Below, piece by piece: positions 1 to 64,000 of a DNA stretch of 64,000 bases; the stretch's first letter is position 1, and each line of letters opens with the position of its first letter. Both the position numbers and the translations under genes were made by a program. This DNA comes from Azolla caroliniana (taxonomy: Eukaryota; Plantae; Polypodiophyta), in assembly GCA_043228905.1 (NCBI GenBank), contig JBHGNT010000009.1:13888001-13952000 (forward strand). The letters are read 5' to 3'. The notes beneath the pieces are model-generated. The model was not told the DNA's origin. It did no database searches and saw only the letters and a list, made by a program, of their open reading frames with translations.

Positions 1-1561
1 TTGGGGAAAGGAAGTCAGTGGTTCTTCCCAAGCTGGCAGGCTTCACAAATTTGTGCCTTCCGGCCACTAAATTTAGGCAATCCGAACACCACCTGTTTTG
101 ATTGCAGGTCCTGAAGCCATTGATAGTTGACGTGGCCTATCCGCTTGTGCCATAAGTCGATGTCCGACTCGACTTTTTGTCCCTTCGCGAACATTGCGGT
201 GCCACCGTTAGTAGAGTCGAGGATGAACATCCTCCCGTCTCTGCGCCCTTGCGCAATAACTCAGCCTTCTTCCTCAATGAAGCACCCGAGGTGTGTAAAC
301 TGAACCTACATCCCCTGGTCGACGATCGGCCCGACCGACACTAGATTCTTCGTGATTGTCAGGACGTGTAGCACATTCATAAGTTTCCCTTTCTACCCGA
401 CATGGCTCAAGGGAACTTCACCGACATTCGCGATCAGATGCGGAGTGTCGTCTCCGGTTACGACTACTCCTGGTTGCGTCGGTTTCTCAAGGTATGAGAA
501 CCATTCCTCATGGCACGTCATGTGGTTTGACGCGCCGGAGTCGACGTACCACACCTCCTCCGACTTCGGGGTGATCTGCTTCATTGAGTTTGCTTCGTGT
601 CTCGTCACGAAGACTGACCCTTTTCCGGCTTCTCCGGATCCTTCGGCGTAGTGCGATCGTTGCCGATTTCCTTTGTCGGTCTGTCTGGAACCTGTTCCAG
701 ACCTGGTTCTCTCCGACTCGGCGCACTTTTTCCAGCACTCACTCTCCATGTGGCCTTTCTTGCCACAGTACTAGCATTCCGCGGCGGATTTCCCTTGCCG
801 GTTCTCGTCGTCTCGACTCCCCCTGTTTCCGGAGGGTCCGGAGTTGTTGTCGGCATCACTTCGGTGCCTTCTTCCTTGATCCCATCGGCTGCCTCCATTG
901 CGTACCGACTCGCCTCGTCCGCCACAGCCACGGGGCCTCCTCCCTCCATGTACAACATCTTGCTATCGGCATGCGTGCTTGTCGACGCACCCGTGTGGTT
1001 CTCCTCTATAAGGAGCATCGACTATAAGTCGAAAAACGATGGCGTATTCTCCCGTGTACACACAACAGTTCGGAACGCTCCGAACTTTGACGCCAAACCC
1101 CCGAGATAGACCTGAACCATCTCGCTTTCCTCGATGTTCACATCGATGGAAGCTAAGGAGTCGCATATGTCCTTGATCTTCGAGGTATAGTCAACCACCG
1201 ACAAATCGCATTGTCGTAGGTTGCTCAACTCCTGTCGGAGCTGAAGATTCCTGGCTGTGGTGCTCGCGGCGAAGATCTTCTTCAGATTTTCCCACGCACC
1301 CTTCGGCATTTTTGCATCCCGAACATAGCTTAATAGTTGTTCGCCCACACAAGATGCGAAACAGTACAACACTCTACTCGCCGATTGTTCCCACGCCGAG
1401 AACTCTTTGTGTGTCGAATCGGGTGCTATGTCATTTGCTCCATCGACATGGCTCTAGTAACCGTGTCCAAGCAGGTACTGGTGCATCTTGTAAGACCATG
1501 ATGCGTAGTCGGTTCTGTCGAGCTTCTCCGTCGGAAGCGAGCTAGCCATTCCTCTGTCCAT
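1..1561 (-). pseudogene. gag-pol: copia gag-pol fragment (gag, zinc knuckle, protease, GAG-pre-integrase), disrupted
   Basis: ATG at 1561 (MDRGMASSL). Motifs WYVDSGASNHMT (protease) and LWHKRIGH...CEACQLGK are split across several ORFs by stops and frameshifts. Confidence 0.92.
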
Positions 1562-2134
1562 CAGTTTTCTTGTTCTTCTTCATTGATTTTTCCTTCAAGC
1601 AAAGTTGATTACAGAGTTTCTCAACCCTTACACTTTGATACCATGAAAAGAATGGCGTGCGGAAGCAATATAGGAAACTGAACAATAGAAAACGCAGGTT
1701 TAATGGAAAGCTGAGGTTTGCACAGTACGCACGGGAGAGATAGAGAGAGAGAGAGTAAACACAAGAACTTAATTCAAAAATAATACTCAATCTGTACATA
1801 GGATGTGCTTAGTGAGCACTTTTATACAAGCCCTGACAATCGGGTTGACACAAGTACTGACAATACTTGACTGCTCATAAATGAGCCTCGACACTCACTC
1901 CCAAAATTATTCCTTACGAGGAATATCTCTCTAACGGCCTTTCGGTTTACGCACCGATACGACCTCTCGTTACACACCGGTTTGCGTATCGTTTACGCAT
2001 CTGTTTTACGCACTGATATGACTATGTTATGCGTACCGATTTACGCATCAGTCCGGCCTAACCGATCGGTCCCAGCCGATCCGATTCCCAGCTTGCACAT
2101 CCGGTCCGGTCGATGTTGAGTTTGTCTCTCAACA
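1..2134 (-). mobile_element. Ty1/copia LTR retrotransposon, 5' part (subfamily B; runs off window start)
   Basis: LTR 1644-2134 (minus TGTTGAG...TTTTCA) followed by PBS TGGTATCAAAG at 1633-1643. The LTR resembles those of the element at 16336-22062. Confidence 0.93.
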
Positions 2135-2139
2135 CTAAT

Positions 2140-2182
<43 letters not shown>

Positions 2183-2680
2183 AGATGGATGTAGCTTTGT
2201 TGGTAAGGTTGCCTGATGGAGATTGGTCATGGGTAGAGAGGTGAGAAAATTGGGTTCCGAACCCAAGGTGTAGTGCTAGTAGTGTAAATGACTTACCACT
2301 AAGGTAAGCTAATTACGAGAGAGAGAGAGCGAGAGAGAGCGAGAGAGAGCTTTGTTAGTAAGATTGCCCAATGGAGAGTGGTCATGGGTTCAACCCCTAC
2401 ATTCCATAGCGGCATCTAGTGAAATAAGAGATATATATGGAGTAATTAATAGAGAGTTGAGAAACTAGGTTCCGAACCCAAGATGTAGTGCTAGTAGTGT
2501 AAATGACTTACCATTAGCCTAGATGGATGTAGCTCTGTTCGTAAGGTTGCCCAATGGAGACCAGACGGTCATGGGTTGAACCCTTGCATTCCACAATGGC
2601 ATCTAGTGAAATACGAGATATCTATGGAGTAATTAATAGAGAGTTGAGAAATTTGGGTTTCAAACCCAAGTGTTAATAGT
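2135..2680 (+). repeat. Degenerate tandem repeat with tRNA-like cores and (GA)n tracts; resumes at 8545-8623 after the copia insertion
   Basis: About three related units. The best core (2525-2593) has an A-box-like TAGCTCTGTTCG, a B-box-like GGTTGAACCC and pairing ends GGATGTA/TGCATTCC. Confidence 0.6.
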
Positions 2681-5600
2681 TGTTGAGCGGCAAGCTCAAC
2701 CGGAGCCGGATCGGCTGAATAAGCCGGAGCCGGTAAGCGAGACGGATCGGGCGAAACGGATCGGTATTACGGTGAGCAACCGAACCGGCAAGCAGTGGAG
2801 GCCGGGTGCAATCCGTAACCGGAAGTCCAATCGGAAGCCTAGCATAGGATAGACTACTAGGTAGCTATAGTCTCGTAGTAAGTGTTAGATGCTCGTGTGA
2901 GCATTGAAGTACATGGTACTTCTGTCAGTCCCAAGAGGACTTGTATAAATAGTGCTACTGAGCACAGTGTGTGTACAGAGTTTTGATATAATTTTCAAAT
3001 TGTGTTCTGCTCTCTCTGTCTCTCTGTCTCTCTCTCTCTGTCTCTCTCTCTGTGTTGTTCTCTGTTTACGCTTCCGCAAACACTTACGTTCACATGGTAT
3101 CAGAGCGCGAGGGTTGAGAACCTCTGCTGCAGACATTTACTCTTGAGAAGAAAACCCTAACAGGTCGAAAACAGACACAGTAGAAGACATGGATAGAGGC
3201 ATGGCTACGTCGCTCCCGGTGGAGAAGCTCGACAGGAGCAACTACGCATCCTGGTCTTACAAGATGCACCAGTACCTGCTTGGACACGGGTACTGGAGTT
3301 ATGTTGAAGGAGCGAATGATGCGGCCCCCGACTCGGCACATAAGGACTTCTTGGTATGGGAACAAGCGGCAAGTAGGGTGATGTACTGCTTCGTGTCCAG
3401 TGTCGGCGATCAGATGCTCAGCCACATCCATGACGCCAAGACACCGAAGGATGCTTGGGGGAACCTGAAAAAGGTTTTCGCCGCAAGCACCACTGTCCGA
3501 AAGCTGCAACTCAGACAGGAGTTGAGCAATGTTCGACAGAAGAACATGTCCGTGGCAGACTACACGGGCCGGATAAAGGAAATCTGCGACTCGCTCGCCT
3601 CTATCAATGTTACCGTAGAGGAAGATGAGATGGTGCAGGTATGTCTCGGAGGCCTGGCGTCCAAGTTCGGAGCGTTCCGGACTGCGGTGTGTACAAGGGA
3701 GAATACCCCCTCATTCTTCGACTTACAGTCGATGCTCCTTGTACAGGAGAACCACGCCGGTGCATCTACCAGTGCATCCCCGGACAACCAAATGCTGTAC
3801 ACGGGAACAGATCGGTTCCGTGGGCGTGGTGGAAGAGGTGGGTCGGCACGCAATGGAGGCGGCCGACAAGAGTAGGAACGGAGGCACTATGAACGTGCTG
3901 ACAGCAGAGCGGCCGACATCGTGCTGATTCGGACAAATCCGGATCCGGCAAGACCGGTAAGGATGGCCGGCAAAACTCGCACTATGCAAACGGATCAGGA
4001 GGATCCGGAACCGGAAAGACCGGTAAGGGGCCAGCCTTGGTGATGAATCACAAGGCAAACTCAATGAAGAAGACCACTTCCAAAACGGAGGAAGTGTGGT
4101 ATGTTGATTCCGGCGCGTCGAACCACATGACGAGCCACAAAGAGTGGTTCTCCTTTCTGGAGAAACCGGATCAACCAGGAGTAGTCGAAACCAGAGACGA
4201 CACTCCTCACCCAATCGTGCACGTCGGAGAAGTCCCTCTAAGCCACGTCGGACAGAAAGGGAAGCTGATGAACGTATTACACGTTCCGACGATCACGAAG
4301 AACTTGGTGTCCGTCGGTCAGATTGTCGACCAGGGGATGCAGGTGCGGTTTACGCACCTCGGGTGCTTCATTGAGGATGAAGGCGAAGTCATTGCGCAAG
4401 GGCGCAGAGACGGGAGGATGTTTATCCTCGACACCAATGACTTTGGCACCGCTCTGTTCGCGAAACGACAGAAGGTCGAGTCGGACATCGACCTGTGGCA
4501 CAAGCGGATAGGCCATGTCAACTACCGGAGGCTTCAAGATCTGCAAACAAAACAAGTCGTTTTCGGTTTGCCGAAGTTCAACGGCCGGAGAGCCGAAATT
4601 TGTGAAGCCTGCCAACTTGGGAAGCAACACCGGCTTCCATTCCCCACTGAACGGAACCAGAGCCGTAACAAGCTCGATCTCATCCATTCGGATGTGTGGG
4701 GACCGGCACAAAGTGTAAGCCTTGGCAGGAGCCGATACTTCGTCTCCTTCATCGACGACTATACTCGGCATACTTGGATCTACCTCATTGAGCGGAAGAG
4801 CGAAGTCTTCGACTGTTTCCGGAGCCTCTAGAAGATGGTGGAACGGGAATCAGAGAGGAAGATCAAATGCCTTCGGTCGGATGGCGGAAAGGAATATTTT
4901 TCCAGCCAATTCACTAGTTATCTGCAGCAGAAGGGAATTCGGTGAGAGTTCAGCTACAGATACACACCGGAGCAAACCGGTGTGGCTGAAAGGAAGAACC
5001 GGACACTCGTCGAAGCGGCGAGGGCAATGCTGGAGGAAAAGAGCATGCCCCGGTTCTACTGGGCGGAGGCGGTCCAGACGGCCGTCTACATACAAAACCA
5101 CATCGGTGACAAGGTGTCAGCTCATGATCTGTATTTCGGGCACAAGCCGAACTTAAGACACCTTCGGATATTCGGCAGCATAGCGTATGTTCATGTGCCG
5201 GATCAGAAGCGTAGAAAGCTGGATGCAAAATCGGAAAAATGCATCCTAGTCGGCTATGCTCAAGAGCAAAAGGGGTATAAGTGCTATAACCCCCGGACGA
5301 AGGAAGTCTGAGTTAGCCGGGATGTCGAGTTCGACGAATCGGCATCCTGGTACTCCGTACCGACTCCGACTTCCGATCCCGACCCAATGTCGGAAGATTA
5401 GGCCAGTGAGCCTGAATTAGCCCTGTCAGAGGATGATGAAGCCGAGACTCAAGATGCGAGTCCGGAATCGTTACGGTTGAGTGGACCGACCGAGCGACTG
5501 AGTCGGTTGGACCAGTCGGATGAAGAGACGGCAAGTGGTGGAGACTCTGCTGTGCTCTCCCCGCGCAAGGAACCAAGGAAACGGTTCACGCGCAAAGAGA

Positions 5601-8544
5601 AGGGGAAGAGGAAGATGCCGGAATTCGAAACCGGCAACGATGAGTCGGATCGGTGCGTATCTGACTCCGGAAAGGAGAAAGGCAGATCTTCGGCAACGAA
5701 GACCGAACTGGCCAAGAAAGGCCTCAAATCAGGTGACGGTGCGCTGCGCCGATCAACCCGCCAGAAGGATCACGTCATACGGTACGGGTACAATGAATAC
5801 ATGGCGCATCATTATGCGTACATGACTAAGGTAATAGAAGTGCGTGAGCCGGAGAGCTACGCAGAAGTGGCAAAGGACGCAAACTGGCGTGCCGCTATGG
5901 ACGAAGAAATGCGAGCACTCAATGCCAACAAAACTTGGGACCTAGTTGATCCTCCCCGTCACTGTAAACCGATCGGATGCAAGTGGGTGTACAAGGTCAA
6001 GTACAATGCCAACGGTTTTGTTAACCAATACAAAGCCCGGTTAGTGGCGAAGGGATACGCGCAGACCCACGGAATCGACTACGATGAGACCTTGGCTCCT
6101 GTGGCGAAGATGACGACGGTTCGTGTGGTACTAGCGGTTGCTGTGGCAAGGGGGTGGCATCTTCACCAGATGGATGTGAAGAACGCCTTCCTTCAAGGAG
6201 AGCTTGAAGAAGAAGTCTTTATGACTCAGCCCCCCGGATTTCAATCGGAGATGAACGAGTCGGCGGTATGCCGACTGAAGAAGTCGCTTTATGGCTTGAA
6301 GCAAGCCCCCCGAGCCTGGAACGCGAAGATCACGCACCGGTTGCGTAAGCTGGGGTTTGCTGTCTCTAAGTCGGACTCTTCATTGTTCATCCGGCAAGGC
6401 TCTGACGGTCCGGTATGTATACTCTTGTATGTGGATGATTTAGTCATCACCGGACCGGGTCTTCCCGAAATCAACCACGTCAAGTCCCAGTTGTCGGACG
6501 CATTCGAAATGAAGGACCTGGGGAACCTTCATTATTTTCTTGGAATCGAAGTGATCCGGACCCCCAACGGCATATTGCTCTCACAACAACATTACGTGTT
6601 GAATATGTTGTATAAGTTCGGCATGACGGATTGCCGACCTGTCTCCACACCCCTGGACCGGAACCAGAAGCTCCGTCCCAACTCCGAACCGGCTTGCAAT
6701 GAGAAACGGTTCCGACAGGTTGTGGGAAGCCTGATCTACTTAACCATCACCCGACCCGACATCAGCTATCCGGTCGGCATGGTAAGTCAGTTCATGCAGA
6801 AGCCGACCGTGGAGCACCTTCAGTGCGCGCAACGAATATTACGGTATGTCAGCGGCACTAAGGACCGGGGACTGCTATACTGGCGAGGTCTACCCGAAGA
6901 GCTTGTCGGTTACATAGATGCTGACTGGGCTGACGATGCGTCTGATTGCCGCTCCATTTCCGGATACATGTTCTCCATAGGTAGCGCGGTTGTTGCGTGG
7001 AGCAGCAAGAAGCAGCCCACAGTGGCTTTGTCAAGCACTGAGGCTGAGTACCGGGCCGCTACCGTTGCCACTTGTGAAGCCATCTGGCTTCGGCGACTGC
7101 TGCGAGACTTGCGGATCGTGGTACCGACCCCGATCCCGATTTACTACGACAACATGAGCAGCCTGCAGCTCGCCAGAAACCCTGTGTTCCATGCTCGCAC
7201 AAAGCACATCGAGGTGCACTACCACTTCGTGCGTGAGCGGGTCCTTAGCGGTGAAGTTGACCTACGCTATGTTCATACGGATCGGCAAGTTGCCGACATC
7301 TTCACCAAGCCGCTCGGGTCGGACAAGTTGCAACACTTTACCGACATGCTTGGTATTCAACATCTCGACGTGCCGCACTTGAGGGGGAGAAGCAGCCAGG
7401 GCAAAGTCTCTACCGAAACGGGCAAGGGCAAAGTCTCTACCGAAACGGGCAAAGGCCACAAAACTGTTGAACCCGTCGGTAAGAGGAGAGCCAGAAGAAG
7501 AGGAGACAAGAAGATGAAGGAAGCCGAGTCGACGAAGGAAGTCGACACATCCGAACAGGTCGGAGCAAGCGGTTGTGAAGAAGAGTTGTGCACTCAGGAA
7601 GAGAAGTGCATGCTGTGCGGAGGTCATCACGACGGTACTGACCATGATGCGGAGTCGAATGAAGAATTCGATTTCGGTTCACCGGCTGAAGAAGTTGAGG
7701 GAAGAATGGAGAAGGCCAAGACTCGGAAGTGGTCTGATGTGGTGAGAGGCCTGAAGCCGGAAGTCGAATCGGAGTGTACCGATTCGGACAAGAGCTGGAA
7801 CGAGTCGGAGACAGCTGACTCGGATCAACAGATGGATCTGGACGAGTCGGATCGTCTGAAGGCCAAGGGGACACGGACATAGCGGAAATCGATGCCATCG
7901 TGGGAGAACCGACGGATCGGCAAGCGACAGAATCACAACAGCGTGAGTGCTGAGATGGGCCTATTGAGCAGACATGCCGACCGGGAGGGTCGAGGCTCGT
8001 AGAACCAAAGGGGTCGCGGCAAATGGGACCGGACCGGACGAGGAGCGCGAGCAAGGCAGAGTGACGCCAGGAGAAGTCGGTTGGAAGAACCGACTGCCAC
8101 AGAGGTCAACACTACGACCCCACCTCAGGTTGAGCTTGAGGGGGAGTGTTGAGCGGCAAGCTCAACCGGAGCCGGATCGGCTAAATAAGCCAGAGCCGGT
8201 AAGCGAGACGGATCGGGCGAAACGGATCGGTATTACGGTGAGCAACCGAACCGGCAAGCAGTGGAGGCCGGGTGCAATCCGTAACCGGAAGTCCAATCAG
8301 AAGCCTAGCATAGGATAGACTACTAGGTAGCTATAGTCTCGTAGTAAGTGTCAGATGCTCGTGTGAGCATTGAAGTACATGGTACTTCTGTCAATCCCAA
8401 GAGGACTTGTATAAATAGTGCTATTGAGCACAGTGTGTGTACAGAGTTTTGATATAATTTTCAAATTGTGTTCTGCTCTCTCTGTCTCTCTCTCTCTTTG
8501 TGTGTTGTTCTCTGTTTACGCTTCCGCAAACACTTACGTTCACA
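2681..8544 (+). mobile_element. Full-length Ty1/copia LTR retrotransposon (subfamily A)
   Basis: LTRs 2681-3094 and 8147-8544 (TG...CA, nearly identical apart from CT-repeat length). TSD ATAGT at 2676-2680 and 8545-8549. PBS TGGTATCAGAGC at 3095-3106. PPT GAGGGGGAG at 8138-8146. Confidence 0.98.
3189..7882 (+). pseudogene. gag-pol: copia gag-PR-IN-RT-RNaseH polyprotein with premature stops and a C-terminal extension
   Basis: Motifs VDSGASNH, HSDVWGP, FIDD, KGYKCY, KARLVAKG, QMDVKNAFL, LYVDDL, RTKHIE and ADIFTKPL. Stops at 3873, 4829 and 5309, among others. The RT-RH ORF 5477-7882 is open. Confidence 0.96.
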
Positions 8545-8584
8545 ATAGTGTAAAGACTTACGAATAGGGTAAGCTAATTACGAT

Positions 8585-8626
<42 letters not shown>

Positions 8627-10250
8627 TTTTTGAAGAGGCCGAACTAACTTATAAGACCAAACAAGAGATTTCTTCAAAGGACCAATCCCAGGTGTCAAAG
8701 ATGGTGGTTGTGCTAATTACAATGGATAGGCCACAATGTTCAATAGATACAATGTGTTGCATTTGATGACATTCGAGTTTCCTTCCACACATTGTCAGAC
8801 CACTTCACTCCCTAGACACGTTCCTCTCAAAATCACAATTTGCACTCTCGATTGCAATATGTATATAAGTAGAATACTTTCTTCAACACCAAGAGCCACA
8901 ACTCAATTCCACACATATTATGTAAAAATGATTCACTTGTGGTTCCATAAGCCATATCTAGCCATCGAGGATGACAACAATCTCCTTCTCTTTCATAAAT
9001 AAGAATTGGTCTCCTGTGGACGTTAAAAAGATATCTATATCCAAGAAGACAAGCACCCTCTAAGTTATAAGTTTATCTTACATATACTTCGAGTTGGTGG
9101 GTTCACACTAATCCAATCTAATTGACATGTTCAACTAGTGTCCTACATACAATAATCTTCTAGCAAAGACCAATACACCATCTACATGTTGGTTATATAG
9201 GAGCCTAATTTACCATTTGACGCACATGCATTGTGATCCTTGATCCAACATCAATCCACGAATCACAATGAACAGTTTAGAATCAACCCACAATTCAACA
9301 CTTCCTCAACCTACATCAACCAACAATAGTGGCAAAAAATAGGTACCATGGACAACCTTTATAAATGCAATTATGATGTTGCTTAATGTATTTTTATTTG
9401 TTTGTCAATGTGTGCTTGGTCTTTGATGAAAGATCATATTCTACGTTAGTACGATCACTCTCTAATTAATAATCATTGTGGAGGTTAGATTTTGGCAAGT
9501 GTTATAGAAACATTACCAAGGGACAAAGGAAGAAGAGGAATGTGTCGGATTTTTTTGCTTGAAAATCCTAAACCCTAAACCCATAGTCTAGCATTCTTAT
9601 GTAAAATGTTGTCGAAAGAGGAATGTGCTGGATTTTTTTGCTTGAAAATCCAAGAACGGTGTGTGGAGATACACAAATTTGGGGAGAATTCGACGAAAAA
9701 TAAAATTTGGCCTATTGGAAAATTCATTGCGAGGGCCATGATGGAATTTTTGAAATGCAAATCCGACCATCGAGCGAAAAGTTACGAATGATCGAGATTT
9801 TTTCGAACAACTAGAGCCGAACCCGCGACACCGATTGAAGCCAACATCTTGTCCATCGGACGATGTCTGAAGTAGTGAGGGGGTCATATTAAAAATTTTA
9901 GTGATTAAATTCCTTGAAGAAAGGCCTCAAACTTTGATCTAAGGAAATTTTCCTGGAACACCACATGGCAAGGGCCCCTTTCTCGAGCCCTTTCCTTGAG
10001 CTTTGGGGAAAACTCGAGACTGGAGATTTCATCTCACTTGAGGAATCTTGTGAGTCAAGATTTCACCTCATTCAAGGAAAGCTCTAAACTTGAGCTTTCC
10101 TCTTATTTGAGGTAAGCTTGTGAGTTGGGCTTTCATCGCATTTGAGGAAAGTTCAAGACTCGAGCTTTTCATCTTGAGGTGAGGAGCTTCCTCAACCCTA
10201 CAATCATTATCGATACTCATGTGAAAACGCCACTTCCACCTGTTGACATT

Positions 10251-12093
10251 GTTTAAGAAGTTAGAAATTACGTTGAGCATGAGCTCCACGGATCATCCTC
10301 AATCTGATGGACAGATAGAATAAGTAAATCAAATTATTGAGGACATGCTTCGAGCATACGTTGGTGCAAAACCAACAAAATGGGAACGTTATCACCCAAT
10401 TTTGGAGTTTGCTTATAACAACTCCAAGCATACGTTGACGGGATATAGTACTTTTATGTTGATGTATGGTTTTCAGCCACAAGCCCTGATTGATGTTAAT
10501 ATACATCATGATGAGTTGCGAAGTACGTAAAACTTTCTTCGAGATATGCAAGATATGTTGCATATTGCACGAGATAATATAAAAACAGCTCAAGATAGAG
10601 TGCGCTTTTATGCAGATCATAATAGGCAACCTCGTGTATTCAACCTTGGACAGAAGGTATTTGTATGTGTACCTCACAATTCTAAGACATTGTCTATGGG
10701 TAAGTGTGCTAAGTTAGCCCCACGATTTTGTGGACCTTTTCAAGTCCTCAAACACATTCATTCATCAGCCTATCGTCTCGCTCTTCCAGATGGCATTGAA
10801 ATTCATCCAGTCTTTCATGTAAGTCGTCTAAAAGAACTTCTAGGTTCTGGCGACAATACAGGTACAACTGAAACTCTGGTTACTTTTGAAGAATTATCTT
10901 CTAAACCACATGTACCAGAAAGAATTCTCGATGTTAAAACAAAAAATCTACTTACTAAAATAATCCGAGAATTTAAAATTAAATGGATGGATAAATCTAT
11001 CAAAGATGCCACATGGGAATGCGAAAATACTCTTAGAACAAACTTCCCTAACTTTCCATTGCAAGAGTGCAATGTTTTAAAGAGGGGGAGTATATTACAG
11101 GCATGACCATATAATATCCCGTGGTGAGAATTTACTGTAGTATTCTTCTATACACGTGGATAAGTGTGAAGGTTAAACGAGAGTGTAAAGAAGGGAAGGA
11201 TTACTTTTAATCCTCAGGATTGAGACAACCCATTAGGCCAAGTGTGAACTTGCATGGGGGCCTTGGATATCGCTATAAATAAGAGGCCTAGCTACCCTCA
11301 TTTCATCATCTCTTGCCTACATCAAGATTGTGTTCTTGTGGTGGGTCAACTCTTATAGCGAGCGCGTTAGCACCAGGTACGACTCGACACCACGACGGTG
11401 GTATGGGACGCCAATTGAGGCTCGAGTTAGTCTTGATCCTTTCGCTCGGGGGTGGTCGGGTGGCCTTCTTTCTCTCTCTCCTTTCTTATTTCATATATGT
11501 TTTATGGTAGGAATAGTGCGGAATACTGCTCGGCCACAACCGAGTCTTGAATCACTTCGATAAGAGTGCAACATAGGGATGGGAATAGATGTACACACAA
11601 AAGAGAGTACACAAGATGTTTACGTGGAAAACCCGGAATGGGAAAAACCACAGGATCCCAAAGACTCCAACTATCACTACGAAGAAAAAAAGGTACAATC
11701 AGAGACTCAGAGGCAACGACCTCAAGCTCTGTTTCTTCGCCAACCGGCGGTTACAACAGAGTATTTCTCTGTATCTCACAATCGCTCTCTGTTGCTCTCT
11801 CTATACAACAATATGACAACACCCACTGCATCATACATAAAGTGATTGCCCTAAGTCATATTTATACTTATATGAGCTTAGGGCTATTTACAAATATAGC
11901 CTCAATAGGCTTACTAAAAAAACATATTTACATATATGTCTCTCTTCCGGTTCTCACCGGGTCTCCTCCGGTTTCCGGATCTCTTCGGGTTCTCACCGGG
12001 TCCTCTTCATTCATCACCGGATCCCATCCGAAGAGATTGATTTCCCAACATTTTATCCTTAGCATATGCTTACATTAGATCATAACTCTAACA
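10251..12093 (+). mobile_element. Ty3/gypsy chromovirus 3' fragment (IN C-terminus, chromodomain, PPT, 3' LTR 11093-12093)
   Basis: GPF/HPVFHVS motifs and chromodomain PERILD...KW...DATWE. PPT AGAGGGGGAG at 11081-11090. LTR homologous to 15102-15609 and 27352-27806. Confidence 0.92.
11505..12050 (-). mobile_element. Solo LTR nested in a gypsy LTR
   Basis: Minus TGTTGGGAAA...CCTACCA with TSD TTTTA at 11500-11504 and 12051-12055. The host LTR resumes afterwards. Homologous to the LTRs at 48355-49685. Confidence 0.9.
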
Positions 12094-12104
12094 TCGGTCC
12101 TCGC

Positions 12105-12525
12105 CGAGAGTTGAAACATGAACACCAACAGGCGTGAGCGACCACACAACCCTCACTGAGAACTGGAACACGAACTGACGTGAGCGACCATGCGGCCCTC
12201 ACCAAGAACTGAACATGAATGGGCGTGAGAGACCATGCAGCCCTCACCAAGAACTGGAACACGAACGGACATGAGCGACCATGTGTGGCCCTCATCGGGA
12301 ACTGGAACGTGAGCAACCATGTGCGGTCCTCATCGAAAACATGAATGGGCGTGAGCGACCATGCGGCCCTCACCGAGAATTGGAACACGAACGAACGTGA
12401 GCGACCATGCGGCCCTCACCGAGAACTGAACACGAACGGACGTGAGCGACCATGCGGCCCTCACCGGGAACTGAACGCGAACAGACGTGAGTGACCATGA
12501 GGCCCTCATCGAGAATTGGAACAAC
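12105..12525. repeat. Minisatellite, ~45-bp unit, ~9 copies
   Basis: Repeated AACTGGAACACGAACGGACGTGAGCGACCATGCGGCCCTCACCGAG with variants. Confidence 0.9.
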
Positions 12526-12934
12526 AACGGGCGAAGGAGTGCAAGTGAAGCGGTCGACTTGACTTCTTCTATTATGAGAGGGTAAATAGTCGAGGTTGAC
12601 CCAAGACACGACACAAACGGTAGTGCTGGCGAGAAACCCACGCGATCCCCACCAGGAAAGTGAGCGGTTGCGACCCCCACTGAAACTAGAAGGTGAGCGA
12701 TCGAAATCAGTCCTCGCCAACAGAAAGTGGGGCAAGACTTAAACTATAACGAAAATGCAGTGCAAGCGAGCAATGATCCATTCCCCACCAGGAAAGTGAG
12801 CGGTTGTGACCCCCACCGGAACTGGGAAGGTGAGAGATCGAAAGCAATCCTCACCAAAACCATGATGCAAAATGATACCTAAAAATGATGACAAGTAGTG
12901 TTGATGACGACGATGGTTGGGCGAAGAGTTGCTG

Positions 12935-13110
12935 AAAATGATGACATCGAAGACAAGGATGTTGATGATGGTAACTCCGGAAGCAAGGACGGTGATGATG
13001 ATAACTCTAGAAGCAAAGTCAATGACGAAGAGAAGGATGTTGATGCCGGTAACTCTGGAAACAAGGATAGTGATGATGGTAACTCTAGAAGCAATGGTGA
13101 TGATGAAGAT
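12935..13110. repeat. Degenerate ~30-bp GAT-rich tandem repeat
   Basis: Repeated AAGGATGTTGATGATGGTAACTCT(A/G)GAAGC variants. Confidence 0.7.
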
Positions 13111-13244
13111 GGGCGGTGCTCCTAGTTGGAAGGGGTTCAAACTATCACGGACACACCAACCGCGGACTAGGACAGAGCACAGATTATGGGCTACGAGCGA
13201 CGGATGAACTTGGAGCTAGATGTGACGAGGCTAGGAACTCTAGA

Positions 13245-13565
13245 TGTTGTGAGTGACATGAGGGCATGAAGACAGAAATAAAGATCAAGGAGACAAAGAT
13301 GAGGTGAAATGAGAATACTAGATTGATGTGTCAATTGACTAGTGTTGAATCCCTTGAAAGGGACCAAGGATGTTACAAGTATTTATACAATTTCCGAGAT
13401 TGATTATCTCTAGAATATACTCGAGAAATATCTCGAGAATATACCCGTTTAGAATATACCACATAATAATTCTAGAATATACTAACGACTAGAATATTCT
13501 TGAATGTACTATACACTAGACTCTACAATATATACAAGTTCATAATCAAATGTGGACAATTCACA
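13245..13565 (-). mobile_element. Probable solo LTR remnant (gypsy-type, TCTAGAAT-rich)
   Basis: Minus TGTGAA start, TCTAGAATA repeats, TATAAATA box and TCAACACTAGTC motif, the last shared with 32805-33060. No TSD found; boundaries approximate. Confidence 0.5.
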
Positions 13566-13639
13566 AGAGTTTCCATATGGTTAACACAACACAATGTACT
13601 ATGTGTGTTAAAAGTTAGAGGTTCCAGTCTAGAATGTGA

Positions 13640-15101
13640 CAAGTGCACCGGTTGTTTAGTCGAGCAGCATAACAAAACCTCCTTCTGATCAAGACCCCCG
13701 ATGAGAAAGAAGGCACCATTGGAACTCATGCATATAGATGTATGTTATGTAGATACAAAGTCTCATGCTGGTTCACAGTATTTCGTGACCTTCATAGACG
13801 ATTGTAGCAGGAAGTTGTGGGCTTCTGTATTGAAGACCAAGGACTAGGGGTTGTCGGTCTTCAAGGAGTTCCAAGTGAGAGCCGAGAGAGAGATTAGACG
13901 CAAGCTGAAAGCGGTTCGAGCAGATAACGGAGGAGAATACCAAGGATAGTTCGAGGACCACTTCAATCAAAGGGTATCTGGCTCGAATACACCATGCCGA
14001 AGACGCTAGAGCTGAACGGATTGCTTGAAAGAATGAATCAGACCATCATGGAGAGAATCTGGAGCATGCTTGCACATGCAAAACTGTCCAAGACATTTTG
14101 GGCTGAAGTGCTGATGATAGCGGTTTATGTGATAAATAGATCACCCTCAGTACCCTTGGACAAAGATATTCCACAAAGGGTGTGGACCGGCAAAGATGTG
14201 TGGTACCGACATCTGAGGGTGTTCGGTTGTCTTGCCTATGTGCATGTTGGAAAGGACGAGAGGGGAAAACTTGAGTCTAAAACTCGGCCATGCATATTCC
14301 TAGGATATGGCGACAATGAGTTCGGTTACCGGCTATGGGACTTAGCCAAGAAGAAAATGATTTGGAACTGAGACATAGTCTTCATGGAGGAGAAGAATAT
14401 TGTTGACTGGGAGAAGGAGAAGTCGAATACATCCTCCCAGTTAGTCAGAAGTCGAATGCCGACTGAAGAACAAGGTGAACCAACCTGATTCGGAGAAGAG
14501 GAAGGACCTAATGAGGCGGTTGGTGGGAATGGAGGAATGGGATACCCTCTAAGTGATAGAAGGCCCCCTCGAAGATTTTCAGAGAAGGAATGTGTCTTGT
14601 TAACCGACCAGGGGGAGCCAGAAAGCTTCGAGGAAGCAAGGAGGGACACCCACAACAAAGAGTGGCTAAGTGTCATGCAGGGGGAAATGGATTCCTTGCA
14701 TGAGAACCACACATATGAGCTGACGGAGTAGCTGAAAGGAAAGAGGGCACTCTAGAATAAGTGGGTGTATAAACTAAAACTGGGAGATGGCGGAAATCCA
14801 CCAAGGTATAAAGCCCACATTGTGGTGAAGGGCTTCAAGTAGAAGAAAGGAGTGGATTTTGACGAGATTTTGGCCCCGGTGGTGAAGATGACATTCATTC
14901 GGACGGTGCTGAGCGTAGCAACCAGCATGGGCCTCGAAGTCAAACAACTGGATATCAACACGACCTTTCTGCATGGTGATCTTGAAGATGAGATATACAT
15001 GCAACAACTAGAAGGATTCATCGAAAAGGGGAAGGAGAACCTGGTATGACGGTTGAGGAAGAGCCTTTACGGACTCAAGCAGATTCCCTGGCAATGGTAC
15101 T
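13640..15101 (+). pseudogene. pol: Tnt1/Tork-like copia pol fragment (IN, RT N-terminus); continues at 27807
   Basis: Motifs LELMHIDVC, YFVTFIDD, FWAEV, CIFLGYGDNEFGYRLWD and KQLDINTTFLHGDLEDEIYM, with many stops. Confidence 0.88.
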
Positions 15102-16335
15102 TATTAGAGACCTGAACTAATGTAAGCATAAAATATGGATAAAAGATAGATCTAGATAGAAAGGAAAGAGAGAAAGAAGGGTGTCAATCCACCCGACCAC
15201 CCCCGAGCAAAGGGATCGAGACAAACTCGAGCCTCGATCGGCTTCCCATACCACCTCCGTGGTGTCAAGCCGTACCTGGTGCTGGCGTGCTCGCTACAAG
15301 AGTTGACCCACCACAAGACAGAGTCTCGACGTAGTCAACCAGATGATGAAATGAGGGTAGCTAGGCCTCTTATTTATAGCGATACCCAAGGCCCCCAAGC
15401 AAGTTCACACTTGGCCTAATGGGTTGTCTCAATCCCGAGGATTAAATCCTCCCCTTCTTTACACTCTCCTTCTTTACACTCTCGTTTAATTCCTCCCTTT
15501 TAATTCCTCCCCTTCTTTACACTCTCGTTTAACCCTCACACTTATCCACGTGTATAGAATACTACGGTAAATTCTCACCACGGGATATTATATGGTCATG
15601 CCCGTAACATACTCCCCCCTCTTTAAAACATTGCACTCTTGCAATGGAAAGTTAGGGAAGTTTGTTCTGAGAGTATTTTCGTGTTCCTATGTGGCATCTT
15701 TTATTGATTTTTCCATCTATTTTATTTTAAATTCTTGGATTTATTTAGTACGTAATTTTTTTGTTTTAACATCGAGAATTCTTTCTGGTACATGTGGTTT
15801 AGAAGATAATTCTTCAGAAGTAACCAGAGTTTCAGTTGTAACTATATTGTCGCCAGAACCTAGAAGTTCTTTTAGACGACTCACATGAAAAACTGGATGA
15901 ATTTCAACACCATCGGAAAGAGCGAGACGATAGGCTGATGACCCAATGCGTTTGAGGACTATAAAAGGTCCACAAAACTATTGGGCTAACTTAGCGCACT
16001 TACCCTTAGACAATGTCTTAGAATTGTGAGGTACACGTAAAAATACCTTCTGTCCAGGGTTGAATACACGAGGTTGTCTATAATGATTGGCATAAAAACG
16101 CACTCTATCTTGAGCTATTTTTATATTATCTCGTGCAATATGCAACATATCTTGCATATCCCGAAGAAAGTTTTGCGTACTTCGTAACTCATCATGATGT
16201 ATATTAAGATCAATCGGGGCTCGTGGTTGAAAACCATACATCAACATAAAAGGACCATATCCTGTCGACATATGCTTCGAGTTGTTATAAGCAAACTCCA
16301 ATATTGGGAGATAATGTTCTCATTTTGTTGGTTTT

Positions 16336-16417
16336 TGTAAAAGAATACGTGTGCGGAAGTGTGTGCGTAAACGCAGAGTAGTTCAGTAAACACAGAAAAC
16401 ACAGAGATGGAGATGGA

Positions 16418-16454
<37 letters not shown>

Positions 16455-19400
16455 TATAGATCAAATTCAAAATAATTCTTTGTTCTATACATACTTCGTG
16501 CTTAGTGAGCACCTTATATACAAGCCTTGACAATCGGGCTGACACAAGTACTGACAATACTTGAATGCTCATACAAACTCCCAAAATTATTCCTTTACAC
16601 ACCAATACGGCCAAGTTGTGCGTACTAACTTACGCGTCCAGTCTATGCACTGGGTTACGCGCCGTATTACGCACCCAGTGTTGAGCTTGTCACTCAACAC
16701 TCCCCCTCAAGCTCAACTTGAGGTTCCACCTGCTCCGCCGGATCTACGCTCCTGTTCCTTCTGGCTTTCGCCTCGCTCGCGTTCCTCGACCCGTTTGATT
16801 CCACGTGCCTTGACCCTTCCAGTCGACTTGTCTACTCATCTGGCCCTTCTCAGCTCCCTTGTTGTCGCGGTGTCGGCGCGTCCTTCGTTGCCCTTTTCTC
16901 CGCATGACGTTCAGTTGATTTGGCGTATCAGAATCGAACACTTCCGATTCAATTCCGCTCTCATTCGAATTGGCTGTCTCCAATTCGTCTCCTGTCTTTA
17001 GGCCTTTGACTACATGAAACCACATCTTGGTCTTGGTCTATACGCCCTTCTTGGTTGTATCTCCCCCTGATTTGGCTGTCCTCGGCTCTTCCCTACGATT
17101 GCGGCTCTTGCTTTCTTCTTCGGCTTCTTCGGCCGGTCCGAAATCGAATTCTTCATCCGATTCCTCATCACGGTCACTTCCGCCATGATGAACACCTCCG
17201 CTCCTTTCACGCTCTTGTCCGTATTCTTCCTTTCTCCCCCTCAAGTTCGGCGTGTCGAGGTGACGCAACCCAAGCGCACCTGAGAAATGCCGTAACTTGT
17301 CAAGACCAAGAGGTTTTGTGAAGTGTCGGCAATCTACCGATCAGTCGAAACATGCACCAATTCGACTTCACCTGAAAGGACCCGCTCGCGGACAAAATGG
17401 TAATGCACCTCAATGTGCTTTGTCCGGGTGTGGAAAACGGGGTTTTTCGCAAGATGGATATTGCTGAGGTTGTCACAAAAGATCGTTGTTGGATTAGACA
17501 CCTCTACTTGCAGATCTCGTAATAGCCGTTTCAGCCAAATGACTTCGCATGTAGCGACAATCGCCCCTCGATATTCGGCCTTTGTGCTCGACTATGCTAC
17601 TGTCGGCTGCTTCTTACTGCTCCATGCGATCGCCGCACTTCCCAGTGAGAATGCGTATCCAGATGTGGATCTACGATCGTGGGCATTTCCGGCCCAATCA
17701 GCATCTATGTAGCCGACTAACTATTTGGCTACGCTTGCTCGATATAGCAACGCCGTGTCTTTTGTGACTGTGACATATCGTAATATCCTTTGCGCGTAGC
17801 GAAAGTGTTCGACCGTAGGCTGCGACATGAATTGACCGATTAGGTTGAATGGATAACTAAGATCTGGCCGAGTAATCGTCAGATAGATAAGGCTTCTGAC
17901 AATATGTCGGAACCGTGTCGGGTCGCATGCCATTCCCGAATCTCGGCGAAGCTTTACGTTTCTGTCCAGAGGGGCCGAGATGGGCTTACAGTTTGCCATC
18001 CCGAACTTGAAGAGCATATTCAGTGCATAATGACACTAACTGATCAATATGCCTTCGGGGTTGTGGATCACTTCGATCCTGAGGAAGTAATGAAGGTCAC
18101 CAAGATCCTTCATTTCGAATGATGCCGCAAGCTAAGACTTTACGCGGTGGATTGCTTCTAGATCGGCACCGGCAATGACTAAATCATCAACATACAATAG
18201 AAGACTAACCGTTCCATATTGACCTTGCCGAACAAACAGAGAAGAGTCTGATTTCGACGGCGCAAACCCCATCTTACGCAGTTGTTGCGTAATCTTCGTG
18301 TTCCAAGGTTGCGGGGCTTGCTTAAGTCCGTAGAGTGACTTCTTCAATCGGCAAACTGCCGAAGTATTTTGTTCAGATAGAAATCCGGGGGGCTGTACTA
18401 TATACACCTGTTCCTCAAGATCACCTTGCATGAATGCATTCTTCACATCCATCTGATGTAAGTGCCACCCCTTCGCTGCTGCTACGGCTAGTAGGACTCG
18501 CACGGTAGTCATCTTCACGACAGGCGTGAAGATCTCGTCATAGTCCACGCCGTGCTTCTGCGCGTAGCCTTTTGCTACTAAACAGGCCTTGTAGCGGTTG
18601 ACGGAGCCGTCCGTATTGTGATTCACTTTATACACCCACCGGCAACCAATCGGCTTCACACTCTTCAGTGCATCAACCAAGTCCCATGTCTCGTTCTGCG
18701 TTAAGGCGCAAATCTCTTCCTCCATCACGGCACGCCAATTTGTGTCTCTCACCGCTTCTGCGTAGCTCTCCGGCTCATGCACTTCCGCCACTCGCATCAT
18801 ATGCGCATAATGGTGTGCCACGTATTCATTATACCTGTATCTCTTTATGGGGTTCTTTAGGCGGGTAGATCGGCGTAATTTGTGATTACCCGATTTCGCG
18901 ACCTTTTCGGCTACTGTTGACCTCTTGCGTGGAGGTTCCTTTCCAGTTTGCCCGTAGTTAGACTCGCTCCAATCTGACTCGGCACTACCAAAGCCATATT
19001 CTAGAATTTTCTTCTTGCCCTTCTCTTTACGCGTAAACCGTCTCCTCGGTTCTTTACGTGGGGACATCACGACTGAGTCTCCACTACTTGCCGTCTCATC
19101 ATCAGGTTGGCCATCTCGGCCCAACCTTTCATTCGGCCCGCTTAGCCGAAATGAGATCGGACTCTCTCTCAGAGCTCCGGTGTCCTCATCATGCGGAGGC
19201 ATTTCAACCTCGCTGATCTCTTCTTCAGAAATCGGAATGGAGTCTTGAGGTACTGGAGGTGAAGGCAAGTGCCACGAAGCAGATTCGTCGAACATGACAT
19301 CTCGACTTACGTGTACTTCCTTTGTTCGGGGGCTATAACATTTATACCCCTTTTGTTCGTCTGGATAGCTGACTAAGATGCACTTTTCGGCTTTGGCGTC

Positions 19401-22062
19401 TAGCTTCCTCCTCTTTTCCTTCGGCACATGCACATATGCAATGCTACCGAAGATCCTCAAATGTGCCAAGTTCGGCTTCTTCTTGAAATACAGCTCATAT
19501 GGCGATACTCCTCCATTAGCAGAAATCTGATTCTGCAGGTAGACAACCATCTTCACGGCTTCAGCCCAATAGAATTTCGGCATATGCTTCTCTTCAAGCA
19601 TTGCCCTAGCCGCTTCTTCGATTGTCCGATTCTTCCTTTCGGTTACGCCGTGCTGCTCCGGCGTATATCTACACGAGAATTCACGCCAAATTCTCTCCTT
19701 CGGTAGATAACTCGTGAACTGGTCTGAGAAGTACTCCTTCTCGCCATCGGACCATAGGCATTTGATCTTACACCCCGTTTCCCTTTCCGCAAGGCTCTTC
19801 ACCTTCAGGAAACATGTGAAGACTTCGCTCTTCTTCTCAATCGTACATGCCCACGTGTGCCGAGTGAAGTCATCGATGAAGGTTACAAAGTAACGGCTTC
19901 CATCGAGACTTACGTTCTGTGCCGATCCCCACACATCTGAATGGATCAAGTCCACCGGACTTCGACTACGATTACGCTCATTGGGGAATGGAAGTTGGTG
20001 CTGTTTTCCCATCTGAGAGACTTCGCAGACTTGGGCATTACGACCCCGAAATTTCGGCAATTCAAACACGATGTTCTTTGCCTGCATTTCATGAAGCCGT
20101 GGGAAATTTACGTGGCTGAACCGCTTGTGCCACAGGTCGATATCCGATTCGACCTTTTGTCCTTTCGCGTACAACGCGGTTTTGGCTTGATTAGTGTCGA
20201 GGATAAACATCCTCCCTTCATGGCGCCCTTGCGCGATCACTTTACCTTCCTCTTCTATGAAGCAGCCGAGGTGCGTGAATCAAACTTGTATACCTTGGTC
20301 GACAATCTAACCGATCGACACCAGGTTCTTGGTTATTGACAGGACATGCAAGACGTTCATTAGCTTCCCTTTTTGCCCGACGTGGCTGAGGGGAACTTCG
20401 CCGACATGTTCAATGGTATCGGGGTGTCATCTCCCGTTTCGACAACCCCTCATGATTCCGGCTTCTCCAAGTACGAGAACCATTCCTCATGACTTGTCAT
20501 ATGATTCAATACTCCGGAATCCACACACCACACCTCGCTCGATTTCAAGGTGTTCACGACCATTGAGTTGGCCTTATGCTTCATTATGAAGGCAAGGCCC
20601 ATTCCATTTCCAGCTCGTTCCGAGCCTTTTGCGTAGTGCGACTTCTGACGCCTTCCTGTGTGTCTTCCGCTCGATCCAGCTTTGTCTGAATCAGCTTGTT
20701 TCTTCCAGCACTCGCTCTCCTTGTGGCCTTTCTTGCCACAGTACCAGCATTTTGACGTGGCCTTCTCTTGCCGTCTTCCGGTGCCGCCATGAATCCCCCT
20801 ACTTCCGAAGGGTTTGGAATTGCTTCCGGAATCTCAATTATGCCGTCCATTCTGCTCCTTTCGGCCGCCTCCATTGTGTGCCGATCCGCCTCATCCACCA
20901 TGACCACAGGGCCTATCATCCTCCGTGTAGAGCATCTTGCCATCGGTGTGCGCACTCATCGATGCACCCGCATAGTTTTCTTCTACGAGCAACATTGACT
21001 GAAGCTCGAAGAACGAAGGTGTATTCTCCCTCGTACAGACCACCGTTCGGAAAGCTCTAAACCTGGACGCTAGCCCACCAAGGCACGCTTGCACCATCTC
21101 ATCCTCCTCAACGTTCACGTTGACAGAAGCGAGTGAGTCACAGATTTCCTTGATTTGGGCCCTGTAATCAACCACAGACAGATCCCTCTGTCGGACATTG
21201 ATGAGCTCCTGCCTGAGTTGCAGCTTCCTGGCTGTTGTGCTTGCGGCGAAAATCTTTTTGAGATTCGCCCATGCGTCCTTTGGCGTCTTCGCATCCCGAA
21301 TATAGCTCAATAGCTGGTCGCTCACACAGGATGCAAAGCAGTAGAGAACTCTGCTTACCGCTTGTTCCCAAGCCGAAAAATCTCTGTGTGTCGAATCGGG
21401 TGCTACATCATTAGCTCCTTCGACATAACTCCAGTAGCCGTGACCAAGCAGGTACTGGTGCATCTTGTACGACCAAGATGCGTAGTTGCTCCTGTCGAGC
21501 TTTTCAGTCAGTAGTGAGCTTCCCATACCTCTATCCATATTGCTGTCTTTTTCTTTTCCGAAAAAAAATGAAGAACAACTTCAACTCTATTTTGTCGCAA
21601 GCTTTTCTTGTCGGTTGCAGAGGACTTCAACCCTCGCGCTCTGATACCATGTAAAAGAATACGTTGTGCGGAAGCGTGTGCGTAAACGCAGAGTAGTTCA
21701 GTAAACACAGAAAACATAGAGATGGAGATGGAGAGGGAGAGAGAGAGAGACACACACACACACACACACTATAGATCAAATTCAAAATAATTCTCTGTTC
21801 TGTACATACTTCGTGCTCAGTGAGCACCTTATATACAGGCCCTGACAATTGGGCTGACACAAGTACTAACAATACTTGAATGCTCATAAATGAGCAGTCT
21901 ACACAAACTCCCAAAATTATTCCTTTACGAGGAATAACGCTCTAACGGCCTTTCGGTTTACACACCGATACGGCCAAGTTGTGCGTACTAACTTACGCGT
22001 CCAGTCTACGCACTGGGTTACGCGCCGTATTATGCACCCAATGTTGAGCTTGCCACTCAACA
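16336..22062 (-). mobile_element. Full-length Ty1/copia (subfamily B) nested in a gypsy integrase
   Basis: LTRs 21650-22062 and 16336-16699. TSD GTTTT at 16331-16335 and 22063-22067. PBS at 21638-21649. PPT at 16700-16708. Confidence 0.97.
16744..21538 (-). pseudogene. gag-pol: copia gag-pol with stops, frameshifts and a C-terminal extension
   Basis: gag 20891-21538, IN-RT ORF 18132-20240 and RNase H around 17250-17720. Confidence 0.93.
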
Positions 22063-22067
22063 GTTTT

Positions 22068-25000
22068 GCACCAACGTATGCTCAAAGCATGTCCTCAATA
22101 ATTTGATTGACTCGTTTTGTCTGTCCATCGGATTGAGGATGATCCGTGGAGTTCATGCTCAATGTAGTTTCTAACTTCTTTAAGACTTGCATCCAGAAGT
22201 CACTAGTAAACTTTGGATCTCGATCACTCACGATATATATCAGTAACCCATAAAAACGAAATAACTCGTCAAAGAATTGGTAAGACAATTCATGAGCTGT
22301 TACCGTGGTTTTAGTAGCAATAAATTTGGCCATTTTAGTTAGTCTATCAACCACAACCCAGATGGCATCATGACCTTTTTGGGTGCGAGGAAGGCTAACA
22401 ATAAAATCCATGGATATACTTTCCCACTTATTATTGGGAATGTCCAAGGGATGTAAAAGTACTGCGGATTTAAGTCGCTTGGCTTTGTTAACCTGACATT
22501 GGTGACATTTAGTCACATAATTATGTATGTCAGGGCGCATCTTAGGCCAATAGAATTGAGTGGAGATGAGAACGAGTGTACGATGTATTCTAGGGTGCCC
22601 TGCTGAGGGTGCATCATGGCATTAAAAATGATTCTCTTTTCGACCTCAAGAAAATCTGGAACACAAACCTTCCCATTACGGTAGAGCAGACCATTAGCAA
22701 TGTGGAAGTATTCCTTTGAGGATGTGGTGGTATCTGTTCTAGACTCAACTCTTGCCCAGTATTTTGCAAAATAACTGTCATTAGGATACTGTCCTTGAAG
22801 GTGATCATAAAGATATGATGTTATTTCAGTGAAGCTAAGCATGTTAACTTCACAGATGCGACTTAGTGCATCAATGACAGTGTTCATGGAACCTTTACAA
22901 TATCGTATGGAAAAATCAAAGTCCTGGATGAGATCAGCCCATTGTGCCCTATGACCTTTCAGGTCTTGTTGGTCACAAAAATATTTCAAGGACTCGTGGT
23001 CTGTAGTTACCACAAAGCAATTTCCATAAAGATAATGGCACCATGTTTTGAGCGGTATACTGACATTGAGCAGAATCAAGTTTCTTACTCTCGAATGCTA
23101 TTGGTTTACCATCTTGATATAAGATAGCACCTATAGCATAATCGCTTGCATCGATTTCAACCTCAAAAGGTTTTGAAGGATCAGGTAGAAGAAGTGAAGG
23201 AGCCTTGCACACAAGGTCCTTGAGTTCCTTAAAGGCGAGGTCTAGTGTAGCATTCTAGACAATAGGTTTTGTAGACTTACGCGTTTGACCTTTTAGAAGA
23301 TCAGTAAACAACGCCGTCAATTGGGAGTAATTACAAAGGGATTTTCGCAAAAACCCGACAAAACCAAGGAATGATCGAACTTCTCGAATGTTTTGAGGAG
23401 TGGGCCAAAGCTTGATTTTCTCGATGCGAGAAGGATCAATTTCAACTCCTCGTTCGGTTATGAGATGTCCAAGATAAGTAATTGATTTCTTGAAGAACTC
23501 ACATTTTGAGATCTTCTCATAAAACTGTTTGTCACGCAATGTTTGTAAAACAAAGCGGACATGTCTAGCATGTTCTTGTAATGTACGACTATAAACTAAA
23601 ATATCATCCAAGAAAATAATGACAAATTGTCCAAGTTGTTCTCGGAAAATGTCATTCATTTCTTGTTGAAATGTAGCCGGAGCATTGGTCAAACCAAAAG
23701 GCATAACCAAAAACTCATAATAGCCATAGCACGTACGAAATGCCGTTTTAGGAACATCATCCTCACTTATACGTATTTGATGGTAGCCAGTACGGAGATC
23801 AAGTTTCGTAAAATACCGAGCTCTCTGGAGACGGTCAATTAGATCGTTAGCCTGGGGCAATGGATACGATCAAGTTTCTTTTTAACCAAGAGAACTGGTG
23901 CAACCCATGGAGATTTACTATAACGTATATAACCCATTCATAAATAGTCCTTGAGTTGCTTAGATACCTCATCCTCTTCGGATCGACTTAAGCGATTTAG
24001 GAGGTATACTTATTGGTGCAACGCTAGGTACAATATCTATATGATGGTCTATATTACGTTTAGGAGGTAACCCATCTGGTAGTTCACTTGGAAAAACATC
24101 ACGAAAATCATTTACGATTTCATCAAGTTGTTGTTCAAAATATGTTAATTGAACCGAGACATTATCGATATTGTAAACGTGAATGTCCGGATCAAGTACA
24201 CAATAAAATAGAGTAAAACAAGACAACTCGGATATTGATGGAGAGGAAACAATCGAGAGGGATTGTTTTTTTACACATTGAATAAAATGAGTACAATCAT
24301 TTAGTACAAAAGTTATTGAATGATGAACCCAATGAATAGATAAAGAGGAGTTTTTATCATAGAACCAGGGATAACCCAAGATTACATCAGTGGTACAAAG
24401 ATTCATTACATGGAAGTCTACTTTCTCTATATAAGAATCAATAGAAATTCCTAATGAATGAATTGCCCCGTTAATGTATTGTACTCTTCCATCAACCAAG
24501 TGCACCCTATAGGTGTGATCACTTACGGTGGGTTGGATTCCCCATATTTGAACCAAACGATCATTCACAAAATTGTGTGAGCTTCCCGAATCAAACAAAA
24601 ATTATACGAGAAATCCATTGATATACCAGTTTGCACGTAGTAAATCGTTGGGACCCAATACATAGTGAGGGAAAGAACATTGACAATTACTTAAATGATG
24701 TGTATAGACCTAAAGGACATTAGCAATTTGACCTTTATGGTCTGCAACTTTACCTTTGCTGTCGTGCTCTTTCTGTTGGAGCTTTCGACATTGCTCTTTT
24801 GTATGACCCTTCTTTTTGTAGAATACGCAAAAAGGATGTTGTCATTTACAATCGCGATCCATGAATTCGTTGGGTGTCTTGCGTTTCCCAACGGATTGCG
24901 ACTGCTTAGTCCCGGGCGCTTCGTTGGGTTTGTTATGGTCCTTCTTCGAAGTGCATTGATAGCGAAGAACTATTTCAACGGCCTCTTCAAAGGATTTTGG

Positions 25001-25670
25001 ATCCTTATCGTGCACTATCCAGTGATAGTCCGAATTGGGGATGCCATTGACAAAACAAGCTATTAACCAATTGTCCCCTTCTAGACCCGCTTTTTGGATT
25101 TGGGTTCTAACATGGTGGACATAGTCTTCTAGCAAAGAAAATTTCCTACTAGAGAGGTTCATTAAAGCTTGAGCTGCCTCGGTTCGAGAGGGAGGTTGCA
25201 GAAATTGGCCCTTAAAAACTGTGACAAAATCTGTCCAGGTATTGGGCAATTTCCCCAAAGTTCGGAGCTCACGCCACTAGGCGGCGGCCTTACCCCTAGT
25301 TCTCGACTGACATATGCAATCTTCGTACTATCTGGCGTGGGATAGAGCTCAAAATGAGACTCCCATCGGCCCAACCACGTGTAGATTGCTTCTTCGGTTC
25401 TTTCCTTTTTTTCTCTTGTAAATGGCTTAACGACAAACGATGGTTCACCCTATTGCTCATCAGGTCCATTAGTCTCACGTTGTAAACTAATGACACATGC
25501 CTCGAGAGCACTTTGAGATTGCCGAAGTTCGGTCATCTGTTGAGTGGTGAAACTAAGGTATTGGGTTATTTGTGAAAAATACATCTCAATGGACATTTGT
25601 CTAGGAGGATTTCCTTGAGTTCCTTCCGCTTGAGCAGATGACATTGGGTCTTTATTTTGAGCCATTGAAT
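22068..25670 (-). pseudogene. gag-pol: gypsy gag-PR-RT-RH-IN (IN C-terminus and chromodomain continue at 15625-16335)
   Basis: Motifs [51 protein letters not shown] and VSDRDPKF. Frameshifted. Confidence 0.93.
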
Positions 25671-26844
25671 GATTATTTCTAGCAAAGAAATAGGATAAGG
25701 TCAGACAAATTGTCATAACATCATGTCGTGATGTAAACATATCATGGACAAACAATAATCGATATCATGATCTCACGTCAATACACTTCTAGACATATGA
25801 GATGAGGTTCAAGATCAGGTTACTATGGTAACACAAAGGTGTTTTAAAAACCATGGGGGTGACAAATGAATGTCTTTCCATGATCTCTATATCGATTTTT
25901 TTATGGTGGCTCCCCGAGGCTCAACCGTGTATGTTCGCATCATGAATAGTTTATACATGAAAAAAATGTTAACAATAAACTATGTTTCTGTGTCCACATA
26001 TATGGTGCTCTTTAAGTCATATTACGAGGACCCCGAAGTGCATTTAGACCTCAAGTCTAAACATGTGTTATAGCCATATGTGTCAACGATGTTGTATGGT
26101 CTTGGTTATATTTGAACTCGAGACCTCAAGAACAAATGCATTAAACACTTGAGCCAACCAAGTAGGTTGCTCTTCTTGAATGTTTAATGTTCATGCGTAT
26201 AAGAGATATGCGAGCCATTTGCCCATATATGTTTTTCTAAAAGAAACATATATGTCAAGAGTCCTTATTTCCCCCTCGTTTACTACAAAATATGTTGGTA
26301 CGTCACCTAACCTCAAGTCTCGTAATTACGATGGCATACGCCAAAGTGCAACCTAATGGTCAAGCCAAATGAGCCCTCTTTTCGTAGTAGGCCCACGTGG
26401 CCCATCAGATGGTTACGTCGTTACGAATGCCTCTCGTAAGAATGATCTCATGGTGGCATCGTATCCATGTAACGAGGGAGGGATGTTGGATATGTGTGTC
26501 ATAGGAGCGACCTCACATGAAGTGGGTCAAGCCCTATGCTCTCAACATCATTGTGGCTATAGGCATTTCTTTACATAATAACATTGAAGTCACCAACGGG
26601 AATGTCAACAATAAAAAATTGTTGAAAAAAGGGATGGTGACAATGCCATTCTCACAAAAATGTGCGGACGCCATTCTCACAAAAAAGGAAAACATTCGAT
26701 ATTAAAATCACGTAATAACTTACATACACATATGTATATTATCACATATATACGCTCAATACGTATACACGTGACCACATATGCGTATATTAAACAAATT
26801 GTTACATCAAATAGCCATAAATGATATAATCGAGATATGTAATC

Positions 26845-27089
26845 GAGGCATATACCCTCTACGCACACGAAACATCCAAAAATAAGGGTTCATCGTAATA
26901 CGCAATTGAGGTATTGACCTCTTACGCATACGAGACCAAACACATATAATTTACAACGAAATCGAGGTATTAACCTCATAAGCATACGTAACATATGTAT
27001 GTGAGCGTAATACGCAATTGAGGTATTAACCTCATGCGCATACGACACTCATCAAATATTCAATATATGTCCAATGAGGTATTGACCTC
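26845..27089. repeat. Array of short palindromes GAGGT-ATTR-ACCTC with a 56-bp period in the gypsy 5' leader
   Basis: Copies start at 26908, 26964, 27020 and 27076, with a degenerate copy at 26845. Confidence 0.85.
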
Positions 27090-27806
27090 ATACACATATG
27101 TAAACGTTTTATACAACCAATTAATTACCACTACAACATCATTAAATTAATGAAAACAATTACATATAGACTATACACATGATTAGATGGGAGAAGAAAA
27201 AATAGAAAAAAATAAAATAAGGAAAGAGTTACCGAAGTTCCTTTGTTAATCGTTGTCTGGATCAAGGCCGACCGCACATCGATCAATCACCATCAATCAA
27301 CAAAACAAAAGACAACAAAAGAAACATTAGAACATAGGTTCTGATACCAACTATTAGAGACATGAACTAATGTAAGCATAAAATAAGGATAAAAGATAGA
27401 TCTAGATAGAAAGGAGAGAGAGAAAGAAGGGTGCCGATCCACCCAACCACCCCCGAGTGAAGGGATCGAGACGGACTCGAGCCTCGATCGGCGTCCCATA
27501 CCACCGCTGTGGCGTCGAGTCGTACCTGGTGCTGGCGCGCTCGTTACAAGAGTTGACCCACCACAAGACAGAGTCTCGACGTAGTCAACCAGATGATGAA
27601 ATGAGGGTAGCTAGGCCTCTTATTTATAGCGATACCCAAGGCCCCTAGGCAAGTTCACACTTGGCCTAATGGGTTATCTCAATCCCAAGGATTAAAAGTA
27701 ATCCTCCCCTTCTTAACACTCTTGTTTAACCCTCTCACTTATCCACGTGTATAGAATACTACGGTAAATTCTCACCATGGGATATTATATGGTCATGCCC
27801 GTAACA

Positions 27807-28500
27807 GTACTGGAAGTTCAAATCCGTCATGGCCGACCAAGGGCACCACAAAATGCAGACCGACCACTACATGTTTGTGAAGAAGTTTGGCGGAGGAGAC
27901 TTTCTTGTCCTCTTGTTGTACGTGGACGACATGCTGATTGTCAGACAACACCATATCAAGATCAGAATGCTGAAGATGGCCTTGAACAGGTCATTCTCAA
28001 TGAAGGATATGGGTCCATTAAGACAGATCTTGATGCACATTGTCCGGGACCAGACAAAGAAATTATTGTGGCAGTCACAAGATAAATACGTGACAAAGGT
28101 GCTCTAAAGGTTTTTTATTTTTGTTTTTAAAAACTACACCATAGTTTTCATTACCGATCCAAAAAGCATATACAAGAAATATAATAATACAATGTAGTGG
28201 CGGGAAATATCCCCCATTATGTCATACTTGACACCAACCTCCACCTATGGAGGAAACAACAATTGCGGGGGTACATATTGTCAATCTATTTTGTCATTTC
28301 TCTCCACAAAAACTAACAAATCCTTCCATTTGTCTTTAAAGGATTGTTGTTTCATAAAAATAATATCTTCATTACCTGTGAAGGTGCTCCAAAGGTTTAG
28401 CATGGAAAATGCAAAACCAGTTGGTTCGTCATTGCCGATCAACAACAAGCTATTAGGGAAACAATGTCCGAAGAAGAAAACGGAGAAGGTTGAGATGACA
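27807..28500 (+). pseudogene. pol: Continuation of the Tnt1/Tork-like copia RT
   Basis: Motifs LLLYVDDMLI, FSMKDMG and KVLQRFSMENAKPV. Resumes exactly after the TSD. Confidence 0.88.
28111..28380 (-). mobile_element. 5'-truncated LINE (L1-like) insertion
   Basis: 15-bp TSD AAGGTGCTC(T/C)AAAGG at 28096-28110 and 28381-28395, a poly(T) head on plus, and a minus-strand ORF tail FKDKW...VPPQLLFPP*. Confidence 0.75.
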
Positions 28501-28554
28501 TGCTACTCTCTGGCCGGCATATTAGAGAGCTTGCCGATCTTGTTCGGTGATTGT

Positions 28555-29100
28555 AGTTGAAGTTCACCATGAAGGACTTTGGTCTAACAAAACATATTTT
28601 GGGGATGGAGATTAGTCAACTTCGGAATCGAAGACAACTGTTCCTGTCTCAAGCCGACTATATTGGATGTGTCTTCAAATGCTTCAACATGCAATCAACC
28701 AAATTTGCCTCGACCCCACTCCCCATTAACCTTCGGCTATCTCAACGAGACTGCTCGACATCTGGTCTGGAGGGGGAAGATATGAAGTCGGTACCATATG
28801 TACCGGCCGTCAGCTGCCTGATGTACACGATGGTCACGACACGGCCTGACATTGCTCATGCCATAGGAGTCGTCAGTAGATTTATGAACAATCTTGGCCG
28901 ATCTCATTGGAATGCAGTAAAGCATGTGTTCAAATACCTTGTGGGCACAAAAAGACTATGGCATCCTATTCGGCCTGAATGATACTTTAGGCGTAGTTGG
29001 TTATATTGACTCAGACTTTGCCGATTGTGTGGACAATCGAAATTGAGGACCAGATACTGCTTTAAATTCGGGAATGGGGCAATCTCATGGAAGTCGATCT
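28555..29100 (+). pseudogene. pol: Second copia RT/RNase H fragment
   Basis: Motifs FTMKDFG, VPY...TRPDIAHAIGVVSRFM, HWNAVK, GYIDSDFA and GAISWKS. Confidence 0.85.
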
Positions 29101-29194
29101 TTGACATCATTTCTCAAACCTTGACGGAATTGATCCATTAAAGCTGCCTCATCCCAAGGGATATCGCATGCCGTACTATGTTGCTGACGACGAC

Positions 29195-29915
29195 GACGAG
29201 TACTTTACATCCATTAATACTGATTTAGTACAGATAAAACACACAACACAGTACAATGTGTCCATGGAGAACACAACATGGATTAAAAGACAATTAGTAC
29301 AAACTCTTCAATATAGGATAGTACTATGAGTACAAGACATGTACTTTACATCCTTCAATAAATACTGATATAGTACAGATACAACACACAGTACAATACA
29401 ATGTGTCCATGGAGAACACTCAACATGGATTAAAAGATAATTAGTACAAACTCTTCAATATAGGATAGTACTATGAGTATAAGACATGTACTTTACATCC
29501 TTCAATAAATACTGATTTAGTACAGATACAACACAGTACAATACAGTGTGTCCATGGAGAACACTCAACATGGATTAAAAGATAATTAGTATAAACTCTT
29601 AAGGACAGACAATACTATGAGTACAAGACGAGTACTTTACATCCTTCAATAAATACTGATTTAGTACAGATACAACACACAATACAATACAATGTGTCCA
29701 TGGAGAGCACTCAACATGGACTAAAAGATACTTAGTACAAACTCTTAAGAACGACCAATACTATGAGTACAAGACGAGTACTTTACATCCTTCAATAAAT
29801 ACTAATTTAGTATAGATACAACACACAACACAATACAATTTTTCTATGGAGAACACTTCACATGGATTAAAAGATAATAAACACAGATTCACGTGACAGG
29901 ATGGTACTATGTGAT
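29195..29915. repeat. Tandem repeat, ~145-bp unit, 5 copies
   Basis: GTACTTTACATCC recurs at 29200, 29341, 29488, 29632 and 29778. Confidence 0.92.
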
Positions 29916-30104
29916 CAATCAAGAACACTTAACATAGTTACAAACATAATTAGTATGTATGCATCCATTTGAATAGTACTGTGTTTGAATAGTTACAAAC
30001 ATAATTAGTATGCATGCACTAACACAAGAATTACTTCCTTGGACGTTGCATTATAAGTACTAAACATATGGATTAAAAATTACCTGGCGATAAAGTAGAA
30101 TGAT

Positions 30105-31735
30105 CGTGCCGGCACCATCAGACCAAACCCAATGACGGTTAAAGCTAAACCCTAGAGACAATAAATCTGCATGGTGAAGCTTAAAACAATGTTGAACAAA
30201 TAGTGTATCATGCTTTTTATCATCTGAAATGTAAAATATTGATTTCTTATGTAACTCACCGTCTTGTCTCCAATAGCAAATATGTACAAGTATTGTACAT
30301 TGATCATTGTACCAATGCATTGATTGAACCTCATTTTGAACTTTAAATGTATAGTTTTCTTCAAAGTCAATAACGGATACGATGACACCCGTTGGTAAGT
30401 TATTAATACATTCCTTGAACTGTGAATTTTGCCAATAAATCCAGAAGTTATGTGGAATGAAGTCACCAAGTTGTTTCTTAAATTCTGAGACAAGGGTAGC
30501 AACACATGTCTCCTTATATACTTCCTTGATACGCTTAGTTACAAGTTCCTTGCCAATATTTTCAGTCATAATCTCTAAATATTTCCATTTCACAATATGA
30601 TTGTTTCCCAAATCAAGCTCCTGCCTACAAAATAATGGTAGCGGACAAACCTTACATGTTCTTAAAAGACATGTACGACGATGCCACTCACATGATGGTT
30701 CTTTTTCACAAACACAAGATCTCCATAACTCAGAAACGAATGCATAAGTCATGTTTCGTGCATTACACCTATTATCCTCCCCATTTGGTCTACAAACCTC
30801 ACAAGTGCAGACACATAATTCCTCGTGTATACCCTTAGAATCAGTATGCATTGCATTCACTCCAAGCCTTAACATGTCCATCTTCACGTGGTACACACAA
30901 CAACATGTATTCCTCTCATTTAATTTTCTAACATAATATGGTTACAAACCTTGGAACTTGCGGAATCCAACAGTCAAGCTTGGATGTTGGTCTTTAAAGT
31001 TCATGTACAATTCAGCCTACATCAACCAATATATATAGCAAACATTAATATACACTTGGTCAAAACAAAAATTTATGGAATGTGAATTGATATAAAAAAA
31101 TGGAATACCTCCATCATCTCCAAGAAGTGTCTAGGGTGAATCTGGTACTTACCCTAACTTATTCGTTGTCTACACACGTCCTTCTTATTTGGTGAGACAT
31201 AGGTATTTTTTGCCCAAAATGAATCCACTTTCTCAATAATCTCTTGAGATAAGGCATCGCATCGTCGTCTACGTCCCAACCCCAACCACTTGAATTGGCT
31301 TGAGTGTATATTTCGGCGATGTTTCCTCAAGTTCCTTCTTTGAATACCCAGGGCTAAGGCAACTTTAGTATCACTATATTTTTTTTCTCTCGCATTGTTC
31401 ACAACCATGTGTAGGGCTGCCCTCTTTGTAGCAAGTTTGTCTATGCTCTCTACACCTTTCACTAAGTCTAGGGATGACTTCATAGACTTTACAATCTCTT
31501 CTGAAACACATTGGTCCCTAAATTTTATTCTCCCCATGTCTTCATTCAAACGTTGATGGTGTAACACTCTACATATAATATCCCTACGATCCTCTTCACC
31601 AAATCTCTTCGTTATTTCTACCAAATAACGGACTATGTGAAGAATCACTCGTCTCTTGGTCCTTTCAGATATACATGAGTTACTTGACAACTCACTCTCG
31701 TTGGGGATCCCCATTTGGTCACTAGATTTATCCAA
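30105..31735 (-). pseudogene. Sola2-like DDD transposase remnant with a spliceosomal intron (31017-31108)
   Basis: Motifs ELY..FK..HP...VGF, RNTCCVYH, C..CKVC, IDFEENY, QNEVQSMHW, ISDDKKHD and WSDGA. Removing the GT...AG intron keeps the frame. Two in-frame stops; C-terminus missing. Confidence 0.7.
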
Positions 31736-31955
31736 AAAAATTAAGTGTCTTGCGAGAGTAGTTAATGTTATATAGACTACACTAAGAAATCACAATCAAA
31801 TGTTTTTAAATGCGGCTTGCAAAGTGAGAAATAATTCATTTCGGACATTAGAATTACGGATCAAAGATGACAATTATCATTTCTTTATTCACAAATTTCT
31901 AAAAAAGGAAAAATTTAGTACTGAAAATGAAAAAATAGTTCTGAAATTTAGTACT

Positions 31956-32230
31956 GGAAAGGAACCTCCAATGGTGGAGGGAGCAGAGCATTGAATATGT
32001 GTGATATGCCGTCTCGATTTGGTGGAAGGAACCTCCAATGGTGGAGGGAGCGTTAAATCTGTGTGATATGCCGCCTCGATTTGGTGGAATGAACCTCCAA
32101 TGGTGGAGTGAGCCTTGAATTTGTGTGATATGCCACCTCGATTTGGTGGAAGGAACCTCCAATGGTGGAGGGAGCCTTGAATCTTTGTGATCTTTGTGAT
32201 ATGTTGCCTCAATTCGGTGGAAGGATCCTC
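31956..32230. repeat. Tandem repeat, ~62-bp unit, ~4.5 copies (probable subterminal repeat of the DNA transposon)
   Basis: GAACCTCCAATGGTGGAG recurs near 31961, 32028, 32090 and 32152. Confidence 0.88.
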
Positions 32231-32804
32231 GTCTCAGTGGAAAAAGCCTCAAATCCCTGCGAGATAAACTGCAATCAGTGGAAGAAGCAAGAAAATCGTT
32301 CTCGAAGAAGTCACTATTGGCTGTTATAAGAGGCCTCAGAACAATCTCTAATCCTCAACTCAAACCCTAAAACAGAAACCCTAACAAAACAAGAAATCCA
32401 CAACTCAAAACCAGAAACCTGACATGGATGTTTGAGATATGCTCCCTAAACCCTAACGAATGCTATACATTGGAGGAAAACTAGAAGCCTGACATGAATG
32501 TCTGTGATGAAGAGCTCAGAGGGATAGATGAAGAGGAGGAGTTGGTTTGAGGGGAAGCGCCAAAAACGACGTGAGGGGAAAATAGCCTCCAAAATGGAAA
32601 GAACATCTCCTCACATGTTCCCCCACTCCTTGTCTTAAATGACACTTGTACTACACTCACCCCACTCCCCAAAATCGTTTTTTTTTTCTCTGATTTTTTT
32701 TCTTAATTATTTAGTACTAACAATATCGAAAGGACTAACATTTTTTGTGGCCAAAAACAATACTTTTCTGGTACACCGTAGCGTGCTTCCACCCAACTAC
32801 TTCT

Positions 32805-33060
32805 TGTAATAGACTGATATTGTAAATGTTCTAGAACATTATAGAAATCACTAGGTTATTCTATAGGAACCTATAAATATGGACATACAATTCTTCTCAA
32901 AACCAATTCGAATCAACACTAGTCTTAAGCTCTCATCACCTAGCTTGTATCCATTCTTATTCTACTTTAATACATTCATTCTTCTCTTATCATTTCATTC
33001 CTCTTCTTGTGATCTCTTTATATCTTTCTTCTCTCTTTACCTTCTCTCTTGGTTCTAACA
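32805..33060 (+). mobile_element. Short solo or isolated LTR
   Basis: TGTAATAG...CTAACA termini, CTATAAATA box and CT-rich 3' part. No matching TSD. Confidence 0.6.
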
Positions 33061-36000
33061 GGCGTTGAACCGATTTAGTTCAAAATAATGCCTTGTGCCT
33101 CCTTTCCCCCCCTTTAAAACGATGAGTGTCACGAGTCGTTTCGGATTGAGGACCTGGTTTATCTAGATATTGACGATGGAAGTCTTCAAGAAGAGCACGA
33201 GCATTGGTCACATTCTCTATTGGTTCCCAAGTACGCTCGCTGGGACATTATCCTAGCCAATCAACTAAATAGTAGAGCTTGTTGCGAACAATCTTGGAAT
33301 TGAGGATGGCGGCAACCTCGTACTCAGGTCCATCTTCAAGTTCGATCGCGGGTGGACTTTGTGGAATACGTCCTGGGATGGTGCTGCCTTGATAGGGTTC
33401 AAGGAGAGAACTATGAAACACTGGATGTATGTGAAGTTGTGGGGGTAGATCGAGACGAAAAACGACATCATTAATCTTTCCGATAATACGAAAAGGACCT
33501 AGTCGCCGATAATCCAACTTCTCACATGGCCGAGTAGTCTTGATGTGTTGTCGTAGTAGCCATACCCGATCTCCAATGTTAAAACTGGATGGAAGCTGAT
33601 GACGATCCTCATAAACCTTGTGTGTTTGTTGAGCTTGATGTAGATGAGTAGATAAATCTGCTTGTATCTTGCATAACCGTTCCAAACAATCCGCTGCGCA
33701 ACGATTTGTGGGTAACTCTAGGGTTTCAAATACACACCACTGGGGGTGACAACTAGTATAAGCATAAAATGGCGTAACTTTAGTCGATGAGTGGACAGAG
33801 TTATTATAGGCAAATTCGGCAAAGTGGAGAATATCCGCCCAATCATCCTGATGATAGCTTAGAAAGCACCGAAGATACTGCTCCAGTGTTTGATTTGTTC
33901 GTTCTGTTTGGTTGTCGGTTTGTGGGTGGTAGCTGGAGGAGAGGTTACAAGTGACCTTGAGCATTTTAAAAAGGTGCTTCCAGAATTTCAAGGCGAACTG
34001 GTTTCCACGGTTGCTGATGATATTATCAGGAAGGCCATGATGCCGACATACTTCACACATGACAATTTCGGCGGTTTCTTCACTGGAGATTTCCTTAGTA
34101 CATGGCAGGAAAAGAGCCATCTTCGTATATCGATCTACTACTGTTAAAATTGCATTGAATCCCTTAGAGACTGGAAGATCTGTGATGAAATCTAGAGCAA
34201 TGGATTGCCACGGCTTGCTTGGAATTGGTAATGGTTCTAATAAACCATATGGATGATGCCTTGGCATTTTTGCTCTGCAACATGCATCACAAGTCTGAAC
34301 AAAATCTTCGACCAATTGTCGCATATAGGGCCACCAGAATGATTGTTGTACTAAATCGAATGTATTAGTACTACCAAAATGCCCAACTGTATATGTGTCA
34401 TGATAGTTTTGGACTACTTGAAGGCCACAAGAACCATTAGGAACATACAAGAGTTTCTTAAAGAATAGTAATCCATCATGACATTCGAATTGTCGATAGT
34501 CCGTACCTGGTTGTTGCGATTGTGAACAAGATGCTCGAGAGGGATCAATTTGTGCTAGAATGGCTTGGGCGAAAGCATCTGTCTTCAATTCCTCACGTAT
34601 TGTATCGATAACTTGGGAATCCAAGGGCATGCCGAAGACCTGTGTTGCTTGTAGTCGTGCCGATCCCAAGTTTACTTGCTTTTGGTTATCGAAAGCTGGC
34701 TCGCTGGGACGCGATGCTAGATATGAACGCCGTGATAATGCATCTGCCTTCCCTTGGTGCTTCCCCGGATGATATGTAATTTTGAAGTCAAAACGCATGA
34801 GGAATTGGGCCCACCAAGCTTGACGTCGATTTAACACATGAACACTTTGAAAGTAGGCAAGGTTTTTGTGATCACTGAATACGGTGACTTGATGAGAGGA
34901 TCCCTCTAGAAAATGCCTCCATTGCGTAAAAGAGTCCACTATTGCTGATAGTTCCTTATCATGAATTTCATAGTTGATTTCGGCGGCGTTAAACTTGCGT
35001 GAGTGGAAAGCCATAGGATGTAGCTTTTCATCATTACCTTGTTGTGACAGAGTGCTACCCAATGCGAAATCCGACGCGTCCGCTTCCATGATGAATGGTT
35101 TTTCCGGATCAACGTGAGCTAGAATAGGAGCCGATGTAAATGCCTTCTTAAGATTCTCAAAAGCGATGTCCTCTTCTTCAGACCAAATGAACGATTGTCC
35201 CTTCTTAGTAAGTTGTGTGAGAGGCAGAACAAGCTTTGAGTAATCCTATATAAACTTGCGGTAGAAATTGACAAAGCCTAAAAAGCATTGCACATCTCGC
35301 AATGAACGCGGAGTTTGCCACTCGACCACCATTTTGATCTTAGCTAGATCCATGGAGATGCCTTCAGAGGAGATGACATAGCCCAGAAATTCCACTTGGT
35401 TGCACCCGAAACTACATTTTTCCAGCTTTGCATAAAGACCATGTTCTCAAAGTCGTTTTAGTACTAACAATACATGAGAATCATGCTCTTCTTGGGTCTT
35501 CGAATAAACCAGTAGATCATCCAAATAGATGATAAAAAAAACATCCAAGAGATCTCAGAAGATATCATTTGCCATGTGTTGGAAGACTGCTGGCGCATTA
35601 GTGAGGCCGAACGGCATGACCATATACTCGAAGTGCCCATATTTGGTGCGAAACGTGGTCTTCCATTCATCTCCTGGTCATATCCGTACGAGGTTATATG
35701 CTCCCCGTAAGTCGATCTTAGTGAAGAACCTTGCACCATTGATCCGTTCTAAAAGACTTGAGATAAGGGGAAGTGCATACCTATTTCTGATGGTGACCTT
35801 ATTGAAGCCACAATAATCTACAATGAGACAAAGTGATCCATCCTTTTTCTTGACGAAGAAAATGGGTGCGCCAGCTGGAGATTTCGAATGCCGAATGAAG
35901 CCACTTTCCAAATTGTCCTCTATATAGGGTCAAAGGACTTCTAGCTCGGTTGGTGACAAATTGTAAATCGGTCCCCATGGTGGCTCTTTTCCCGGTTATA

Positions 36001-38040
36001 AATCAATGGGGCAATCATACGGTCAATGGTGAGGAAGCGTATTGGCTTGTACTTTGTTGAACACATCGGCATAATGATGATACTTCTTTGGAAGTTGAAC
36101 GGTGGACTCCTCTTTAGTGGTGTCAAAGGTTTTTATTGATATTGCAAAGAGAAACATTTCTTTCTTGCGTCCTTCTTCCTGCAACTGATGTAGTGAAATG
36201 GTTGCAATCTTATGAGTAGATCCTCGGGCTTGTCGATACCAGATTTCTCTTGTTCTCCAATCTATGTCTGGGTAATGTCATTCGAACCATGGTAATCCTA
36301 AAACAATGGGATGTTCTGGGATACTAATTATAGTAAATGATACTACACACACTAGATTATCTAGGACAATATTAACGGGCTCTGACTCTTCTATGATATT
36401 TCCGGAAGCAATGGGGCGACCATCAATGACTACTACAGAGGCTGGACATGGGATTTTTCTGAGAGATATCTGATGAGCTTGGGCAAAATTCCTATCCATG
36501 AAGCAAGAATTAGCTCCGGAATCTAGAAGTGCTAAGACATGTACTGGAGGGGTACTTTTAGTACTAACTATTGCTTGGGCTACGAACACATTGCTAACTT
36601 GCTTAGAGGGAATGGAACCACTAATGGGCTGCACAGATCTAGGGTTGTCCAACCAAACGGCTCCTATTTTGGCTAGACTTAGTCGTTTAACTCTTCTTCT
36701 AACTGACTAAGGACATCAAATTTGTTCGCTAGATTTGGGCTACTAGTACTATTAGGACTATCAGATATTCCTACTAAAATAGACTCGGGTTTAGTACAAT
36801 TAGAACTAGCAACTATTTGGTTTACCTGTCTTCTTGGCCTCTGGTCCACCGCAATAAAGACATAGTCGATTTGCTTAATGTCGTTGCTTTTCTTCTTCCG
36901 ATAATGGTCCGCAACGACGTGTAGTGTCAATCTCCATCGGAGTCGGAGTATTCACTGGAGATGCATTATATGAATCCCTCGGAAAAGGTTTCGCTACCAC
37001 TAAGGCATAGGTGGGTTGTGATCTTGCCCTCAACATCTGGAATTGCCGTTCCAAACGTCGTTCGAAAAGGTAGTTGTCGCATCTCACTACGCAACTGATT
37101 GCTTCTGTTAATGACTTTGGTTCTTCGGGGTAGGACAAGAGTAAATCCTTGACATCGTTGCGTAAACCATAACGAAATCGCTCCATCAATGATTGATCAT
37201 CCCAAGGGATATCGGCGGCGAGTAGGCAGAAATCTGCAGCGTATGTAGAGGCTAAACGATCACCTTAGCGTAATCGTCAGATTTTTTGTTGATTGTTGTC
37301 CTTATGCTGACAGTATCTCCAAAACAGGCTTTAAACTCACTTATAAATTCTTCAAAATTGTTTAGTAATGGAGATTCCTTTTCTAACAACGGAGTGAACC
37401 ATGGCAATGTTGAGCCACTAAGTAGAGTGCCTACTAGTCCCATTTGTGATGCATCGGTGGGATATCGAGAAGGATGCATTTGAATCACTAAACGTACCTG
37501 ATTCAAAAAACCTCTAAATTGTGATCGGGTCCCATCAAATTTTGTAGGAAGACTGATATTGGGTTCTTTGTGAATCCCTTAAGTGCTTGATCCTTGTTGT
37601 TGTAGTGATACAATGGTCGCTTCAAGTTGTTGTACACGTAATGTTAGCTCCCCATGTTGTTGTTTTTACAACGCTATTTGTTGAAGATCCCCCAACAAAC
37701 GGTGATTTTCTTGTTTTAGTGCTACAAATTTCTCTTTTAAGCACTAGAGCTCTGAGAAAACAGATTGGTATTCCTAAGCGCTAACAGTTTCCATTTTACT
37801 AGGGAGGATAAGAGGATTAGTATGAAGGAAAAAAGGGTTAAGAAGATAAGGGAAACCGGAAAGAAGACCGGAAAAAAGGGGATATGTAAGCAGATAAAAG
37901 GAAGAGGGGGAAAGGAGAAGACAGGAGGCAAATCAGTTCAAACTGTCAAGAATAGTACTGAGACAGAGAAGAAATTAGTACTAAGAGATGAATATTAGTA
38001 CTAAGAGGAATAGAGGGTGTACAACACTCGAGAGAAGGAC

Positions 38041-38104
<64 letters not shown>

Positions 38105-38319
38105 TGATTATGACAGTAATATATTATGTGAGAAGAATATACAAGGAAGGCTAGGAAGCTTAATATTGGCGTTGAACTGATTTGGTTTGAAATAATGCCT
38201 TGTGCCTCCTTTTATAGTGTTCTCAGGAGTAGTCTTGAAGCTTCTAGAATGTTCCAGAGAAATCTGGAATATATATTAATTTTCTATCGTAAAATTTAAA
38301 TAAATTATTATGTATTACA
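33061..38319 (-). mobile_element. Tcn1-like Ty3/gypsy chromovirus with a damaged 3' LTR
   Basis: 5' LTR starts TGTAATAC at 38319. gag ~36875-37560, protease LLDSGANSCF, RT, and RH-IN-chromodomain ORF 33248-35089 (EYEVAAIL...YLVDWLG). After the PPT only ~45 bp of LTR remains (33061-33105, matching 38168-38212). Confidence 0.88.
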
Positions 38320-38320
38320 A

Positions 38321-38389
38321 TAGATAGTGTAATGGTCAAGAACTCGACCCATCTAACATAAGATCATGGGTTCGAGTCTTGCCATATCA
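38321..38389 (+). other. tRNA-like remnant (possible SINE head)
   Basis: A-box-like TAGTGTAATGG and B-box GGTTCGAGTC at tRNA-like spacing; no intact cloverleaf. Confidence 0.45.
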
Positions 38390-38394
38390 TGACA

Positions 38395-41300
38395 AGGGGC
38401 TCTTGTGGCCCACTAGGCTTCGCCATAATCGGACTTTCTTCGAACATGTGTTCGAAGAAATCTCCATCTTCTACCTCTTGTTCGGCGGATTCCGAGTCGA
38501 GCTCTTGTGGCCCACTAGGCTTTGCCGTAATCGGACTTTCTTCGAACATGTGTTCGAAGCAATCTCCATCTTCTACCTCTTGTTCGGCGAATTCCGAGTC
38601 GAGCAGAGTCGAAGTCGAAGTTCTCTCTGGTGCGTACCAGGATGCAGACTCGTCAAAGACTACGTCTCGACTTACCCGAACCGCTCGGGTAGAAGGGTTG
38701 TAGCACTTGTATGCTTTCTTCTCGAACGAGTATCCTATGAGGATACATTCCTACGACTTCGCGTCGGGCTTCTGTCGTTGTTCGTTCGGGATGCGTACAT
38801 TTGCAATGCTTCCTAACACCTTGAGGTGCGACAAGATTGACGAGGAGCTCGTATGGAGTTAGCTCATGCACTCCATTAGTGGTGCATCGATTCATGAGAT
38901 AGATGACCGTGGATGCCACGTTGGCCCAATAGAAGTTTGGCATGTGTTTCTCATGCATCATGGTGCGTGCTACCTCAAGTATTTGTTGATTCTTCCTTTC
39001 GGCTACTCCATTTTGTTGGGGTGTGTGTCGACACGAGAATTCTCTTCGAATGCCTTCACTTTGGAGGTAGGAGGTGAATTCGTCGGAGAAGTACTCGTTT
39101 CCTCCAACCAATCGTAGGCATCGAATGTGATGACAAGTTTCTTTTTCGACTTGCCCCTTGAGCTTTTGGAAGTGGGAGAACACTTCACTCTTCTTCTTCA
39201 TCGGGAAGATCCACGCATAGCGCGAGTAGTCATCGATGAAAGTGACGTAGAATCGGCATCCGTCGATCGTCGGCATTTGAGCCAGTCCCCATACTTTCGA
39301 ATGTATGACGTCGAGGAGGCCTTTGCTCACGCAACTCTCCTTTAGGAATGGGAGTCGATGTTGTTTGTGAAGTTGACATGCTTTGCATACTCGGTTGAGT
39401 CATTTTGATTCGAATGTCGGAAGTCCGATGACGACTCCCTTTGTTTGCATCGCTTGGAGCCGTTGGAGGTTGATGTGGCCGATTCTCTTGTGCCACAACT
39501 CGATGCTTGTCTCGGTTTTGAGATCTTTGGCATACATGGACGATTTCACCTCTTTCGAATCGAGGATGAACATGCGATTGTCTCTCCGTTCCTTGGTTAT
39601 CAATTAGCCATCTTTCTCAATAAAACAACCTTCGTTGTTGAAGCGGACTTACATGCCTTGCTCCACGATTTGGCCGACCGAGACCAAATTCTTTGTTATT
39701 GTTGGCACGTGTAAGAAATTCTTGATGCAGGTTTGTTCACCTTCTTTCCCGAATGGGACATTGCCGATGTGCCGAATTGGATGTGTGGTGTCATCTCCCG
39801 TCTCTATGAAGCCGGGTCGATCCGGCATTCATAAATGACGAAACCACTCTTCGTGAGATGTCATGTGATGTGAGGCGCCGGAATCAACGAACCACACGTT
39901 GTTCGAGTTGGAGGCGCTTGCGGAGTTTGAGGTTGACATAGAGTTCACTCTATGCCTCATTACGAATAGTCCCCTATAATCATTGTATTCGGAGTTGACG
40001 ACGTAATTCATGAGTTGTCGACTTGTGGAAGCTGACTCATTTCTTCTTTTTTGGCAGTCCTCCTCGTAGTGGTCGATTTTGCTGCAATAGTTGCAAGTTG
40101 CAGGTCTCGTTTGCTGACCTTGTTTGGCATGGAAGCTCCCCCTTCTTCTGAAGGTTCCTTGATGGCTTCCGTGAAGGTTTGAGTTCTCTTCGTGTGATGG
40201 GCTGAATCGGCCTCTTCTACCGCCGTGACCTCCTCGTTAGCCACTATTTGAACTTGAGAAGAACATTTGTCCTTCTGACATCTTCATCTTGGTTCGAACA
40301 TGGTTCTCTTTGACCAATAACATTTATTGGAGGTCGAAGAACAAAGGAGGGTTTTCCCTCGCCACGATTGCCGTCCTCAACGAGTCGAATTGTTGTGCGA
40401 GGCCGCCCAAGCATACTTGAACCATCTCGTCTTCATTGATGTTTATTTTGATGGAGCCAAGAGAGTCGCAAATGCTCTTTCTCTTGGCGGTGTAGTCCGA
40501 CACAAACATGTCTTTTTGCCAAATGTTGTTCAACTCTTGTCGGAGTTGAAGCTTTCAGGCGGTTGTGTTGGCGACAACATTTTCTTTAAGTTCTCCCACA
40601 CCTCTTTGGGCGTCTTGGTGTCTCGAATGTGGCTAAGCATGTGGTCGTGGACACATGTTGCCAAGCAATACATGACTCGACTCGCCGCTTGCTCCCATGT
40701 TGAGTAGTCGGCATTCTTTGGATCGGGTCGATTTTCTTGAGCGTCGTTGATGTAACTCCAATACCCTTGGCCGACAAGGTATTGGGTCATCTTGTACTCC
40801 CAAGATGAATAATTGCTCCGCTCTAGCTTTTCACTAAGGAGTGAGCTACCCATTTGTGTGATCCTATTGATTACTGTCTTCTCTTCTTTTGCCTTTCTTC
40901 CTTCGATCACGTACACGTGCTACGTAGCGGATAGCCGGAATTAGTCGTCGGCGTTTCGAACACACAATTATGAAGAGGCGGATGGGCTTAGTGGATGTGC
41001 TAAACCACACGCTCTGATACCATGTTAATAATTAGCTGATTAATTATGGGTTAATTAGTACCTAATTATGTGATTAGTTGATAAGCGGAAGATTAAGTGA
41101 TATGTGTGTGAGAGGAAAAGAGAGAGGAAGATACACTTATGAACAACACAAGATGGGGGATGAGTAAATTAGCAACATCATCATCAAATACAAAAATTAA
41201 ATTAGCAACTCTATATTAAATTAGCAACATCATCATCAAATACAAAAATACCTACACTGAGCTATATATAGATCTCATGTGCAAGGGTGCGCATTTTTGA

Positions 41301-41494
41301 GGATAAAATAGGTACAAAACTGTAAGTCCTATATTAAATGTACTTAGGAGTGGAGGATCTAGAATATCTCACTTAAGTACAAGGTCCTATTTAAGGCATT
41401 ATAGTCAACAGTTCTAACTAGATTCTATCTAGGTAACTACGAAGTTACATGGTTGACTAACTAACTAAACTAAGTTGAACTTGATCTCTCAACA
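38395..41494 (-). mobile_element. Ty1/copia subfamily C: LTR, PBS, gag-PR-IN, 3' truncated
   Basis: LTR 41023-41494, PBS TGGTATCAGAGC at 41011-41022, motif WFVDSGASHHMT and integrase 38653-39330. A ~108-bp duplication lies at the truncated end. Confidence 0.9.
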
Positions 41495-43110
41495 CGCCCC
41501 CTCAAGCTCAAGTGTGAGGCGTCCGACATCCGCTTTGGCTTTCGGCGTTGTCCGGCTTTCGATGTCGGCTTCTGTGCAAGTTCCGTCTGGCCTTTGGCTT
41601 TCTTCGCCGTTGCAATCTCGGTTCCTCCCCCTCAAGCCGGTGTCGAAGGCTTGTAGTGTGTGGGCGAAGGTCGACTAATTCCACCCATCGTGGGTTACGA
41701 GCCGGTTCGGTGGAGCTCTTGGGCTCTTGTTCCGTTGCTACCTTCATCGCGAAGGCATAGTGATGGGTCATGTACTTGTTGTAGTCGAGCCGAGTGACGA
41801 GATTCTTCTCTCTAGAAGAGCATTGAAGTTTTTCACTCGTCGATGTGAGCGGCTTCTTTACTCCGGGTGTCCGCATGATGGGTACACCAAACTCATTGTC
41901 TAGTGAGGGAGCCGACACATTCGAATCAATATCGTCGGGGTTATTGACTTCGTATTCAGGCATCTTACCTTTGCCTTTGTCCAAGTTTGTACTTGGCTAC
42001 AACGTGCTTGGGTCGTGTGGGGGCTCTTGTGGCCCACTAGGCTTTGCCGTAATCGGACTTTCTTCGAACATGTGTTCGAAGTGATCTTCATCTTCTACCT
42101 CTTGTTCAACGGATTCCGAGTTGAGTGGAGTCGGAGTCGAAGTTGTCTTTGGTGCGTACCAGGTTGCGGACTCATGGAAGACTATGTCTCGACTTACTCG
42201 AATTGTTCGGGTAGAAGGGTTGTAGCACTTGTATGCCTTCTTCTCGGATGAGTATTTTATGAGGATACATTCCGCCGACTTCGCGTCAGGCTTCTGTCAT
42301 TGTTCGTTTGGGATGCGTACATTCACAATGCTTCCGAACACCTTGAGGTGCGACAAGATCGGCTTCCTTCCAACGAGGAGGTCGTATGGAGTTAGCTCAT
42401 GCACTCCATTAGTGGTGCATCGATTCATGAGATAGAAGATCGTGGATGCCACGTTGGCCCAATAGAAGTTTCGCATGTGTTTATCCTGCATCATGGTGTG
42501 TGCTACCTCAAATATTTGCCGATTTTTCCTTTCGGCGACACCATTTTGTTGGGGTGTGTGTCGGCACGAGAATTCTCTCCAAATGCCTTCAGTTTGGAGG
42601 TAGGAGGTGAATTCATCGGAGAAGTACTCGTTTCATCCATCCAATCGTAGGAATCGAATGAGCCGACCAGTTTCTTTTTCGACTTGCCCCTTGAGCTTTT
42701 GGAAGTGGGAGAACACTTCGCTCTTCTTCTTCATCGGGAAGATCGACGTGGAGCGCGAGTAGTCGTCAATGAAAGTGACGTAGAATCGGCATCCGCCGAT
42801 CATCGGCGTTTGAGCCGGTCCCCATACATCTGAATGTATGACGTCGAGGAAGCCTTTGCTCATGTAGCTCTCCTTCGGGAATGGGAGTTGATGTTGTTTG
42901 CGAAGTTGACATGCTTAGCATACTCAATCGAGTCGTTTTGACTCGAATGTCAGAAGTCCGATGACAACTCCCTTTGTTTGCATCGCTTGGAGCTGTTGGA
43001 GGTTGATGTGGCCAATTCTCTTGTGCCACAACTCGATGCTTGTCTTGGTTTTGAGACCTTTGGCATACATGGCCGATTTCACCTCTTTTGAATCGAGCAT
43101 GAACATGCGA
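41495..43110 (-). mobile_element. copia subfamily C internal fragment lacking RT-RNaseH, ending at a PPT and sharing LTR 41023-41494
   Basis: Integrase homologous to 38600-39580. The sequence jumps from the RT start (EPKS...PRWVE) to the pol tail (LQAFDTGLRGR) near 41680. PPT GAGGGGGCG at 41495-41503. Confidence 0.85.
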
Positions 43111-46100
43111 CCGCTAACATACCGTAATATTCGTTGCGCGCACTGAAGGTGCTCCACGGTAGGCTTCTGCATGAACTGACATGCCGACCGGATAGCTGAT
43201 GTTGGGTTGGGTGATGGTTAAGTAGATCAGGCTTCCCACAACCTGTCGGAACCGTTTCTCATTGCAGGCCGGTCCGGAGTTGGGACGGAGCTTCTGGTTC
43301 CGGTCCAGGGGTGTGGAGACAGGTCAGCAATCCGTCATGCCGAACTTATACAACATATTCAACACGTAATGTCGTTGTGAGAGCAATATTCCGTCGGGGG
43401 TCCGGATCACTTTGATCCCAAGAAAATAATGAAGGTCCCCTAGGTCCTTCATTTCGAATGCGTCCGACAACTGGGACTTGACGCGGTTGATTTCGGGAAG
43501 ACCCGGTCCGGTGATGACTAAATCATCCACATACAAGAGTATACATACCGGACCGTCAGAGCCTTGTTGGATGAACAACGAAGAGTCCGACTTAGAGATA
43601 GCAAACCCCAACTTACGCAACCGGTGTGTGATCTTCGCGTTCCAAGCTCGGGGGGCTTGCTTCAAGCCGTAAAGCGACTTCTTCAGTCGGCATACCGCCG
43701 ACTTGTTCATCTCCGATTGAAATCCGGGGGGCTGAGTCATAAAGACTTCTTCTTCAAGCTCTCCTTGAAGGAAGGCGTTCTTCACATCCATCTGGTGAAG
43801 ATGCCACCCCCTTGCTGCAGCAACCGCCAGTACCACACGAACCGTCGTCATCTTCGCCACAGGAGCGAAGGTCTTGTCGTAGTCGATTTTGTGGGTCTGC
43901 GCGTATCCCTTCGCCACTAACCGGGCTTTGTACCGGTTAACAGAACCATCGGCGTTGTACTTGACCTTGTACACCCACTTACATCCGATCGGTTTACAGT
44001 GACGAGGAGGATCAACTAGGTCCCAAGTTTCGTTGGCATCGAGTGCCCGCATTTCTTCATCCATAGCGGCACGCCAATTTGCGTCCTTTGCCGCTTCTGC
44101 GTAGCTCTCCGGCTTACGCACTTCTGTCACCTTAGTCATGTACGCATAATGATGCGCCATGTATTCATTGTACCCGTGCCGCATGACGGGATCCTTCTAG
44201 CTGGTTGATCGGCGCAACGCACCGTCACATGATTTGAGGCCCTTCTTGGCCAGTTCGGTCTTCGTTGCCGAAGATCCGCCTTTCTCCTTTCCGGAGTCGG
44301 ATACGCACCGATCCGACTCATCGTTGCCGGTTTCGAATTCCGGCATCTTCCTCTTCCCCTTCTCTTTGCGCGTGAACCGTTTCCTCGGTTCCTTGCGCGG
44401 GGAGAGAACGGCAGAGTCTCCACCACTTGCCGTCTCTTCATCCGACTGGTCCAACCGACTCAGTCGCTCGTTCGGTCCACTCAACCATAACGATTCCGGA
44501 CTCTCATCTTGAGTCGCGGCTTCATCATCCTTTGCCAGGGCTGATTCAGGCTCACTGGCTTCATCTTCCGGCATTGGGTCGGGATCGGAAGTCGGAGTCG
44601 GTACGGAGTACCAGAATGCCGATTCATCGAACTCGATATCCCGGCTAACTCAGACTTCCTTCGTCCGGGGGTTATAGGACTTATACCCCTTCTGCTGCAG
44701 ATAACTAGTGAATTGGCCGGAAAAATATTCCTTTCCGCCATCCAACCGAAGGCATTTGATCTTCCTCTCCGATTCCCGTTCCACCATCTTCTGGAGGCTC
44801 CGGAAACAGTCGAAGACTTCGCTCTTCCGCTCAATGAGGTAGATCCAAGTATATCGAGTATAGTCGTCGATGAAGGAGACGAAGTATCGGCTCCCACCAA
44901 GGCTTACACTTTGTGCCGGTCCCCACACATCCGAATGGATGAGATCGAGCTTGTTACGGCTCCGGTTCCGTTCGGTGGGGAATGGAAGCCGGTGTTGCTT
45001 CCCAAGTTGGCAGGCTTCACAAATTTCGGCTCTCCGGCCGCTGAACTTCGGCAAACCGAAAACGACTTGTTTCGTTTGCAGGTCTTGAAGCCTCCGGTAG
45101 TTAACGTGGCCTATCCGCTTGTGCCACAGGTCGATGTCCGACTCGACCTTCTGTTGTTTCGCGAACAGAGTGGTGCCAAAGTCATTGGTGTTGTGGATAA
45201 ACATCCTCCCGTCTCTACGCCCTTGCACAATGACTTCGCCCTCATCCTCAATGAAGCACCCGAGGTGCGTAAACCGCACCTGCATCCCCTGGTCGACAAT
45301 CTGACCGACGGACACTAGGTTCTTCGTGATTGTCGGAATGTGTAATACGTTCATCAGCTTCCCTTTCTGTCCGACGTGGCTTAGAGGGACTTCTCCGACG
45401 TGCACGATTGGGTGAGGAGTGTCGTCTCCGGTTTCGACTACTCCTGGTTGATCCGGTTTCTCTAGAAAGGAGAACCACTCTTTGTGGCTCGTCATGTGGT
45501 TCGACGCGCCGGAATCAACATACCACACTTCCTCCGTTTTGGAAGTGGTCTTCTTCATTGAGTTTGCCTTGTGATTCATCACCAAGGCTGGCCCCTTACC
45601 GGCCTTTCCGGTTCCGGATCCTCCTGATCCGTTTGCGTAGTGCGAGTTTTGCCGGCCATCCTTACCGGTCTTGCCAGATCCGGATTTGTCCGAATCGGCA
45701 CGCTTTCTCCAGCACTCGCTTTCCCTGTGGCCTTCTTTGCCACAGTACCAGCATTCCGTAGCGGATTTGTCTTGCCTGCCTCCGGCACCGCCTTGACTCC
45801 CCCTGCTTGTGGAAGTCCCGGAATTGCTATTGGCACGCTCATAGTGCCTCCGTTCCTGCTCTTGCCAGCCGCCTCCATTGCGTGCCGACCCACCTCTTCC
45901 ACCACGCCCACGGAGCCGATTCGTTCCCGTGTACAACATTCGGCTGTCCGGGGATGCACTAGTAGATGCACCGGCGTGGTTCTCCTCTACAAGGAGCATC
46001 GATTGTAAGTCGAAGAATGAGGGGGTATTCTCCCTTGTACACACCGCAGTTCGGAACGCTCCGAACTTGGACGCCAGGCCTCCGAGACATACCTGCACCA

Positions 46101-46676
46101 TCTCGTCTTCCTCTACGATAACATTGATAGAGGCGAGCGAGTTGTAGATCTCCTTTATCCGGCCCGTGTAGTCTGCCACAGACATGTTCTTCTGTCGAAC
46201 ATTGCTCAACTCCTGTCTGAGTTGCAGCTTCCGGGCAGTGGTGCTTGCGGCGAAAACCTTTTTCAGGTTCCCCCAAGCATCCTTCGGTGTCTTGGTGTCA
46301 CGAATGTGGCTGAGCAACTGATCGCCGACACTAGACGCGAAGCAGTACATCACCCTGCTTGCCGCCTGTTCCCATACCGGGAAGTCCTTGTGTGCCGAGT
46401 CGGGCGCCGCATCATTCGCTCCTTCGACATAACTCTAGTACCCGTGTCCAAGTAGGTATTGGTGCATCTTGTAAGACCAGGATGCGTAGTTGCTCCTGTC
46501 GAGCTTCTCCACCGGGAGCAACGTAGCCATGCCTCTATCCATGTCTTCTACTGTGTCTGTTTTCGACCTGTTAGGGTTTTCTTCTCAAGAGTAAATGTCT
46601 GCAGCAGAGGTTCTCAACCCTCGCGCTCTGATACCATGTAAACGTAAGTGTTTGCGGAAGCATAAAACAGAGAACA

Positions 46677-46721
<45 letters not shown>

Positions 46722-47044
46722 ACAATTTCAAAATTATATCAAGACACAGTGTGCACTCTGTGCTAAGTAGCACTATTTATACAAGTCCTCTTGGGACTGA
46801 CAGAAGTACCATGTACTTCAATGCTCACACGAGCATCTGACACTTACTACGAGACTATAGCTACCTAGTAGTCTATCCTATACTAGGCTTCCGATTGGAC
46901 TTCCGGTTACGGATTGTACCCGGCCTCCACTGCTTGCCGGTTCGGTTGCTCACCGTCATACCTATCCGTTTCGCCCGAACCGTCTCGCTTACCGGCTCCG
47001 GCTTATTTAGCCGATCCGGCTCCAGTTGAGCTTGCCGCTCAACA
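43111..47044 (-). mobile_element. copia subfamily A copy (5' LTR, gag-PR-partial IN-RT), 3' truncated and fused to subfamily C
   Basis: LTR 46637-47044 and PBS 46625-46636. Highly similar to 2681-8544. Inserted in the chromodomain of the gypsy at 47045. Confidence 0.93.
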
Positions 47045-50000
47045 AAAAGGTATTGCAAGTGTTGACGGTGCCAACGCGAGTCAAGGATTTGGTTGACCTC
47101 GTATTCCTCCCCTATCGGAAATTGTACAGGTGGTGGTGGAGGGGCTTGACGTCCTAGGAGTTGTGAAGCATAATGGGGTTCGAGGATGGAGACATGAAAA
47201 ACATCATGAATCCGGAAGTGGGATGGAAGGGTGAGCCGGAAGGTGACAAGATTGATGCACTCGATGATATGGAATGGTCCCAACTTCTTGTAATCAAGTT
47301 TCGCACATGGACGAATAGTAGAGATGTGTCGACGTAACAACCAGACCATGTCTCCAATGACAAAGTGTGGAGTGGCAGATCGATGGCGATCAGCCTGCTT
47401 CTTATATTGTTCACTAGCAAGACTAAGCTCCAAGGATAAATCATGATGTAGTTCTTCCAAAATGCGAGCACGAGCCTCCGCCGAAGGGTTCACGGAAGTG
47501 GTAGGAAGGGAAATGTTGAAGCGAGGATGTAAACCATAGTTCGGAAAGAAGGGAGTGACGCTAGTCGATGCATGGAGAGAATTATTGTAGGCGAATTCCG
47601 CGAGCGAAAGTAAGTTGACCCAATCATCTTGTTGGTAACTAACAGAGCACTGAAGATATTGCTAAGGATTTGGTTGACACACTCCGTTTGCCCGTCAGTT
47701 TGGGGGTGATAAGCAGATGACAACTTGAAAGAGATGCCTAAAGTTTGTAGCAGGCGCTGCCAAAGGTGAGAGACAAACTGGGGTCCGCGATCAGAGATGA
47801 CATCATCGGGGGGAGTCCATGCAAGCGTACCACATTGTTGAGTAGTAGATGTACCATTCCTTCTCCGGAAATGGTTTTGGAGCATGGAGTGAAGTGAGCC
47901 ATCTTCGTAAACCGATTGACAATGACCAACACCGAGTCATAGCTATTGACCAAGGGTAGATCAGTTATTAGGTCCATAGAGATAGAGGCCCAAGGACGAC
48001 AAGGACATGGAAGTGGCTATAGTAAGCCGTATGGCCGATGATGAATGGCTTTGGAGCGAGCACAAACCTCACAACTCTTTATGTATTCTTTGACCAACTT
48101 CCATGGTTGTGGCCACCAATACCCCCGAGAGATTAGCTCGAGGGTTTTCGCGACCCCGAAATGACCTGCAAGTGGGTCATCGTTGCATTCCCACAACACT
48201 CGGGTGCGACGTGGGCCCTCTGGGACGTATAAGAGATGATCTCGGAACAACAAACCCTCTCGTATGGTGAATGTGTCAAGATCCTTCCTTTTGGTCGCCT
48301 TGGAGGGGTTTTGCAGACTATCTCGAATCTCATTGGCGAACGCATCGGTCTTGGTGTTGGGATTTCGGTCCCTCCGGATGGGATGTCCGGAGATGAATGA
48401 CGGCAAGCCCGGTTGCGGTTACGGAACCGGATGATGAAGAGTACCCGGCATGAAGCCGGATGAAGAGTACCCGGCTACGGATCCGGATGATGAAGACCCC
48501 GGCTACGGAGCCGGATGACGAATGTACCCGGAGAGAGATCCGGATGCGGGGACATATTTGTGAATATGTTTGCCAAGGGCCCTTGAGGCTATATTTGTAA
48601 ATAGCCCGAAAGTCATATGTGTATAAATATGACTTAGGGCAAACAGTTTTGATGTTGTTGCTCATTTTATGTTTTTCAGCCGAGAGAGCGAAGTGAGAGC
48701 AGCCGAGAGAGAGATAGAGAGAGAAAGGAAGAGGTCGACGCCTCTGTGTATTACCGCCGCCTGTGGCGAAGATAGTGAGCTCAAGGTTGTTGCCTTTGTA
48801 GCTTCACCATTGTACATCTCTGTGTATAGTGATAGTTGGAGTTTGAGGACTCCCGTGGTTTTTTTCCCATTTAGGGTTTTCCACGTAAAACATCATGTGT
48901 ACTCTTCTCTCTATTGTCTTCGTGCATTTTGTATTTCCTGTTTTCTGTGAGTTGATCCTATTCCTCGGTTGTGGCCGAGCACTGTGTTCAACAAAGTGGT
49001 ACCGAAGTGAAGGGGGAGTTTGTTGGGATTTCGGTCCCTCCGAATGGGATGTCCGGAGATGAATGACGGCAAGCCCGGTTGCGGTTACGGAACCGGATGA
49101 TGAAGAGTACCCGGCATGAAGCCGGATGAAGAGTACCCGGCATGAAGCCGGATGAAGAGTACCCGGCTACGGATCCGGATGATGAAGACCCCGGCTACGG
49201 AGCCGGATGACGAATGTACCCGGAGAGAGATCCGGATGCGGGGACATATTTGTGAATATGTTTGCCAAGGGCCCTTGAGGCTATATTTGTAAATAGCCCG
49301 AAAGTCATATGTGTATAAATATGACTTAGGGCAAACAGTTTTGATGTTGTTGCTCATTTTATGTTTTTCAGCCGAGAGAGCGAAGTGAGAGCAGCCGAGA
49401 GAGAGATAGAGAGAGAAAGGAAGAGGTCGACGCCTCTGTGTATTACCGCCGCCTGTGGCGAAGATAGTGAGCTCAAGGTTGTTGCCTTTGTAGCTTCACC
49501 ATTGTACATCTCTGTGTATAGTGATAGTTGGAGTTTGAGGACTCCCGTGGTTTTTTTCCCATTTAGGGTTTTCCACGTAAAACATCATGTGTACTCTTCT
49601 CTCTATTGTCTTCGTGCATTTTGTATTTCCTGTTTTCTGTGAGTTGATCCTATTCCTCGGTTGTGGCCGAGCACTGTGTTCAACACTTGGATGCATCAGT
49701 GATCTGTTGGAGTAATGAATCATCCTGCAACATACAAGTGGCAAAAAGATCCAATTGGTCGGGTTTCAACAAACGTCTAGATCGTTGAGCATAAGCAGCA
49801 TCCCCAGGGCGGAGTGCAAGGTCAGCTTGGCGAGAAAGGGCATCGGCCTTCCCATGTTGGTCACCAGGTCGAAATATGATCTCAAAATCGTAGTCGACGA
49901 GAAATGTTGACCAACGGGCCTGCCTTCGATTCAAAGTACGAGTGGTGGAAAAATAAACTAAATTTTTATGATCAGTCACTACCTAGACACGATGTTGTGC

Positions 50001-52414
50001 GCAGGCCAAGTAGGGTCGCCATTCTTCAAAGGCAGCAATGATAGCCGCAAGCTCCTTGTCGTATATGGGATAATTGATTTCGGATGCCGTGAATTTTCAG
50101 GAGTAGTAAGCCATTGGGTGCATTAGGTTGGTGTCGTCTGCCTGGGATAAGATGGCACCAATGGTGAAGTCAGAGGCATCAGTTTTGACTTGGAAGGGTT
50201 TTGTGGGGTCGGCATGTAGCAGCACCGAGGCAATGATGAATGCGTGTTTGAGTGAGTCGAACGCATTTTGCGCCTCCGAGGTCCATAAAAATGGAGTGCC
50301 TTTATGGGTGAGAGCGATAAGAGGTTGTGCTAGGGTGGAAAACCCCTTGATGAAGCGACGATAAAAATTCGCGAAGACGAGGAAGGATTGCACATCTTTA
50401 AGTCGCCTTGGAGTCGCCCATGCCTGAATGACAGAGACCTTCTTCATATCCATAGTGATGCCAATGGGCGAGATGATGTAGCCCAGAAATTCAATCGAGG
50501 TACGGTCGAACTCACATTTCTCGCCTTTGGCATAAAGGCCATGCTCACGAAGTTTAGCAAGAACTAATCGAACTTGGCGAGTGTGCTCCTCCATTTTGGC
50601 GAGAAAATGAGAATATCATCGAGGTAAATGACAACAAAATGATCAAGATATTCCCGGAATATATCGTTCATCATATGTTGAAAAACTGTTGGAGCGTTAG
50701 TAAGACCAAAAGGCATTACCTTGTATTCGAAATGCCCATACCGTATTCGAAATGTGGTTTTCCATTCATCCCCTGGCTTGATGTGTACTAGATTGTACGC
50801 TCCACGTAGATCAACTTTGGAGAAGACACGCACAACTCGGAGCCGATCAAGGAGTTCGGGGATCAGAGGTAGCGGATAGCGGTTGCGCACAGTGAGTTTG
50901 TTGAGACCTCGGTAGTTGACGCATAAGCGTAGATAGTCGTCCTTCTTCACAAATAAAATGGGGGCCCCGGTTGGTGACTTAGAAGGTTGAATAAATCCTT
51001 TCTCGAGGTTCTCATCGAGATACACACGAAGGGCCTTCAACTCTGGTGCAGACAACGCATATAGAGGACCAAAGGGTGGACACGCACCTTCTTGAAGATC
51101 AATCAGACAGTCGTAGAGCCGGTGTTCAGGCAAACGATAGGCATTACATTTTCCAAATACGTCGGAGAAGTGTTGGTATTTGTCGGGAATAACATGGAGT
51201 GTGTTAGAAACGGCGCCACAAACAAACCCATCCTGGACCGATGATGGGGTAGTCAAATCGGAATCCGAAGGATGGGAAACTGAGTTTACCTTCATACTTT
51301 TGCACGAGCATCCTGGCTTGCTAAATGTGATCGAGTGGTTGCACCAATCCACTATTGGATTGTGCGCCTCCAACCACGTTAGTCCTAAGACGATCAGATG
51401 TCGAGGAGATGCAATGAGGTAAAAGGTGAGCTCCTCCTAGTGTGAGCCCACACAAAGCCCTAATGGGATTGTAGCTTGAGTAATTGCACCTGATGAGAGG
51501 ACGCACCCGTCGATGGCTTCAACAGGAATGGGTTTTGAGAGGCCAACGACAGGTACTCCATGTGCTTGGGCAAACACGATGTCGATGAAGCAAGAAGATG
51601 CCCCAGAATCAAGTAAAGCAACAGACTGAATGGAACTAGAGTTAAATGAAAGCCATACCTCCAATGTCAAATTTCCTGATGGTCTGGCAATGGAACCAAG
51701 AGAATGTGGGCGAGGGGAGATGTCCAGTTGCATGGCTCCTACTGCAACCGAACGATGTCGTTTTTCCGGATGTTGGAGTCCGTTAGCTCGATGGAATTGT
51801 GGGCGATTACTCCTAGGACAATGGCGAACAACATGACTAAAGGCGCCACAATACATGCACAAGCCATTAGCCCGCCAAAATTGTCGTCATCAGTCAATGA
51901 ACGAAATTGGGCTTGATCAATTTCCATGGGGACAGGAGCATCTACCAAAGCAGGGGAGTGTGACGCAATCGGTGGGGGGGATGGTTGGGATTGTATGACC
52001 GGGGCGTGTCATGGAAGTGAATGAGGTGGAACCCAAGTTCGGCGCTCTTCTTGGCGAAATTCGAAAAGACAATTGTCACAATGGACTGCTTGTGAAATCG
52101 CTTGGGATAACGAGGTGGGCTCCGGAAAGTTTAAGAGAAGATTCTTGACATTGCTTCGAAGGCCGCGCCGAAAGTGATCAACTAAAGCTTGATCATCCCA
52201 ATTGACATTGCATGCTAGTTGTCGAAATTCTGAAGCATAGACCGAAGCTGCACGCGAACCTTGTTCAAGTGCAAAAATCTTGTTAAGAGTTGTACGTCGT
52301 CGGTCCGTCTCTCCAAATGTGGCCTCTAACTCAGTGAGGAAGGCGGGAAAGTCCTCCAATAGAGGTGAAGAGGTTTCTACCAATGGTGTAAACTGTTGGG
52401 GACAAGGCCGTCAA
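47045..52414 (-). pseudogene. gag-pol: Tcn1-like gypsy gag-pol (gag, PR, RT, RH, IN, chromodomain), cut by three insertions
   Basis: Motifs [39 protein letters not shown] and EEYEVNQILDSR. Confidence 0.92.
48355..49685 (+). mobile_element. Two-LTR element with a 27-bp internal region (copia-type termini)
   Basis: LTRs 48355-48993 and 49021-49685. Interior AAGTGGTACCGAAGTGAAGGGGGAGTT. TSD CTTGG at 48350-48354 and 49686-49690; removing the insert restores the host frame (TDASKTDA). Confidence 0.95.
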
Positions 52415-52479
52415 TGTAGAAGTGCAAGCAACATTCTGTTTGAAGAATAACCTATGTATGCATGAGCAAGATAGACACA

Positions 52480-52517
<38 letters not shown>

Positions 52518-53101
52518 CACAAAGGAAACGTTATATTCCAATAGCAACAGTTACAAATGACAACCAACCTTCACTAAAGGTTACAAAGTCACTTTATATA
52601 GTGACTATCCTAGGGCAACTGCCCTTTATGCTATTTACAGAAATAGCCCGAACTTGGGCTTGTTGCCGATTAGGAACACGGTCCTCGGTCAGTCCTTTGA
52701 CCTAGACCTCCAAGTGGGTGTGGAACAACGAATAGGCGTCTAAGCGTAATGCGTAGGGGAATGTTCCCTGTAACCTATCAGCGTATAAGGGAGACGGCTA
52801 CAACCGAATCCATAGCAAAGGTTACCCTTACGTTCTTACACGCTTAGGTCTTCAAGACACACACAATGGATTAGCCGTAGCTATACACAGAGAATCAGAG
52901 AAGATAGAATTCTATTATGAGACGTTTCTTACATTCCCAAAATTACATGCTCTCTCTATCAGAGGTTTTCTGCCCTTTATATACGCAGGGTCTATTTAGC
53001 CATTCACGCTTCCTACGTGAACCGTTACATGCGTTATGATCTTATATTATTTCTTATTCCTACGCTCTTGTCCGTCAGTTACTATTCCGGCGGACAACAC
53101 C

Positions 53102-53141
53102 TGGCACGCCTGTGGGACAGTGCCCTGGCACATCGAACCCA
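53102..53141 (+). promoter_or_regulatory. tRNA-Arg-type primer-binding site, bipartite, antisense to pol
   Basis: TGGCACGCCTGTGGGAC-[AGTGCCCTGGCACA]-TCGAACCCA, starting 2 nt after the LTR terminal CA. Confidence 0.7.
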
Positions 53142-53146
53142 TCCCG

Positions 53147-56104
53147 TTAATCCTCTTCCAAAATGGCCCGGATGTTTGGCTCTACTGCGGTGTCCGCGTC
53201 CAGAGGTGACGTAGGGCCCGTAGGTGCATCGTGGTGTGGCTCCCCTTTTTGGTCGGGCTGGTTTCTCCTGGAGTCACAGTCGCCATGTGTGGGCGGTCCG
53301 GGTACGGTGGGCTCTTCTTGAGCTAGTGGGTTGGGCTCCGCCGTTGTCGTGCTTGCAGTCGGTTGCGGCTCTGCCTCCATTGTTACGTCCTCCGTGGTGT
53401 CAGCCGTTTTTGTGCGTTCCGGGGAGTGGGGCGGAGATTCCGCCTAGCCCGCACCGTTCTCTGTGTGGTCCGATGATAGCGTGGGCTCGTGCGGATGAAC
53501 CTCCTCTTGTGTAGTGGTTTCGTTGTTTGGTCCTATGGGGGACTCCGCTCGTCGGTCCACGCTGTTCTCCATCATTGTCATATCTGGTGATCGGGCATGA
53601 GGTTCCTCTTCTTCGGTCGTGCCCGGAATTGGCATCGCGTTGGATTCCTCGTTTGTGCGCGTGTTGCCGGCTTGTGTGATCTGGTGAAATAGCTCTTCCT
53701 GGCTTTCACCAAAATCATCTAAGAGTTGCGCAATTTCTTCGGAGTGTTGGTCCGCTAGTGCACGATAGTCTTGCGCTAGGTCCTCTCGTACGGCCGCAAT
53801 GCTCTCCTCATTTAGTTTATAGAAACCTCGGCCGTCTTTTCGCCGGTTATCCCAATCCGCATGATACGCGTGCAATTCCGCTGCTTGGGTTGCCCACGCC
53901 ATCCATCCTTTGTCCAACGCCGTTTTCAATTGCGTTGTGAACCTCTCCCGATTTGTTTGGAGAAAGATACACACGTTATCTGTGATGGCCTGGCAACGGT
54001 TGCATGCATCCTCCATCGACTTCTGGAGGTTTGCGATTTCTTGTTGTCTAACCGCCGCCACTTCTTCGTACGTGGCCTTCAGGCCCGCCCACAGCTAGGA
54101 TTCCTTTGCATGTTGTTCTTCTAATTTCCCCATTTCATTGTTTAGGTGGACTTCGAGCTGATGCCTTCTGTCTTGTTCGACCACCAACTGCTCGTCGAAC
54201 CATACCTTCTTTTTTTCTAATAAGGCCCGGAGTCCCGCGATTGCCGCCTCCGATTTCTTCGCGTCCTCTCGTAATTGGGCGTTTTCGTCTTTTGTCCGGA
54301 TGTGCTAAGCTACCTCTGTAGCGAGTTTCTCTTCAAGGGTTTTTACTGTCTTACGGCCGTTAGCCCGTATCTCCTTTTCTCTGTCTGAGGATTGGTGTAG
54401 TTCTGCTCGAAGGCGGTCAATTTCTGATTCCGCTAGTTGCACGGCCCTTTTCGCTTTTGAGGCGATGGTGGTCTGAGCCTCAATTTCTTCCTTTAAAGCG
54501 TCAATGGCGTGGTTTGGTGGCGGAGTTGCATGTTGCACCATAGCCGCATGAGTTTCCAACTCCGCGATGCGTTCGTTGGCTTTTTGTAGTTCGACTTGGG
54601 TCAGTTTCACCTTCTTCCAGACATTCTTATTTTTTATGGCCATCTCCTTGGCACCCGTGGTGACCTTTGCCAGTTCCCGATGGACTTCGACTAGGGCCGT
54701 GTTTAATGGGGGTATCTCCATCATCACTCGGCGTACCCCGGCATTCCTCTGTCTGCCGACCTTAGCTAACTGGTCCTGATCGTCGCTCTCTGTCGTTTGT
54801 GTTAGGGCGCGCTCAATCATCTGGCGTTCCTCATGCTCTTCGGCCATTCGTTGGGCGGCTTTTACCTGTTGTGTTGCCAGGAACTCCATGAGCTCAAAAG
54901 AAGTGCCGAACTGTAAGAGGGCGTTGAACTCATTGGCCGTATCCGGGATATCTGGATATGCCAAGACCTCGCTTTCCGTCGTCAATACGGCTTTCCCTCG
55001 TTGGGACTGGGTCGTAATGATCGGTCGTGGCTCCCGGATGATTTCGAAGGTGGTATTGGGTTCCATAGCTGCGGAGCCATTGCCTTCAGTCGGTGTTTCT
55101 GTTGTTGTGGGAACGTTTTTGACCAACCCCTGCCCATCTTTCTTGTCCAATCTACGTCGTTTCGGTCTAGGGCTATCCTGCCATGTTTCAGTGTTTGGCT
55201 CTGGGGCTGCTTCCATGGAACGTACCAGTTGTTCCTCCTGCGTTGTCCGTGTGTCTGGCTGGTCGGTAGGTGGTGTTGTCCTTGGGTCAGGCTGGGCGGG
55301 TTGGGGTTCCTCTTCCCACTCTGGGGCCGATACCTCCGCTAACCTGTGCTTCATGGATCGGGGCGGGGGCGTGGGCCGACTAGGCTGCGGTGCCAGCAGG
55401 CCTCGGGGTGGAAATAGTACCGTAAGGTACTGTTGTATGATCGGCTTGAGCTTTTTGCCTGCCTGTTACGCATGCAGGCCTTCTCTTAATGTCGGCCCTA
55501 TGATGACCTCCCAATCGACCGCGCACCCCTCAAAGGTATCGATAATGATGCTTGCCTTCTGCTTAGGCATCCCATATGCGTTGACATGTACGCAACCAAC
55601 TTCTAGCAGGAACTTGGCAACTTCACGGAAGAAGGGATCCAGAATCTGCTTGGTTCTATAGGCCTTGGTGGAGGAGGAATATGGCCCAAAATATCGTTGC
55701 AGCGCCTCTGCAAGAGGGATGTCGAAATGCCTTTCGCCTAGCGATGATGGGTCCAACTTCTTCCGGATGGAGGAGTTGGTGATCGTGTCTATATTAAGAT
55801 TCCTGGCGATGTCCATGGCCTCCGGGTGTGGGGGTGCTTCTACGACCTGGATGTACCCATCCAAGCGTTTCTCCACGAGCCATCGGCGTAAAGAAGTAGA
55901 GATGAAGATCATCATCGCCAGAGGAGGTTCGTGGGAAGGAGACTGGTGGTTGCGGTGGGCTGTAGCTGTGTGATAGTATGGAGGAGAAGGTGAGGGGGGG
56001 GAACGATGGAAGCGTTGATAGCTAGAAGATAAGTTTCTATTTTGTGCAGAAAATCTTCTGTTTCCTTCTTTTTGTGGCTTAGGCTTCATTGGGCGGTGAG
56101 CCAT
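53147..56104 (-). pseudogene. Extra ~985-codon ORF downstream of integrase (globular N-terminal domain, long coiled coil, acidic/Pro-rich tail)
   Basis: ORFs 55466-56104, 54305-55354, 53444-54061 and 53147-53380 share one frame and are separated only by TAA/TAG codons consistent with CAA/CAG deamination. Confidence 0.8.
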
Positions 56105-57412
56105 CGTGGTGTCGCGTGTTCTTGAACTAGGAGTTTGTGCATGTCTTTAGTCGTTTTAATAGTCACTATCTTCTCCCTTTTTTTTTTCTTTTTTTCTTGC
56201 GTAACGGTTATCTACAACTATTTTTACATTATGTTACAAGTGGGGCCGCTCATTTACGGTGCAGGTTCTCCGGCTCTGTCCTGTTCAGCGGTGAATGGGT
56301 TAGGTGGCGTATGGCCCAGGTAAGGTTTGAGACGAAACCCATTCACCTTTTGCCGGACTACTTCCCCGGCCAGCATACCTAGTTGGAACTTGTCTTGTTC
56401 CGCTCCAATTATCCAGTCTGGGCCGGTCCAGCGGAATCGTAACTTCCCCGGCATATGGCCCATGCGAGTTTGGAATACCAGCACTGCTGGACCCACGGCA
56501 AACTCCTTTTCCCTTGCGTGCCGATGTCGATCCACAAACGCTTTACGCCGTCGTTGTTCCTGTTCCAACACAGCCATGTTGTGGACGCGTTTTTCCCCTA
56601 GTTCGAGGAGTTGGTGGAGCCGTACCTCCTCCGACTTGGCTTCTGATAGTCGGTGTCGTACCTGAATTCGCAAACTAGGTACCTGAAATTCGACCGGCAT
56701 CACAGCCTCCAGCCCAAACGCTAGTCGAAATGGTGTTGACTGTATGCTTGTTTTGTAGCTGGTTTTGTACGCCCATAACGCACTTTGTAGTTTGGTATCC
56801 CAGTCCGTTGTCGTGAAGAATTTCGGCCAGAGGCGGAAACCGGGAAACATTGGCTACATCGGCGGGGTGCAGTGTGTGTACGCACCCATGTACATTTAGT
56901 GTGAATAACGAGGGCGCCTTTATGGCGCCGAAGAGTAGTCAAGTCGGGACAGGCGGTCCCATGTAAGTCGGGGTTTATCCCACATTGTAACGCATCCCTG
57001 TCCTTGTTCTATAAAAGGAAGGGAACGCCCTTTGTGAAAGGGTTGCCCATTTTGCATTAGAGGGTATACCGTTAGGTTTAGAGTTAGTTTCTTCTTCTTC
57101 TTCTCCCCCTTCGTGTTCGCTTAAGGTTTGCTTCAGCTCATCTCCTGCGTAAGACCTCGCTCGGCGCGACGAGCCCGTGAGCTCCCCGACCGGCGGCTTG
57201 GCAGCTGACGACTATTGTAACCTACCTCGGTCTTGCTCGACGCCGGGAATGTATTCTTCTTTTATATATATATATACGTTTGCGTCTGTCTGTGTATATT
57301 CGCGTCTTCGTTGGTGTCGGGTGCTTCCCCCTTCCTGCATTTCCTGTACTTAAGGGTGTGAGTCGGGTTGGCCTGTGTGTGTGTGAGTGTGTATGCGTGA
57401 GTCGGTGTTAAA

Positions 57413-57457
<45 letters not shown>

Positions 57458-57621
57458 GTTGCTTCCGGTGTGCTTCTGGGATGCCCCGGAGACGGTGAAG
57501 CACGACTTCCTACGCTCCATCACTCCCTAGTCCAAGACCCCCGTGGTCCCGCCTTTCTCCACGCACGCGTGTAACAACGCGACATCTTTGGTGAACCCGA
57601 CGTGAAAGGCGGCAAGGGAGG

Positions 57622-58557
57622 ATGGAGTTAGAAGACAACGACCTTGCGGAGATGGTGGCCGAAGTGGTGTTGGAGTTGGCACGAGTGGTGATGAGGCGAG
57701 AAGCAGCGCAACAAGCGGCTGAGCGAGTGGTCGAAAGAGTCGGCCGTTTCAACGGGGACAAAGTCCCATCTTACTTGGAAGCCTACAACACGGAAATGGA
57801 GGAGCGTGGCGTAGATGAGGAGTTAAGGCTGGAGTTCTTCTGTCGGGTCGTGGTTGTCCGGATGCATGCCGAGATAAAGGAGCTCCGTGAGGCTCATAGT
57901 TCGTGGGAGGCCTTCAAAGAGGCGCTCCTGAAGGCATACGGAGGACGGCGGAAGAGCCGAGGACGGCACGACTTCGACCAGTGGGTAGCATCGGCAAAGA
58001 CCCACCGGGGCGCTGCCAAGGCGTTTCGAGAGTTCGAGCGGCGGCTTGCTCGGCTCCCGGAGCGGGAACAAGGTTTGGTGGGGGCGGACAAGGTCCTATT
58101 GTTCGTCAGGTCGATCGACCGAGCGGAACGGGAGGCCATCGGAATTGAGCTCAAAGACGATGATGGAGCGAATGGGCTTACGGAGGACTGGTCGAAGGTC
58201 GGAAGGGTGTGCCAACGGCTAGACAACGAGCGAGCCGAGAAGGCTAAGAGGAAGGTACGCGACGGCGTGCCATCACAGCGGGAAGAGGCCGAACGGCAAA
58301 GAGAGTCGGCAAGCGTCGGCGTTGGGGCCAGGATTGCGGAGGCGTACGCAGCTCTCGAGGCGATGCTCGAGGAAGAGGAAAGATGGAGGCCGCAAGCCGA
58401 GACTGAGAAGACGGACTTGCCCCACGCGACGGCGGAAGATCGGTACGATGGTACCACGGGAGAGGGTGCGGAACGAAACGCCCTCTCAACTTGCGGAGAT
58501 AGAACGGCCAAGGACGAGGCCGAGATACAGATCGCGGAACCGGAACGTTGGGACTAG
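57622..58557 (+). CDS. gag: Ty3/gypsy-type Gag/capsid-like protein, 311 aa
   Basis: Open ORF just after the PBS. RFNGDKVPSYLEAY...SWEAFKEALLKAY resembles a retrotransposon capsid N-terminus. Confidence 0.7.
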   Translation: MELEDNDLAEMVAEVVLELARVVMRREAAQQAAERVVERVGRFNGDKVPSYLEAYNTEMEERGVDEELRLEFFCRVVVVRMHAEIKELREAHSSWEAFKEALLKAYGGRRKSRGRHDFDQWVASAKTHRGAAKAFREFERRLARLPEREQGLVGADKVLLFVRSIDRAEREAIGIELKDDDGANGLTEDWSKVGRVCQRLDNERAEKAKRKVRDGVPSQREEAERQRESASVGVGARIAEAYAALEAMLEEEERWRPQAETEKTDLPHATAEDRYDGTTGEGAERNALSTCGDRTAKDEAEIQIAEPERWD

Positions 58558-59460
58558 CGGTTTCGGGCGTGTCAGCCCGAGATCCCGGTCATTGGAGAAG
58601 CAAGCCCAGACGGGGCTTGCGCGATCGGTAAGAAGATGACCGCCGACCACGAAGAGTCGGTGGCTACGGACAAGGGCGTAAAACGGACGGGCAATTCTTT
58701 GTGTCTTCCTACACTTGCTCCCGAGACGATGGCAATCGGGCCCGAGTGCCCACGTGAGTCCCAATCGAAGGAAGGCTGCGGCGAAAGGCCAAGAATCACC
58801 GACGAGACGATACGGGGAAGGAATGGACGAAAGCCCACGGACCCGATTCTGGAGAACTCGGCATTCGGGCCCGTATGCCCATGTAAGACCGAGGAGATGG
58901 ATGGCGGTACCGAGGAGTCCTGGCACGATGCCAGCGAAGATGGATGGGAAATGGCCTATGAGGAGGCCGAGGATGGACGCGGCACGAGGAGATCGGCATT
59001 TCGATACGGGTGGAGCATGATCCGGTCGTGGATCGTTTGATCAGGGCCGGATTCGGCGTGAAAGTGCCGATACAGAAGGGGGTGCGGGACGAGCCGCCTC
59101 TTTTACATGGGGAGAAAGACCGACCGGGCGAAGGTCGAGAGTTGGAAGGAGAATGAAAGCCGGTCCTATGGAGTTCCTTACACCGATCCGGCTACCGGCC
59201 CGAGTGCCGGCGTGAGTCCTATAAGAGAGATCGGTGGCGACAGGAGAACGGGACTCGGCAATCCGGAGAATGACGAACGGACCCGAGTGAGAACGGGGCA
59301 GAGCGGACTCCCGGATGACCATTCCAGGAGGGAGGAAGAGAGTTGGCCTACGAAGAGGCCGAGGACACGGTACGTCGGTACCACGGGAGAGGGTGCGGAA
59401 CAAAACGCCCTCTCGGCATGCGGAAAAGGACGACCCGGGACAGGGTCGGGAAGACAAATC

Positions 59461-59817
59461 GGAGGTCTACGGAGGATCCTTCACACCGGTTCTAGAGACT
59501 TCGGCAGTCGGCAACATGGTCTACGTAAGACCAAGATACTGACGGTGGCGGTGAGGTGACGAAGGCAAAGGGGCTACGGATGGGCGGTCTACGGAGGATC
59601 CTTCACACCGGTTCTAGAGACTTCGGCAGTCGGCAACGCGGTCGACGTAAGACCAAGATACTGACGGTGGCGGCGAGGTGACGAAGGCAAAGGGGCTATG
59701 GATCGGAGGTCTATGGAGGATCCTTCACACCGGTTCTAGAGACTTCGGCAGTCGGCAACGCGGTCGACGTAAGACCAAGATACTGACGGTGGCGGCAAGG
59801 TGACGAAGGCAAAGGGC
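59461..59817. repeat. 122-bp tandem repeat x3, plus a partial copy at ~60740-60830
   Basis: GTCTA(C/T)GGAGGATCCTTCACACCGGTTCTAGAGAC recurs at 59465, 59587 and 59709. Confidence 0.92.
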
Positions 59818-61684
59818 GTAAGGAAGTCCGGTCCTACGGGATCCCCACACTTAACTAGAGACTCTGGCAGTTCGGCCAACGTGGCAACATGAGACTGAGA
59901 GAGAAGGTTGGTGGCGGCGGGAAACGGAACCCGACTACGTGGAAGATACGAGGAGAGTCCAGGAGGGACTCAAACAAAAGACACCCGAATTTCGGCAAGC
60001 ATAGAAACGGAGTCCGGTCCTATGGGACCCTCACACCGATCCGGAGACCCCGGCTGATCGGCCAACACGGCAACGTGAGACCGATGGAGAAGGACGGTGG
60101 CGGCAAGGAATGGGACCCGACGACACGAGGTTTCGGAAGGAGCCGGTAGGGGCAAACACGGGGAGGTGTGTCAAGCCGGAAAGGCACACCTGGGACAGAA
60201 CAAGAGTCTCGCAAGTGGCCATCGCGGGCCGGATCTAAGCGTGACTACGGGACGGTGTTCGGCGCGGGCGGGGCCGAACGAAGGAAGCGGAAGACGGCAC
60301 AAGGGAGGTGCCGGGAACGAGGTGACAAGTGCCTAGTGGACTGCACAGGGTCGGAGTCAGGGGATGGCAAGAGAGGCCGGAGGAGGATCCTCCACACTCG
60401 CTTCGTAGATCTCGGTAGCTCTGTCGAAGTAGCAAAGACTGACACGGCAAGCCGGGATGACAAGCTGGTGGGGGCGAGGGGACGACGGCAAACGGAAGAC
60501 TCAGGACCTGTTACAGCAACACGAAGACGGGAAGGGCCATGCGGGCTACTATGGGGTGTTCCTCGGATGCAAAGGACACCAGTATGCGGGGAGCGACGAT
60601 GCACGATCTGGCCGGAAAAGGGGCCGACAAGGCGTTCAATGAACCGGAGTACGATACAGGCAGTGCCAAACAACGGACGAGGGTATGTGGCACACAGAGG
60701 TGCCGGAGCGGGAAGGCGAGCGCGGAGAAGACCGAAAAGGGATCCTTCACACCGGTTCTAGAGACTTCGACAGTCGGCAACGCGGTCGACGTAAGACCAA
60801 GATACTGACAGTGGCGGCGAGAGGACAAGGGCATACGACGGGAGCGGGGCGTTCATACGGCCGAACAAGGGCCAGCGGAAGTACGCGTGCAGAGGACCCA
60901 TCGACAGGTCGAACGAGCCTACGGGGAGGTAAGCGCGAAGGAAGAATCGAAGCCGACGGATCAAACTGGCAGCGAGCCGGGATGCGGATCACGGAAGACC
61001 GGTTTCTCACCAGCCGAAATCTCTCACCCTTCAACCGGACTTGGCACATACCGGTGGATGTGCGGTTAGGTGGGGGCGGATGTCGTGAAGAATTTCGGCC
61101 AGAGGCAGAAACCGAGAAACATTGGCTACATCGGCGGGGTGCAGCGTGTGTACGCACCCATGTACATTTAGTGTGAATAACGAGGGCACCTTTATGGCGC
61201 CGAAGAGTAGTCAAGTCGGGACAGGCGGTCCCATGTAAGTCGGGGTTTATCCCACATTGTAACGCATCCCTGTCCTTGTTCTATAAAAGGAAGGGAACGC
61301 CCTTTGTGAAAGGGTTGCCCATTTTGCATTAGAGGGTATACCGTTAGGTTTAGAGTTAGTTTCTTCTTCTTCTTCTCCCCCTTCGTGTTCGCTTAGGGTT
61401 TGCTTCAGCTCATCTCCTGCGCAAGACCCCGCTCGGCGCGACGAGCCCGTGAGCTCCCCGACCGGCGGCTTGGCAGCTGACGACTATTGTAACCTACCTC
61501 GGTCTTGCTCGACGCCGGGAATGTATTCTTCTTTTATATATATATATACGTTTGCGTCTGTCTGTGTATATTCGCGTCTTCGTTGGTGTCGGGTGCTTCC
61601 CCCTTCCTGCATTTCCTGTACTTAAGGGTGTGAGTCGGGTTGGCCTGTGTGTGTGTGAGTGTGTGTGCATGAGTCGGTGTTAAA

Positions 61685-61723
<39 letters not shown>

Positions 61724-61850
61724 GTTGCTTCCGGTATGCTTCTGGGATGCCCCGGAGACGGTGAAGCACGACTTCCTACTCTCCATCACTCCCTAGTCCA
61801 AGACCCCCGTGGTCCCGACTTTCTTCACGCACGCGCGTAACAACGCGACA

Positions 61851-64000
61851 CCGTTCTATTTTCATTGACGATTTTCTTCAAAATGGTCTGCAACGTCTTG
61901 TTGGTGGATTCTGCTAATCCATTCGCCTGCGGATAATATGGCGTATTCTTCTTATGGACTACGGAGTAATGATGTGTTAATTCTCGAACAACCCTATTGA
62001 GAAAGTGGCTCCCCTGGTCACTAATAAGCTCAATCAGACAACTGAACCGGCACCAGATGTGCTCGTAAAGGAATCTGGCTGTGACGACTGCCGTATTTTC
62101 ACGTAGTGCCTTTGCTTCTACCCATTTTGTGCAATAATCCATGGTTACCAATATGTATTTATTGCCCGTACGGGCTGCCGCCAGTGTGAAGGGCCCCACA
62201 AAATCCAATCCCCACTTTTGGAAGGGGTCTAGCGGTAATACGGGCTGGTGTGGCATCCTTGCGCCCTCCGCGGGTTGTCCCATCCGTTGACACAAATCAC
62301 ACTTTCTACAATACGCGGATGCGTCCTTCTGCGTTGTTGGCCACCATAGGCCTGCCTGCCATACTTTCCGGGCTGTAATGTCACCCGCGTAATGGCCACC
62401 TGCCGTGGCGCAGTGTGCCTCTCGTAAAACTGCTTCCTTCTCATCCAGTCGTACCCCACGTCGCCAAATGCCGTCACTGCCTTTGTGATATAAAACACCT
62501 TCGACGAGGTAGGAGTGAGGGCTTCGGATGGCTAGTCGTTTCTTCTCGTCCGTGCGTAATTGTGGTGGAGGCAGTCCCGTAGTCAAAAAGTACGTCATTT
62601 CCATAAGCCACCGGTCCGAAAAGGTCGATTTTGTTTCTTTCTGCTAGTGTCGCTACCTGCAAGATATCGGCTTCCGGAAAATCGTCGTCATCTTTCTGTA
62701 TTGTTTCTCCATTCTCGAGTTTGCTCAAAAAATCTGCCATTGCGTGTTGCGTCCCTAGTCAGTGTTGGATTACGAAATCGAATTCCTGGAGCAGCAGCAT
62801 CCACCATGCCAATTTCCCTGTCAGGGCTTGTTTCTCCACCAAATATAGTAGCGCCGAATGATCCACGTGGAACGTGAATTTCCTTCCTAATAAATAGTGC
62901 CGGAATTTATTGATGCTATAGATCATCCCTAGCCCCTCCCGCTCCGTTGTGGAGTAGTTACGCTCTGTTGTTGATAATTTGCGACTAGTGTAGTATATTG
63001 GCCGGTACCAGCTTGGTTCGGTGAGCTGCATTAGTGCACTTCCTATTGCTATGTCTGAGGCGTCGACGAACACGTGGAATGGCTTCCCCCAAACTGGTGG
63101 TTGTACGACGGGAGCCTGTGTGAGCATTATCTTAAGTGCCTCGTAGGCCTTATCCTCCGTTGCAGTCCATTGGAAAGGAGTCTGATGTACTGTAGCGTGT
63201 AACGGCGTGGCGAAGTCTGCCAAATACCGTATCATCCGACTATGCCATCGTATTTGTCCCAAAAACCGGTTGAGTGATTTGGCGTTTGTCGGAGTGTTGG
63301 CTTGCGTAATCGCAGAGATTTTGTTCAGGTCAACCGCTATTCCCTCCTTGCTGACTATATGGCCCAGGAGAGTCACACTGGTCACGCCAAAAGCACATTT
63401 CGCGATATTCAAGCTTAAGCGTGTGGTGGGGCAATGTTCCAGGCACAGTTGTAAGTGTAAAAAATAGTCTATTGTTCTCCCATATACCGCAAAGTCATCT
63501 AAAAAAACTTGCATGAACCCCGGAATGTATTCCCCAAAGATCTCTGTAATATTCCGTTGAAATGTTGTCGGCGCCGTCTTTAGCCCGAACATCATGACGA
63601 CTGCCACATATACTCCCTAGTCCATGACAAATGTCGTCTTTTCTTGGTCCTCGGGATGCATGCGTACCTGGTTATAGCCACTGAAGCCATCTAAAAAATT
63701 GTACATCTCATGGCCTGCGACGGCGTCCAATACGCTATCCGTGAAGGGTAAGGGAAATGCGTCTGTAATGGTGACGGCGTTTAATTTTCGGTAATCTACG
63801 CATACCCGTATTTTGCCGTTTTTCTTTGGAACGACCACTATCGGGCTTAACCATCTCGCTTGTTTAACTGGTCGTATGAACCCCGCCTTCAGGAGCTTGT
63901 CAATTTCTTCTTTCACGCGGGTCACGTAGTTCGGGTTCATGCGGTAGCGGCGCTGCTAAACGGGTTTCGCGTCGGTTGCTAAATTGATCTTATGCTGATA
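61851..64000 (-). pseudogene. pol: gypsy pol (RT, RNase H, integrase) of the non-chromoviral element
   Basis: ORFs 63617-63940, 62759-63607 and 61825-62604. The frame joins 56808 (NENRT|DWDTKL) once the nested element is removed. Confidence 0.93.

Follow-up and report, generated by a model that had tools for sequence, protein, structure and literature searches.

An inverted, two-part tRNA-Arg site at the polypurine-tract position of a high-copy, Athila-related gypsy retrotransposon of Azolla caroliniana

Priming of the second DNA strand from a polypurine tract (PPT) is regarded as general for retroviruses and LTR retrotransposons in the available parts of two accounts (PMC5371799, PMC10085805). 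At one LTR junction in a 64,000-nt stretch of Azolla caroliniana DNA, referred to here as the window, a sequence complementary to a tRNA was found at the position of the PPT, on the strand opposite to pol. This locus raises three questions: which element the junction belongs to, whether its layout is an accident of rearrangement or a trait of a family, and what might start the plus strand there.

The element and its LTR

The window was found to be a nest of plant LTR retrotransposons, and no tRNA gene was detected in its 64 kb. The junction belongs to the 3' end of a gypsy retrotransposon that is Athila-related and high-copy, and Table 1 collects the features found there. Reverse transcriptase (RT), RNase H (RH) and integrase (INT) were all identified on the minus strand with Pfam, and the gypsy order RT-RH-INT is present in the element (Pfam, tblastn). 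The integrase is split by a nested element at 56810-61850, and the tblastn match to the proteins P0122 and P0123 carries on across this insert. The two pieces of pol are therefore one gene, of the same element as the extra ORF. The nested element itself has LTRs that are 97% identical, three 122-nt tandem repeats, a TGGTGAACCC primer site and a gag-like ORF without a Pfam match; no pol was found in it, and it is probably non-autonomous.

The stop codon of the extra ORF lies a few bases ahead of the tRNA-Arg site. A protein of 1072 aa (P0274) matches this ORF and has the same terminal residues, ILEED. No Pfam family scored above the cut-off for the extra ORF, and its Atlas leads, to Transposase_32 and ATHILA clusters, have scores of 0.81-0.82 that fall under the reliable range. 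In a more distant relative (P0132), about 500 additional residues are fused behind the integrase, an extension that may represent an extra ORF read in the pol frame. A 30-nt purine tract is present on the pol strand at 56169-56198, between the integrase and the extra ORF; its role could be that of an internal primer, a promoter or a splice signal.

Table 1 Features at the 3' end of the element, with positions in the window.
Feature	Positions	Strand	Evidence or remark
Expected target-site duplication (TSD) TAAAC	52389..52393	+	LTR start and host gag frame; partner copy beyond the window
3' LTR, 706 bp, TG...CA, pol-strand polarity	52394..53099	-	
CT repeat near the U5 end of the LTR	52479..52517	-	Sequence (GA run on plus)
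TATA-like box 2, TATATAAAG	52592..52600	-	Sequence
TATA-like box 1, TATATAAAG	52975..52983	-	Sequence; 118 nt from the tRNA site
2-nt spacer between LTR end and tRNA site	53100..53101	+	CA exactly 2 nt before TGG in 32/34 family matches
Site part 1, TGGCACGCCTGTGGGAC, complement of CCA, acceptor 3' strand and T-stem 3' strand	53102..53118	+	
Looped-out hairpin, 4-bp stem, facing the tRNA T loop	53119..53132	+	Covariation, duplex fold
Site part 2, TCGAACCCA, complement of T loop and T-stem 5' strand	53133..53141	+	
Extra ORF, same sense as pol and downstream of it	53147..56146	-	Roughly 1000 codons, with internal stops and a frameshift
Integrase, C-terminal part	56254..56809	-	tblastn, 65-71% to P0122/P0123
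Nested LTR element, unrelated, interrupting the integrase	56810..61850	+	TSD CCGTT on both sides
RT - RNase H - integrase, broken	61851..64000	-	Pfam, tblastn; runs on past the window end

The sequence-only reading of this locus had assigned pol, the extra ORF and the polarity of the LTR to the minus strand, and the Pfam domains of pol agree with this, with the TATA boxes and the CT repeat found where it had placed them. Its LTR start (52415) and its expected TSD (GTCAA) had to be corrected. In the contigs of four sequencing runs aligned to 52365-52478, matching starts, depth climbs and loose ends cluster at 52393-52394 in all four runs. This places the LTR start at 52394, which makes the LTR 21 bp longer, puts GTCAA inside it and leaves TAAAC as the expected TSD. 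The family LTR opens at 52394 with TGTTGGGG. The insertion site of the element is in the gag of a different gypsy element (Retrotrans_gag, Pfam), and the host gag frame resumes at the TSD position. No second copy of the LTR was found in the window, which holds only the one at 52394-53099. The deepest coverage bins of the examined stretch lie in the LTR, and all 30 bins from LTR to integrase were covered in 4/4 runs, which come from four studies; the family is therefore high-copy. A diverged contig spans 53070-53235. Pol-strand TATA boxes were found in 13 of the 17 family LTRs with enough sequence, non-coding relatives included, and TATA boxes on the other strand in 1 of the 17.

No PPT was found at this junction, as the letters had first suggested. 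On the pol strand, the 25 nt leading up to the LTR contain purine runs of at most 3, compared with longest runs of 9, 5, 9 and 10 by the same 25-nt measure in four ordinary elements of the window.

Other structures were observed elsewhere in the window. A complete miniature element at 48355-49685, which sits in the integrase of its host element, has two LTRs of about 640-665 bp that are 96% identical, with CTTGG flanking both ends. Its LTRs are only about 27 nt apart, with a purine tract and a primer-like TGG site in the gap. A tandem array of about five 145-bp units occupies 29195-29911, and three minus-strand ORFs without a Pfam match are found at 30060-32354, downstream of a gypsy pol (33248-35245).

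The tRNA-Arg site, its hairpin and its relatives

The plus strand at the junction reads, in order, the LTR end ...AACA (53099), the spacer CC, TGGCACGCCTGTGGGAC, a 14-nt insert and TCGAACCCA. The inverted bipartite tRNA site claimed beside the LTR is thus present, its blocks, spacer and insert all being read in the sequence. Part 1 pairs at 16 of 17 positions here and at 17 of 17 in four relatives; one tRNA base stays unpaired. We considered this fixed unpaired base as a sign that the site is not recopied from the tRNA and set it aside as weak: the first-strand primer-binding site (PBS) of Ty3 is not recopied either, as far as the available part of the literature goes. Part 2 forms a match run of 9 nt here and of 8-12 nt in relatives. 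The hairpin opens past the 18th base from the tRNA 3' end, and 18 bases from that end is the usual extent of a retroviral PBS.

The assignment to tRNA-Arg(UCU), which the sequence-only reading had made, was supported when both site parts were matched to a gene: one GTDB contig carries a gene with the matching 3' half, and ARAGORN identified it as tRNA-Arg(UCU). This gene is bacterial and serves as a stand-in for that of the host. With the stand-in tRNA, the tRNA-site duplex is predicted at -52 to -58 kcal/mol in 8/8 sites folded, while the site alone folds at -8 to -17 kcal/mol, both computed with RNA parameters.

Relatives were collected from metagenomes with a scan for the two tRNA blocks separated by a free gap of 1-30 nt, with no CA end, insert length or hairpin required. 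The scan gave 44 matches in 43 loci. In 34 matches from 33 loci, a 17-nt first block is combined with a 13-14-nt insert, and 32 of these 34 have CA exactly 2 nt before TGG. As none of these properties was demanded by the scan, their recurrence in 34/44 and 32/34 matches is not chance. The remaining ten loci (L007, L009, L011, L014, L021, L023, L032, L037, L038 and L041) lack the insert length and were rejected as chance or unrelated. The 33 loci belong to one accession series of short-read, low-coverage contigs, some of them collapsed (L029, L039). Purine-run counts in the metagenome loci were not used as evidence on the PPT, because this would be circular: the loci were selected by the tRNA motif itself, and family copies bearing a PPT would go unsampled.

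The 30-nt LTR ends beside the site, compared in 32 sequences including that of the window, form 16 groups (about 15 across the loci). All 16 groups carry the site, so it is older than those families. The tblastn matches to gag-pol or the extra ORF were all on the strand opposite the Arg site, and a homologue of the extra ORF was found downstream in 14 of the 33 loci, always on the opposite strand. An HMM of the N terminus of the extra ORF matched 0 loci, most of which stop before that region. Viral contigs gave no match to the RT or the motifs, and genome contigs gave no match to the family motif.

The hairpin was then compared across 24 rows, comprising the window and 23 of the 33 loci with near-duplicates excluded. 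Of 96 cells, 91.7% are paired, with 14 double changes. The hairpin score was reached by 0 of 500 shuffles, a test that is inflated by the relatedness of the rows, and slid controls, which retain this relatedness, pair at 21-53%. The pattern of compensatory change indicates that the insert is a 4-bp hairpin under selection. It had been described as a 14-nt hairpin with a 5-bp stem; the insert stands, and the stem is reduced to 4 bp with a 4-nt loop. At the outer hairpin pair, both G-T and A-C wobbles occur, so that the wobble pairs point to neither strand as the one on which the hairpin acts.

These comparisons bear on whether the junction is an accident, in which an inversion or nesting event placed a 5' LTR with its PBS next to the inverted coding region of a different element. 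In favour of this, the window is densely nested and only a single LTR is in view. Against it, about 15 diverged LTR groups share the junction, with compensatory changes and with the extra ORF always opposite, each of the 30 bins between LTR and integrase has coverage in 4/4 runs, and the diverged contig extends over 53070-53235. We regard an accident as very improbable, and this reading as largely refuted. Two expectations of the earlier reading were settled in the same way: the layout does occur in many copies (33 metagenome loci, about 15 LTR-end groups), and inversion or nesting, named as what would overturn it, is unlikely for a junction common to 33 loci with diverged LTRs and with the extra ORF opposite in 14/33. 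The comparison of these loci indicates that the bipartite layout is a conserved, lineage-wide trait of the family and no one-off rearrangement.

A non-coding subfamily was also identified, which has an inward-facing TGGCACGCCC at its other junction. In L001, L004, L013, L016, L031, L040 and L043, all non-autonomous, the internal region lies between two inward-facing TGGCACGCCC sites, and it measures 1.8-3.6 kb in the six two-site contigs that were measured. Direct LTR pairs with an LTR end abutting unrelated flank were found in L016 and L040.

At L002:97-1161 and L005:2-1369 (oriented to the Arg site), family LTRs have inserted into pol sequence belonging to their own clade. Among the 24 loose ends inspected, out of about 3100, there were also joints that run from the LTR end into family sequence. 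This suggests that self-nesting is frequent in the family.

The opposite LTR junction and a model of priming

At the other LTR junction of the family, the plus strand reads ...GCTCTGATACCA-AA-TG, so that the pol strand has a TGG primer site there. The minus reading is CA-TT-TGGTATCAGAGC, a 12-mer identical to the primer site of two copia elements in the window, which we take to be a primer site of the tRNA-iMet type. The junction was reconstructed from the loose letters before 52394, which are a mix of insertion flanks and internal junction, with consensus ends of 30 letters. X5 (18 contigs, agreement 0.43) and X10 (7 contigs, 0.72) both have a consensus ending in GCTCTGATACCAAA, and that of X6 (4 contigs, 0.58) has this ending with one change; the consensus of X1 is blurred (18 contigs, 0.42). 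The pol-strand site is carried by three of the four sequencing runs, from different studies and under two organism labels, in short junction contigs that join the primer site to the LTR start, not to gag.

A PBS beside the 5' LTR on the coding strand was seen in these three runs, as a consensus, and in the metagenome locus L036. There, the far side of the LTR carries the start of gag and, between it and the LTR, a TGG site in the gag orientation. This site (L036:924-937, oriented to the Arg site) is a third 5' primer type, TGGCGACCA, with a 5-nt spacer ahead of gag. The 43 metagenome loci yielded no Met-type site, their pol-strand sites being Arg-type or TGGCGACCA-type. The 5' site is of the Met type in the family of the window and of the Arg type in the non-autonomous relatives. 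Across these sequences, the putative first-strand primer varies within the lineage and the Arg site is constant.

The sequence-only reading had offered two explanations, second-strand priming by a tRNA annealed to first-strand cDNA, or an antisense genome with a plus-strand PPT at the partner LTR. The TGG site on the minus strand at the partner junction (consensus, 3/4 runs) favours the former. The latter is unsupported, since the junction shows a TGG site and not a purine tract; no plus-strand purine tract was seen there in the loose-end consensus. What was observed in total is two inward-facing tRNA sites, a fixed 2-nt spacing, a covarying hairpin, one promoter polarity and no PPT in the copies examined.

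The Arg site has the polarity of the tRNA itself on pol-sense RNA, so pairing with the tRNA is possible only on minus-strand cDNA. On balance, we favour a model in which host tRNA-Arg anneals to minus-strand cDNA at the Arg site and primes the plus strand. Pol-sense RNA would first be transcribed from the 5' LTR, as the polarity of the TATA boxes and the CT repeat suggests, and minus-strand DNA would be primed by a tRNA at the ordinary 5' site described above. RNase H would then strip the RNA and expose the bipartite site on the cDNA. With the hairpin looped out, about 26-29 bases could pair with the CCA, acceptor strand and T arm of the tRNA, a pairing that is computed and a use that is proposed. 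RT would extend the CCA end across the 2-nt spacer into U3, setting the LTR end as a PPT does. The integrase might finally remove the 2 nt, by analogy with the end processing established for retroviral integrases.

A second tRNA would not be needed if the element supplied the primer in cis, its own tRNA-like RNA surviving RNase H, being cut after CCA and priming the plus strand. The pol-sense RNA does read T arm, acceptor strand and CCA, and the 3' end and the 2-nt spacing would be the same as with a host tRNA. However, no matching 5' acceptor strand was found within 120 nt in 32/32 loci checked, so the RNA is unable to fold a full tRNA mimic by itself. An RNA already paired with the cDNA would also need neither two-block identity to the tRNA nor a covarying hairpin that sets the register. 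We consider such a self-primer unlikely.

The constancy of the Arg site could also be read as a sign that the roles of the two sites are swapped, with an antisense transcript packaged, the Arg site priming the first strand and the pol-strand site the second. The Arg site is the most conserved feature and the 5' site varies between families, as expected if the former were the first-strand site, and it resembles the first-strand PBS of Ty1, with two segments and a small loop, in the accessible sections of PMC5371799. However, the LTR promoters face the pol way in 13/17 cases against 1/17, non-coding relatives included, and a separate full-length antisense RNA would be required. The chance that the roles are swapped appears small to us.

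It is about as doubtful that the tRNA is bound for another purpose, such as packaging, dimerisation, strand transfer or RNA stability, with the plus strand started from an internal or diffuse purine primer. The purine tract between the integrase and the extra ORF could be such a primer, and first-strand initiation in Ty3 uses a 3' tRNA contact in U3, according to the part of the Ty3 literature available. However, a site with the polarity of the tRNA on pol-sense RNA would not pair with a tRNA there, and an internal primer cannot set the U3 end, from which the CCA is a fixed 2 nt away.

Returning to priming by host tRNA-Arg on cDNA, a wider reading appears reasonably probable to us. A gypsy lineage of seedless plants, together with its non-autonomous parasites, may have dropped the PPT and come to use host tRNAs to prime both strands, one on RNA and the other on single-stranded cDNA through the hairpin-split site. 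The two ends would then be functionally symmetric, and either strand could in principle be the genome.

Relation to known elements and implications

The RT-RH region of the element is 76-78% to the metagenome proteins P0121-P0124 and about 40-43% identical to seed-plant relatives. In a quick tree of 58 rows, it groups with sequences of seed plants, ferns and liverworts in a non-chromovirus clade of 48 rows. Its position there is on a separate seedless-plant branch beside seed-plant sequences that we take to be Athila-like, a label inferred in a tree without REXdb references. Athila, in the available portions of PMC6317226 and PMC2844528, shares with the element the order gag-PR-RT-RH-INT and an extra ORF that follows pol ahead of the 3' LTR. 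As in Athila, no second RNase H and no chromodomain were found with Pfam in the full polyproteins P0122 and P0123. In contrast, the Athila primers described there are mostly tRNA-Asp/Asn, whereas the 5' site here is Met- or Arg-type, and the Athila PPT has a TTGGGG core, whereas an inverted tRNA site occupies the PPT position here. Because the PPT feature and the primer type of Athila were not found, the element is Athila-related and not Athila.

Other known systems share parts of the layout. Ty1 and Ty3 also use two-block pairing with the acceptor stem and T arm of a tRNA, and in Ty1 the blocks are split by a small loop. In the accessible part of PMC5371799, the genomic RNA carries both blocks as tRNA complements that serve to prime the first strand, and the plus strand is started from a PPT; in our element the bipartite site occupies the PPT position and lies on the opposite strand. 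Tat/Ogre/Retand elements, as far as the available text of PMC6317226 and PMC11963269 describes them, have tRNA-Arg primer sites and ORFs antisense to the PBS strand. They differ in an extra archaeal-type RNase H and in that only accessory ORFs are antisense, whereas here pol itself is opposite the Arg site. No second domain of the Tat type was found in P0122/P0123, and there is no room for one between RH and INT. Phygy and Selgy are likewise non-chromovirus gypsy lineages of seedless plants. By description only, in the portion of PMC6317226 available, they have a 4-bp TSD, tRNA-Trp and tRNA-Ala primers and no extra ORF, whereas our element has an extra ORF and other primers. We found no description of the layout in the literature available, mostly outside subscription journals, and the per-element table of PMC6317226 may list such elements.

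The layout has a practical consequence for annotation, as PBS-based methods would give these elements the wrong orientation and filters that rely on a PPT would overlook them. The site is a defined 40-nt sequence with mapped compensatory changes and is suited to in vitro testing. If the proposed priming is true, a successful, high-copy lineage without a PPT would show that RT can start on a DNA-bound tRNA, and that a second tRNA can define an LTR end. Host tRNA fragments could then regulate both priming steps.
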